A stretch of DNA of 63,297 nt, counting the filler, from Thraustochytrium aureum (Eukaryota): the NCBI GenBank assembly GCA_012862495.1. It is 5 parts of 2 records of this genome, joined end to end, with 100 filler letters (N's around TTAATTAATTAA, not from the genome) between each part and the next. Parts side by side here need not be neighbours in the genome. Positions count along the whole stretch, not along the records: positions 1 to 21,139 come from BLSG01000377.1; 4 more parts are not named here. One strand, given 5' to 3'. This document shows positions 1-63,297 of the stretch, one piece after another. A program made the translations under genes and the position numbers. The notes below the pieces were generated by a model. It was given only the letters and a program-made list of their open reading frames with translations, ran no database searches and was not told where the DNA came from. Positions within the stretch are counted from its first letter, which is position 1, and every line of letters begins with the position of its first letter.

Positions 1-495
1 GAGAAGTTCCCAATGGAAAAATCCGTTCCGAAACAGTTTACCACGTACTTACTCGAGTACCACTCTCTGTTCTTTCTGTTGAAAGTTGTTCCGAGTTCTG
101 CGCTGACGATGATCAATGATCATTGATCTCCGTTCGGTCGGGGCCGCTGCTGTTCGCTCGCGCCTCTGTTCGCTCGGCGGCCGAGCAACGGGTTTGCGAA
201 CCCAACTCATCTACGTAGAGTGCTCAACTCAGCTCAGCCACACGGCGTACCGGTTCTCGGAGAAGAGCTTTTGTTGGCACGGCAGCACCATTCTCCGTCA
301 TCCAGCAAACCCCAATCGACAATCGACCACGATACCGCGCGATCGATCGATCGAGTCTCATCCGAAACCTGACAGCACCGCGCAGACTCGCTAGAGCTAG
401 AGGCAAGAGCTCAAGTGTGGAATTGGAATTCCTCGACGGCACGCAGGTCGGCGGACGAAAAGGAAGTTGATTGATCCAGGCACTGAGATCGATCG

Positions 496-1656
496 ATGGC
501 TTCAACGATGCGAGGCACGGGCGTTGTGACCAGAGAGGCCATGCGAGCGGCCACTCGCCGCGCCGCGATCTCCAAGCATACCGCCTTGCTCGGCAATGCG
601 CGCAACCTCGCGACCGAAAAAGACAAGCCCAAAGAAACGAAGCAGACGCTAATGGATGGCAAGCCTGTGCAAGGCACGACGATGCCCAAGGCGGCCCCTT
701 CCCAGATGGCCAAGCCGTCGACGCCGTACATGAGCACGCAGTGGCGGCAAAGCGAAGAGCAGTTCATCCCGCAAAACGCGCGGAACAAGTCCGTCATGCC
801 CGATCGCCAGCCAATCTCGCAAGAGGGTCTCTTCCGCCAAGGCGCTCACGAGGCGAAAGAAAAGACGGAAACCGCCAAAGCTAAAGCCGAAAGCGTTGCG
901 AGCGAGGCGGCAGGGACGGCGGAGGAAATGGCTCGGTCTGCCAAGGCGAATGCAGGGGAAGCCGTTTCGGAAGCCAAGGGTAAAGCCCAAGAGTTGGCAC
1001 AGACCGCAAAGTCGACCCTTGCCGATACGGGCGACGCAGCCAAGGAAATGGCCCAGTCCGCCAAATCAAAAGCCAAGGAAACCGTGGCCCAAGCGAAAGA
1101 TGGGGCTCAAGGCTTTACCCAGGCTGCAAGGTCGACCGCGGCGGATGCGACGCCGAGCGCCTCTTCCGCCGCCCGCGAGGCGCAAGAAAAGGCGCAAGAG
1201 GTCTCCCACATGGCCAGTGACAAGGCGCAGTCCATGGCGCAGGACGCTCGAGCCAAGGCGGAGGGTTTGAAGGATGCGGCTCCAGACAGCGCGAATGAGA
1301 CCGCTTCTTGGGCCAAAGAGAAGGTCGCCGACGCCGCTGACGTCCTCAAGGACCGCGCTAAGACTGCTACCGAAATGGCAAAGGAGGCCGTGGCGCCACG
1401 CGTCGACGGCATCAAGCGCCAATTGAGCACCAAAGGCCTCGAGCTGAAGGAGAACGTGCAAAAAACGGCCGCGGAAATGGCCGAGGAAGCCAAGGCCTCC
1501 GTGGCGTCCGCCAAGAAGACGCTCAAAGAAGACACCCCAGACGCCGAAGACTTGCGCGTTATCGCGAAGAACACGGCTTCGCACCTCGCCCAGTCGGCCA
1601 AGCATGCAGCCAAGGCCGCCAAGGACAAGGCCGCCCGTATCGCGCACAGCAACTGA
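496..1656 (+). CDS. Group 3 LEA-like (late embryogenesis abundant) hydrophilic protein with possible mitochondrial presequence
   Basis: 386-aa ORF rich in Ala/Lys/Glu with repeating 11/22-mer amphipathic motifs (AKAKAESVASEA, AKGKAQELAQTAK, AKEKVADAADVLKDRAK). The N-terminus is Arg/Ala/Thr-rich and nearly free of acidic residues (MRAATRRAAISKHTALLGNARNLAT). Confidence 0.75.
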   Translation: MASTMRGTGVVTREAMRAATRRAAISKHTALLGNARNLATEKDKPKETKQTLMDGKPVQGTTMPKAAPSQMAKPSTPYMSTQWRQSEEQFIPQNARNKSVMPDRQPISQEGLFRQGAHEAKEKTETAKAKAESVASEAAGTAEEMARSAKANAGEAVSEAKGKAQELAQTAKSTLADTGDAAKEMAQSAKSKAKETVAQAKDGAQGFTQAARSTAADATPSASSAAREAQEKAQEVSHMASDKAQSMAQDARAKAEGLKDAAPDSANETASWAKEKVADAADVLKDRAKTATEMAKEAVAPRVDGIKRQLSTKGLELKENVQKTAAEMAEEAKASVASAKKTLKEDTPDAEDLRVIAKNTASHLAQSAKHAAKAAKDKAARIAHSN

Positions 1657-2035
1657 GCCGGGCCCAGGAGCGGCCCGGCAAGCGAGCCAGTCCCGAGAGT
1701 GCAAGGGCCAGAGCGAAGCCACCCACTTCAGAGTCTGCCCGCGCTACAAGAAACTAAAATGGCGCGCGCGCCTGCAACAAACAATCGATTTGATTTGATA
1801 TGAAGAACCCGGTCTCGTTGACGAACGCGCCTTCGCGCGCGACTGACGAGGTCCTGCAGCGGCGCCAGCGCCCATGAACAGGGCCCCTTCATCGTACTCC
1901 AACTCGTGCTCCTCACTCACCTTCCAACTCTGAACTTGGCAGACTCGGAAGCAGCGCAAGACCGGACAACTTCTCGGGAGAGAGGCTAGCGCGCACGCAA
2001 CAAAGGCACCTACCTGCCTCCAGGCGCCGGCAAGG

Positions 2036-2903
2036 ATGGGCGCAGGGGACACGCTCGCTGTCGTGGTGACGAACCGCATCCCGGTTGCTGACGGGCACGA
2101 GGAAGAGTTTGAGGAAAGGTTTTCGCGTCGCGTCCATCTCGTCGACCGCGCGCCCGGGTTTCTGCGCAACGAGGTGCACCGGCCGCGGCCGAAAAAGTTC
2201 AGCCACGCCACGGGCAAGTGGGAGGACGACACGTCGGGCCAGGCCTACTACGAGGTCAAGACCTGGTGGAGGTCCATGGCCGACTTTGAGGCCTGGACGC
2301 GCAGCCCCGCCTTTGCTGAGGCGCACAACAGCATGCCGCCGCGCGACATGTTTGCAGGCGCGAGCCAGATCGTCGTTTCGGAGGCTTTCTTGTCCACCGA
2401 CCTGGCCTCCAAGACCGTTTCGCCAGAGGAGCTGGCGCGGTTTCGTGGCGAGGGCGGGGCGCCGATCTTTGTCGGACTCTGCNNNNNNNNNNNNNNNNNN
2501 NNNNNNNNNNNNNNNNNNNNNNNNNNNNNNNNNNNNNNNGATCTTTGTCGGACTCTGCGGCAAGGTGTACGACGTGAGCGCTTCTGCAGGATTTTACGGG
2601 CCAGGCGGGGCTTACCACGTCTTTGCGGGCCGCGACGCGTCGCGCGCGCTCGCCAAGGGTCTACTGGACGAGACTCTGGTCATGGAACGCCCCGGCGACC
2701 TCAGCGACCTCAGCGGCGCGGAACAGAACAAGTTGGACGAGTGGACCGAGCGCTTTGAGAGCAAGTACCCGATTGTGGGCGTACTCGCGGGCGGCGCCCT
2801 CGCGTCGACTACAAGCGCGGCGGGCCGGGCCAAGCCTCAGAAGCAGCCTCGCGCCTTCAAGAAGACGGTGGTCGTTGACCCGAAGCAACGGTCCAAACTC
2901 TAG
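2036..2903 (+). CDS. Fusion of an ABM/IsdG-like heme-degrading monooxygenase and a cytochrome b5-like heme/steroid-binding (MAPR) domain, C-terminal PTS1 SKL; about 263 aa after closing the false gap
   Basis: N-domain VVTNRIPV..EEFEERF..APGF..WWRSMADFEAWTRSPAFAEAH. C-domain EELARFRGEGGAPIFVGLCGKVYDVS..FYGPGGAYHVFAGRDASRALAK..LDEWTERFESKYPIVG. Bases 2464-2482 are identical to 2540-2558 on either side of the N gap, and merging them gives one continuous frame ending QRSKL-stop. Confidence 0.85.
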
Positions 2904-3204
2904 CTACGGTAGTTTCTTTTCTCTTCTTTCTTTCCCTCCTTCGAGAAGAAAGAATTCGCGAGTTGCAAGTTGCAACCCTCCCTCGATCGCGCTCCGGTTA
3001 GCCTACACTGGCGATGATGCCCCGCGGACACGGCTTCGGAGGCTCCATCCGACTCCCATACGGCACATGCGGCTCTCGCTGGCAAAATGGTTTCTTTGGT
3101 TGTGAAGCCCACGAAGTGACCAACTGGGTCGCTGCTGCCGTGGATGGTACACGCGCGCAATGCGAGCGCGAAATGTTCAGTTTCGCAAGCCGGAAAGAAG
3201 CACG

Positions 3205-3877
3205 TCAAAAGCAGATTCCCTCTTGTGGCTGGGGAAGCTTGCTCGCGCGCTTCATCTGCTCGCGAAGGTAGCAGAGGCACGTCGCAATCGAGCAATCCCG
3301 GTTCCAGCCGGGCATCTTGGCCACCTGCGATGGATGGCGTGAAAGCGGGAGCCTACTTTGTCAGCTGCACGGGCACCCAGGTCGAAAACCGCAAATCAAA
3401 GCGACACAAAGCAAGGAAGCGCATGCACCGAGAGCGATCGCCCCGGGAGAGCCGCATGCGCCGAGAGCGATCGCCATGGGAGAGCCACTGAAAAACTTAC
3501 GCGGCCGTTTGACTGGTCCACGCCTGGCATGTTGATCTTGGTCACGAACGAGATCTGTGGCGGGTTGACCGGGTAGAACTCGTCGCAGTACACGCGAAGC
3601 GTGTAGATCCGATCGCCCAGCGCCGTCTGCTCCCAAGCACACCGAAATTGCATTGCACGCGTCAGCTCCATCCAGGCGCGACCCGGAGCCTGCGCGGCGC
3701 ACTTACATTTTGAGGCCCAATAATCGATGCGTTCCAGTACGAGAGGCTCATATCCTCGGGGTCCGCCAGTCCATACGAAACAAACCCAGCGTGAGGCGCC
3801 GGCACGCCACCGCCCTTCTCGCCCTGCTCCAGCTCTTCCAGCAGCTTGAACCCGCGTGGAATAATCACCCCCGACAT
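3205..3877 (-). CDS. UBE2V/MMS2: Ubiquitin-conjugating enzyme E2 variant (UEV1/MMS2); 3 exons 3877-3707, 3626-3501, 3324-3205; 138 aa
   Basis: MSGVIIPRGFKLLEELEQGEKG..VSYGLADPEDMSLSYWNASIIGPQN / TALGDRIYTLRVYCDEFYPVNPPQISFVTKINMPGVDQSNGR / VAKMPGWNRDCSI..KLPQPQEGICF. Both introns (80 and 176 nt) have GTAAGT donors, GCTGAC branch points and CAG acceptors. Confidence 0.95.
3421..3486. repeat. Two-copy ~33-bp tandem repeat inside UEV1 intron 2
   Basis: gcatgcaccgagagcgatcgccccgggagagcc followed by gcatgcgccgagagcgatcgccatgggagagcc. Confidence 0.7.
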
Positions 3878-3949
3878 GGCGCCTGCGCGAAAACCTGCTG
3901 GAGGCCCTTCGCCGACGCTCGCCAGAAGGCTGCCAAGCAACACGCCCAG

Positions 3950-3984
<35 letters not shown>

Positions 3985-4060
3985 CGCGCCTGCGTGCGTG
4001 CGTGCGTGCCTGCCTGCCTGCCTGCCTGCCTGTCCGAGTGCGAGCTCTGCCTGCCTGCCT
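3950..4060. repeat. (GCCT)n/(GCGT)n tetranucleotide microsatellite upstream of UEV1
   Basis: Runs of tgcctgcctgcc and gcgtgcgtgcgt seen directly. Confidence 0.9.
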
Positions 4061-4387
4061 GGCTGCTTGCTCTCTCGATTCAATCGATTCAATCGATTGA
4101 ACTACCTTCCCGGCGATTCGGATTAACTATCCGATCGACCTCTCTATAATGTTTGAGGCAGCACTTTCGCTCGACGGAGTAAATGGCTTTTGCTGATTTA
4201 TTCCACTTTACCCCTTCATACCCGTTGACGCTTCCGGCGATTGTAGAGCGTATTTTTATTAAATAAGGCCAGGGTATTTATTACGATATAAATGTTACAC
4301 TTCCCAATTACACCCCTAGTGCCCCCGTGCCCTGCCGATTTTCGTGGCCGATTTTCGTGCGGCGATGCGCCAAAGGCCGCGGTCGTC

Positions 4388-4636
4388 TGGTCTGCTGTCG
4401 GCGTCGAGAGTGCCTGCTGCGCCTGCTGGTCTGTGGGTCTCGAGAGTGCCTGCTGCGCCTGCTGGTCTGCTGGGCCTCGAGAGTGCTTGCTGCGCCTGCT
4501 GGTCTGTGGCCTCGAGAGTGCCTGCTGCGCCTGCTGGTCTGTGGGCCTCGAGAGTGCCTGCTGCGCCTGCTGGTCTGTCGGCCTCGAGAGTGCCTTGCTG
4601 CGCCTGCTGGTCTGTGGGCCTCGAGAGTGCCTGCTG
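4388..4636. repeat. Minisatellite, about 7 copies of a 35-37 bp unit (tcgagagtgcctgctgcgcctgctggtctgtgggcc)
   Basis: tcgagagtgc recurs at 4404, 4440, 4477, 4512, 4548, 4584 and 4621, with no unique spacers. Confidence 0.95.
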
Positions 4637-4647
4637 GGTGCGCGGAA

Positions 4648-5145
4648 ATGGTGGACCTGGTCTGCCCCACCTGCGACAAGGTCGTCGAGACCGAACCTGT
4701 GGAAGACGCCGAAGTGCCCGGCACGGTGATGTGCCTCGAGTGCGGCGAGGAGTTTGTGCCTGGGGCGGGCAAGTTTGCCAATTTTGTGGTCGGTGTCGTG
4801 CTGGAAGCGGAGGAAATGAAGAAGAAAGGGCTGAAGAAGCTCAAGGTCGACGTTGGTGGCGGCGATGAAAGCGCCGTTCAGATCGTGACGAATGCAAAGC
4901 ACGTTGATGTAGGCTGGCGCGTCGTGGTCGCTCTGGAAGGCGCTGTCGTCCCCGCAGGGTCGGTTCTGGGCGAGGACCCGAACGCTGTCCAAGTCACAAA
5001 GTCGTCCGTCGGCGGCGTCAAGTCTGAGGGCATGCTTTGCGACAGCCCCATGCTGGGCTGGGTGGGCGGCGCCAAGGGCGTAGCGCAAAATCTCCCAGAG
5101 ACGTACTCGGCGGGCGACGTGCCGCCGTTGGAGCGCCCGCGGTAG
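4648..5145 (+). CDS. Stand-alone tRNA-binding OB-fold protein (Trbp111/EMAP-II/PheT-B2 type) with N-terminal zinc ribbon
   Basis: CPTC..CLEC zinc ribbon, then FVVGVVLEAEE..LKKLKVDVG..VQIVTNAKHVDVGWRVVVALEGAVVP..VGGVKSEGMLCD, which are typical tRNA_bind motifs. Confidence 0.8.
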   Translation: MVDLVCPTCDKVVETEPVEDAEVPGTVMCLECGEEFVPGAGKFANFVVGVVLEAEEMKKKGLKKLKVDVGGGDESAVQIVTNAKHVDVGWRVVVALEGAVVPAGSVLGEDPNAVQVTKSSVGGVKSEGMLCDSPMLGWVGGAKGVAQNLPETYSAGDVPPLERPR

Positions 5146-5342
5146 CCGCGACGAGATGGCCTTTGCCGCCTCACTGCACTGCCCAGCCGACCCAACAACT
5201 AAACATTTCTTTGCATTGACTTCTTCTGGTGTTGCTCCGGATTGGATCGTCTGCCTTGCCGCTCGCTCCTGTGACGGCCTCACGGCGAGTGCAGGAGGCG
5301 ACGAGCTGAGCTGAGCTGAGCGGGATCGCCTCGCCCAGGCGG

Positions 5343-6247
5343 TCACGCGCCCTCCACTGGCGGCACCTCGCGACCCCTCTCCCGCAGACGCACAGTCACC
5401 GTGAGCCGGTCCGTCTCTGACGGCAGTACCTCGTGCTTGACGTCCCATCGCGCCGGCCCTGATATCATGTACAGGTCCCCCGCCGAGACGCGCAACTCGA
5501 CTGCGCCGATCCGAACCATGCTCGAGCCCCGCAGGCACAGCGTTGCTACCGCGTCGCAGCGAGGATGGTTCGCGTCGATGTGCGGCATAATGCCGCTGCC
5601 GCGCTCCATTGCCTGCAACTGAGCGAACGTTGGTTCCAGGCCCCGGAGCGGCGACAGCTCGGCCAATCGGCTGTGTGCCACATCNNNNNNNNNNNNNNNN
5701 NNNNNNNNNNNNNNNNNNNNNNNNNNNNNNNNNNNNNNNNNNNNNNNNNNNNNNNNNNNNNNNNNNNNNNNNNNNNNNNNNNNAGTGCGGCGCCGTCAAC
5801 CACCTCAGGCCGGCGGTCGCTCTGCAGCGCACAGAGTCGCAGCCAGTCCGCCGGCGGCTCAGAATCAAACACCTCAAAGGACTCTAGCTCACGCAGGTCC
5901 TCTGCCGATCGACGCCCGCGTTCTCCGCGCAGGAGGATTGGCGCCATCTTGCGCGTACTTTGCTCGTACTCGTGCCAGCGCCAGCCCGACGCGCCGCGCG
6001 AGGCGCTGGTGTCGCTGCTGCAAACCAGGTCCACCATCCTCGCGAGCTGGTCAACTTGGCTGGCAGTGAGAAAGCTTCGTACGGCCGCGAGGCCTTGCAT
6101 GCGAGGGCAAAGCTCTAGCCCGGGTCCGCGCGGCTCCCAAACGGTCCTTTTCGCGTCTCGAAAGCTGAACTTGCCTGGAACATCCCTGCGCTCGTCCTCG
6201 CATTGTCGTGTTCGCGTTGTGTGGGTGGGGAAACAGCAGAGAGGCAT
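5343..6247 (-). CDS. AlkB-like 2-oxoglutarate/Fe(II) dioxygenase (interrupted by N gap; start uncertain)
   Basis: GLAAVRSFLTASQVDQL before the gap. After it, QAMERGSGIMPHID (HxD), GDLYMISGPARWDVKHEV (distal His) and RLTVTVR (RxxxxxR). Confidence 0.75.
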
Positions 6248-7189
6248 GTTGGTTGGACCGTCCGTTCCTGCGCCAAGAGCCTGCAGCGGCGCGCCAAAGC
6301 CAGCCACAGGCCAAAAAACAACGCAGAAGCTCCAAATCCTGCTCCAGCTAGCTAGAGAACAACAGCTCGAGCATCCCCCCCCCGCTGACGTCGCTTGGGC
6401 TGCGCCAGGGCGTCGCCGTCCATATGCCCACGTGGTCGTCCGCCGCGGACAGCAGCGCCGGGCCGCCCCCGCCCCGCCAAGGCCGTGCCGGCCCTGCCCC
6501 GCTCCTCCACTCCCCAAAGCCCCACCCCTCAGTCCTGGCGCGACTCACCTCAGCTCCCCGCCCAGGATGGCGGCTTCCATCGCGCCGTTCACCTGGTAGC
6601 GGAGCCAGTTGACCACAAACCTAGCGTCCACGCGGCGCCGCAGCGCCATGCCGGCCAGAAACCAGGCCCAACCCAGAGCAGCGGCGCAGGAAAGGCACTG
6701 TGCGCCACAGTCCAAGGCCTTCCGCGAGCGAGCAGGACGGCGCGTGTCGTGCGTGGGCTTGCTCGCTTCTTCTGCGCGCAGCCGCACACCAGTTGCACGC
6801 ACGCACGCAGGCGCAGGTGCTCTTCTCCGGAGTGGAGTAGGTGGAGTACTCACGCACGCTCACGAACACCACCCGCTCGTTCAAGCTCGAGCTCGAGAGT
6901 GCGAAGGCTCGGTGTTCACCAACTTGATTGAATCCAGGCTTCCAGCGCCTTGGCCCGCATGCAGGCCGCCGCGTCGGATCTGGCGTGGAGCGCTCGCCAA
7001 ACAACTGCTGGCAGCGGCGGGCACGGCGGTGTTTCTCCTGGCTTCCTTGCCTTGGAGGACAAGGTCCCTGCCTGGCAAAGCTCAAACCTGCGAGGCCCAG
7101 GTCGGTGCGGGCTGAGCTCCAGCCACGTCTCGAGGCGCTTTGGCCCCAACGGCCACCAGGCAGGGAGGGATGCCTTGCCTGCACACGCG

Positions 7190-9949
7190 CTACTCGGCTG
7201 CGCCGGTCCCAGGCCCCAGGTCGGCCAGGCCAGATATTGATGGGGGAGACGAGGGCTCCTGGCCGTGGCCGCTCGCGACCAACTCCATCGCTTCGATGGG
7301 TTCGCGCGCGAGGGCGGGCGCATCGCCCGCCGCATCCTCGCCAAGAGCGCGCGGCCACGGTCGCGCACCGAGCTCGACATTTGGCCCAGCCCGCGCGGAG
7401 CGACGACGCGAGCTTCGAGCCGGAATTGACCCATCGTCCGTCCCTGGCAATGGGGTCGCGCCGGCCGCTGCGGGTGCTCCATTCGAGTTGGTGACTCGAT
7501 AAAGTGCGTCGACGTGGTCTGCGGACGCCTCCTCGAGGCGGTCCAGGCGCGCGAGCACTTGCCGAACGAGGTCGATGGTGTAGAGCTGGGTCTCGCTCTC
7601 GCGGAAAAATAGGTCGACGTCGCTGTGCGCTTTCATCGGGCTGTGGTCTGCAGTGCGCTCGCGGAGCAGCCAGAGCAAGCGCTCCACGATTGCGCTCGGG
7701 AAAACCGACTCGAAATGCTTGCGCACCGTAAACGTGGGTAGGTGCGTCTCGCGCTGCTGCAGCTTGAGGTACCGCAGTCGGTGCAGGAAGCGGTGCTCGC
7801 CCTCCAAAATCGCGGCCGTTCCGCTCACGCTGTCGTCTCCCTCCGACCCTATCGAGAGGCGCTCGTCAACCCCGGACCGGGCGCCGTCGTCGACGTGGCC
7901 GCCCTTGGCCCCGCCTAGCTCGGCCTCAGCTTCTGGCGCCATCGAGCGGTTCCGGCAGCTGCACCTCGACCTCGCCTTTGGCCAGTAAAAGTTGCGCAAG
8001 TCGTAGACCGCGATGTGCGCGCTGAGGCTGAGGCTCTGCAGGAATGGGACGACCTTGCGAACCCGCTTCTCGTCCTGGAACCGCACAAAGGCTTCCACGA
8101 TGATCGACAGCAGCACGTTGAAGAGCAAAAGCGTCGTCAAGAACACAAACGACCAAAAGAAGAGCGCCGACGCCACCGGAGGCAGCGTGAGCCCCCCGAA
8201 GAGCACGTCTGTAGCGGAATCAAAGTCGCCCATGGAAACGAACAAAAGCGTCTGCACCGACAGAGCAAACGTCGAGAACGACTCGCCCGAGCTCGAAAAC
8301 AGCACGACGCCGACGTACGCGTATGACAAGACGAGCACGCAAAAAACGAACGAAAATGCCAGCAGGTCCCCTGCCGCGTTTTTGATCGTGCGCGATATGA
8401 TGGCAGTCTCGGGGTGAAAGTCCAGCAAGGCCACGGAGCGACCCACCATTGCAATTAGCAAAATGCTGTACGCGATGCGGAGGGCGGCCTGCAAGGAGAT
8501 CATCTCGTCTATCTTGGCAAAGGTCGGCAGCATGTAGTCGGGCCGATACTCTCCTTCGAAGAGGAAAAACCTGGCGCTGTCGGCCATGTAAATAAAGTAC
8601 ACGCTCACGCACAGCACGCTCAAGCTGAGAACAAAGACCTCGTAGACCCACTCCTTCAACGCGACGCGGCCGGGCGGCGGAGACCGCGTGCAAGGGCACA
8701 TAACCCGCATGGCGCGCTTGTGACCCACCCCGCGCCACACCTGCCTGAACAGCACACCGATGTTGAAAAGGATGATGCAGGCAAACACCACCGTCACTCC
8801 GAAAGCCAAGTGCTGCTCGCTCGGAGGTGTGAGCGTGGCGCTATTCACCCGGAGTGACTGTGTCACTTTGCCGCCGACGGAGACCTGAAAACAAATCTCA
8901 AAGTACCCAAACCGGCCCAGCCCGTTCCTGTTGTGCACGAGCAGAACAATACAAAACGACTTGGTCGCGGAATCAAGCCAGCCGATCTCGCGCAACTGCT
9001 CTATTGCGCAAAGCGAGACCACTGGGCTCATGTTGAGGATCCCGAGGTCCAAGATTGCGAAAAAGCTGCCCATCCCCATATCCCTGAGGGGGTCGAGATT
9101 AAAGACGAGCATGGGGTCAGCAAGCAGGGTCGGATCCTGACGCGTTTGAATCGACTCGAACGAGCCGGCAAAGGTATCGGCTGCGCAAGCATAGGGCTCG
9201 TTCGACGTGGCCGTGACAAGGCCGGCGTCTATATACACGTCGCCTTGGCTGCACGGCTTCATCTCGCGGCGTTGCTGCATCAGCAAGAGGCCAAACTGCT
9301 GGCGGTTGTACTCGTCGAGGAAGCCGGAACGCTCGGTCACCCTGCCGCACTCTCTCATCAGCGCCCCGGTACTGATGTTCAGGGAGCACTCGGGAACGAG
9401 GCAGGCGCCCGTCAGGTTTGCTGCAATGGTCGGGTCGGGCGAGTAGAGCTGCTCGACTGCGGCTGCGGCAAAATCGTACATGTCGCGTACGGCTGCCACG
9501 CCTTCGTAGTCGTCTCCGTCCGGGCCGAACGATATGCCTCTGGCTGCGGCAATCAGCGACGCCTCTTGGTCGTGGGCGGTGGGGGCGTAGGCGAACAGCT
9601 GCAAGTACACCACAACGAACATGAACAGCAAGAAAACCAAGTGGCAGCAGAGGCGCTTCCACCCGGTGTGCAGCCGCTTGAGCTCCCCGCTGACTTCGCG
9701 GAGCGCCACCTCGCTCACCATGACCTTGCGCAGAAACACCTGCCGCGAGTACATGCGAGCCTTGTACCCGCGCCATGCGGCCTGCACGCGAACCACCGCT
9801 TCCGTCTCCTGTTTCGTCTTGTGGCCCACCGAGTAGGGAAACCACGAGGGCGCCGCGCTGCTCGTCGGCGTGAACCTGAGCCCGCTGCGCCCGCTCTTGC
9901 TCGAGTCCCGGCGCTTCTTCAGCGCCAGGATCACCGCGGCGGTCGCCAT
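7190..9949 (-). CDS. Polycystin-2 (PKD2/TRPP)-like cation channel with N-terminal IQ motif
   Basis: IQ motif VRVQAAWRGYKARM, TM1, large extracellular loop with LLLMQQRRE and LREIGWLDSATK, then S2-S6 with TIKNAAGDLLAFSFVF..FSTFALSVQTLLFVSMGDFD..LLFNVLLSIIVEAF. Confidence 0.85.
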   Translation of the reverse strand: MATAAVILALKKRRDSSKSGRSGLRFTPTSSAAPSWFPYSVGHKTKQETEAVVRVQAAWRGYKARMYSRQVFLRKVMVSEVALREVSGELKRLHTGWKRLCCHLVFLLFMFVVVYLQLFAYAPTAHDQEASLIAAARGISFGPDGDDYEGVAAVRDMYDFAAAAVEQLYSPDPTIAANLTGACLVPECSLNISTGALMRECGRVTERSGFLDEYNRQQFGLLLMQQRREMKPCSQGDVYIDAGLVTATSNEPYACAADTFAGSFESIQTRQDPTLLADPMLVFNLDPLRDMGMGSFFAILDLGILNMSPVVSLCAIEQLREIGWLDSATKSFCIVLLVHNRNGLGRFGYFEICFQVSVGGKVTQSLRVNSATLTPPSEQHLAFGVTVVFACIILFNIGVLFRQVWRGVGHKRAMRVMCPCTRSPPPGRVALKEWVYEVFVLSLSVLCVSVYFIYMADSARFFLFEGEYRPDYMLPTFAKIDEMISLQAALRIAYSILLIAMVGRSVALLDFHPETAIISRTIKNAAGDLLAFSFVFCVLVLSYAYVGVVLFSSSGESFSTFALSVQTLLFVSMGDFDSATDVLFGGLTLPPVASALFFWSFVFLTTLLLFNVLLSIIVEAFVRFQDEKRVRKVVPFLQSLSLSAHIAVYDLRNFYWPKARSRCSCRNRSMAPEAEAELGGAKGGHVDDGARSGVDERLSIGSEGDDSVSGTAAILEGEHRFLHRLRYLKLQQRETHLPTFTVRKHFESVFPSAIVERLLWLLRERTADHSPMKAHSDVDLFFRESETQLYTIDLVRQVLARLDRLEEASADHVDALYRVTNSNGAPAAAGATPLPGTDDGSIPARSSRRRSARAGPNVELGARPWPRALGEDAAGDAPALAREPIEAMELVASGHGQEPSSPPSISGLADLGPGTGAAE

Positions 9950-10377
9950 GGACCGCTCGCGCGAGCTCCGCGAGCCTCCTCAGGACTGCCCCGCCGGGTT
10001 TAAAACGAGCAGGCCAGCACCCGGGACAGCCGGAGCTTCCTGTTGCCTGCGCTGTCGTCCTGCGCGCGGCCGCTCTCGTCGACCGCGAGGGATGGGCAGC
10101 TGCTGGCCCACAGGAGCGATGTTNNNNNNNNNNNNNNNNNNNNNNNNNNNNNNNNNNNNNNNNNNNNNNNNNNNNNNNNNNNNNNNNNNNNNNNNNNNNN
10201 NNNNNNNNNNNNNNNNNNNNNNNNNNNNNNNNNNNNNNNNNNNNNNNNNNNNNNNNNNNNNNNNNNNNNNNNNNNNNNNNNNNNNNNNNNNNNNNNNNNN
10301 NNNNNNNNNNNNNNNNNNNNNNNNNNNNNNTGAACTGGCGAGCCGAAGGCCAGGGCTGCGGGCGGCGCGCCGAAGTC

Positions 10378-12137
10378 ATGGAGGCGCCACACTTGCACAT
10401 GGAAGCCGAGAGGGCTGCTCGTGAAGCCCGAGGCAGCCGGGAGGCCGGCAACGCACTGATGCGCGCGGGCGATCATGCAGCCGCAGCCGCGGCGTACGAC
10501 GCTGCCTGCGCAACGCTGCGGCAAGGGGACGTCTTGCATCGTTTTCGTGCAGACCTTGTTCTCGCCCTCTGCAACCGCGCCCAAGCTCGGCTCGAACTCG
10601 GTCAGCCCTCCGACGCTGTCAAGGACTGCGACGCCGCTTTAGCCGAGGCTGATGCGGGCGGGCTGTCGGTCCCGTGGAAGGCACTGGCGCGCAAAGCGCG
10701 CGCTCTAGAGCAGCTGCTGGACCACGCCGGCGCGAAGGGGGCCTTGGACCAGCTCGCGCAGCTGCCCAAGGTACCGGCAGGCGTGCTGCTTGCAGCGCGC
10801 AAACGGCGTGACGAGCTCGCCCGCGCGGTCCTGTCCTACAAAGCTCCTTTGCTCTCCGAGATGGGCGGCCGCGAGCTTGTCAGTCATCACCACACCTTGC
10901 GCGTGTACGTGCAAACAACTGGCCTGTCGACGACAGTCCCGGTGGGCGAGTCGCGCTGGTCTGCTGCTTTGCACCTTGGAAACGAATTAGGCCTCTTCAA
11001 GAGCAGCGCCGTGGGCGCGCAGCTCGGCGTCTCGTGCGAAATCCTATCTTGCAGGTCTCGAGGCGACCCGCTTGGCCCCGGCGTCGCCGCCGTCAGGATC
11101 GAGAACGGCTCTGCGTTCTCCAAACACGGCCGCGCCCGCGTCGATCTCACAGCTCGCGTCGCAGATGGCTTGGTGGGAACCCAAATCCAATTCCGATTCA
11201 GCGCCACTGGCCCCTCCTCGGTCCCGGTGGTTCCCGTGCTGACCCTTCCTGCACTGGTCGTTGCCACACCACCCACCTCGGCCTCGACGCTGCCCCAAGC
11301 CGACCAAGCGGCAACGCTAGAGAGTCTGTTGGACCTCCACAGCCGGTTTTCGTGCTGCCGCGAGCTCGAGCCGGACAGCGGACTGCGGATTCTGGCCTTG
11401 GAGTCAGCGGCACAGCTCGGCATCGCCGGCAAGGTTTGGGACGGCGGCACTGTCTTGTTGCACTTTCTTGCTCGCGGGACGTCGCTTGCGGGCCTAGTTC
11501 GAGGGCGCACCTCCTCGAGCTTGGCGCCGGAACCGGCGCGCTTGGTGTTGGCCTCGCCAAGCTCGGCGCGAGCCGCGTTCTCGTGAGTGACTTGCCCGCC
11601 GTTGTGCCGCACATTCAAGAGAACATCAAGCTCAACGGGGTGGGTCACGCGGCCCGAGCGGTGCCGGTGGACTGGACCACAATGGGCCGCGCGGAGGCCG
11701 AGAAACTCGGCGAGATCGACCTCGTTGTGTTTGCGGACTGCGTCTACGACAGCGCCTTGTTCGAGCCGCTCCTCAGCACCTTGTCGGCGCTTGCAGAGTC
11801 TCAAAAGCAGAGCGGCGCCCTCCAGGTCGTGTGGGCGCACAGACAGACGGAAGACCACGAGTTCTTCTCGGCCTTCGCCAAGCGCTTCGCAACAAAGCTC
11901 CTCTTCGGCCCAGGTCCTCGATTTAGAGCCCCTGAGGAACTGCGCGCGGAGCTCCGGCTTGGCGAGCTTGAGCGAGCGTTTGCTGTCGCAGACAGTGAAC
12001 TTTCGGCGCAGCGCACGTGGGACGAGGCAGCACCGCACCGTGCGTCAGACGTGTCGGTCTACAGCTCTGTCTGGAAGCCCTGCGAGCCAAGCAGGAGGGA
12101 CTCGCCCGCGGCCTCGCCGCAAGCTTGGAGCGGGTAG
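10378..12137 (+). CDS. TPR-domain plus lysine methyltransferase (family 16, METTL21-like); one-base indel near 11505
   Basis: TPRs: REAGNALMRAGDHAAAAAAY, LCNRAQARLELG..AVKDCDAAL, WKALARKARALEQL. MTase: IAGKVWDGGTVL, then in the shifted frame LLELGAGTG (motif I), VLVSDL, VPVDW and DLVVFADCVY (DxxY). Confidence 0.8.
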
Positions 12138-12314
12138 GTACAGCACTTTTTTACAGCCTGTTAAGATCGAGTCGCGAGGCAAAGCACTTTCGACAGCATT
12201 GCGTTTTGCAAGTGTGTTAGGGTACTAGCGAGAAGTGAACCATGCTCCGCGCGGCGGCGCACGCGCCGCTGCTGTGGGGAAGATCCATGCAGATTCCCGC
12301 ATGTCCTGGGCGAC

Positions 12315-14450
12315 TCAGAGGCGGGCAACATGGCTGAGCTTGTTGCGGTTGAGCATAAAGCCCAAGTCCTCGAGCGTCTTCGCGCCAACGACCTTGAGTA
12401 GAGCCCGGAGCCCCATCGCCTTAACCTCCCACCGCAGGCGAGAAAGCATGCGCGAGGCCCACGACGGGGTCGCCCGGTTCGCAAAAGTACCGGGATTGCG
12501 CACGAGTCGGCCCGGCAGGGCGCCTGTGGGCTTGTCGTTCTCATGGGTGATTACGCCAGAGCAGATGGTCATCCGGTACCCAGTGGCACGCTGCACCCAG
12601 CGCGGCGCCGCCTTCGGGAGGTCTCGCACGATGTACGGCGCGTGAATGCGAAGGCTCCCGAGGTCGATGATGTTGATGTCTGCTTTTTTGCCGGGGAGCA
12701 GCTCGCCGCGGTCAGTGAGGCCAAAGGTGTGGGCAGTGTCGCGGGTGTGCATCTTGACGGCGAGCTCGAGCGGGAGCCGCGGCCCTGTGGCACGATCTCG
12801 AACGTAGTGGGTGAGGAGGTAGCTGTGCGCGGTCAGGTCGCACAGGAAGCCGAGATGCGCCCCGGCGTCGCCGAGACCGGGAATCGTCGCCTCGTGCGTG
12901 AGCATCTCGAAGGTGTCGTCCAAGTTGGACTTGGAGTAGTTCATGAACAGGAACGAAACGACGCGCATGCCCTCCTCTTCGCAGAGCCAATCGTAGACAA
13001 CCTCGAGGGGGTCGCATCCGCGGCGGCGAGCCTCTGCTAGCGCACCGGTTGCTTCACTAGGCTCGTACGTAGGCTCCCAGCGGTGTACCCACCTGGCGCC
13101 ATCCGAGATCATCTTGGCAAGCGCCCCGACGCCTGTGACAGAGCCGTTCAGGTTGCCAGCGCCCCCATCGTCGGCGTCCTCCCCGGCGGCGGCAGAGTCT
13201 TCATCCTCGGTGCTCGTCGGCAGAGCGATCCCCATGTGCGCCGCTGAGCCCTCGCTTGACTCGGCCATGGCAGCCGCCGCGTCCACCAGAGCCCGAGCCT
13301 CGGCGACGATGCGCGCTTTCAGTCCAGCGTCCTCCCTCAGCGCGGCCTTGTCGAGAGGCACGCCGGCTCGCACGCAGGCGCGGCGCAGCTTTGCAAAGCT
13401 TGGGCAGTCCAGGAACGGGTGCGACTTTGAATCCCAGCACATAATTATGCCTTGCGGGCGCACAAAGACCTGGACCGTCATGTCACACCCGTCGCTTCGC
13501 GCCTGCTCGACCTCCTTGAGCATGTGGCGGAACCCGTTTTGCGCGGCGCCGTCCTGTGACGGGATCCCCATGCAAAAGGTGAGCGGGACCTGGTGTGTCT
13601 TGGTGACCTCGTGCATCCAGAGCCATTCTTGTTGAAAGTGCGCGAGGCGAGCCGCGTGGTTGGCGTCGTTCATGGGCGCGTCGTCGATACTCATAAAGTC
13701 GGAGGCCATCTCAAAGACGCCGCCGCCGCCCTCGCGCACAGCCTTGCCGAGCGCGAGCATCTCGTCCGGGCTGGCCAGCGTGCCGGCGAGCAGCGCCCCG
13801 GTCGAGTCGCGGTGCAGCAGCGTTCGAGACGAGGAGAAACCGAGAGCGCCGCTCTTGACAGCGTCCTTGACGACGGCGGCCATTCGCTCGATCTCGCCCG
13901 CGGTGACAGGGTCGTTGATGGGGCCGCCCGGGAGGTCGCTCACGTTGGCGCGCTCGCCCAGCACGTAGGCGCGAACGGCGCCGTGGCTGACGAGCGCGGC
14001 TACGTCGCAGCCAAAGCTCTGGCCCTCGAGAAAGTCCATAAACTCGCCAAAGGTCTCCCACTGCCAGTTGATGCCCGCTTCCAGCGAGCCGAGCGGGATG
14101 TCCTCGACGCCCTCCATGCACTTTAGCAGAAAGTCGCGCTGCTCCTTCCTGCAGGGCGCGAACCCCACGCCGCAGTTGCCCGAGACGACCGTCGTGACGC
14201 CGTTCGAGGTGAGCGGCTCGAGCGTGCTGTCCCAGGACATTTGCCCGTCGAGGTGGGTGTGGATATCCACCCAGCCTGGCGCGACCACCATGCCCTTCGC
14301 GTCAACGACCTCTGCAGCCTCAATGCCGCGTAGATCAGGCCCAACGTGCGTGATCACGCCGCCAGTGATGGCAACGTCGCCGACGAACGGCTTGCGCCCA
14401 GTGCCGTCCACGACCGTCCCATTTTTCACGAGGAGGTCCACGCCCACCAT
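12315..14450 (-). CDS. N-acyl-D-amino-acid deacylase family amidohydrolase (bacterial-type) with C-terminal PTS1-like ARL
   Basis: DLLVKNGTVVDGTG..VAPGWVDIHTHLDGQ..GVTTVVSGNCGVGFAP..GALGFSSSR..GLGDAGAH..DRGELLPGKKADINIID..TGALPGRLVR; ends HVARL. Confidence 0.9.
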   Translation of the reverse strand: MVGVDLLVKNGTVVDGTGRKPFVGDVAITGGVITHVGPDLRGIEAAEVVDAKGMVVAPGWVDIHTHLDGQMSWDSTLEPLTSNGVTTVVSGNCGVGFAPCRKEQRDFLLKCMEGVEDIPLGSLEAGINWQWETFGEFMDFLEGQSFGCDVAALVSHGAVRAYVLGERANVSDLPGGPINDPVTAGEIERMAAVVKDAVKSGALGFSSSRTLLHRDSTGALLAGTLASPDEMLALGKAVREGGGGVFEMASDFMSIDDAPMNDANHAARLAHFQQEWLWMHEVTKTHQVPLTFCMGIPSQDGAAQNGFRHMLKEVEQARSDGCDMTVQVFVRPQGIIMCWDSKSHPFLDCPSFAKLRRACVRAGVPLDKAALREDAGLKARIVAEARALVDAAAAMAESSEGSAAHMGIALPTSTEDEDSAAAGEDADDGGAGNLNGSVTGVGALAKMISDGARWVHRWEPTYEPSEATGALAEARRRGCDPLEVVYDWLCEEEGMRVVSFLFMNYSKSNLDDTFEMLTHEATIPGLGDAGAHLGFLCDLTAHSYLLTHYVRDRATGPRLPLELAVKMHTRDTAHTFGLTDRGELLPGKKADINIIDLGSLRIHAPYIVRDLPKAAPRWVQRATGYRMTICSGVITHENDKPTGALPGRLVRNPGTFANRATPSWASRMLSRLRWEVKAMGLRALLKVVGAKTLEDLGFMLNRNKLSHVARL

Positions 14451-15206
14451 GACGCAGTCGAGGTTGGGCCTCGCGGGCGCCGAAGATCGCTTCGCTTCCT
14501 TCCCTGCTGGGCTCCCGGGGCGCGCTGCCGCCACAGTCCTGGCCAAAGTCCTGGCCAAAGTCGGTCCGCGAAGATGCAGTTCGGGGTCTGCTCGAGCGGG
14601 ACAGGATACCTACGTGAGCCTGATCGAGTGAGGACATGTCTTGCTCTTGTTGAAAGGTGGCAAGACAGGACAAACAAATCAAGCGAACAAGCGTTGGCGA
14701 CGACCGCGCCATCCGCCACGATGCGGAGCGGCCGCGGCCAGCGACCGGCCGCAAGCCGAGACCGGGCCGCGAGCAGCGTGGCGCGAGCATCGGGGCAGNN
14801 NNNNNNNNNNNNNNNNNNNNNNNNNNNNNNNNNNNNNNNNNNNNNNNNNNNNNNNNNNNNNNNNNNNNNNNNNNNNNNNNNNNNNNNNNNNNNNNNNNNN
14901 NNNNNNNNNNNNNNNNNNNNNNNNNNNNNNNNNNNNNNNNNNNNNNNNNNNNNNNNNNNNNNNNNNNNNNNNNNNNNNNNNNNNNNNNNNNNNNNNNNNN
15001 NNNNNNNNNNNNNNNNNNNNNNNNNNNNNNNNNNNNNNNNNNNNNNNNNNNNNNNNNNNNNNNNNNNNNNNNNNNNNNNNNNNNNNNNNNNNNNNNNNNN
15101 NNNNNNNNNNNNNNNNNNNNNNNNNNNNNNNNNNNNNNNNNNNNNNNNNNNNNNNNNNNNNNNNNNNNNNNNNCGCGCGACGCGGTGAGGCCGGTCGCGA
15201 GGCGGG

Positions 15207-16760
15207 ATGGACGCGGCGCTGTCCGGGACGGGCCAAGGTGAAGCTGACGCAGCCCTCCAGAATGTGCCGCTGCTGGAGGCCGCCGAGCACGAGGACGACG
15301 CGGCAGTGGAGCATTTCGGGGACGTTGGTGGCGGCAAGGCCTCGGTCTCGGACGAGCTGCGAAGCATTGTCGTGCTGGCGGTTGGTATTGTGCTGGCGCG
15401 CGGGTCATGGGTGGTGATCAAGTCAACCGACTCGGCGCTGCTCGGGCACGTGAGCGTGCATGCGCTCGCTGCGAGCGCCGTGTCGGACCTGTGGACGCAG
15501 TCGACGGGCGTTTTCGCGATGGGCGGCGTCTTGGGTGTCTTTGTCGGGCAAGCCGTGGGTGCCGGCAACAATCGGCTGGCGGCCATCTGGCTGCAGGTGA
15601 GCCTCGTGGTGGTGATGGCGATCACGGTGCCCGTGATGGTTTCCTGGTTTTTGACCAAGCCAGTGCTGGGCGCCTTCCACACGGACCCCGACCTTGTCGA
15701 CGACGCGGGGTACTTTGCCAAGGTGCTCGCGCTGTGCCTTCCCGCGAAGACAGTCTTCATGCAGGTCAGCCAGTTCCTGAGCGCGCACTCGATGGTCAAG
15801 CCAGAGGCGCAAATGTCTGTATTCGCCGCCGTTTTCAACCTTGTGGTTGGCCTGGTCCTCGTCCTCGGCGTCCCGTTCAAGAACTGGAACGGGCTTGGGT
15901 TTGCGGCCTGCCCCTGGGTCACAACCCTGACGGAATACGCGCAGGACATCCTGTTTTGGTTTGTGTACGGGTACTGCCAGCAGCTTCACGTCAAGCTCGG
16001 GTGGCCAGGCTGGCTTTGGCACGAGATCACCGCAAACCGCATGCGCGAGTTCCTGCGGCTCTACATCCCGGCCGCGCTGTCGTCCGCTTCCGACTTTTGG
16101 CGGATGGCGGTGATCGGCGTCTTTGCAGCGCAACTAGGTAGCGAGGACCTCGCCGTCTTTAACGCTTCGTACCGCATCCTGTGGATCTCGCTCACTGTGG
16201 TGGGCTCGATGGCCTTCAGCGTGCGCATCCGGCTGAGCACGTGGATCGGCGCCGGTGACGAGGCCTCGTCCAGGTTTACCATCCGCGTTGGCACAGCGGC
16301 CACCTCGGTCATGCTCATGGTTGTTGCGGCCAACGTTTTTGCGTTCACGCGCGGGTTTGCCACTATCTTCTCTGACGACGACAAAATCATCGACGGGTTT
16401 ACGGGCGCGCGAGGCCCGTTCTGTCTGACGCTGGTGTTTATGAATCTGGCCGTGTTCTTAGAGCAGATTCCAAACGCGATGGGCCGGACGCGCGCTGTCT
16501 TTTTCGTCGGCGTGATCGGCTCGTGGGTGGGCCAGGTCCCGCTCTCCTACGTGGCTATCCACTACTGGCGTGACGACCTGTACGGCCTGTACATGGGCGT
16601 GGCCGGCGGCTACGCCTTGGTTTGCGCGCTGCTCTGGGCGGTCATTCTCAGTACCGACTTTGGCGCTGTGATCCTCGAAGCACGAGCCCGTAGCGAGGTT
16701 CAAGACCTTGACGGGGAGGCTGGCGCGGAGCAGGAAGCGGCAGCGGTCGCGGTGGCGTGA
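15207..16760 (+). CDS. MATE family multidrug/toxic compound extrusion transporter
   Basis: About 12 hydrophobic segments. Motifs DSALLGHVSVHALAA, GQAVGAGN, GLGFAACPWVT, IPAALSSASDFW, VRIRLSTWIGAG, IFSDDDKII and GLYMG. Confidence 0.9.
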   Translation: MDAALSGTGQGEADAALQNVPLLEAAEHEDDAAVEHFGDVGGGKASVSDELRSIVVLAVGIVLARGSWVVIKSTDSALLGHVSVHALAASAVSDLWTQSTGVFAMGGVLGVFVGQAVGAGNNRLAAIWLQVSLVVVMAITVPVMVSWFLTKPVLGAFHTDPDLVDDAGYFAKVLALCLPAKTVFMQVSQFLSAHSMVKPEAQMSVFAAVFNLVVGLVLVLGVPFKNWNGLGFAACPWVTTLTEYAQDILFWFVYGYCQQLHVKLGWPGWLWHEITANRMREFLRLYIPAALSSASDFWRMAVIGVFAAQLGSEDLAVFNASYRILWISLTVVGSMAFSVRIRLSTWIGAGDEASSRFTIRVGTAATSVMLMVVAANVFAFTRGFATIFSDDDKIIDGFTGARGPFCLTLVFMNLAVFLEQIPNAMGRTRAVFFVGVIGSWVGQVPLSYVAIHYWRDDLYGLYMGVAGGYALVCALLWAVILSTDFGAVILEARARSEVQDLDGEAGAEQEAAAVAVA

Positions 16761-17051
16761 CGGGCGCAGAGCAGGAAGCGGGAACCAGTGGCGTGGCCAG
16801 GCCCGGTTGAAACGCCAAGTTGCGCAGCAGAAGAGTCTTTGTTTTTGTTTGTTTGTTTGTTTGATTAGAAGCAACGCCGTTGAGCTACATGAGAGAGGGA
16901 GGGCAGAGCTGCTTTCTGCGCTTGAGCAAGAGCTCTAGCTAGAGAGCTACAGCGCTAGAAGGAGGCGTCTGGCCCAGCCTCCAGCCTCCTGCCTCCTCCA
17001 CGCCGCCGAGCGCGGCCCACCGCCGCGCGGGCAAGCGGCCCACGCGCCACT

Positions 17052-17276
17052 TCAACGCTCCTCCTGGGCCCCGGCGACCTCCTCCCCGGCCGCCACGAAC
17101 GCGTTCCACCTCGCGAAGACAGCGGTCTGCTCGTCCATTTTCGCACAGAGCGCCTGCACTTGCGTGGCCTGGCGCGCCACCTCCTCGAACAGCTGCACGG
17201 ACGCCGTGCCGAGCGCCTCGGCTTCCAGCTCGAGCTCCTCCGCCAGCTCGTCTCTGCCGACGGCCTCCTCGGCCAT
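17052..17276 (-). CDS. Small acidic coiled-coil hypothetical protein (possible DASH/Dam1-complex-type subunit)
   Basis: 74-aa helical ORF MAEEAVGRDELAEELELEAEAL..QVQALCAKMDEQTAVFARWNAFV with coding-like codon usage. It lies next to a gap, so it may be the tail of a longer gene. Confidence 0.4.
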   Translation of the reverse strand: MAEEAVGRDELAEELELEAEALGTASVQLFEEVARQATQVQALCAKMDEQTAVFARWNAFVAAGEEVAGAQEER

Positions 17277-17984
17277 CCTCGCGAGCGCCAATGTGGTCGT
17301 AGGTCTGCAGCGTTGCCGGACGCGGAGNNNNNNNNNNNNNNNNNNNNNNNNNNNNNNNNNNNNNNNNNNNNNNNNNNNNNNNNNNNNNNNNNNNNNNNNN
17401 NNNNNNNNNNNNNNNNNNNNNNNNNNNNNNNNNNNNNNNNNNNNNNNNNNNNNNNNNNNNNNNNNNNNNNNNNNNNNNNNNNNNNNNNNNNNNNNNNNNN
17501 NNNNNNNNNNNNNNNNNNNNNNNNNNNNNNNNNNNNNNNNNNNNNNNNNNNNNNNNNNNNNNNNNNNNNNNNNNNNNNNNNNNNNNNNNNNNNNNNNNNN
17601 NNNNNNNNNNNNNNNNNNNNNNNNNNNNNNNNNNNNNNNNNNNNNNNNNNNNNNNNNNNNNNNNNNNNNNNNNNNNNNNNNNNNNNNNNNNNNNNNNNNN
17701 NNNNNNNNNNNNNNNNNNNNNNNNNNNNNNNNNNNNNNNNNNNNNNNNNNNNNNNNNNNNNNNNNNNNNNNNNNNNNNNNNNNNNNNNNNNNNNNNNNNN
17801 NNNNNNNNNNNNNNNNNNNNNNNNNNNNNNNNNNNNNNNNNNNNNNNNNNNNNNNNNNNNNNNNNNNNNNNNNNNNNNNNNNNNNNNNNNNNNNNNNNNN
17901 NNNNNNNNNNNNNNNNNNNNNNNNNNNNNNNNNNNNNNNNNNNNNNNNNNNNNNNNNNNNNNNNNNNNNNNNNNNNNNNNNNNN

Positions 17985-20900
17985 TGGTACTGCGCGTACA
18001 TGGCAGCGGCGTCATACTGCGGAGGCAGCGGCGGCGTGCCGTGGCGGTGCCCATAAAACGCCCTTGGGTCCACGGCGCCAGCAGCCCTACTGCTGCTCGG
18101 CCCACTTTGGCTACTGCTGCGATGCTTTTGGCGAGGCGGAAGGTGGGCGGGGCCTGGCATATGCATGGCGCCGGGCTGAACCGGGGACGGCGGCGGGAAG
18201 CCGAAAGGCATGCCGTGGTACGAACCGACAGGCGACACGAGGTGCATAGGAAAGGGCATCATCGGAGACATGAAAGGCATCATGTAGCCGCCCTGGGCGG
18301 CGACGCCGTAGGCGGGCTGGCCGGGGAAGGCCGGGGGCATCCCGCCGACCACGGGCGAGACTGGCGGGTGGTGAAAGCCGCCCTGTTGCTCTTGCTGCTG
18401 CTGTTGCTGCTGCTCGTGCGGCGCGCGCCCGTTGCCGGCGCCTTCCGCGGCGCTTCGTGGCATCCCCATGTCGTCCATCGCCAGGAGCTTGCCAAGAGAC
18501 GCCGGGTGCAGCATGATCTGGTCGCGCAAGCCCCCGAACTTGTGCTGCACGAGCATCATCTGAAACGAGCTCGACCCGAGCGAATTGGCCGACATCACCG
18601 GGTCCTGGATGCATAGCGCGGCAGGCTGCGACGGGATGAAGAGCTTGCCGCGGTCGTGAAGAGCGATGCCGACTTGCGAGAGGTCGATGCCCCCCATTGA
18701 TGGCGACGAGTACAGCTGCAGAAACCCAGACAGTAAGAGCCCCACATCAAACCGACCCGTCGAGCCTCCGTTCTTGTACTCGACGAGCCATGCTCGAGCT
18801 TCCTGCGTCGCCTCGTCGATGGCGCGCGCCGCTCGCTCGATCTTTTCGCGGTCCCCTTCTGTGAGGGCCTCGAGGTCCTCCTGCGAAATGACCGCTGGGA
18901 CGTTTTCCGGGTCCACAATGGGAAGCCGCAGCCGTGCGCGGGCCTGGTCTTGCGCCTGTGCAAAGGCGGCCAAGCTTGGAAGCGCATCGGGCCGAGTCGG
19001 GCTTGTGCTCGCGTCAGTTCTGATCGCCTCGGACTTGTCCTCGTCCAGGGCCTGCGCTCGGCGGGCAGCGCCCCGGTCTGCGCTCTGCGCAGCTGGGAGG
19101 CCGGTTTCGAAAGCAGCCCCTGCTGGCGATGACGATTGCAGTCGAGGAGGGGGCGATTGCGGCGCCGCACAGGGCTGTCTCACAGGAGAGGTTGGGGGCG
19201 AGGGGAATGCCCCCATCGCGCTCGCCATGGTCGGCACCGACTGGGACCTGATGGAGCGAGGGCCTTCGGGCTGTTGCTGCGCTTGGCCTGGCTCGTTGCC
19301 GTGCTGCTCGTGCGCCTGCCCGGCTGCTAGGTGCTCGGGGCTTTGCAGCGCTGTCCTCGAGAGCGGCGAGGTGGCCGTGGTCGTGAGCTGAGGGCCTCTG
19401 GCGGCCCACTGCCCAGGAGCGGGCCTGCTCGAGTTGCCGATCGTGAAGCCGCAACGGAGCAGAAAAAACGCAACAAGGGCGGTGAGCGAGTATGAGCCCA
19501 GTCCGCCTTTGTATACGTCGTTTAAGTTGTACTCGCGCAAGAGGCGCTTGAGCACGAGGACCAACGGCCGCAGGACGCCCGGGAGGTCCTCTGTGAGCTG
19601 GAGAACGTAGTCGCGGGCCTGGATCCCAAAGTGGTCCCTTGTGCGGAACGAGATGTCGACGGGGATCTCCGGTCCCGGGGCCGGCGCCCCTGGGACCATG
19701 CCGTTCACGGCGACCATTTTGATCACCGGCATCGAGGAGGACCGGATGAGCTTGATGCTCTTGCACCACGGCTGCATCTTGAGCGCGGTGTGCAGTGCGT
19801 AGAGGTAGACCAGCATCTGCTCGCGGTCGATGTCCACCACTTCGACGCTCGGCGGCATCATGTACATGCTGAGCGGCGAGGCGAAGCCTTGGGAGCTCGG
19901 CAGAGCTGGCGGCGGCGGCGTCATAGAGGCCGGTCTTGCGCCCCCATGCGGCAGCGGCAGGGCGCCCTGAGGCCCGGCCTGCGAACTCGCTGCAGTCGCG
20001 GGCTGGCCGGCGTCCGAAGCCAGCCAGCCTCCAGGCTGCTCTGCGGCCCGCTCGTCCGCGTTTTCCCCGGCCTGTTGGTGGCGCGCTGGCCCATGGCCAG
20101 CTGCGCCGGGCGCCACTGCAATCGGCTGGGGGGCGGCACCAGCGGTCTTGCGCCCGGATACCCCGGGTAAGCTTGCGCCGGGAACGCAGCAGACTGCGGG
20201 GCAAGCGGCGCCGGGAAGACCAGGCGCTGGAAGCTAATGAGAAGGTCGAGGTCGCTCTGCCCCGGCAGCCAGAGCCCCGTCGCGAACGATCCGTAAATCT
20301 GGACCGCGGCGCTGCCGTATATACTCGCCACGACCTGCTGCACCCTGCACCAGATCATGTTGGCGTCATTTCCACTGTATTTGGTCAGGTCAAACTCCTG
20401 CTCGTTGATGGGCTTGCTAACGTTCATCGAGCTGTCCACGCAGGCCAGGAACCTGTCGATGGTCTCGTTGATTGATTTCAGATAGGAGACAGCGTTGGAC
20501 TGGTCCTCCTCCAGCACGATCGCGAGCTTGCGGTTCCTCGGTTGCCCTGGGGAGCCTTCCCTTTGCGAGCCCTGGTCCTCGCCCGATCCAGAGCTCGCTG
20601 ACCCGCACGTGTCCGACTCGCCGCCGGACCATGTGCTGCTACTACCACCGTCGCTGGAGGTCTCTGTTTGGTGGGAGGAGAGGCCGCCAGGCTCCATGTC
20701 GACGCAGAGCGCCGTCATGGAGACCCCCGAGTCTAGTCCAGGGGAGGCCGACCCGGTGGAGCTCGCAGAGGAGGGCATGGACGCATCGTCGGCGGACGCC
20801 CATGTCTCGACCGTTAGGTGCTCCTCCGCGGCGTCGTCTTCGAGCGCGGCGTCGCATTGGCCAGGCGCCGACTGCGCGTGCGACGCAGCGCGGCTGCACA

Positions 20901-21139
20901 GCTGCTCCACCTGGTGGCTATTGAGGCGGAGGACGGCGTTGGGGTCGTTTATTTCCTGGTCCGAGTAGCCGGCCGCGCGCAGCACGTCGAAGAACTGCTC
21001 GGCTTGCAGGGGGGCAGAGGGCCGAACGCGGCGAAGCCGGACTTGGGCCGGGCGCTGCGCCTCTAGCGCAGTGCCGGCCCAGGGGGTGGCCTCAATGTTT
21101 CGGCGGCCCTCGGAGGCGGCCTCGAACCCCGCGAGCAGC
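17985..21139 (-). CDS. TRF4/PAPD5-like non-canonical poly(A) polymerase (both ends in gaps; indel near 20130)
   Basis: VQIYGSFATGLWLPGQSDLDLLI (GS..DxD), then MPVIKM..PVDISF..LRPLVLVLKRLLREYNLNDVYKGGLGSYSL..GLLLSGFLQLYS..LCIQDPVMSANSLGSSSF (PAP-associated domain). Confidence 0.85.
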
Positions 21140-21239
21140 NNNNNNNNNNNNNNNNNNNNNNNNNNNNNNNNNNNNNNNNNNNNTTAATTAATTAANNNNN
21201 NNNNNNNNNNNNNNNNNNNNNNNNNNNNNNNNNNNNNNN
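21140..21239. other. Artificial contig linker 44N-TTAATTAATTAA-44N
   Basis: 12-mer with stops in all six frames at 21184-21195, centred in a 100-nt block; same design recurs three more times. Confidence 0.95.
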
Positions 21240-22075
21240 GGTCGCTCGCCGGCGTCGACTTGCAGGCCGTGTTCGGGCCTGGCGCGGCCGCGCTGGCCGG
21301 CTCGCAGCTCGACGCGCTTCGGCCGGCGCGGGAGGACTTTGCCAAAGCATTTTACCAGGTCGTCCCCGAGGAGTTGGCGACCAAGCCGCTATGGCAGGTC
21401 GCGTGCGGCCGCGTTGCCGCGAGGGACGCGTAGCGCCACCAATCTGGTTTGGCTGCTTGCGCGGAGGCTGTCCAAGCGTTTGCGCCTGGACCCAGGGCGC
21501 AGAGCATTGGGGTTGCATGAGTAGACTAAAGTTGAGACGCTCCAAAATTGTTTAAAAAAAAATGGGTTTACTGCGGAGGAGACGCCTCGAAGGACCAAGC
21601 CGCTGCCTTCGGCGGCATGTGACGGGACATCGCTTGCTCCGCGAGCTGAAGGGCCCGCAGACCAGTCCCGTTGGAACCCGGGACTGGTTCTAAAGAGTCT
21701 CGAGATGGCGAAGAGCCTGACGAATGAGGTGCTTCCCGTGTTGATTGACTCGAAACGTCCGTGGCAAACTTGTTGACGACCACCCGCGGATCGGGTACAA
21801 AGAAAAACAAAGCTGCACACCAAGCAAGCTTGATAGCCCGAGCCAGGAGAACACCTTGTTGGTCAGCACTTGTGCGCGCGCCGCCGGAGGCCGCCCGAAG
21901 GCCAAACGCGCTGGCCCCACACTGGAGCGCCGCAATTCGTTCGTTCTTCCTCATTTTTAAAAACGAGAGAGAAGGGCTCGAGCAGCGAGCCGAGATGGGC
22001 CCGGGGCGACCGAGCAAGAGGGGAGCTGCACTCGCCCGCTTCGGTATCGCTTGGGCATGGCAAGGCAGGGAGGGG

Positions 22076-22411
22076 TCAGCGCGGCTTGAAACCGTACTTT
22101 TTCTGCTCGTAGAATCGATTCGTTCTCGACGACCCCAGATTGACCACCTTCGGGCAGCCGTCCCTGTCTTTCTCTTGCTGGCAGCACTCCTTGCAGTAAA
22201 AGGCGTCGGCGACGCCGCGGTTGTTGCAGACGACGCAGCGGCCCATCATTGAGCCGTAGTTGTGCTCGTCACAGACGCGAACCACGTTACAAGGCCGAAC
22301 GAACGAGTCACAGATAACGCACCGCCCTTCGCACCTGTCGCAGACCTTGCCCACCGCCACGCCCGGCAGCTTCCTACACAGGATCAGGTCGGTGTGGTGT
22401 TTGGCCGCCAT
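22076..22411 (-). CDS. PHF5A: PHD finger-like domain protein 5A (SF3b subunit, Rds3), 111 aa
   Basis: [80 protein letters not shown]. Confidence 0.97.
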
Positions 22412-22502
22412 GCTGCTGAGACGAAAACCGACCGGCGCCAAGCCCGGGTGCCGTCGCGGAGGTCGAACACGGGCAGCCCCGCCGAGCGCTCGGCTCACAG
22501 AC

Positions 22503-22563
22503 ACGGCCTGCTCCGCCACGGCCTGCTCCGCCACGGCCCGCTCCGCCACGGCCTGCTCCGCCA
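22503..22563. repeat. 15-bp tandem repeat x4 (cacggcctgctccgc) upstream of PHF5A
   Basis: Seen directly. Confidence 0.85.
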
Positions 22564-23532
22564 CCAGCACAACGAGGTCTGCTCGTCGGCCTGCGCGCGC
22601 ACACCCCGCGTCCCGCACAAAGGGTCCGAGCCCAGCCCAGCCTCCCCATCCGCCTTAATCCCGAATCCCAGGGCGGTTGCACCGCGTCACGCCGTCCCCC
22701 CTGTCCCCCGCAATCTTCGCGTCTCCTGCGTCGGTTGGGGATGCGCGTGACGCGGCTCGCGCGGCGTCCTGGCCGGCCCGCGCGCGCAGCTTGGCCGTCA
22801 TTCGAAACACCACACGCTCGCGCGCATCCACCTTACCCGCGCATCCTCCAGCGGCGCGCAGCGGATGGGTGGTCTTCCGGAGCCCCCTCACAACCGACGG
22901 CCCCGGCGCGCTCGCCCCCCTCCCATCCCCATTCAAACGTTTCCCCAACTTGTCCCCCCAACTCCGCGTCCCCCTCACGCCCTCCCTGCCGCCCGCGCGA
23001 AATCCTCGCAAAGATAGCGAACGAACACAGAGAACGCACGGCGAACCTCGCGAGACTCTCGCAGCGCCCCTCTCAAGCGGACTGTGAGGGGCGAACACGC
23101 CTGCTGGGCCCCAGGGAGGGGCGCAGAACAGACCAGCAAAAGGCAGGCAGCAGGCAGGCANNNNNNNNNNNNNNNNNNNNNNNNNNNNNNNNNNNNNNNN
23201 NNNNNNNNNNNNNNNNNNNNNNNNNNNNNNNNNNNNNNNNNNNNNNNNNNNNNNNNNNNNNNNNNNNNNNNNNNNNNNNNNNNNNNNNNNNNNNNNNNNN
23301 NNNNNNNNNNNNNNNNNNNNNNNNNNNNNNNNNNNNNNNNNNNNNNNNNNNNNNNNNNNNNNNNNNNNNNNNNNNNNNNNNNNNNNNNNNNNNNNNNNNN
23401 NNNNNNNNNNNNNNNNNNNNNNNNNNNAAAGGAGGCAATCGGCAACTAACTGTGAATTCAGGCGCGCGCGCAGGCTTACTCTCCAGGTGCAGTAGCAGTA
23501 GCAGCGCCGACATCGCGCGAAACAACGCCGAG

Positions 23533-24180
23533 ATGGCGCAGCAGGTGGTGCCCGAGTTCAAACTGATCCTCGTTGGCGATGGCGGCGTCGGGAAGACCAC
23601 GTTCGTCAAGCGCCATCTCACGGGCGAGTTCGAGAAAAAGTACGTGGCCACGCTAGGCGTTGAGGTCCACCCGCTCGACTTCCACACCAACCACGGCAAA
23701 ATCAAGTTCAACGTGTGGGACACGGCCGGCCAAGAAAAGTACGGCGGCCTGCGCGATGGGTACTACATCCAGGGCGAGTGCGCCATCATCATGTTCGACG
23801 TCACCTCGCGGATCACGTACAAGCACGTGCCCAACTGGCATCGCGACCTGGTGCGCGTCTGCGACGTCATCCCCATCGTCCTCGTCGGCAACAAGGTCGA
23901 CATCAAGGACCGGAGGGTCAAGGCCAAGCAGGTCCTCTTCCACCGCAAGAAGAACCTGCCCTACTACGACATCTCGGCCAAGAGCAACTACCACTTCGAG
24001 AAGCCCTTCCTCTGGCTCGCTCGCAAGCTCGTGGCCCAGCCAAACCTCAACTTTGTGGCCGCGCCCGCGCTCCAGCCCCCGGACGCCCAGATCGACGAGG
24101 CGGCTCAAGCCAAGGCCGAGGCGGACCTCGCCGCTGCTGCGGGCGTCCCGCTTCCGGACGACGACGATGACCTGCTGTAA
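23533..24180 (+). CDS. RAN: GTP-binding nuclear protein Ran
   Basis: [67 protein letters not shown]; acidic tail [10 protein letters not shown]. Confidence 0.99.
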
Positions 24181-25023
24181 ACCTGGCCTCAAGTCGCCTC
24201 CCTTTACCTCACCCCATTTTAAACCCTACGGCAGATGGCCTTGAGGTTCTTGCTCTCTGTTCCGTCCGCCTCGTCGCCAGCTCGCTCGCTCTCTCTCTCT
24301 CNNNNNNNNNNNNNNNNNNNNNNNNNNNNNNNNNNNNNNNNNNNNNNNNNNNNNNNNNNNNNNNNNNNNNNNNNNNNNNNNNNNNNNNNNNNNNNNNNNN
24401 NNNNNNNNNNNNNNNNNNNNNNNNNNNNNNNNNNNNNNNNNNNNNNNNNNNNNNNNNNNNNNNNNNNNNNNNNNNNNNNNNNNNNNNNNNNNNNNNNNNN
24501 NNNNNNNNNNNNNNNNNNNNNNNNNNNNNNNNNNNNNNNNNNNNNNNNNNNNNNNNNNNNNNNNNNNNNNNNNNNNNNNNNNNNNNNNNNNNNNNNNNNN
24601 NNNNNNNNNNNNNNNNNNNNNNNNNNNNNNNNNNNNNNNNNNNNNNNNNNNNNNNNNNNNNNNNNNNNNNNNNNNNNNNNNNNNNNNNNNNNNNNNNNNN
24701 NNNNNNNNNNNNNNNNNNNNNNNNNNNNNNNNNNNNNNNNNNNNNNNNNNNNNNNNNNNNNNNNNNNNNNNNNNNNNNNNNNNNNNNNNNNNNNNNNNNN
24801 NNNNNNNNNNNNNNNNNNNNNNNNNNNNNNNNNNNNNNNNNNNNNNNNNNNNNNNNNNNNNNNNNNNNNNNNNNNNNNNNNNNNNNNNNNNNNNNNNNNN
24901 NNNNNNNNNNNNNNNNNNNNNNNNNNNNNNNNNNNNNNNNNNNNNNNNNNNNNNNNNNNNNNNNNNNNNNNNNNNNNNNNNNNNNNNNNNNNNNNNNNNN
25001 NNNNNNNNNNNNNNNNNNNNNNN

Positions 25024-28000
25024 GACCCGGCCAGGACGCCGCGGCACGAGGCCAGGTTGACGAGGTTGATGCACTGCAGGACAGCCTTGGGCCTCTGGCC
25101 GATGCTGTGCGAGGCCGGGTCCAGCCTCGGGAGCAGCTCGCGCTCGACGTTCTGCAGGTAGACTTGGGCGTCAAGCGGAGCGGCCAAGCGCCGTCCTTGT
25201 ACGAGCTGTTGCGGAGTCAAGGAGCCACGGAAGAGAGCAGAGTTCGCCGCGCAAGAGCAAAGCCGGGGCCGAGGCGCCCGAGACCGCACAAAGCGACGCA
25301 CCGCAAGCGAAGCAAAATCGACGACGCTCAACTGCATTTCCACGCACCGTCAGATCCCACAACGCGGGAACAAATCTTACGGCTCCCGCGCCTCGGCAAG
25401 CCGAGCATGTACAGTAGACAGGTAGCAAGCCAGCATTCTGCGGGCTTTTACCCAGGCGCCAAAGGAAAATCGGTGGACGTCGAGCTAGACAACGAGCTTC
25501 GCGACGAGGACTTGCCGCCGCAAAGTGGGCTGACCGCCGACCCACGCAAGCACAGCAGCTCGGCCAAAGGGATTCCGCGAAAGATGGCACGTTCAGCTCA
25601 GCACAAGCACCGGATGCGCTCCCGGGCGGGCCGTCAGCAGCGCCGCCAGCGCACTCGGCGCTCGCGATGATCGCTCTTCGGCAGCCAGCCGCGGCCACAA
25701 AGAACGGGGCCGCAGCACCGCACGGGAGCGCAAAGAGAGACCACAGGGCCCAAGAGCGAGGAGAGACCAAGCAACATCATCTAGCGGCTGGGGGCACGAG
25801 ACGCTCGCCTCGTCGCGCGCCGCGCACGCCTCAGCCCGCGGCAGCGTCGGAGCAGGCTTTGAGCAACCAAATCCCACTAGAAGACGGGGTTCAGCGACTC
25901 GTCAAAGCAACCAAGGCGGCGAACCAGCAAGTGCTGGACGAGCTCGAACGTGGCAAGCAGAGACTCCCAACAGAGTTTCTCGCAAAGTACCGTCTTCGGT
26001 CGTACTGCTTGGAGCAAGGGAGCGATCGCATCGTTCGCGTGATGAAGCGAATGGTCACCAAGGCACAGCGTGAAGCCGTCGCACACTGGAGAGCTTACGC
26101 ACGTTGGCACCGCCGAGAGGAACGACGCAAGGCAGCGCTGCAGATTCAGCGCTTTGCTCGTGGGTCGCTGTGCCGGTCGCGCAACGCTCTAGTGGAGCGC
26201 ACGAAATCAAATGCGCGGCGACGAAAACGCACGGCCGCCGCGCTCGTCGACGTCCAAGCAGCCCGATACAGCGCATGCAAGAGCATCCAGCGCGTGCTGC
26301 GTGGCCACTATGGGCGCAAGGCAGCCCGTGAGCGCCGCCTGGACATCGCGGCGGTGCTACGAGTCCAAACGCACTGGCGAGGCAAGCGTTGCGCCTTTGC
26401 GCTTGTTGTCCTGCGCAAGATGCTGGAGCACAAGCACTGCTGTGCAATCAAGATCCAAGCGACCTTCCGCGGAATGAAGGGCCGCCTCGCCGGCCGACGT
26501 GTAGCTGCTGCGGCTGCGCGAGCAGAGCTTGAAGCGCGACTAACGAATGCAGAGTTCCTCCGCAACCAGCGCTTCATGCAAACTGGGGCAGCAGTTGTGG
26601 TCCAAAAGGCCTACCGCGCACGCCGGTTTCGCGGAAACTTTGCGTTTTGCGGCCACCGGCTCGCGATTCAAATGCAGCGCATTGTACGGGGCTTTTTGGC
26701 TCGACGCAGGGCGGCTCGACTGCGACAAGTTGGAGCCTTTGAAAGGTGGGTACGCAGCAATCAGTTCGTTCTCGAAAGCGCCGCGCTCAAGCTGCAATGC
26801 GCCTTCAGAACGTCCCAGAGCAGGCACCTCGTTGCGAGCATCCAGGCAGAGCGCAACCAGATCAAGCGCGCCAGACTCGAGGCCAAAGCAGCCCAGCTAG
26901 GGCTCAAGCGCAAGCGCGGCCGCCTGGCCAACATGCTCGTCTCCAAGTCGCGTAAAGGACGGGCAGCAAGCACGATTCAACGCTTTTGGCGCGGCCGCAT
27001 GNNNNNNNNNNNNNNNNNNNNNNNNNNNNNNNNNNNNNNNNNNNNNNNNNNNNNNNNNNNNNNNNNNNNNNNNNNNNNNNNNNNNNNNNNNNNNNNNNNN
27101 NNNNNNNNNNNNNNNNNNNNNNNNNNNNNNNNNNNNNNNNNNNNNNNNNNNNNNNNNNNNNNNNNNNNNNNNNNNNNNNNNNNNNNNNNNNNNNNNNNNN
27201 NNNNNNNNNNNNNNNNNNNNNNNNNNNNNNNNNNNNNNNNNNNNNNNNNNNNNNNNNNNNNNNNNNNNNNNNNNNNNNNNNNNNNNNNNNNNNNNNNNNN
27301 NNNNNNNNNNNNNNNNNNNNNNNNNNNNNNNNNNNNNNNNNNNNNNNNNNNNNNNNNNNNNNNNNNNNNNNNNNNNNNNNNNNNNNNNNNNNNNNNNNNN
27401 NNNNNNNNNNNNNNNNNNNNNNNNNNNNNNNNNNNNNNNNNNNNNNNNNNNNNNNNNNNNNNNNNNNNNNNNNNNNNNNNNNNNNNNNNNNNNNNNNNNN
27501 NNNNNNNNNNNNNNNNNNNNNNNNNNNNNNNNNNNNNNNNNNNNNNNNNNNNNNNNNNNNNNNNNNNNNNNNNNNNNNNNNNNNNNNNNNNNNNNNNNNN
27601 NNNNNNNNNNNNNNNNNCAGGCCCGCCGAAATCTCTTCCTTGCGATCCGCTCCTCGTTCCGGTGCTTTGTCGACATCGAGTCTGGGACAAGGTTCTGGCA
27701 GAACCCCTCGTCGGGCACGACGTCCTGGACCAAGCCGGCGATCTTGGGGGACGGCGAGGTCGACGCCGTGATCCATATCCCTCCGGAGCGGCACCAGCTC
27801 GTGGAGTTTTGCTCGCGATGCGAGCAAGCTGCGATCTCTGCGTACTGCGAGCAGTGTGAGGATGCATTTTGTCAGGCGTGCAGTGCAATTGTTCACAAGA
27901 AGGGCAAGCGCTCCAAGCACGACCTCGTCCAGGTCGCAAGGTGCTCAAACTGCCAGTTTCAGCTTGCCTCGCGCGAGTGCCTTGAGTGCGGCGATCTCCC

Positions 28001-29960
28001 GTTGTGCGATACGTGTGCCGACTACACACACCGGGGGGGCGCCAAGCTGCACCACTCCCTGGGCTGGCTGGTGGACGACCTTGACGTTTGCTCGTTGTGC
28101 CAGGTCCGGGCGGCGCGGTATGACTACCCCGGCCCAACCTGTAGCCGGTGCCTCGAGGGCACCTACGGGGTTGACCCGTTTTCCCAGTACCCACGCCGCT
28201 TCAACACCAAGGCGATTCGGACCCATCAAGCGGACCTGCAAGAGCGGCGCCTCAGGCAATTCATCCTTGAGCAGGCCGAAGAAAAGGAGCTGCAACGCAA
28301 GGCAAAGGAGCGCGCTGCGGCGGCGACACGCATCCAGCGAATCGTCCGCGGCACACTTGCTCGGAAGAGCGCGGCTGGAGCCGCCGTAGCAGCAGCGTTG
28401 AAACACCGCAAGGACGAGATTGAGCGCCAGCGCGAGGCAGCGGAGCAGGCCAAGTTTGTCAACCGGATGAAGGCCAACGCGGCGCAAGTGAGGAAAATAA
28501 AAACCCTCGCGTTGGACGCGGGCCAGATTTTAGCGAAGCGGCGCGAAGAAGCGCTTGCAAAGGCCAAGGACGTTTTGGCAAAGCACCCTGCAGCCGACAC
28601 GCAGAGCGTAGGTTCCACCGGGCAAGACGCAGCACTAGATGCGAATGTCGCTCAGCAGCCGCAAGCCAAGTCTGTGACTGCCACGGTGCGGAAATCGGCG
28701 CTCCTCGGCAAGCTTGGTGCCAAGTTCATCGGGGTTCGGGGCAGAGGCGCACAAACGCCTGGCGATAAACTGCAGGAACTCCTTGCAGCGGAACCCTCAA
28801 CGAATGCAGGCAGCGAAGGCGCGGCTCAAGTTGAAGGCGAAATTGGTCCGGCTCAAGCTCGTGCAACGGATCACGCAGGTAGTGTACTGCCCATGCAAGC
28901 AGCGCTCAACAATGACGCCGCTGTTGCTGACNNNNNNNNNNNNNNNNNNNNNNNNNNNNNNNNNNNNNNNNNNNNNNNNNNNNNNNNNNNNNNNNNNNNN
29001 NNNNNNNNNNNNNNNNNNNNNNNNNNNNNNNNNNNNNNNNNNNNNNNNNNNNNNNNNNNNNNNNNNNNNNNNNNNNNNNNNNNNNNNNNNNNNNNNNNNN
29101 NNNNNNNNNNNNNNNNNNNNNNNNNNNNNNNNNNNNNNNNNNNNNNNNNNNNNNNNNNNNNNNNNNNNNNNNNNNNNNNNNNNNNNNNNNNNNNNNNNNN
29201 NNNNNNNNNNNNNNNNNNNNNNNNNNNNNNNNNNNNNNNNNNNNNNNNNNNNNNNNNNNNNNNNNNNNNNNNNNNNNNNNNNNNNNNNNNNNNNNNNNNN
29301 NNNNNNNNNNNNNNNNNNNNNNNNNNNNNNNNNNNNNNNNNNNNNNNNNNNNNNGCTGCGGGAGGCGCGCTGGAGATGCCCGCTGAATTCGGCTCCGACT
29401 GGTACGGCCAAGGCGCTGCAGGAACCACGAACGTTGAAGTCGGCTCCGACTGGTACGGCCAAGGCGCTGCAGAAGCCACGAACGTCGAATTCGGCTCTGA
29501 CTGGTATTCCCAAGGCGGCGCAGAAACCACGAACGTTCAAGTCGGCTCCGACTGGTATGGCCAGAGCACAACTGATACGGGATACGAAACCTATGGGGAC
29601 GGTCAGGACCAAGGCTGGAACGATCCCAGCCAAGGCTACGATGCGTACGCCTACGCATGGCAGGACAACGGCAACGCAGGATACCACGGAGGCTATGAGG
29701 GCGGCTTTGTTGCCCACGAAGACGGCTACTACGATGCGTCTCACCAGGACTACTACGCTGGACAGGAAGTCGACGCGATGAATTATGGGGAGAGCGCTGG
29801 GGCATTCGACAGCATCACGGAGACTGCAGCAGTGCCAACCGAGGCGGAAGCCGCCTCGGACTGGGTTGAATGCCTCGACGAGAGCACCGGCCAGCCCTAC
29901 TATTACAACACACAGCGTCGCATCTCGCAGTGGACCAACCCGTTCGACGGAGCCGCCTAA
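25024..29960 (+). CDS. Large IQ-motif / WW / B-box zinc-finger protein (5' end in gap, two internal gaps, probable indel near 25650)
   Basis: Many IQ motifs (IQRFARG, IQRVLRG, VQTHWRG, IQATFRG, IQRFWRG, IQRIVRG). WW-like FVDIESGTRFWQNPSSGTTSWTKP. B-boxes CSRC..CEQCEDAFCQACSAIVHKKGKRSKH and CSNC..CLEC..CDTCADYTH. C-terminal WW DWVECLDESTGQPYYYNTQRRISQWTNP. Confidence 0.8.
29385..29570 (+). repeat. 51-bp coding tandem repeat (17-aa unit GSDWYGQGAAxxTNVEx, about 3.5 copies)
   Basis: ggctccgactggtac-like unit starting at 29391, 29442, 29493 and 29544. Confidence 0.85.
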
Positions 29961-30409
29961 AAAACAAAGCGCTCTTTTCCAAAAGCATCAAGTTGAGACC
30001 CCACCGCGCGGACTCTGATCAGGTTGATGAGCGAACGCGGCCGCCCGCTCCGAGCTAGCCTTGGCGCGCATTTGATCTTGGTGTTCCTTTGCTCCTCGGT
30101 GGTGCACGACGCCCTCGATCATTCGCTCATTCGCTGGCCACAAGCTCAGCAGCAGCAGCAGCAGCGAGCGAGCAGCAGTAGACGCCGCGCGCTGCAAAGC
30201 CCACCCGATCGCAGAGGACGCGCGCCGCGGCAAAGCGCCCCAAGGATTGCAAGCAACGCTCAGGAGCACGCGGCCATCCTGCTCCGCGAAGCCGCGGGCG
30301 ATTCGGTGAACAGACGTGCCAAGGCGGCGAGAACACCTCCCTCACCTGCTTGCTTGCTGGCTGGCTGGCTGGCTGGCTGCGCGAGCGGCTCGCGGTAGGG
30401 CTTGGCGCG

Positions 30410-31059
30410 ATGGTGAACATTCGACGCGCGACGGTGGACGACCTCGTGGCGATGCAGAACACCAACCTGCACTGCCTGCCGGAGAACTACCAGATGAAGT
30501 ACTATTTCTACCACATCTTGTCCTGGCCCCAGCTGCTGTACGTGGCCGAGGACTACAACGAGAAGATCGTGGGCTATGTGCTCGCCAAGATGTAAGTGGG
30601 TTCGGTCTGGTCCGCCTGAGCGGGCGCCTGGCCTTGTCGCTGACGGTTGAATGGGTGCGCAGGGATGAGGACCAGACAACAGGGCTGCACGGACACATCA
30701 CCTCTCTCGCGGTGCTGCGGACCCACCGCAAGCTCGGCCTTGCTACCAAGCTGATGCGCGCCGCGCAGCGCGATATGGAGGGGACCTTCAGCGCCAAGTT
30801 TGTTTCGCTGCACGTGCGGAGAAGCAACTATGCGGCATTTCACCTGTACACTGACACGCTGGGCTACAAGATCAACGGGATCGAGGCAGGCTACTACGCT
30901 GACGGCGAAGACGCATACGACATGAAGAAGGATTTCGAGTCGAACGCCGAGAGCGCGGAAGATGGAAAGCAACAAACCGACGCAGTCGCTGACGGCGACG
31001 TCGAGCACGACCTCGAGAAGGACGCCGCTGCCGGCGCCGAGCCAAAAGCTGACGAGTAG
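30410..31059 (+). CDS. NAA10: N-alpha-acetyltransferase 10 (NatA catalytic subunit ARD1); exons 30410-30591 and 30663-31059
   Basis: [56 protein letters not shown] / [50 protein letters not shown]. 71-nt intron GTAAGT..GCTGAC..CAG. Confidence 0.97.
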
Positions 31060-31392
31060 GTCTTACGTCGAGCGCTGCAACTCGTTTTGGGGGGCCCAAG
31101 AGTAACGAGGCAGTCGCACTGCAGCGATTTCTGTGGCATAGCCTTGCTCTGCGGTGGACTTTTTCGCAAGTCGGCTTGACTTTGGCTTTTGAAAATGCTC
31201 AGACCAAGTGAAGCGGCACACTGTGTGTGAGAGAATGGGGCTTGGCTCTCCGCGTCGGGCTCCGTGTCGGGCTCCACGCCTCGCTTCGCGGACCCCTCCG
31301 CATTGCGTTGGTCTCCGCGTTGATCGACTCGCGCAGGACTGCAATCAGATTTTGCTTGGTCTCTTTCGAAAAGGTTTTAAAAAACTTAATCT

Positions 31393-33609
31393 TCACACCC
31401 CAGAGCCGCCGATATTGCGCGCCTGCTCGCGCTGGATACGAGACTCCAACTTTTGGTATGCCGCGATGGCATGCTTGAGGCGCAACTCCATTTGGTCGTA
31501 CGCGTCTCGAGTTGCAGCGTCCATGCCCGCTGTCTTGAGCGACTCGATCTGCTCCTGCAGCTCCAGAACCACCCCTTCGTGCCGAGCTTGCGCCTCGGCT
31601 GCTGCCTGCTGCTCGCGCGCTAGCGAGTCGAAAAGATCAAGCTGCGCCGACTCGGCCTTGGACAAGACGTCGCGGACGCGGGCTGTCTCCGCCGCATGCT
31701 CTTCTACTTCAAGGTCACGCTGCTTGAGCAGCTTGCGCGTCACTGCAAGGTTTTCTTCCGCGCGGATCGCCTTGGCCTGCATCTCCTTGACTGTTTTCGC
31801 CATCTCGTGCCGCGTCCCCATGAGCGCGGTGATAACCTTGTCCTTGCGTTGGTTTTCGGTGCGCTCTTCTTGCATTAGCTTGATGAGTTTGCGAAACTTT
31901 GACGAAATCTGCTCTTGCTCCTCGCGCGCCGCTTCAAGTTCGCTGGTGCGGATTCCGAGCTCCTCCACGGTCCCTGTGTACATATTTGTCAACAGCTCAA
32001 CGTCGAGCGCCATCGCGTCAAACGTGGTGGCCGTTGTCAAGACCATCTTCTCCAGGGTTTCTAGCCGTGGCTTGAACCACGCCGACTCGCTCTCGTGCGA
32101 CGCCTTTGCAACCGTCTTGTCGTCGTGCATCTTGGCCAAGTCGTCGCGAAGCTGGCCGTTCTCGAGCAGAAGCGTGCCATTCCGCTTTTGCAACTGCACA
32201 TAGTCGTCCTCGATTTTCAGAAGGCGCTGCCGCGCTTCTTCGAGGCGCACCAGCTGCTTGGAGCTGGTCACAACGTCACGGTCGCTCAGAGTTGACCCAG
32301 GTGGCGTCTTCGAGTCGAGAGCCGAGGTACCAAGTCTCGACGCGTCCGCGGCGGCTTTGCTCTGCCCAACATCCTGGCCTTCGGCTTGCCCGCTGTGAGC
32401 GTCGAGGTTGATGCCGAGCCCTCTGTTTGGAAGCCCCCCCGCCTTGATTGCTGCAAGAGCCGTCTCAAGGAGCTCCACTTGGTGCTCGGCACTATCTTTG
32501 CTCTTCTGGAGCGCGAGGTTTTCCATGCGAAGCGAGTGGAGCTCCTCAACGATGTCAACCCCGTCTCTGACGTATCCAAGTGTTTTAGCGACACCCATGA
32601 GGTGCCGCATCGCTTCGGCCACTGTCACGACAGCCTTTGCCAGCTCAGACGTCTGCGAACCAGCGGCTCCAGACCCAGAGGCCCCGCTTGAGCGCAGGAA
32701 CGACAGGAGCATCCGCCTCCCGCCTCCTTGCCCAACCTCGTCTGCACCGAGGCCCAAGCCCTCTTCGGAGCCGTTGTCAGACTTGAGGCCGAGCGTCGCG
32801 TCAAGTTCGGCCTTCTCCTGCAGCACGGTGCCTAGGAGAGAGCAGAGCATTCGATGGTGCTCCATGGATAGCTCGCTGATTCTTTGGCCATCGAGCGCGT
32901 CACTTTCCTCGGGCGGAAACGACGTTCTTGTGGCCGGATCACCGTATCCGCGCGGCGTGGCTTGGCCCTCCACCTTGGCTCTTGCGTGGTCGCCGCCGCC
33001 TCCGAATAGCTTGTAGTTTTTGAGCTTGGCCTCCAGTAGACGCGCGTTTTCCTCCCTCTTGGTTCCCTTCAACTCCATGGAGCTCACTGGATGGAGACGG
33101 AACATCTCGCCTCGGTCGAGGCCGGGGGCGGGCTCGAATAAGGGTGACTCTTTGCACGAGTCCAGGAAGCCCTGGATGACTCTCATATCCGCCTTTATCT
33201 GCTTGACAAAAGTGTGATTGCGTCTCGTCACCTCAACCTCGGGACTCTCCTTGAGCAACGAGGACAGTGTGGGGCCTTCTCGAAGCGACCTACAATACTC
33301 GAGCTGGGCGCTGATGTGCTGGGCGAGCAGCTTGACGTCGCTTCTCCATGTGGCTACCTGCTGCTTTGCTACCTCGAACCGAGAGTCGCCTTCGATGTGG
33401 GTTCGAAGCTGCGAGGCAGTCTCGCGAAGGCTTCTTTGGAGCAGCTTGCCTCGCTTTGCGAGCTCGTCGCCCTGTGCATCTTGCTCCGGGGACCTGGCAT
33501 CACGCAGCTTCCGCATCCTCGATACGCCCATGGGTTGCGAGAAGCGTCGTGCGTTGTTGTTGTTGTTGTTGTTTTCAGCTGCCGGCCTCTGCGGCGTTGC
33601 TGGCTTCAT
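31393..33609 (-). CDS. Long coiled-coil hypothetical protein (738 aa)
   Basis: Uninterrupted ORF with an E/K/L/Q-rich heptad pattern and poly-Asn near the N-terminus; no family recognised. Confidence 0.7.
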   Translation of the reverse strand: MKPATPQRPAAENNNNNNNARRFSQPMGVSRMRKLRDARSPEQDAQGDELAKRGKLLQRSLRETASQLRTHIEGDSRFEVAKQQVATWRSDVKLLAQHISAQLEYCRSLREGPTLSSLLKESPEVEVTRRNHTFVKQIKADMRVIQGFLDSCKESPLFEPAPGLDRGEMFRLHPVSSMELKGTKREENARLLEAKLKNYKLFGGGGDHARAKVEGQATPRGYGDPATRTSFPPEESDALDGQRISELSMEHHRMLCSLLGTVLQEKAELDATLGLKSDNGSEEGLGLGADEVGQGGGRRMLLSFLRSSGASGSGAAGSQTSELAKAVVTVAEAMRHLMGVAKTLGYVRDGVDIVEELHSLRMENLALQKSKDSAEHQVELLETALAAIKAGGLPNRGLGINLDAHSGQAEGQDVGQSKAAADASRLGTSALDSKTPPGSTLSDRDVVTSSKQLVRLEEARQRLLKIEDDYVQLQKRNGTLLLENGQLRDDLAKMHDDKTVAKASHESESAWFKPRLETLEKMVLTTATTFDAMALDVELLTNMYTGTVEELGIRTSELEAAREEQEQISSKFRKLIKLMQEERTENQRKDKVITALMGTRHEMAKTVKEMQAKAIRAEENLAVTRKLLKQRDLEVEEHAAETARVRDVLSKAESAQLDLFDSLAREQQAAAEAQARHEGVVLELQEQIESLKTAGMDAATRDAYDQMELRLKHAIAAYQKLESRIQREQARNIGGSGV

Positions 33610-34371
33610 CTTGCCTGGCAGCTCGCTTGCCAGTTGGCGCCGATTGAGCGCCGCTCCTTGCTGGCGTCAGCGTCTCGCTACTTTTGCCACTGGCTGCAGC
33701 GGCGAGGTCGACTCTGACTCTGCCCGAGTTGCGCTGCGGCCGTCGCGGGGACTTTCCGAGCGAGCCGGAGTGCCCCTTGCGGCGCCGTAGCGAGGTCGCA
33801 AGCAGCGCCCGCGCCCTGCCTGGCTGATGCGTGCCGGACTGCCAAGTCGTGGCGAAGGATAGATTTTTTCCCGGTCACGATAACGGATCTAGCGGCTCTC
33901 AATTGGAGGGTACTACTTGCTAGCGAGTTGTGTCGTCCTAATTCGCCGCACGCTGCCAGCCCCATGGCGCTGGTCAGGTCGCCTCTAGCGAGGAGAAGCA
34001 GGGGCGCAGCGACGCGCCCCAGTCGGCGCTGCCTGGGGGTTGGCAGCGCCTCATTGTTCAACTGTTGGAGGTCGCGCCGTCTGCCTCGCTCAGCTTGGAA
34101 TCTTCAGTAAGCCACCCACCACCAGCTGCACGGCTGCATGGAAAAGGCAACCCACCAACCGCATGGACAGAGCCTGTTCTCGCGGCATGCGCCGTCGAAG
34201 GGAATGTCTGACAGGCGGGTAGCCGTCGTTTCTGTGCATGGCTTTTGTTTTTCGATTGAAAATGGGAAGAAAACGCCGATCCGCAAAGCGCAAGACGCTT
34301 GCTGATGGCAGCTTTCCAGGGCAGGCAGGAATGGCCTGAGATAGCCAAGCCAAAAGCTGCGGGCCGACGCT

Positions 34372-36531
34372 TTAACCGAAAATCCACCAGGACTTGCTAA
34401 GCGCTGGCGCGGCGGCCTGGGTCTGCGCACGTTCTTCGGGCGAAAACTCGAGGATTGTCGCAATCACTGGGCCCAGCGCGGCCCGCTCGGAGCTGCTGAC
34501 GTCAAAAGTCATATACTGCAAGAGGACGTTCTTGAGATACTTGATGTTGACCCCGTGGCCTTGCAGGCGCACGTCGGTCTTGAGGATCTCGATGCGCCCT
34601 TCAAGGGCCATCTTGTCCTCTCGCGCGATCGCAAGGTCCTGCTCGAGCGCCGCGATATTTGCCTCCAGCTCAGATACTCGGGCCGAAAGCGAAGCGAACC
34701 GTTTGTCCTTTTGCACTTGCTCCCGGGCGAGTTGGATTATGTGACGCTCTCCTGCTTTGCCTTGGTTCAGGTCGCTCTCGGCAGCGGCGAGTCGGGTGCG
34801 CAGGTCCGCGAGCTCGCGCTCGCGCTCGGCCAAGAGGCGCTTGGCAAGCCTCTTTCTCTCGAGCTCCTGGTCGAGCTGCACTGCAAAGGCGGCCGACAGC
34901 TCGTCTGCCCTGGTTTGCACAGCGGCGGATATCTGGGCCTCGATTGATGACGCCAGCTCTTTCCGGGCCAGCATGGCCTCCTCTGAACGCTGCCTCGCAC
35001 TCGCAAGAGCCTCAGAGAGCTTGGCGATCTGCTCTGCTGAGGCGGCATGTCCTGCCTTTGCGGCTTCGCGTAGCTCGTCGGCCAGCGCAGACTCTTGCGC
35101 GAGGCGCGCTCGCTCAGAACAGAGCTCTGCCTCGAGCGCAGCCACCTTCTCTTGAAGTACCTCTTCGCTGGCCATCTTGTCTTTGAGCTTCCGTTTCACC
35201 TTGTCAAGCGTCTCGATGAGTTTGCGTTTGTGGCCAGCGTCGACTGAGGCTTGGCCCAGCTCGGCCCGCAACTCGGCGACATGGACTGCGAGGGCTTGCT
35301 GGGCCGCGTCACGCTGGGCCAGTTGGTCCTGGTGCGCAGCCTCGGATGCCTCGGCCTGGCCTTTGGCAGCGCCAAGCTCGGCCTCGAGCTCAGCGGAGCG
35401 CTTTTCGGCTGCATCTTGCGCTGCTGTGGCGCTCGATAAGTCTGCGGTCTGCGAAGCGAGTTCTGTGCGCAGCGCGGTCTCTGCGGCTGCCTGCTCAGCA
35501 ACGCGATCTGCCATTGCCGTGAGCTCCGACTTGCGCCTCTCCAGCTTGCTCGTCAACTTGTCGACGAGGGCTTGCAGGCGTTGGGCTTGCGCCGCCTTTT
35601 CGCGGAGCTGGGCTTTGAGCGCTTGGACAAGAGCCGCACCAGACCCATTCTGCGAAGCATGCCGGGGGGCATCGTCCACGGGCGCGTTGGCCTCGCTTCG
35701 CGTTGGCTCTGGCGTTGACCCCCCCACCTCCACCGTGGACTGGGCAGCCCCGTCGACAAGCGGCTGCTGCGATGCCTCGCTGGGCGGGGGCGCCGCGTCC
35801 TCGCTCTCAGTTTCGCCAGATGGCGGGAGGATGGTGGCATCTGGTGCGGGGGCCTCAAGGCTGTGCTCAGGTTGCTCGCCGCATTTTGTTGGCTCTTGGG
35901 CCGGATTTCGGGGCGAACTTGGTTCGAGCTGCGCCGCTGCCGCTTTCAAGCTGTCACAGAAAGCCTCAATGCTTTCGTGGCCTCCCGAGCGCACCTTGTC
36001 CGTGCTTGGCCGCCCCTGTTCTGGGAGCAGGCGCTGCCCGAGGAACTCGAGCGCGTCCCACGCCAGCTTGGTGGCCTCGCGCTCCTCCTCGAGCCGCGCG
36101 CTCTGCGCCTCGACCTTCTTCATCTTTTTCTTAAGCTTGCGCGTAATTTCCTGGACCTCGTCGAGCTTGGCCTGTGCGAGCTCGGCGTCAACACCTGACT
36201 GGCTGCCGCCCGAGCCCCTCAGCGACGTGAGTGACGATCTCAGGCTCTGAAACGCGGCGGCCTGCGGTGCCGCAGCTGTGGCCGACTTGAGCATACTCTG
36301 CGCCACCGAGAGCCTTGACGCGCCGCTCGCAGCGGAGGCGGTTGACGCCGGCGACGACGGCTGACTTTGCTCGCCTGCCGGCCCTTGCGCATTCCTCAAG
36401 ATCGACTGCGCAAACCTGGACCCAAAAAACCTTCTACTGCCCTGCCCTTGCCCAGCCCCACTCTCACCGGCGCCAGCAGCCGCATCGTCGGCGTGCCCTG
36501 CGGCTCCATCGTCGTTGTCGTCAGGCACCAT
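34372..36531 (-). CDS. GRIP-domain golgin (trans-Golgi coiled-coil tether)
   Basis: Extended coiled coil ending VNIKYLKNVLLQYM..ERAALGPVIATILEFSPEE..SWWIFG, matching the GRIP consensus. Confidence 0.88.
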   Translation of the reverse strand: MVPDDNDDGAAGHADDAAAGAGESGAGQGQGSRRFFGSRFAQSILRNAQGPAGEQSQPSSPASTASAASGASRLSVAQSMLKSATAAAPQAAAFQSLRSSLTSLRGSGGSQSGVDAELAQAKLDEVQEITRKLKKKMKKVEAQSARLEEEREATKLAWDALEFLGQRLLPEQGRPSTDKVRSGGHESIEAFCDSLKAAAAQLEPSSPRNPAQEPTKCGEQPEHSLEAPAPDATILPPSGETESEDAAPPPSEASQQPLVDGAAQSTVEVGGSTPEPTRSEANAPVDDAPRHASQNGSGAALVQALKAQLREKAAQAQRLQALVDKLTSKLERRKSELTAMADRVAEQAAAETALRTELASQTADLSSATAAQDAAEKRSAELEAELGAAKGQAEASEAAHQDQLAQRDAAQQALAVHVAELRAELGQASVDAGHKRKLIETLDKVKRKLKDKMASEEVLQEKVAALEAELCSERARLAQESALADELREAAKAGHAASAEQIAKLSEALASARQRSEEAMLARKELASSIEAQISAAVQTRADELSAAFAVQLDQELERKRLAKRLLAERERELADLRTRLAAAESDLNQGKAGERHIIQLAREQVQKDKRFASLSARVSELEANIAALEQDLAIAREDKMALEGRIEILKTDVRLQGHGVNIKYLKNVLLQYMTFDVSSSERAALGPVIATILEFSPEERAQTQAAAPALSKSWWIFG

Positions 36532-36593
36532 CCGGGCAGAATCAGCGCCAGCGCGCCAAATGGTCAGCCGCCCTGCCACGACGCAATTAAACG

Positions 36594-36693
36594 NNNNNNN
36601 NNNNNNNNNNNNNNNNNNNNNNNNNNNNNNNNNNNNNTTAATTAATTAANNNNNNNNNNNNNNNNNNNNNNNNNNNNNNNNNNNNNNNNNNNN
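36594..36693. other. Artificial contig linker 44N-TTAATTAATTAA-44N
   Basis: 12-mer at 36638-36649 within an N run. Confidence 0.95.
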
Positions 36694-37156
36694 GACGAGC
36701 ACTCGGGCGGCGTTCGCATTGACGCCAACAGTCATCAACCCCGTTGCGAACAGGTCGTTGCTCAGCCGCTTGGCAGATCGATTCGTTGCTCGCGGCAGTT
36801 GTGCGACGCTGCGGCCGAGTCGCGAGCGCAGTGTCAATCAATCAATCAATCGCGCAGGCGCTGTGCGGCCCGAGCCCGCGTGCGGCAGGTCCTTGCGCGC
36901 CGAGTCAGTCCGTGCGCCAGGGCGTCGATCGGCAGATAGGTACACTGTCCGCGCGCGCGCGGCGTGCGGGCTGGGCTGGTCGGCTCGAGGTGCTGCCGCC
37001 AGGCCAGGTGCGTCCAGGCGCCGCGGCAAGCGAGCACGCAGGCACGCACGCAGGCACGCCGCGGGACGCTGGAGGGAGCTCGGCGCTGCTCTCGCGGCGC
37101 GCAGGAGGGCGTGAGATAGGCAGGGCAGGGCCGGGGCGGCGCGCGAGGCTCCGAGG

Positions 37157-38894
37157 ATGCAGCAGTTTCGCGGGAAAGGCGCGCACTATCTCCAGGCCCA
37201 GCAGGCAAACCGCGACGAAAGCAGCGATGAAGAGGATGAGGAAGAGGAGGAAGAGGAGGAAGAAGAGGATGAGCGACCTGCGCCGCCCCCTGGAATGCGC
37301 GGCAAAGGGGCCTCGCTTTTCCCTGGCAAAGGCGGCGGCATGTTTCGCGGGAAGGGCGCCATGATCAACGTCCAGAGCAACAACTCGAGCGACAGCGACG
37401 AATCGGCGTCCGAGGAGTCAGAAGAAGAGGACGACGATGACGACGGTGGCTCTACTGCCGCCGCCGCCGCCGCCGCCGCCACGGCCGCCACGGCCGCCGC
37501 CGCCGCTGCTGCAGAGGCCGCGAAGGCAAAGGCCGCCAGCGACGCAGCAGCCGAGCAGGCAAGGATCGAAGCAGTGGCGGCACGAGAGGCCGCAGCTCGT
37601 AAAGCCGCAGCTGAAGCCGCAGCTCGGGAGGCTGCCGCTCGGGAGGCTGCCGCTCGGGAGGCTGCTGACCAAGAAGCTGCGAACCAGGACGCCGAGGCCC
37701 AGGCTGCGAAGAAGAGGCTGGAAGCTCAGCACAAGCGCGCCGACAAGCGGCAGCAAGCAGCTGAAAAGAAAAAGAAGGATGACGAAGACGCGCGTGCCAA
37801 GTTGATCGCTGACAAGGCCAAAGAGGAGGCAGATAAGAGGGAGCGACTTCGGCTCGCCGCGCAACGCGATCGCGAAGAGGACGAGAAGCGCAAGCAAGCG
37901 GCTGAAGAAAAGAAGGCCGCACAGCGCGAGGAGAAGAAGAAAAAGGCCGCGGAGGAAGAGGAACGTAGGCAGAGTCTCCTGCAGGCCGTTCGGCGCAAGG
38001 GTGAAGAGCAAAGCAATCAGGTTGCAAATACCCCTGTCAAGGCCGAAGGAAGCAAGACTCCTGTCTCTGTCGCAATCAATGGAGTTGCCGGCAAAGTGGA
38101 AGCGGCCGCAGAGTCCAAGACGAAATCGAAGGAAGATACGCCCGCTCAGTCCGCGCGAAAGTCCGCGCGAAAGCGCACCGCTTCGTCCGCTGACTCTTCT
38201 AGCGATGAGGAGTACGAAGAGGAAGAGGAGGGAGGAGGAGGAGGAGGAGGAAGTGGACATGACAGAGGCCAGCGCGCGCAGCATGCGCGCAGCCAACAAC
38301 TCAAGGCGGCCCCCAAGGAAAGCGCGCACCAACAAGTCCTTTGCGGAAAGCGACGGCGAGGACAACGATGATGTCGACGAGGAAGAAGAGGAGCTGCCCG
38401 AAGAGAAGCCCAAGCCAAAAGCGGCCAAAGCGATCAAGATAGAAAAGCCGGACAGAACTAGCGAAGAGGCACCAGCGCCGCCTCCGCCGCCAACCCAACC
38501 TCCAAAGCGGAGGGCGTCGTCGTCCAGCGCTGTCGATCCTTCCGCGACAAAGAAGGCCAAAGGCGGCGGGTCTTCGGCCTCAACGGCAGGCGCAAAACAG
38601 GCGGCGGTGCAAACGGTGATGCAGGATGTTGGCAACGTGGCCACCAAAATCACAAAGGTCAAGGCGTGGGCCGAGAAGGATGGCCGTTCCAATGCCCAGA
38701 TCGTGCAAAAGGTTGTCTCGTATCTTGAGAAAATAGGACAGTACATCAAGGAACACAGGACCTCTCACACGTTGGCGGAAGAGGCTGACATGTGGGCCTG
38801 GGTGGCTGAGCGCTGCGGCTATGCCAAGGGTGGTGCGGGTCTGGAGCGGGTGTACGAGCTCCTGCGTGCGGAGGCTGAGCAGGGCAATTCATGA
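37157..38894 (+). CDS. Low-complexity acidic/basic putative nuclear protein (indel in the GAG/GGA run near 38231)
   Basis: RGKG repeats, poly-E/D tracts, EAAAR helix repeats, an E/K/R-rich helix and SARKSARKR. The frame resumes EEEEVDMTEASAR.. and ends in a small helical C-domain. Confidence 0.65.
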
Positions 38895-39382
38895 CCTTGG
38901 CCCGTCGGCGAATGCTGTGGCATATCGTGCCGGCCTTGGCACGAATTGCGATTCTCACCTCGTGTTGCCGAGCGACATTGTGGGCCACGGCGAGGCGACT
39001 TGGCATCTTCTGGAAACTGGCATCTGGGGGCACGTCTCGTTGAGTCTCTTTATTGTGTGCGTGCGTGCTGCCACGACTTTTTCTGTTGCAGGGCTCAGTG
39101 TCTGTCGAGCAGGAGCCCTAGCTTGCAAATGACTTATCTTTAAAATGCAGAGCTGCGCATTTTCTTTTCTCCGCTTTTCAACCAAGAGCTCTCTTCTGCT
39201 GGCGCCTTGGTACATTCGAGAATCGATCACAATTACCACACATTACCGCGCCAGGGAATGCGTCGGGCCCCTTCTTTCTACTACAAACTATACAAAACGT
39301 TCCAGTACGGACCCCTGCCTTCCCAACGCGACGGCTAACGCCACACGGCCACCGCGCACCCCCCAACCGTACACCCCTTGTC

Positions 39383-40553
39383 TCACGTCGAGGCCACGGC
39401 GTTCGAAGCACGCTCCCCAAAACTCGGCGTTGCAAAAACAGCGTCAATCTGCTCTTCTGTCAAGAGCGCGGCCAGCTTTTCTCGGGGCACTTTGGAGGAG
39501 ACGACGACCTTGTCGCGTGTTGCCGGATCGAGCACGCGGCTGATCACCGTCCAGGCGCCGGAAAAATACCAGGGCGCGTTGCAAATGTAGCAGCCGCGAA
39601 GGTTTTCCGGATAGTGGCCCTGGCCCACCTTGAGAACGCGCGTGAGCATCATGACGCCAGGCATGTACAGCTGCGTCGTGCCAATCCCAGCCAGGTCGTG
39701 AATTTCGATAAAGTTGCGCCACTCGCGCGGCTCGTCCTCCGCTAGCGGCTGCATTCGGCCCGAGCGCACGAGCTCGTCCTGGTACGCGCGCGAGTTGGCC
39801 TTGTTCTGCAAGTCGAGCGTCATCTCCATCCAGGTCACGTAAAAGTCAGCAAACTGCTCCTCAGAGACCTCGCGCAGCAGCTGCTTTGGGCGCACGTCTT
39901 TAAAGCGGAAGAGCTGCACGGGAGAGCCGTCGTTTGTTGTAAAGTCGAGAAAGGTCCCGGCCCAGTGGTGGCGGAACTGCTCAAAGCACGAGAGTCGCTC
40001 GCGCGTCTCGGGGGCGTCCGGCTCGTCCAGCTTGCGTGCTGCGCGAAAGGCAGCCGTCTCCCTAAACATCTTTTCTGCGGCAGCCAGCTTACCAGCCCGC
40101 GCGCGCATGTACCTCTCGTAGCACCGAACAGGACCACCAAGCTTGGCCACCACTGCCCGGCGTCGCCACGTCAGCCACGCGCTCACGCAGCTCTGCGATG
40201 CCTGGCAGCTCGGGCGGCTGGAGCACTTGATCTATCGGATGGCTCAGGTCCGTGAAGGCTGAGGCTTGGGGCGCTGCTAGCGGTGCCGATGCCGCCGTGT
40301 CTCCGCTGCCTTCGCTCAGCCTCGTCGAGGTCGAGGACTCGTCAAGCGGCTCAGCAAGCTCGCCAAGCGCGCAAGCTTGGTCAGCAACACCGCTGCTCGG
40401 CGACCTGGAGGCCTCCAGGGTGGCCCCAATCGTCTGTGCGTGCTGGATCGGCGGGAGCCGATCCGGCGCGGCCAGACCCCCTTTGCTGGACTTTGTGGAG
40501 CTATTGGAGCGCCTGCGAAAGCCAAGCCGACGTCGGAAGCTGCTCGAGCTCAT
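39383..40553 (-). CDS. CRAL-TRIO (Sec14-like) lipid-binding protein (indel near 40158)
   Basis: ERYMRARAGKLAAAEKMFRETAAFR (CRAL-TRIO N), DGSPVQLFRF, IEIHDLAGIG, QGHYPENLRGCYICNAPWYFSGAWTVISRVLDPATRDKV. Confidence 0.85.
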
Positions 40554-41319
40554 CGAGGTGCGCTCGCTCGCCTGGGACCCGAAGCTGGCCGCGCTGCGCG
40601 AGCTGCCGATGTTGAGTGACGCAACGCGGCCGACGGCGGGCCCAGGAGCACTCGAAGGAGCTGGGCCCTTTCGAGAAAAGGACGCGCCGAAGCACGCTGC
40701 GCCTCTTGCTCGGCGTGCTGGCCACCGAGGCGGAGCTGGGGCTGTTCAGGATCCAGTCGATTCCGCTAGTGCCGACGCTCTCCTCTGCGTCGCGCTCGTC
40801 CANNNNNNNNNNNNNNNNNNNNNNNNNNNNNNNNNNNNNNNNNNNNNNNNNNNNNNNNNNNNNNNNNNNNNNNNNNNNNNNNNNNNNNNNNNNNNNNNNN
40901 NNNNNNNNNNNNNNNNNNNNNNNNNNNNNNNNNNNNNNNNNNNNNNNNNNNNNNNNNNNNNNNNNNNNNNNNNNNNNNNNNNNNNNNNNNNNNNNNNNNN
41001 NNNNNNNNNNNNNNNNNNNNNNNNNNNNNNNNNNNNNNNNGCGGGCAGCTGCGTTGCCAGCCGATGCGCCTGGCCGCCGAGCAGCCTCGCAAGGGACAAT
41101 CAACGAGCACGGCTCACCTGCCCGGCCTGCGTGGCTGCCCGCGTGCGAGGGGGTCTGTCGAGGAGGCTGCTGCTGGTGCTGCTGTGGGGGATGGATGATT
41201 GATTGATTGATTGTGCAGAGTGGTGAGTCCTACGAGTAGAGTAGAGTACGTGCTGTCCTCTCGGAAGTACTCTCCTGCTCACCTCTCTGGCATGTGAACG
41301 AGCGAGCACATCATGCCTG

Positions 41320-41395
41320 CCAGCCAGCCAGCCTGCCAGCCAGCCTGCCAGCCTGCGTGCCTGCCTGCCTGCCTGCCTGCGTGCCTTCCGGCCTG
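41320..41395. repeat. (GCCA)/(GCCT) microsatellite tract
   Basis: cagccagccagcctgccagccagcctg..gcctgcctgcctgcc. Confidence 0.8.
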
Positions 41396-42277
41396 CGCGG
41401 CTCCCGCTCGAGCACTTACTCTGTGGGCGAGCGAAGAGGACGCAGCGCGTTGTGTTGTGTGATTGCACGGCAGGCATGCTCGGGAGACTGATGGGTTGCT
41501 TGCCGAGGACACGAAAGGTCGGCGGCTCAAGCTGGCAAGCCGGTCGATGGGATTGGACGGGCGGCCGCAGCTCTGGGTCAGTCAAGAGCGCTTGGTTGCG
41601 CGCAAGGCTTTGAGATCCCTGTGCGGAGGAAGGCACGATCAATCAATCAAGACGATCGCCAACCATACCGCCGGTCCTCCTCGAGGAAAAACGAGTCAAC
41701 GCAGAATACCGGTACTTCGACGGTTGGTTGTCCATGGAGCAGTCCAACGGGCTGGGCAAGCGAGCAGTTTTGTCGCGTTGCGTTCCAAGCAGCCACCGGC
41801 ATGGGCAAGCGGGCCTGCATTCTGCAACGTCGCAGAGGAGCGCGAGCATCATCAGTCAGCCTCCACCCACGCGCTACGCGCTCGTTTCGCCTTCCTTGTC
41901 GTGGTCTTGCTGCCCGTTCGCCCGATGCTCCCACTCCGAGTCCGGGCCACACCGCAACCGGGCGAACGCACGAGCCTGATTGATTGATCTCGATTGATGA
42001 TGGATGGATGACTCGGATGGTGAGATTCTCGACCTCTTGCGAATCTACGTGCGTCGCTGCACGATACAACGGGGGCCCTGGTGACGTGATCGAGGAGCGG
42101 TGTCCACTGGACGAAGAGATGTCACGTCCAGTGGACGAAGAGTTTGTTCGCCTGATTCTAATCTCTTCGAATGCGAAGCGGGACGAAACCCGGCCAGCAG
42201 TCCCGCATCAGTCGAGCGCAGCGCTGGTTTGTGCGAGTCCAAGGCGGGAGCGTACCGGTAGCTTGTGGTTGGGAAAG

Positions 42278-42741
42278 ATGTCGGCCATGGTGTTGAGCAT
42301 CGCGACGCTTGTGGCGTCGCTTGCAACGATTGTCGCTCCGTGGGTGACCGGCAGCTTTGGCAACAACTATTGGATCGGAGGCACGGTCGCTGGGCTCGCA
42401 GCGGTTGCGTTTTTGCTAGCCATTGCATCCGCGGTGGTCGCGGGGCTTGCGAACGGGCGCGGCGCGGAGGGCGCCACGCTTTGGGTGGTCAACGCGGCGC
42501 TGCAGCTGCTGATCTTCATTTTTTCCGTCGCAGCTTGGGCGTACTACGTGAGCAGCATGTCCAAATCCCTTCCCAAAGCGCCTTTCAGATCTACTCGTGG
42601 GGTTTTGCGTTTGGCATCATCACAAGCATCCTTGCGCTCGCCACTGCGGCGCTCTCCGTCACGGCGAGCAAGTCGAACTCGTCGGGCGAGCAAGGCAACT
42701 ATGGCGCCGGGATGCCGCCGGCCCAGAAGGAGCAGCCTTGA
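42278..42741 (+). CDS. Small four-TM membrane protein, claudin/PMP22/amastin-like (indel near 42575)
   Basis: Hydrophobic TM1 ending APW, then TM2 and TM3, then in the shifted frame FQIYSWGFAFGIITSILALATAAL (resembles the claudin-like YGWSF before TM4) and a short polar tail. Confidence 0.55.
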
Positions 42742-43569
42742 TGATGGCGCGTCAAAGCCTGGCCATGCCGAGCCCGCTGGGGCCTCCCCTCTGCCGTGCA
42801 AGACTCACACGCTGCCTCGAGGGCTGGCAACCCGCTTACGCGCGGCCAAGGCGGCCTGTTGAGACGTAGGTAGAACATGTCCACCTCCAATTCCGGTGAA
42901 TCAATCAATCAATCCCAAACGTGCTCAGCCGCGCCACGAGGCCCTGACTCCGCGGAGCGAAAGCCTNNNNNNNNNNNNNNNNNNNNNNNNNNNNNNNNNN
43001 NNNNNNNNNNNNNNNNNNNNNNNNNNNNNNNNNNNNNNNNNNNNNNNNNNNNNNNNNNNNNNNNNNNNNNNNNNNNNNNNNNNNNNNNNNNNNNNNNNNN
43101 NNNNNNNNNNNNNNNNNNNNNNNNNNNNNNNNNNNNNNNNNNNNNNNNNNNNNNNNNNNNNNNNNNNNNNNNNNNNNNNNNNNNNNNNNNNNNNNNNNNN
43201 NNNNNNNNNNNNNNNNNNNNNNNNNNNNNNNNNNNNNNNNNNNNNNNNNNNNNNNNNNNNNNNNNNNNNNNNNNNNNNNNNNNNNNNNNNNNNNNNNNNN
43301 NNNNNNNNNNNNNNNNNNNNNNNNNNNNNNNNNNNNNNNNNNNNNNNNNNNNNNNNNNNNNNNNNNNNNNNNNNNNNNNNNNNNNNNNNNNNNNNNNNNN
43401 NNNNNNNNNNNNNNNNNNNNNNNNNNNNNNNNNNNNNNNNNNNNNNNNNNNNNNNNNNNNNNNNNNNNNNNNNNNNNNNNNNNNNNNNNNNNNNNNNNNN
43501 NNNNNNNNNNNNNNNNNNNNNNNNNNNNNNNNNNNNNNNNNNNNNNNNNNNNNNNNNNNNNNNNNNNNN

Positions 43570-45164
43570 TCCTCGCGCAAGGTGTTGGAGCCAACCCAGC
43601 GCGGTACAGCTTGGGCCCGTGGTGGAGGGCAAGCCTTGAGCAACTCGTTGAGCAAGGCGGCCCAGAGAGCTGCGCCCCAACGGGGCAGGTGCCGCTCGCC
43701 GAGCTGCTCGCGCGCGCCAGCGAATATGACAAGCCGCATGTGGAGGCTCTCGTCTCGAGCGTGGCGCGCGACGTTTGCGAGGCGCTGGCCTTTCTGCATC
43801 GATCAGCGCGCTCTCACGGCTTGCTTTGCCCGGAGGATGTGCACATCACCCCGGCGCCAGCGCACCGCACTCCCGCATCAGGCCGTGGAGGCGTCGCGAG
43901 GCCAGACGGCGCTGCGCGAGGTCTGCCGCTAGCTCGAATCTCTGGCTATTGCCTGCCTCAGCTGAGCGGGCAGCCTGGCATCCTGAAACCCGGCGCCGTC
44001 ACGTATGCGGCGCCAGAGCTCCTGCTCCTTGATCCTGAGGCGCCTGACGAGCCCGTGTTCCGACCCATGGGAGACGTTTGGGCCCTTGGGGTTCTCCTCG
44101 CAGAGCTTGCTGGCCTGCATGAGTCGGTGCGGCCCAGCGAGTCAGAATCAGACAGAATCGCGAAGCTCCGACTTTCTGCGAAACATGCGCTCAGCAAGTC
44201 GCCGCGCTCGCTCTTGCCCGAGCTCCTGGCCACGGCCCCGACGAGGCTGCGTTGCGCCCTCGGACCAGACTTTTACGACTTCCTCGCGCGCTGCCTGTAC
44301 CTAAACCCCGCTGATAGAGACTGTGCCGAAGCGCTCCTCTGCCACCCGTTTCTCGCCAGTCTTGGAGCCGGCGATGGGAACGGGCGCGCAGCTCTGGCCA
44401 AGGAGGCAAGCACGTACCAAAACGCGCGCGGTTGTGGCAACCTGTACTTTTGCCTCAACGCGCTAAGCAACGGTGACGAGACTTGGCGGGGCCGCGCTAG
44501 GCGCCGCCTCGAGCGGCAAGGAGCCGCCACTGTCGCCTACGCAGACGTTGCCCTTGGCCCTGAACTCGAGCTGGCTTTGCAGAGGGACTTGCCGGCGACC
44601 CCAGCTGAGGAGGGGCGCTTGGCTTGCGCCCTGTCGCCGAGGGCCTCTATCGTCGCAGCGCCAGGGTCGGCGGCAGCTGAGCCACACCCTAGAGGGCGGC
44701 AATTCAGCGACTCTGATCGGCGAGGGCTGGACCGCGAGGCTGCTGGCCTCAACACAACGGCATCCATGATCGCAGCTGTGATTCTTTCGGGCAGAATCGG
44801 GACCCACAGCAGGCCAAGCCCTGGCCGGCAGGAGAAGGCCGAGTTGGCAGAGCCACAAGGGAGCTCGAACAAATCGAGCTCAGCGGAAGCGGCCAGCTTG
44901 TTTCGGCTCGCGGACTTGGCCGCGCTGCAGGCCGCAATGTACTCTAGCAGTGCATCGTGCCAAGGTCCCGAGCAAAGAACGGCACTGTTCGGCCTTGCGC
45001 GCAAACTTGCTCTTAGCCTAGGCCGGCGCGGAGTCACGGGTGCGGGACTTTCGGCGAGCGCGCGAGGCTCGCTGTGGGTCGCGCTGCTGGACGTCCCCGT
45101 TGAGCTTGCCGCGCGCGGGAGCGCGCTAGACCCCTTTGCAGGCGGCCCAATCCGGCTCTGCGAG
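43570..45164 (+). CDS. TBCK-like pseudokinase plus start of a TBC Rab-GAP domain (both ends in gaps)
   Basis: VARDVCEALAFLH..HGLLCPEDVHI (no HRD), ARISGYCL (no DFG), YAAPEL, GDVWALGVLLAEL, DFLARCLYLNPADR..LLCHPFL. Later GLSASARGSLWVALL resembles TBC motif A. Confidence 0.65.
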
Positions 45165-46081
45165 NNNNNNNNNNNNNNNNNNNNNNNNNNNNNNNNNNNN
45201 NNNNNNNNNNNNNNNNNNNNNNNNNNNNNNNNNNNNNNNNNNNNNNNNNNNNNNNNNNNNNNNNNNNNNNNNNNNNNNNNNNNNNNNNNNNNNNNNNNNN
45301 NNNNNNNNNNNNNNNNNNNNNNNNNNNNNNNNNNNNNNNNNNNNNNNNNNNNNNNNNNNNNNNNNNNNNNNNNNNNNNNNNNNNNNNNNNNNNNNNNNNN
45401 NNNNNNNNNNNNNNNNNNNNNNNNNNNNNNNNNNNNNNNNNNNNNNNNNNNNNNNNNNNNNNNNNNNNNNNNNNNNNNNNNNNNNNNNNNNNNNNNNNNN
45501 NNNNNNNNNNNNNNNNNNNNNNNNNNNNNNNNNNNNNNNNNNNNNNNNNNNNNNNNNNNNNNNNNNNNNNNNNNNNNNNNNNNNNNNNNNNNNNNNNNNN
45601 NNNNNNNNNNNNNNNNNNNNNNNNNNNNNNNNNNNNNNNNNNNNNNNNNNNNNNNNNNNNNNNNNNNNNNNNNNNNNNNNNNNNNNNNNNNNNNNNNNNN
45701 NNNNNNNNNNNNNNNNNNNNNNNNNNNNNNNNNNNNNNNNNNNNNNNNNNNNNNNNNNNNNNNNNNNNNNNNNNNNNNNNNNNNNNNNNNNNNNNNNNNN
45801 NNNNNNNNNNNNNNNNNNNNNNNNNNNNNNNNNNNNNNNNNNNNNNNNNNNNNNNNNNNNNNNNNNNNNNNNNNNNNNNNNNNNNNNNNNNNNNNNNNNN
45901 NNNNNNNNNNNNNNNNNNNNNNNNNNNNNNNNNNNNNNNNNNNNNNNNNNNNNNNNNNNNNNNNNNNNNNNNNNNNNNNNNNNNNNNNNNNNNNNNNNNN
46001 NNNNNNNNNNNNNGCGTTGCGTTTGTGGCGCGTTGCGTGCGGCAGAGGATCGCGCTGACGGGTCTCGTGGTCCTTGGCGGG

Positions 46082-48085
46082 ATGGATGCTGGCGCAGGCC
46101 GAGCTGAGGATGGCCTGTTCGATGGGCTCTCGGGCGCCGAGCGCGAGGCCGCAGAGCGCGAGGCCGCGCGGGTGGCGCAGATCGCAGAGCGCGCGGAGAG
46201 ACGCGCTGCAGAACGCGCCAAAGCGAAGGCCACGGGAAGCGCGACGGGACCGGGCGTCGCGGCGGCGCCGGGCGTGGTGGACGCGCCACGGTTTCTGAGC
46301 AAGGCGGAGCGCGAGCGTGCGCGAGCTGAGGCAAGCGCGACGCGCGTCAAGGCGGACGGAGCCCCTACTGCTGCGACAATTGCCGGGGATGGCAAGCGCG
46401 TCGCGCAGAAGGACAAGACGCCGAAACATGCGAGGACAGCGCGCGAAGAACAACATGCCACCGACCCTCGCGTGCTGGAGGCCATCAAAGCACAGTATCT
46501 GCGAGGGAATCCGCAGAAACGTCCAAGCGAGGAGGTCCAGGCGGCGGGGTCCGGGAAAAGGGGGAACGCCACGCGCGCAAAGGGCACGGTTGAAGTGAAC
46601 AACCGCTCGTTTCGGTTCGAGTGGGAGGCTACCGAGGACACGAGCGAGGACATCGACCCGCTTTACACCAGCCGCGTCGGGCCGAGCAGGCTGCTGATGC
46701 GCACGAGCAAGGAGCAGCCCCGCTCCCGCGCGGCAGGCGCAAGCGGCCTCGAACCGACCCGGAAGCGGCAGCGCGATTCGGCAATGCACTGGTCACGCAA
46801 AGCCCTGGCGGAAATGACGACTCGCGACTGGAGAATCGTGCGAGAAGACTTTGACATATACGTCAAAGGCGGCCGAGTGCCGGACCCAGCGCGAGACTGG
46901 GACGAGCTTGGGCTCCCAATTGCTGTCCGCGAAGCCGTCCGCGACGCGGGATACGCCAAGCCCTCGGCAATCCAAATGCAAGCTATCCCGGTCGGCCTCC
47001 GCATGAGGGACATGATTGGCGTCGCAGAGACCGGGTCCGGGAAAACCGCGGCATTTGTGATCCCCCTCCTCGCGTTCTTGAGCAAACAGCCTCTGGAGCG
47101 GCTCGAGCGGTGCAGCGAGGACGGCCCCCTGGCCGTTATCTTGGGGCCGACGCGCGAACTGGTGCAGCAGATCGGTGACGAAGCGCGCAAGTTGGCGGGG
47201 CGGATGCGCAGCGTGCGCACGGCGGTCGTCGTGGGCGGAAACTCTATCCAAGGCCAAATCAGCCAGCTCCGCGACGGGACGGGGAGCCAAATCGTGGTCG
47301 CCACGCCGGGCCGCCTGCTCGACTGCTTGGACAACCGATACGTCGTGTTCTCGCAGTGTTGCTACTTGGTGCTGGACGAGGCGGACCGCATGATCGACAT
47401 GGGGTTCGAGCCGCAGGTAGAGGCTGTGCTGAAGAATATGAGCTCGACGCAAAAGGCCGACGACGAGGCCGACGTTGAGGAGCAAGAGGCCGAGGCTGTG
47501 GCTGGGCGCGCGTTGGTGCGCACCACAGTCATGTTCTCCGCGACGATGCCGCCTGCGGTAGAGCGGCTCGCCCAGAGGTACATGCGCTTCCCTGTCGTCG
47601 TGCGAATTGGCGACGCCGAGTCGGGCAAGAACCAGCGGATCAAGCAGTCGATCCACATGGCGCAGAGCGCGGCTGCCAAGGGCAAGATTCTGCTCGACCT
47701 CGTCCGCCGCACCTCGCCGCCGATCATCGTGTTCGCCAACTCGAAGGGGGGCTGCGACACTGTCGCGCGCATCTTGGTGGACGCCAACATGCGCTGCTGT
47801 GTGCTGCACGGCGGCAAGATGCAGGCCACGCGCGAGAGCAACCTTGCCGGGTTCAAGAGCGGGCGCTTCGACATCCTCATTGCAACGGACGTCGCCGGCC
47901 GCGGCCTGGACATCAGCGACGTCGCGCACGTGATCAACTACGAAATGGCTTCCGACATTGACCGGTAACGCACCGCATCGGCCGCACGGGCCGCGCTGGC
48001 AAGTCGGGCCTCGCCTCGACCATTCTCACCGAGGAGGACGCGCCGGTCTACGGCCAGCTCGTGCAGTTCTTGCGGGCGCAGGCTC
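46082..48085 (+). CDS. DDX23/PRP28: DEAD-box RNA helicase DDX23/PRP28 (one-base deletion near 47967; 3' truncated at linker)
   Basis: [80 protein letters not shown] is restored by adding one C at cggta^acg. Confidence 0.93.
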
Positions 48086-48185
48086 NNNNNNNNNNNNNNN
48101 NNNNNNNNNNNNNNNNNNNNNNNNNNNNNTTAATTAATTAANNNNNNNNNNNNNNNNNNNNNNNNNNNNNNNNNNNNNNNNNNNN
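48086..48185. other. Artificial contig linker 44N-TTAATTAATTAA-44N
   Basis: 12-mer at 48130-48141 within an N run. Confidence 0.95.
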
Positions 48186-48497
48186 TGCTGGGGACCGGCT
48201 TTGTGGTCCAAGTGCTGTTTTCTGTGCTCAGTATTGAGCGCGGGTTGGTCGTCGAGACGCTGCGGCCTGTGCGCGGTGTTGGGCCGGTTTGGCGGTCGAT
48301 CCGCTGCGACCTGATCGCGGCTCGGCGCTAGCTGGGCCAAGTTTGAGCAGTTTACACGGCACACGGCGCGATCTGTGAAAGTCACCGCATTGGTTGGGTC
48401 TCGCTCGAGTGATCTGTGCACGGCGAGGGGAGGCGGCCGGGGCTGGTCGGGCTCTGCGCAGGCGGCGCCTCGCGCGCCAGGGTGGGGCCGGATCACG

Positions 48498-50156
48498 ATG
48501 GGGGAGGTTGGGCTTGCAGGGCTGTTGTGGACCAGTGTCAGCTCGCTGATTCCTGTGTTCCTGATCGTGCTGACAGGGATATGGTGCGTGAGGAACAAGG
48601 TGATCGACGCGCAAGGCGTCAAGACGCTGTCGAGACTGATCAACTGGGTCCTCGTTCCTTGTCTATTTTTTGTGCGGCTCGGTGGATCCCTCACCGTGCC
48701 GCGGCTCCTGGTGGCCTGGCCTCTGGTGGTCGCGGGAGGCGGCATGGTCGCCGTGAACTTTGTGCTAACCCGCCTGGTGTTGACTCCGCTGGGGCGCCCG
48801 TCCAAGGCGTTTCGGCTGTGGTTTGAGTTTGGACTCGTTTTCCCCAACTTTGTCGCGATACCTCTGGTGTTTGTCAACTCGATCTGCTCTTTCAAGGAGA
48901 TCCAGAGACCCGCTTCGGACACGCACCTCGGCCCTGGTCCGATGGCTCGCGCCGAGTGCATCGCGCTCGGCGAGCTGTACATTTTTATGTACGTCATCGT
49001 GCCGACCTTCACCATGTTTGTCATTGCAAACTTGCTTAAAGGGGCCGCCGAGGATGGCGCGCAGCCCCAGCCTGCCCAAGGCGGAGGCCAGGACCCGGCG
49101 CGCAGTTCCGCTAGCGGCCACACGGAGCCGCATGCGGGCCGCGGCTCTGAGGACAAGCGAGGCGCTCGCGAAGACGCGGTCGCGGGAGATGGCGACCTGA
49201 TGCTCGTAGACCTCAACGTCGACGGCGAGGGCGCCGCCACAAGCATATCCCCGCAACCGCTGGAAAGGGGCTGCGCGAGCCCCTCAGAGTCGAACGCCGC
49301 CTTTGGGCAATGTGTGGTGGAGCGACCCTGCTGCGCGCAACGTGCGCACCGTTGTGGAAACGGCGAGCGCGCGTGCGACAAGAGCAGCACCAGCCAAGGC
49401 TCGACTGAGCGCGCGAGCACGCAGGACCTGCGCTTCGCTGAGCAGAACCAGCGCTTCGCCGAGGTGCACCAAACATCCTTTTCTGGCGCAGCCACAATTG
49501 ACAGGTCAGGGAGCATGGGCGAGCCAACTTCGAGCAGCACAGGAGAGGATTTGGCGCCAGCCCCTTCGAATCGGCGAAAGGGGCGCCGCATTCTTCGGAC
49601 GGCGCGCGAGGTGCTGCTTCAGCCTGCGATTGTTTCGCAGATTGTCTCGATCATCGTGGGTCTTGTCGAGCCTCTGCAGTCGCTCCTCTTCTCGGGCAAC
49701 AACTTTTTCACCCCTTTCATCGCAACGCCGACCATCCTCGCCCAGGCTGTGGTCCCCATCACCAACTTGAGCCTGGCGAGCAGCTTGGGGATCAAGTTGC
49801 ACAAGACGCCGTGGAGCGACCTACTCGGTGGCAGCGTGGAGCGCGTGGGCGTGTCGCGGCGAACGCTGGTTGTCTTCGTTGTCGGGCGTATGATCTTCCT
49901 GCCCGCCTGCTGCTTTGCGATCTACTTTGCGATCGGTGATGCGCTGCCAGACGACCAGCTCATGCGGCTGCTGCTGTTCTTCGAAACTGCAATGCCCACG
50001 GCCAACATGGCGGTGGTGCTTGCCACCTTCAACAACCGCCAGGAGGAGGCCGAGGTCCTCTCGTTAGGTATGGTCCACCAGTACCTGCTCGCCATTTTGA
50101 CCATGTCGCTGTGGTGCTTTGTGGCTTTGCTGGCCACGGAGCCAGCAGACGTTTGA
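48498..50156 (+). CDS. PIN-LIKES (PILS)/auxin efflux carrier family membrane transporter
   Basis: Two hydrophobic halves separated by a long hydrophilic loop. Motifs LSRLINWVLVPCLFF, FPNFVAIPLVFVNSIC, QPAIVSQIVSIIVGLVEPLQ, GRMIFLP and LFFETAMPTANM. Confidence 0.85.
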   Translation: MGEVGLAGLLWTSVSSLIPVFLIVLTGIWCVRNKVIDAQGVKTLSRLINWVLVPCLFFVRLGGSLTVPRLLVAWPLVVAGGGMVAVNFVLTRLVLTPLGRPSKAFRLWFEFGLVFPNFVAIPLVFVNSICSFKEIQRPASDTHLGPGPMARAECIALGELYIFMYVIVPTFTMFVIANLLKGAAEDGAQPQPAQGGGQDPARSSASGHTEPHAGRGSEDKRGAREDAVAGDGDLMLVDLNVDGEGAATSISPQPLERGCASPSESNAAFGQCVVERPCCAQRAHRCGNGERACDKSSTSQGSTERASTQDLRFAEQNQRFAEVHQTSFSGAATIDRSGSMGEPTSSSTGEDLAPAPSNRRKGRRILRTAREVLLQPAIVSQIVSIIVGLVEPLQSLLFSGNNFFTPFIATPTILAQAVVPITNLSLASSLGIKLHKTPWSDLLGGSVERVGVSRRTLVVFVVGRMIFLPACCFAIYFAIGDALPDDQLMRLLLFFETAMPTANMAVVLATFNNRQEEAEVLSLGMVHQYLLAILTMSLWCFVALLATEPADV

Positions 50157-51148
50157 CCTGCAGCGTCTCGGACTCGGAGCTCCACATCATGTCTGGCGTC
50201 CTGGAGGCGAGCGAAGCCCCAGTGTGTGACAGACCAGCTTGGTGTCCATGTGCAAAGCCGCCCGATTCTCTAGCTAGAGTCATTGCAACAAGCACTGCAA
50301 GCCCGGCAGCCGTGTTGTGGCCAGTGCAATCGCCATGCGCATGCGCGTGCNNNNNNNNNNNNNNNNNNNNNNNNNNNNNNNNNNNNNNNNNNNNNNNNNN
50401 NNNNNNNNNNNNNNNNNNNNNNNNNNNNNNNNNNNNNNNNNNNNNNNNNNNNNNNNNNNNNNNNNNNNNNNNNNNNNNNNNNNNNNNNNNNNNNNNNNNN
50501 NNNNNNNNNNNNNNNNNNNNNNNNNNNNNNNNNNNNNNNNNNNNNNNNNNNNNNNNNNNNNNNNNNNNNNNNNNNNNNNNNNNNNNNNNNNNNNNNNNNN
50601 NNNNNNNNNNNNNNNNNNNNNNNNNNNNNNNNNNNNNNNNNNNNNNNNNNNNNNNNNNNNNNNNNNNNNNNNNNNNNNNNNNNNNNNNNNNNNNNNNNNN
50701 NNNNNNNNNNNNNNNNNNNNNNNNNNNNNNNNNNNNNNNNNNNNNNNNNNNNNNNNNNNNNNNNNNNNNNNNNNNNNNNNNNNNNNNNNNNNNNNNNNNN
50801 NNNNNNNNNNNNNNNNNNNNNNNNNNNNNNNNNNNNNNNNNNNNNNNNNNNNNNNNNNNNNNNNNNNNNNNNNNNNNNNNNNNNNNNNNNNNNNNNNNNN
50901 NNNNNNNNNNNNNNNNNNNNNNNNNNNNNNNNNNNNNNNNNNNNNNNNNNNNNNNNNNNNNNNNNNNNNNNNNNNNNNNNNNNNNNNNNNNNNNNNNNNN
51001 NNNNNNNNNNNNNNNNNNNNNNNNNNNNNNNNNNNNNNNNNNNNNNNNNNNNNNNNNNNNNNNNNNNNNNNNNNNNNNNNNNNNNNNNNNNNNNNNNNNN
51101 NNNNNNNNNNNNNNNNNNNNNNNNNNNNNNNNNNNNNNNNNNNNNNNN

Positions 51149-53131
51149 GGGGCCGCGTCGTCCTCGACAGCGCCAACGTTCTCACCTGGCAGCTCACCTC
51201 CCTCCCGGCGTCCACGTCAGGCGGTATTCACATTCACCAAGGCACCTCGTGCGACTTCTCGCAGGGCCACCACTACGATGCGTCAAAGTATGACGGCTGG
51301 CTCGACACGCGCTGGGCGTCCAACGACGCCGGGGTGTCGCGCGGCATGATCACCGTGGACGACGTCGAGGGCGCGTTCGGGTTTCCGGTCAACGTGGATC
51401 GCGTCATTGTCCTGCACGACCCGGACGGCAAGCGCGTGGCCTGTGGCAAGCTCTTGCCCTACGTCTGGTACCCGGAGCGGGAGGAGGACAACGTCGAGGA
51501 GATTTTGCTGGACTACTCGACGCAAGGCGCGTTCCGTACATACCCTGGCTTCGAGGGCAGCGCGCCGCGCGGCCACGCCTACCTCGACTCGGACAACGTG
51601 TTTTCGTTCGTTCTGCGCAAGCTCGAGCCCGACTCGCAGGGCGGCGTGCACATCCACGTCGGCGCGACCTGCGAGAGCTCGGGGGGCCACCACTACAAGC
51701 CCGGCACGGTGGACGGCTGGCTCGATGTCAAGTGGTCCAGCACGAGCAATGGCGAGGCGCGCGGTGTCGTCGACCTCAACACGCTGCCTGGGGCGTACCC
51801 GTTCGTAGCCAACCTGGACCGGACCGTCGTGGTTCACAACAGCGCAGGCGCTCGCGTTGCGTGCGCCGTGCTCCGCTCCAACGCCGACACGGGCGTCACA
51901 GGCGTGATGGGCGTCTACCCAGACTCGGAATCTAGCATCATTCCTGGAGGCCTTGTTTTCCTCACCAAGCGCAACACGTTCTCCTGGTACCTCACCGGTC
52001 TTGAGCCGGGCGTTACGGGCGGGGTGCACATCCACGCTGGCATGTCCTGCGGAGAAAACACCGGCCCGCACTGGTTCTTGGACGGCGAGGTTGACGGGTG
52101 GAACAAGATCCAGTACTCGTCCACATCCATGGGCACTGCACGCGGTGTCATCAGCCTTGACACCATATCTGGGCTCTACCCCTTCGCCGACAACGTGGGC
52201 CACACGGTTGTCGTGCACGCCGCCGACGGCTCGCGCGTTGGCTGCGCGGTCCTCGACAGATTCACTGAAAACGCAGGGGACGAGGCCGCAGAGGCAAGCG
52301 AAGCCCACGGCGAGATCGAAAACGACTGGAGCGATTGGTTCACGGCGCGCGCAAACCTGGATCGGTACCCTGGACTGGACGAGAGCATCAGCCCCCCAGA
52401 AGGCCGCGTGCTCCTTAACCACGACAACGTTCTCACCTTCATCCTCCAGAAGCTTCCGCCCGACCAGTCGGGCGGGATCCACATCCATGCCGGCAAAACG
52501 TGCGAGACGGCTGGTCCGCATTGGTACCGACCGGGCCCGACCGACTCCTGGAACAACGTGTTCTGGAAGTCTGACTCGAAGGGCCGTGCCCACGGCGTCG
52601 TCGACGTGGACGCCCTCGTTGGCTTGTATGGGTTTGCCTTCCAACCTGGACCATGCGGTTGTTGTGCACGACGCTGCTGGGGCGCGCGTCGCCTGCGGGG
52701 TGCTCTCATCGCGAGGCAAACCCATCGCTGTCGAGAACCAGTTTCGCCGGTACCCAGGGCTTGACGAGGCCGTTCCCGCGCCGAGCGCGGACGCTCTGCT
52801 CTCGATCGAAAACGTCCTTGAGGTGGACGCCTGGAACCTCGAGCCTAACGCTGCATCTGGCGTTCATATCCATGTCGGCCTCTCGTGCGAAAACTCGATG
52901 GGGCACCACTATTTGGCCGGCGAGGCGGATTTTTGGAACGACGTCAAGCTGCATGCCGATGAGAACGGCGACGCGTTTCTCAAGATCGACCTCAACGAGT
53001 ACGTCGGGGCGTATTCGTTTGAAGAGAACGCCTACCGTGCCATTGTCATCCACAACTCGGCTGGCGTGCGCGTCGCCTGCACGACGCTCAGCTTGCTCAA
53101 GGTGGGCCGCGACCGCGACTGGGACGAATAA
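51149..53131 (+). CDS. Protein of at least 5 tandem Cu/Zn-SOD-like domains lacking Zn ligands (5' end in gap; indel near 52641)
   Basis: Five repeats of about 125-150 aa, each with G(I/V)HIHxGxxC..G(H/P)H(Y/W)..D(G/S/F)W..G.A.G..N..(R/H)xxV(L/V/I)HxxxGxRV(A/G)C. Confidence 0.8.
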
Positions 53132-53270
53132 TGCGCCAGCCACAAGAGATCAACACCGCAAAGAAGGTCAAAGTAAACCAAGCGCTTTATCTCTTTTGCT
53201 TTCTGTTTCATGGACGCCACCACCAATGCCAACGCCAACCCGTTCGTCTGCAGCCGGCTCTGGGTGCGAC

Positions 53271-54620
53271 CTACGCGTTCTGGAGCGCGTGCTCAGCAAG
53301 AGCGCTTTGCGCTTCATGCTGGCGAAATACTTGTGACGACTCGGCAACCTGAGTCGCCCTCGGAGCCACACGACTCGCATAGGCGGTTGGCTGCTTGAAG
53401 AAAAGCTGGTCAAAGGCGATGCTTCCGGCAAGCATCGAGCCGCCGCTTGTGAAGTGGTCAGGCTCGAGCGTGTCCTTGTTGCTCTGGCCTGTGGTAATGG
53501 GCTGCGTCCGGTTTGCCGAATTTTCTGCATACTGCGCCTTGCAGGGAGTCATGCGCGGCTGGGGCGGCGCCCCGCGGCTGGCCGTCGCGCTCCCCTTGTG
53601 CCCACGCGAAACCTTCTTGGAGACAAACTCTTTGGCGAGGAACTCCACGATTGTCGCAAGAAACGAGACCGATCCTGACATGGCCCGCATGCCCAAAAAG
53701 AAACCGTACAACGCAAAGCCCTCAGGGGTTGCAATGCTGGTCAAGTCAACAAGCATGTTCAAGCCGTTCACGTACAGGTGCACCGTTCGCACCATCCGCA
53801 TGCTCTTGTGCGCAGCGCTTGCGCGAACAAGCGCGGGCGTGGTCGTCCTCGTTGTGTTTGCCTCCATTACCTTGATCCCCTTGGCCATGTCCGCGAGAAC
53901 TGGGTCGAAAAACCCGATGACGAACAGCACGGCCATGCCTGAGCAAAGCCCTTCAAGCGCGCAGACTGCTCGTAGTGCAGCTGGTCGCTGCTCGGGCTCG
54001 AGGAAGGTCGCGACTGGAAGGAGCGCATTTGCAGCAACGGCGCAGAGAGCGAAAAGAGGCTCAAAGGCCTGGATATTGTGCAGCTTTCGACCTCGGGGCG
54101 TTTGGTAAACGTTCACGACGCTCGTGTGGAGCAGGAAGAGCACCAATTTTTGGTACACGACAAGACACGACAGGAATACCAACGCGCCGCCAATCCCCAT
54201 AGCAATTGAAACGCCAAAGTCTACACCAACGATGTTTTCCGTGTAGTCTCCGGATACTTTTAACGCCCCAGCTGCGCAAAGACTGGCCATGCCAACTATC
54301 GAGGGCACCATACGCGTCAGAACTTTGCATCGTTTTTTTCCGTGTGCGCGGCGCGCTTTGATAATTGCGACGACCGCGAGCAGCAACACGTTTATCGAGC
54401 AGACAATCGAAAGCACCAAGTACACGACGCGCTGGACCTCCACGTGTACAGTGCAGACGTCGTTGCCATTGTTGAACTCTGCCACAGTTGCCCAGCCGGG
54501 TTTGCAGGCACAGCGCCCAGCTACTTGCGTGCAGGTCCTGAAGAGGCACACTTGGTCGGTCCCTGGCCAGACGCCGGTGCAGCTCAATGGCGCGCTTGCG
54601 TTGAGCACCGCTTCCGCCAT
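53271..54620 (-). CDS. Multi-pass (about 7 TM) receptor-like membrane protein with Cys-rich EGF-like N-terminus
   Basis: CTG..CLFRTC..CACKPGW..C followed by about 7 hydrophobic helices and a polar cytoplasmic tail. Confidence 0.6.
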   Translation of the reverse strand: MAEAVLNASAPLSCTGVWPGTDQVCLFRTCTQVAGRCACKPGWATVAEFNNGNDVCTVHVEVQRVVYLVLSIVCSINVLLLAVVAIIKARRAHGKKRCKVLTRMVPSIVGMASLCAAGALKVSGDYTENIVGVDFGVSIAMGIGGALVFLSCLVVYQKLVLFLLHTSVVNVYQTPRGRKLHNIQAFEPLFALCAVAANALLPVATFLEPEQRPAALRAVCALEGLCSGMAVLFVIGFFDPVLADMAKGIKVMEANTTRTTTPALVRASAAHKSMRMVRTVHLYVNGLNMLVDLTSIATPEGFALYGFFLGMRAMSGSVSFLATIVEFLAKEFVSKKVSRGHKGSATASRGAPPQPRMTPCKAQYAENSANRTQPITTGQSNKDTLEPDHFTSGGSMLAGSIAFDQLFFKQPTAYASRVAPRATQVAESSQVFRQHEAQSALAEHALQNA

Positions 54621-55562
54621 GGCCCTGCCGGCGGAGCCGCGCGCGAGTGCACCGCAAGTGCCCGTTTGCGTACTGATGCATGCGACAGGCTCCGCGAGAT
54701 CCGTTTCGCCAGCCGGGAGGTCCGACAGCCACCAACGTGAGAACTCAGTCCAAGTTCCTTCTTGCCAAGGCTTGCATGGCTCAAGAAACCTTGAGCTTGA
54801 CCCGCTCGTTGGCAGATGAGGCGAGCGACGGCCGTCGCTCGTCTCGTGCAGGGCAGCGCAGCGCGCCAATGTTTTTTTTGTTTGCCAGCGTGTGAGCGAG
54901 CACGGCAGGACGACCCGAGAGTCCGTTCTGACCTCACACGAGCACAAAATCCTCGATGGCGTGCCTGACGCCACGGTGTCAGTGAGCTGTGTGGACCCGC
55001 AAGGCCGCCCATCAACTCCATCAACGGACACCCCGAGCGCGGCTTTCTTTTGTTCGCAACGCGGGAGGCGACTTAGTGCTAGAAACCGGTAGAATATCTA
55101 CAAGGACAAGGCTGCGGTTGAAGTGGCTCCGGCGCCGGCGCGCGGGTTAGGACTGATGCCCTGTGATGAGCTGGGCCTGCGAGTCTGCGACGCGTGCAAG
55201 TGTTGACGCCATCGTGGTCGATGGCATCAATGGCATGGAACTCGGAAGACCAATCTCGACGTGCCAGGCAGCCAAGCCGCGCCAAGCCACACAGCCACAA
55301 GCCTCACACCTTCGGTGCCTTCATACTAGCTAGCTAGCAAGCGCACATCCTGGTCTGATCCTTGCCTGTTTTGATTGATCCGCGAGACTCGCGCTGGCTT
55401 GGCTGGCCTGGCGACGAGCAGAGTATTCGCGTTGGTGAAATGCTTTGGGACAGACTCGGACAGACCCCGAATGGCTCCAGGCCCACCAGAAAAATCGGAG
55501 ACGACGTGCAAGAAGAGCTAGAGTAGAGCGACCGGCGCAAGCTGCAGTAGCGAGCAGGCCAG

Positions 55563-57321
55563 ATGGGCCTCGTGTCTGGCGCCGTGTGGCTGCTCGGGCC
55601 GGTGATCGACTATGTGGCAACGCACCACCGTCCGCTGGCGATGATTTTCGTCGTGCTTCCGCTATCATTTCTGACGAGCGTGGTGATGGCCGCGAGGGAC
55701 TGGGTGGCGAAGATGCTCCTGCCGAAATCGACGCACGAAGAAAGGGTGCAGCGCGTCAAGGCGGCTGTCTGCGCAAGGCTAGAGCGACCAGAGACAGAGC
55801 GCAGGTTTATGTGCACGGCTCGTGCCCCATGGCAAAACCTGAGCACGCGGTTTGCAGACTACAAGTCCAACAGCGACTGCATCTTTGTCGGCGATATGAA
55901 CAACGTGCTCTCGCTGGACGAGCAGGCGCTCACGGTGACGCTTGAGCCGCTCGTGGACGTGGGGCAGATCACGCGCTACCTCTTGCCGCGCGGCTACATG
56001 CTGGCGACAACGCTGGAGATCGAGGAGGCCACGATCGGGGGCCTGGCCATGGCCGTCGGGATGACCACCGCGAGTCACAAGTACGGCCTCTTGCAAGAAA
56101 CGGTCACAGAGTACGAGGTCGTCCTGGGCGACGGCAGGGTCGTCTCGGTCACCAAGGACAACGAGTTTAGCGACCTCTACTACGCGTTGCCGTGGTCGCA
56201 CGGGAGCTTGTGCCTCTTGCTCAAGCTGACCCTGCAGATTATTCCGGTCAAGCCGTACGTTCGCGTCGACTATGTCCCTTTGCGAGGAGGGACTGCCGAG
56301 TACTGCGCGGAAATCCGACGAGTCTCCCTTGACGAGAACCCCGCCGACTTTGTTGAGGCGACGGTGTTCAGCCGACAAGAGGCCGTCGTGATGACAGGGA
56401 CTTTTGTTGACCGCCCAGACCCGGCGGTCGGGCCCACCAACAATGTCGGCCTCTGGTACAAGCCATGGTTCTACACGCACGTCCGGGACATGCTCGCAGG
56501 GGACGCCCCTCGAAGGGCCGAGTTTGTGCCAACTTACGAGTACATCTTTCGCCACAACCGCGGGATCTTTTGGACGCTCAAGGACCAGTAAGTTTTCGCC
56601 GCGCGTTTTGCTGATCGCGCGCTGTTGCCAGCATCGCTGGAAATACTGACGCAGGGCCATGCGCGCCCGCGTGGGATTGCTCCACAGGCTACCAGAAAAG
56701 TACGGCAACAACCTGATCTTCCGCCTCCTGCTCGGCTGGCTGTGCCCGCCCAAGGTGCAGTTCCTCAAGCTGCCCGCAACAACCGCGATCCGCAAGGAGA
56801 TGATGACGCAGCGCGTGTACCAGGACATTGTGCTGCCGCTCTCCGAGCTGGAGGTTGCCATCACAAAGGCAGCCGACCTTTTCGAGATCTGGCCGATCCT
56901 TGTCTATCCTTCGCGCGTGTATGACCACGGAGACCCGGCCAAGCAAGGCCAGTTTCGCAAGCCACAGCGCCTGGAGCCAGGCAAGGACTACGCCATGTAC
57001 TTTGATCTCGGCGTGTACGGCATTCCACCCAAGATCCTACGCGGCGAGCCGTTCAAGACGGTTACCTGCATGCGCGAGATGGAAGACTTCACCCGGCGGG
57101 TCGGTGGCTGCCCGTTCTTGTACGCTGACACGTTCATGGACCGCGAGGAGTTTGGCCAAATGGTGGACCTGGCCCTCTACGAACGCGTCAGGAAAAAGTA
57201 CGACTGCGACAAGCACTTTCCGCACCTCTTCGACAAGACCAGCGGATGCCAGTCGTTTGACTGGCGCGAGATGCTCGAGGAGGAGGCCGCCGCGGCCGGC
57301 GAGCCGAAGAAGTCAAAGTGA
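55563..57321 (+). CDS. DHCR24: Delta(24)-sterol reductase (DHCR24/DWF1); exons 55563-56587 and 56688-57321
   Basis: IFVVLPLSF, HEERVQRV, MCTARAPW, VTLEPLVDVGQ, TIGGLAMAVG..SHKYGL, DLYYALPWSHGSL, WYKPWFY, RHNRGIFW, FRLLLGWLCPPKV, VYQDIVLP, LYADTFM. 100-nt GTAAGT..ACTGAC..CAG intron. Confidence 0.95.
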
Positions 57322-57734
57322 TCGTTTNNNNNNNNNNNNNNNNNNNNNNNNNNNNNNNNNNNNNNNNNNNNNNNNNNNNNNNNNNNNNNNNNNNNNNNNN
57401 NNNNNNNNNNNNNNNNNNNNNNNNNNNNNNNNNNNNNNNNNNNNNNNNNNNNNNNNNNNNNNNNNNNNNNNNNNNNNNNNNNNNNNNNNNNNNNNNNNNN
57501 NNNNNNNNNNNNNNNNNNNNNNNNNNNNNNNNNNNNNNNNNNNNNNNNNNNNNNNNNNNNNNNNNACAGCCCAGCTGCGGCCGGGCTGGGCCACCCTTGC
57601 TCCCGCTGAGGCCTCCGCCTACGTCATGGCGCAGTGGGGCGAGCAGAGTGTGCGTGCGTGCGAGCGCGCGCTCTTGTGCGCGAGGGTGCCAAGGCGGAGA
57701 CCAGACGAACAATCCTCCTCCGACGCGACAACCA

Positions 57735-60361
57735 CTAGAGGCTCTGCGGGAAGCCGCTGACGGTGGCCTGCTCGACCACGTTGTTTCCGCCGATCGTGTA
57801 GGTGATCTTGACCTTCATGACAATGGCCTTGCTGCCCTGCATGCTGTTGACCAGGTTGATGCGCTGCTGTACCTGCCCAGACCCGAAGGGCGCCAGGGTG
57901 TTGCCGGTAGGCGGCTCCATCTTCAGACTGATGAATTTTGGCACCGCCGCTTGAAACATAAAGTTGGTGATCTCCTCCGGGTTGCTGTTCGAGTACGTCG
58001 CGGTTGCAATGACCTGCTTGTCGCCCGGGCCGCGCTGAAACTCATGGTAATCGACAAACCGCTCTTGTTGAACGCGCTCAGAGGAGGAAACGACTCTTGC
58101 GCCGCCGGCCCGCCCCCGCCTCCGCCGCCAAACATGCCAAGGAGGTCGTCGCCTCCGGACATGGCCGCCATCTGCGGCTGTGGCGCCGCCGCAGCGGTGT
58201 CCCCGCCGAAAATGCCTGCCAGCAGGTCCATCTGGTTGCCGCCCGCGGCAGGAGCTGCCGGGGCCGCTTGAGCGGCTTGGGGGGCCGGTGCAGCGGGGCC
58301 GCCGCCAAAAATGTCGTCCAAGTCCAACAGGTTGGAGGAGGCCCCGCTTGCCGGCGCCCCGAGCGAGACACCGCCAGCGGGCTTTTGCTTGCTCTTTGCT
58401 TTCTTCTTTTTCTTGCGGCGATCGTCGCTGTTGTCGCTATCCTCATCGCTGTCCTCCCCTTCGTCCTCGTCCTCGCTGCTGTCCTCGTTGTCGTCGTCAG
58501 AGTCCAGGAAGGCCTCAGCCCCGTCATCGTCGTTCATCTGCACGTTGGCGGTAACGCGGCGCAGAGCCATCTCTTCATCGGTGGGGACAGGCATCTGCGC
58601 CAGCCACGACTCGCGCGTCCCGGGCTCGTACGGGCCGGAAATGAGCTCCGAGTACTCGCACGAGCGAGCTTGAAGCTCGAGCGACATGCTCTTGCTGTAC
58701 GTCTGCAGCAGCTGCTGCAGGCGAGGGCCCGACTCAACGAAGCGAGTCGAAAGCTTGACGTAGGCGCTGAGGGTCATCGCTTTGGTGTTTGGCGTGCTGT
58801 CGTGGCGGCGGCGGGTGGCCTCGAGCAGGTCGAGGACCTCGCCCTCGCCCACTGGCTCGTACGAGGTGGACTCGTTCTCGAACACCGGGGCGGGCGCAAA
58901 CAAGAGGTGCGCAAACTCGCCCAGAGTCCAGGTCGCCGTGTAGACCAGGCCGGTCTGCGACGCATCCTCCTTGAGTGCAGCGTAGAGGCGGTGGACGACT
59001 TGCGGCCGGAACGCTTCGCTTTCGGGCTGGCCGATGAGCGCCACCAGGGTCTGCCAGACGTGGTCGGCGGCGTGGCCCCCTGCGATGCAGAGCATGGAGA
59101 TGAGGGTGTGGATGTGCCACTGTTTGCTTGGCGCAAACTTTAGCGCACAAGACGCGAGTCGCGATGTCAGGTCCTTCTTCTGCTCTGCCCCGGCCACGAC
59201 CAGATAGTTGAGGATTTCTTTGGAGAGCGCCTCGATGCTGTTGTGGGAGATGAGCGCGAAAACGAGGTCGATGGCGCGCACGCGGATCGAGACGTCAGAG
59301 TCGCGCAGACAGTCCACAATCGTGTCGCGGTGCCGCTGCACGGCTACCTTGTCGACGGCCACCACCTTGCCGAGCATGTGCAGGGCCACGTAGCGGATGT
59401 TGTTGTCGCGGTTTTGCAGGAAGCGGCCCAGGATGTTGATCGCGAGCACGCGCAGCCCGTCCTCGCAGTCGATCGAAAAGATTGTGCGCACGCACTCGTA
59501 CAGGATAGAGTTGCCCGAGTTGCGGTTCCCTTCGGTGTTGGTGGCCACCTGCGCCAGGATGTCGTTCATCGCTTCCGAGGCGGCCGGGTGGCCCGCCCCC
59601 AGAACGCCGAGCAGGCGGAGGATCTGCACGTGAAGGAACGGGTCCGTGATGCCGTTCACGTCGTACTCGGGCGCGTACCCGCTCAGCACGAGGTTCTTGA
59701 GCACTTTGACCAATTGCGGGACGTTTTTGCGGCACTTCTTCATGAACGAGGGGTGGTTGGAGGCCACTTCGAGCAGGGCGGTCGTGGCGGTCAGGAGCAC
59801 CGCGTGGTTGCGGTCCTGCAGCAAGTTCGAGATCACGGGGACAAAGTCCTCCACCATGTCCGGGACCTTTTGGAAGACTTGGACCGCGCAGAGGGCCCCC
59901 TTCTTGCGCACGTGCGCGTTGGTGTCAGAGAGGAGCTTGAGCACCTGGCCGGAGAGGTCCCGGAGCATGTCCGGGTTGCTGATGTTCCCGAGCGCGGCCA
60001 GCGCAAGGCCCTGAATGTACACCTTGCGATGCGAGAGGTCGCTCGACAGCGAGTTGGTCACCAGCGTCAGCACCTCGCTGGTCTCCTCGACCAGGATGGC
60101 TAGCGCCAGGTAGCCTATCCGCTTGTCGAGGAACCGCGGGCTCGCGATCAGCTTGAGCGCTTCCATCTGCCCAAAGTGCGACGGGTAGCCGAGCATGTGC
60201 ACAAACAGCAGCTTGGCCACATTCCTGTGCCTGAACGTGTTATCCTCCTCCTTGAACGAGGTCCGGATCAGCGCGCACTCCTTCGCAATCACCGCGCGCT
60301 CCTCCGCGGATGTCTTGCACGCCCTCACGTTCCGGATCAGGTCCCGCAGTTTGATGCTCAT
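57735..60361 (-). CDS. AP1G1: AP-1 complex subunit gamma (gamma-adaptin); indel near 58030
   Basis: MSIKLRDLIRNVRACKTSAEERAVIAKECALIRTSF..HMLGYPSHFGQME..YAPEYDVNGITDPFL. Hinge NLLDLDD. Ear domain FQAAVPKFISLKMEP in the shifted frame. Confidence 0.96.
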
Positions 60362-60449
60362 CTTGCCGCCGGCCCCAACCGCCTCGTCGCGCGGCCGCGC
60401 CCCCTGCCGCCCGGATTCGACCGAGCCAGCCGCGCCGCGCGCGCCCGCA

Positions 60450-60549
60450 NNNNNNNNNNNNNNNNNNNNNNNNNNNNNNNNNNNNNNNNNNNNTTAATTA
60501 ATTAANNNNNNNNNNNNNNNNNNNNNNNNNNNNNNNNNNNNNNNNNNNN
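60450..60549. other. Artificial contig linker 44N-TTAATTAATTAA-44N
   Basis: 12-mer at 60494-60505 within an N run. Confidence 0.95.
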
Positions 60550-60550
60550 G

Positions 60551-60599
60551 CGGCAGAAACCTCAACCCCCGCAGACGGCAGAAACCTCAACCCCCGCAG
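60551..60599. repeat. 25-bp unit x2 at contig start (cggcagaaacctcaacccccgcaga)
   Basis: Copies at 60551 and 60576. Confidence 0.7.
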
Positions 60600-61720
60600 C
60601 GCGCAACACCCTGCGGCGTTCGACGACAAGGTGCGCGCTGAAAGGGGCGGATCATCATGACCGCGAAAGCCCCGACCGTCTGCAAGTCCAGGCCAACGCC
60701 AATCTCGAGCGATGACACTCGCTCCAAGGAGGATTGCTCGCTCGTGCAGTGCCTCGCATCAGGTCGCCCGCGTGGGCGGCCACGGACAACGCAGGCCGAG
60801 TGCCCAGCGAGTGGTCTACCGTTCAGGTTCAGGCATGTCATGTTGCTAAGTGAGGAGGGAGGTAAGAAGGTAGCGAGCTGCGTAGGCTGCGAGTTCAACG
60901 AGCTGCGCAGTCGGCAGCGCGGACAGATGAAATCGCGCGGCCGCTGCAGGACCGGCGGCAGCGAGAGGCTCTGGCCAAGGAGGGTCGGATCCTCCTCGCC
61001 CAGGCCGCCTGCAGGACCGGGAGGCTCTGGCCGGCTGCCACCGAGCGCCCCAACGAGCAAGCGAAACCCGACACCACCGCATTTCACACCACAGCGCTGC
61101 CTCATTCCTGTGCGCTCTGCCACCGTCCCTCCGCCGTGCCCTGTACTCTCTCCCTCCCCGATTNNNNNNNNNNNNNNNNNNNNNNNNNNNNNNNNNNNNN
61201 NNNNNNNNNNNNNNNNNNNNNNNNNNNNNNNNNNNNNNNNNNNNNNNNNNNNNNNNNNNNNNNNNNNNNNNNNNNNNNNNNNNNNNNNNNNNNNNNNNNN
61301 NNNNNNNNNNNNNNNNNNNNNNNNNNNNNNNNNNNNNNNNNNNNNNNNNNNNNNNNNNNNNNNNNNNNNNNNNNNNNNNNNNNNNNNNNNNNNNNNNNNN
61401 NNNNNNNNNNNNNNNNNNNNNNNNNNNNNNNNNNNNNNNNNNNNNNNNNNNNNNNNNNNNNNNNNNNNNNNNNNNNNNNNNNNNNNNNNNNNNNNNNNNN
61501 NNNNNNNNNNNNNNNNNNNNNNNNNNNNNNNNNNNNNNNNNNNNNNNNNNNNNNNNNNNNNNNNNNNNNNNNNNNNNNNNNNNNNNNNNNNNNNNNNNCA
61601 GCCGAAGGAGCAGCGGCGGTCGGCGACGGAGAGGCTGCGAGGGCAAGTCGGCGGGCGGAAAGCAGGGCAGCGGGGCCGCTCGGACCGGTCTGGCGCGTCG
61701 ACGCACGAAGAGATAGCAGG

Positions 61721-63297
61721 ATGCTGAGCAAACTGGCGGTGCGGTCCGCGGGCGTCGCCCAGCGGTCGCGCGGCGCTGTGGCGCTCTCCAGCGCGCATGG
61801 ACGGCGCGGGATGGCGTACAAGGTGCCAATGCGCGAGATCCAGTTCCTGCTGAACGAGGTCCACGACTCGGAGAAGCACTATGCCAGCCTGGAAAAGTCG
61901 GGCGGCACCGAGGCAACCCCCGACCTCGTGCAGATGGTGCTCGACGAGAGCGCCAAGCTCAGCGAGAACGAGCTGGCTGCTGCCAACGAGGATGGCGACC
62001 GCATCGGCTGCAAGCTCGAGAACGGCAAGGTCACTGTGCCCGAGTCCTTCTCGCGGTGCTACGACCTCTGGAACGAGGCCGGCTGGCAGGGCCTCTCGTT
62101 CCCGACGCAGTACGGCGGCCAGGGCATGCCCCAGTCTCTGGCACTCATCCAGTCCGAGATGACGGCCACCGCCAACTGGACCTGGACCATGTTCCCCGGT
62201 CTCAGCAAGGGCGCGATCAACACCCCTCCTGAGCCATGGCGACGAGAAGCTCAAGGCCAAGTACCTCGAGCGCATGATCTCCGGCGAGTTCACCGGCACA
62301 ATGTGCCTCACCGAGCCCCACTGCGGCTCGGACCTCGCGCAAGTGGCCACCAAGGCTGTCCCAATCGGGGACGGCAAGTACCAGATCACCGGCACCAAGA
62401 TCTTCATCTCGTGCGGAGACCACAACCTCAACACGTCAAACATCCTGCACTGCGTGCTGGCGCGTCTCCCGGACGCGCCCGAGGGCATCAAGGGCATCAG
62501 CCTCTTCGCCGTCCCCAAGTTCAAGATGGCCGAGGATGGCTCTGTCACGGACCAGTTCAACAACGTCAACATTGGCCGCATCGAGGACAAGATGGGCTGC
62601 CACGGCTCGCCCACGTGCGAGATCAACTTTGAGGCGGCCGAGGGTGAGCTCATCGGCGTGCCCAACAAGGGCATGCGCCAGATGTTTACCTTCATCAACA
62701 CCAGCCGCATGGGCACGGCCATCCAGGGCCTCGCCGCCATCGAGTCGTCGTACCAGAACGCTCTCGCATATGCCAAGGACCGCCTTGCCATGCGCTCGCT
62801 CAGTGGTACCAAGAACCCGAAGGGCCCCGCGGACCCGATCATCGTGCACCCCGCTGTGCGCTCGCTCCTCCTGACGCAAAAGGTCTTCGCCGAGGGCGGC
62901 CGTGCCATGGTGTACGACTGCGCTCTCCTCGCGGACCAGATGCACGAGGCCGAGGCCCGCGGCGACACCAAGCGTGCCGGCGACCTCGATGACCGCCTGG
63001 GTTTCCTGACCCCGATTCTCAAGGGCTTCCTCACCGAGGTGGGCCTCGAGGCCGCCAACATTGGCATCCAGGTCTACGGCGGCCATGGGTACATCAAGTC
63101 GAACGGCCAGGAGCAGATCACGCGCGACGTGCGCATTGCTAGCGTGTGGGAGGGCACCACCCAGATCCAGGCCCTCGACTTGCTCGGCCGCAAGGTGCTC
63201 ATGCAAAAGCTCAAGCCAATCAACCAGCACCTCGGGGGGGCTTTACAAGCTTGCCTACGCCAACATCACCGCCCCGAAGAGCACGTCGAAACGGCAG
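61721..63297 (+). CDS. Acyl-CoA dehydrogenase, bacterial long-form (DmdC/FadE5-like), with mitochondrial presequence; indel near 62225; 3' end runs off the window
   Basis: MLSKLAVRSAG..RRGMAYKVPMREIQFLLNEV..EAGWQGL..YGGQGMP, then GTMCLTEPHCGSDL, YQITGTKIFISCGDH, LARLPDAPEGIKGISLF, IEDKMGCHGSPTC, IQVYGGHGYI, RDVRIASVWEGTTQIQALDLLGRK. Confidence 0.92.

Follow-up and report, generated by a model that had tools for sequence, protein, structure and literature searches.

The closest described relatives of the catalytic half of the protein considered here are MhuD of Mycobacterium and IsdG/IsdI of Staphylococcus and Bacillus, all of them bacterial, single-domain proteins of the ABM fold. In IsdG-type chemistry a meso carbon of heme is hydroxylated with O2 and two electrons, and the ring is then opened by O2 alone without release of CO (PMC10148152). 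An Asn/Trp/His triad defines the activity of the family (PMC5557675), and in MhuD the change of Arg26 to Ser shifts the product to biliverdin (bioRxiv 10.1101/731950). The triad is also required in LFO1 of Chlamydomonas, one of a set of algal IsdG-like proteins of probable bacterial origin that is predicted to be chloroplastic (PMC5557675). The 19 eukaryotic table rows of that survey, which cover green algae, diatoms, Vitrella, and Aureococcus, include no labyrinthulomycete and note no fusion to cytochrome b5. The other half belongs with PGRMC1, PGRMC2, Dap1, and Arabidopsis At2g24940, which carry the MAPR domain. PGRMC1 and PGRMC2 were put forward as heme chaperones (PMC5366339, PMC7140478), and in vitro PGRMC1 hands its heme on to cytochrome b5 (PMC5366339). 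The passages of PMC5366339 that were searched make no mention of peroxisomes in the context of MAPR proteins, and a review lists the route of heme into peroxisomes as unknown (PMC7140478).

We analyzed a stretch of 63,297 nucleotides, filler included, from the Thraustochytrium aureum assembly GCA_012862495.1 (the window), which contains a gene for a 263-residue protein that joins these two domains and ends in SKL (Table 1). Like MhuD and IsdG/IsdI it has the ABM fold, the triad, and a Phe and an Arg at the MhuD positions, but it adds an insert of 15 residues, the MAPR domain, and a PTS1. Like LFO1 and the algal proteins it is eukaryotic, triad-bearing, probably of bacterial origin, and, by its signal, predicted to be organelle-targeted, although LFO1 is predicted to go to the chloroplast (PMC5557675). 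It shares with PGRMC1, PGRMC2, Dap1, and At2g24940 the MAPR domain and its FYGP-Tyr and KY heme residues and differs from them in its oxygenase fusion, its PTS1, and its lack of a membrane anchor. We consider it probable, at roughly 60%, that this soluble protein acts as a heme oxygenase in peroxisomes and that its MAPR domain captures loose heme and feeds it to the catalytic domain. Both domains and the signal are known; their combination and location did not turn up in the literature searched, in which subscription journals were thinly covered, and the architecture is present in databases yet undescribed in that literature. The search also returned no paper that speaks of a "peroxisomal heme oxygenase", in agreement with the original prediction, whose author knew of no described protein with this architecture and location.

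Table 1. Features of the T. aureum gene and of the assembly gap that interrupts it (positions in the window)
Feature	Position	Strand	Basis
One gene encoding a 263-aa ABM-MAPR-PTS1 protein, interrupted in the assembly by a false gap	2036..2903	+	Overlap, bridging contig, homolog spacing
Assembly artefact: 57 N followed by a repeat of the 19-mer found at 2464-2482	2483..2558		Overlap, contig, no GT..AG
ABM / IsdG-MhuD-type domain: Asn13 (2072-2074), Phe29, Arg32 (2129-2131), Trp78, Trp87 (2294-2296), His97 (2324-2326)	2060..2395	+	PF03992, 3e-14
Insert of ~15 residues, predicted beta-hairpin, limits approximate	2192..2227	+	Alignments; strands 60-63 and 68-71 in P0003 model
MAPR (PGRMC1-type) cytochrome b5-like heme-binding domain, across the false gap: Tyr162, axial Tyr168 (2613-2615), Lys218-Tyr219 (2763-2768)	2405..2789	+	PF00173, 3.3e-7
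Basic C-terminal tail with QPR-containing motif	2790..2891	+	Comparison with P0001, P0010, P0011, P0006, P0248
PTS1 tripeptide SKL; stop at 2901-2903	2892..2900	+	Translation, conservation

One gene across a false gap

The assembly presents the gene as two ORFs on either side of an N-run at 2483-2539; the two are one gene, and the join is real. The 19 nt that flank the run are identical (2464-2482 and 2540-2558), and none of the other N-gaps in the window, 23 in all with this one, has ends that overlap by more than 1 nt. When the 19-mer is counted once, an open frame of 263 aa plus stop results, ending in RSKL. In the joined protein the heme His lies 55 aa from the VYDV motif of the MAPR domain, a distance of 56 in the closest intact homologs and of 56 to 98 in the 9 homologs measured. 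Four public runs were compared at the junction: a 420-nt contig from run X2, a run guessed to be RNA, connects 2463 to 2540 with 76 nt left out and 53 letters on its short side, and the other three, the one DNA-type run included, have no coverage there. The skipped 76 nt are not a canonical intron, because none of the 20 possible registers yields GT..AG, and we ruled out that interpretation of the gap.

Separate genes for the two halves, or real sequence within the gap, would fit a junction that is bridged by one contig only, possibly of RNA, and that the DNA-type run does not span; against this stand the exact overlap, the restored frame, the missing GT..AG, the agreement in spacing, and intact fused homologs at 74% identity, and we regard such an arrangement as extremely improbable. 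The original prediction had called the 57-N gap false and the two ORFs one protein of about 263 aa, with PCR or reads over 2460-2560 as the check; both points are borne out, the evidence including the one independent contig. It had also described a protein that ends in SKL and has no transmembrane anchor. The best 19-residue window of the 263-aa protein has a hydropathy of 1.23 and the protein therefore has no transmembrane helix; an N-terminal anchor of the PGRMC1/2 type is absent, the N-terminus being the ABM domain.

The neighbors of the gene in the window are unrelated housekeeping genes. A 386-aa Ala/Lys/Glu-rich repeat protein encoded at 496-1656 (+) appears by eye to be LEA-like with a mitochondrial-type N-terminus, and its Pfam matches are weak and below cut-off. 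A tandem repeat of ~35 nt at 4400-4640 lies directly upstream of a small tRNA-binding-domain gene (4627-5145, PF01588), and a 537-aa frame at 51151-52761 (+) has Cu/Zn superoxide dismutase-like matches (1.2e-13) and is far longer than one such domain. At 21140-21239, 36594-36693, 48086-48185, and 60450-60549, two 44-N gaps surround a 12-nt island, a regular scaffolding artefact.

The ABM and MAPR domains

The N-half matches PF03992 (ABM) and the C-half PF00173 (Cyt-b5), both above cut-off, and every motif named in the original prediction was located, with Asn13, Phe29, Trp87, and His97 in the former and Tyr162, Tyr168, and Lys218-Tyr219 in the latter. The likeness to Staphylococcus IsdG/IsdI on which that prediction leaned holds for the Asn/Trp/His triad, but the sequence as a whole is closer to TT1380 of Thermus (1.7e-16) and then to MhuD (2e-8), with IsdG/IsdI much weaker; TT1380 (PDB 1iuj), although the best solved match, is labeled hypothetical. 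Asn13, Trp87, and His97 align to MhuD Asn7, Trp66, and His75, and Arg32 aligns to MhuD Arg26. Together with Arg28, Phe29, and Trp78, these residues are invariant in all 120 of the best stand-alone relatives. The insert of ~15 residues is missing in TT1380 and MhuD and common to a Myxococcota-rich bacterial subfamily described below. The NCBIfam heme oxygenase models tried, which include equivalogs of the IsdG, IsdI, and HmuQ types, match the domain below cut-off throughout (best scores 46.7 against 119 and 44.9 against 130), and by these comparisons the domain is not an ortholog of a named member and belongs to the wider IsdG/MhuD family only.

Structural comparison used a predicted model of the intact homolog P0003. 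A first version built from 7 sequences was poor (pLDDT 58); a second from 72 sequences reached pLDDT 90 and pTM 0.60 and is uninformative on the contact between ABM and MAPR, because most rows of its alignment cover one domain. The ABM part matches TT1380 best (Z 15.6, rmsd 1.4 over 100), with 4nl5 (MhuD, Z 12.6), 8avh, and 1xbw (Z 11.9) all at Z 11.9 to 12.6. Several non-heme ABM enzymes, including SnoaB and ActVA-Orf6, are nearly tied with MhuD (Z 11.4 to 12.9), so the fold by itself does not fix the substrate, and cofactor-free oxygenases of other substrates also use it. An ABM domain that oxygenates a quinone, a polyketide, or another aromatic compound in the peroxisome, with heme bound only by the MAPR domain, would agree with these near ties and with the lack of a clear iron link in the bacterial gene context. 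We nonetheless hold it to be highly improbable, since heme-degrading proteins rank well above the SnoaB/ActVA-Orf6-type enzymes by sequence, the invariant His and Trp stand ten residues from each other, and the domain to which it is fused is a heme binder. The ABM domains of IsdG and MhuD form homodimers, and tandem-ABM relatives (P0135, P0189, and P0193) are compatible with an ABM dimer. Tandem ABM-ABM versions of the same subfamily, which are probably eukaryotic, form the clusters P0135, P0189, P0193, and P0293.

For the C-half the closest solved sequence is PGRMC1 (4x8y, 2.9e-18), which also matches the MAPR part of the P0003 model (Z 18.7, rmsd 1.9 over 110 residues). The predicted FYGPxGxY and KY residues are all present, with one refinement: by alignment to PGRMC1 the axial heme ligand is Tyr168, the later of the two Tyr residues in the FYGP motif, and we take it to correspond to PGRMC1 Tyr113. 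This Tyr is conserved in 9 of 10 aligned fused homologs.

A peroxisomal heme oxygenase with a MAPR domain that relays electrons from a peroxisomal reductase, and does not feed heme, would suit the cytochrome b5-like fold, the need for two electrons in the first IsdG-type step (PMC10148152), and the absence of a fused reductase domain. Neither in the protein itself nor encoded nearby did we find an electron donor. Five-coordinate, Tyr-ligated hemes have low potentials and are poorly suited to electron transfer. MAPR heme is of this kind, unlike the bis-His heme of cytochrome b5 (PMC5366339), and electron relay is therefore less likely than heme capture; with P0135 lacking the axial Tyr as well, we judge the relay quite improbable. 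The original interpretation, which had admitted both roles for the MAPR domain, is supported in part: its architecture, its false gap, and its peroxisomal signal stand and gain strength from the conservation of fusion and PTS1 in relatives, heme capture is preferred to relay, and heme degradation, peroxisomal location, and handover between the domains are proposals.

Fused homologs, bacterial relatives, and origin

The co-occurrence of ABM and Cyt-b5 domains, which the original prediction had proposed to look for in other eukaryotes, recurs in 8 clusters besides the T. aureum protein (12 of 348 fetched proteins). A first search for longer proteins gave 8 matches among 227 candidates, 5 of them with both domains, and later searches contributed the fused proteins P0135, P0188, and P0334. 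An automatic JGI label on P0001 names both domains. One fused member comes from Aplanochytrium (EukProt label), and the T. aureum domain pairs with it in the ABM tree (100/99); the MAPR domain of the T. aureum protein is placed, with weak support (83), beside a Mucochytrium protein. Both placements point to a labyrinthulomycete host. All catalytic residues are retained in the T. aureum protein and in those fused homologs that cover the positions.

Stand-alone relatives of the ABM domain are far more numerous: of 702 candidates, 689 clusters of 66 to 210 aa pass E<=1e-20, and the top 120 are 64 to 76% identical to it. The GTDB search yielded 212 confirmed stretches, and the 80 best of them comprise 45 from Myxococcota, 10 from Planctomycetota, 8 from Pseudomonadota, 6 from other groups, and 11 unassigned. 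This Myxococcota-rich subfamily resembles the T. aureum protein in its ABM domain and in carrying the same ~15-residue insert, and differs in being ~119 aa long, unfused, and devoid of a PTS1 (0 of 120 stand-alone relatives). In trees the eukaryotic ABM sequences are placed among the bacterial ones, from which we infer transfer from bacteria; these sequence data point to horizontal acquisition of the ABM gene from the Myxococcota-rich family. The eukaryotic sequences form two groups, supported at 98/89 and at 97/97, and the branch of P0135 is long. A single eukaryotic clade was recovered in 0% of 200 bootstrap trees, yet it is not rejected by the AU test (p-AU 0.47, 0.21, and 0.20).

A bacterial operon as the source of the fusion was considered and rejected, as no MAPR gene is present in the 175 bacterial loci scanned (1.33 Mb), and the fusion therefore probably arose in a eukaryote. 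The best 80 loci of a metagenome scan all match the ABM part only. On the proposed course of events, a bacterial ABM gene would have been acquired and then fused to a host MAPR gene that bore a PTS1, and transfer followed by fusion has a thraustochytrid precedent in crtIBY (PMC10016063).

Heme oxygenase genes of bacteria are reported, for representative cases, to lie in clusters with uptake genes (PMC13715372). Around 80 of the bacterial ABM loci, the 150 nearest neighbors (of 151 selected) include no heme-uptake gene; 3 HemB and 6 P450 proteins occur among them, in mutually related genomes. In three related myxobacterial loci (L020, L062, and L075) the ABM gene lies between hemB and a gene for an Lcp/MpaB-type oxygenase, an order that we take as a weak hint of a link to heme. 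A canonical heme oxygenase was found in 1 of the 5 bacterial genomes with an ABM relative that were compared, an uninformative result.

Predicted peroxisomal targeting, parallel fusions, and proposed function

The strict PTS1 consensus is [SAC][KRH][LM]. Conservation of SKL in fused relatives, as the original prediction implied, was found in the form of a strict PTS1 in 7 of the 9 fused clusters (one protein per cluster, the T. aureum protein counted); another ends in PRL, and P0004 has no such signal and a tail that has diverged from that of its 82%-identical relative. Outside the fusions a strict PTS1 occurs in 8 of 160 MAPR-only and 0 of 166 ABM-only proteins, an enrichment that the Fisher value of 3e-7 overstates, given the relatedness of the sequences. 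The tails nevertheless vary in length and carry different endings (SKL, AKL, and AKM), a pattern that speaks for selection acting on the signal. All 8 of the PTS1-bearing MAPR-only proteins belong to one of two MAPR clades, that of the ABM fusions or that of the heme oxygenase fusions described next. In the stramenopile Nannochloropsis, SKL directs a reporter to peroxisome-like puncta (PMC7710942), and the annotation of the thraustochytrid Aurantiochytrium includes a peroxisomal catalase (PMC12221091); the text supplements of the latter study give no match to six heme or ABM terms.

A second kind of fusion has the same order of heme oxygenase domain, MAPR domain(s), and terminal SKL or SQL. 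P0250 (478 aa) combines a PF01126 heme oxygenase domain (1.5e-32) with two MAPR domains and SKL, and P0190 (531 aa) combines PF01126 (6.5e-20) with three MAPR domains and SQL. They differ from the T. aureum protein in their all-helical canonical fold and in having 2 or 3 MAPR repeats of another clade. In a quick MAPR tree of 108 rows, which included 22 of 116 other multidomain MAPR proteins, the MAPR domains of these fusions form a group of their own (SH-aLRT 88) apart from those of the ABM fusions, so the two fusions are independent. By sequence, then, a MAPR-PTS1 tail is joined to two unrelated heme oxygenase folds, the second being represented by these two full proteins, for which we found no description in the literature searched. 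SKL is also the ending of P0234, which has 65% identity to the C-part of P0190, and of P0236 from the foraminiferan Nonionella stella, which has 53% identity to the MAPR part of P0250. With P0237 they make up a set of related MAPR-repeat proteins that end in SKL or AKL.

By analogy, this parallel supports an ABM domain that acts on heme, with the peroxisome as the site, and is the strongest indirect evidence for both. The heme oxygenase reading also has points against it: the NCBIfam scores are far under their cut-offs, TT1380 is a hypothetical protein, the sampled bacterial relatives have no uptake genes beside them, no electron donor is fused to the protein or encoded in its vicinity, the ABM fold is shared with cofactor-free oxygenases of other substrates, P0004 lacks the PTS1, and decayed forms exist (P0248, P0244, and P0135). 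P0248 keeps the MAPR domain, the tail, and SKL and has an ABM domain without the Asn and the His. P0244, from Mucochytrium and possibly incomplete, has MAPR and SKL with no ABM match, as does P0298, which may also be incomplete. Of the two ABM domains in P0135 the second is degenerate, and this protein also has a Phe in place of the axial MAPR Tyr and the PRL ending. Further one-domain or decayed forms, a MAPR protein ending in GKL among the types, include P0299 and the unfused ABM protein P0218, which ends in GKL. Since the domains persist without each other in such forms, tight coupling between them is not required.

These forms bear on a reading of the protein as a peroxisomal heme buffer or chaperone, in which both domains store heme or supply apo-catalase and degradation is slow or incidental. 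It would account for MAPR-PTS1 proteins that persist with the ABM domain decayed or absent (P0248, P0244, and P0298) and for sampled bacterial relatives that do not adjoin uptake genes, and a study of MhuD reportedly describes an inactive diheme storage form. We think it unlikely, however, given the full catalytic set in the T. aureum protein and in the fused homologs covering those positions, and given canonical HO-1 domains on the same MAPR-PTS1 module, which point to degradation as the partner function.

For the preferred heme oxygenase, we propose that Pex5-type import would carry the protein into the peroxisome matrix, where its ABM domains would dimerize as in IsdG/MhuD. The MAPR domain would bind heme through Tyr168 and buffer it or hand it over. 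In the catalytic domain His97 would ligate the heme iron, Trp87 would distort the ring, and Asn13 would steer bound oxygen; two electrons from a donor would yield hydroxyheme, which O2 would open without further reductant to give iron and, without CO, a bilin that would resemble mycobilin or formyl-staphylobilin. Catalase heme and H2O2 are abundant in peroxisomes, and the heme would most plausibly come from catalase turnover.

More tentatively, and with somewhat less than even confidence, we suggest a so far undescribed heme-recycling module of protist peroxisomes in which a PTS1-tagged MAPR catcher was joined in separate events to heme oxygenases of two unrelated folds. One would be the IsdG/MhuD type, gained by horizontal transfer, in protists that are labyrinthulomycete-like and in others, and the second canonical HO-1 in a foraminiferan-related and another lineage; the parallel with canonical heme oxygenase suggests that such a module would be general in protists. 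If the proposed function is correct, peroxisomes would be a site of heme breakdown, MAPR domains would feed heme oxygenases directly, IsdG-type enzymes would extend to nonphotosynthetic eukaryotes, and a large bacterial subfamily that is so far unstudied would gain its first functional handle. Heme handover by MAPR domains is debated for PGRMC1/2, and a soluble two-domain protein puts this question, with a defined acceptor, in one tube with that of peroxisomal heme degradation.

The basic tail that precedes the signal may serve as an import enhancer or a second targeting signal. Its QPR motif lies ~20 to 25 residues upstream of the PTS1 and is retained even in P0248; a strict QPR pattern matches P0001, P0010, P0011, P0006, and P0248, and the T. 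aureum copy is similar and falls outside the strict pattern.
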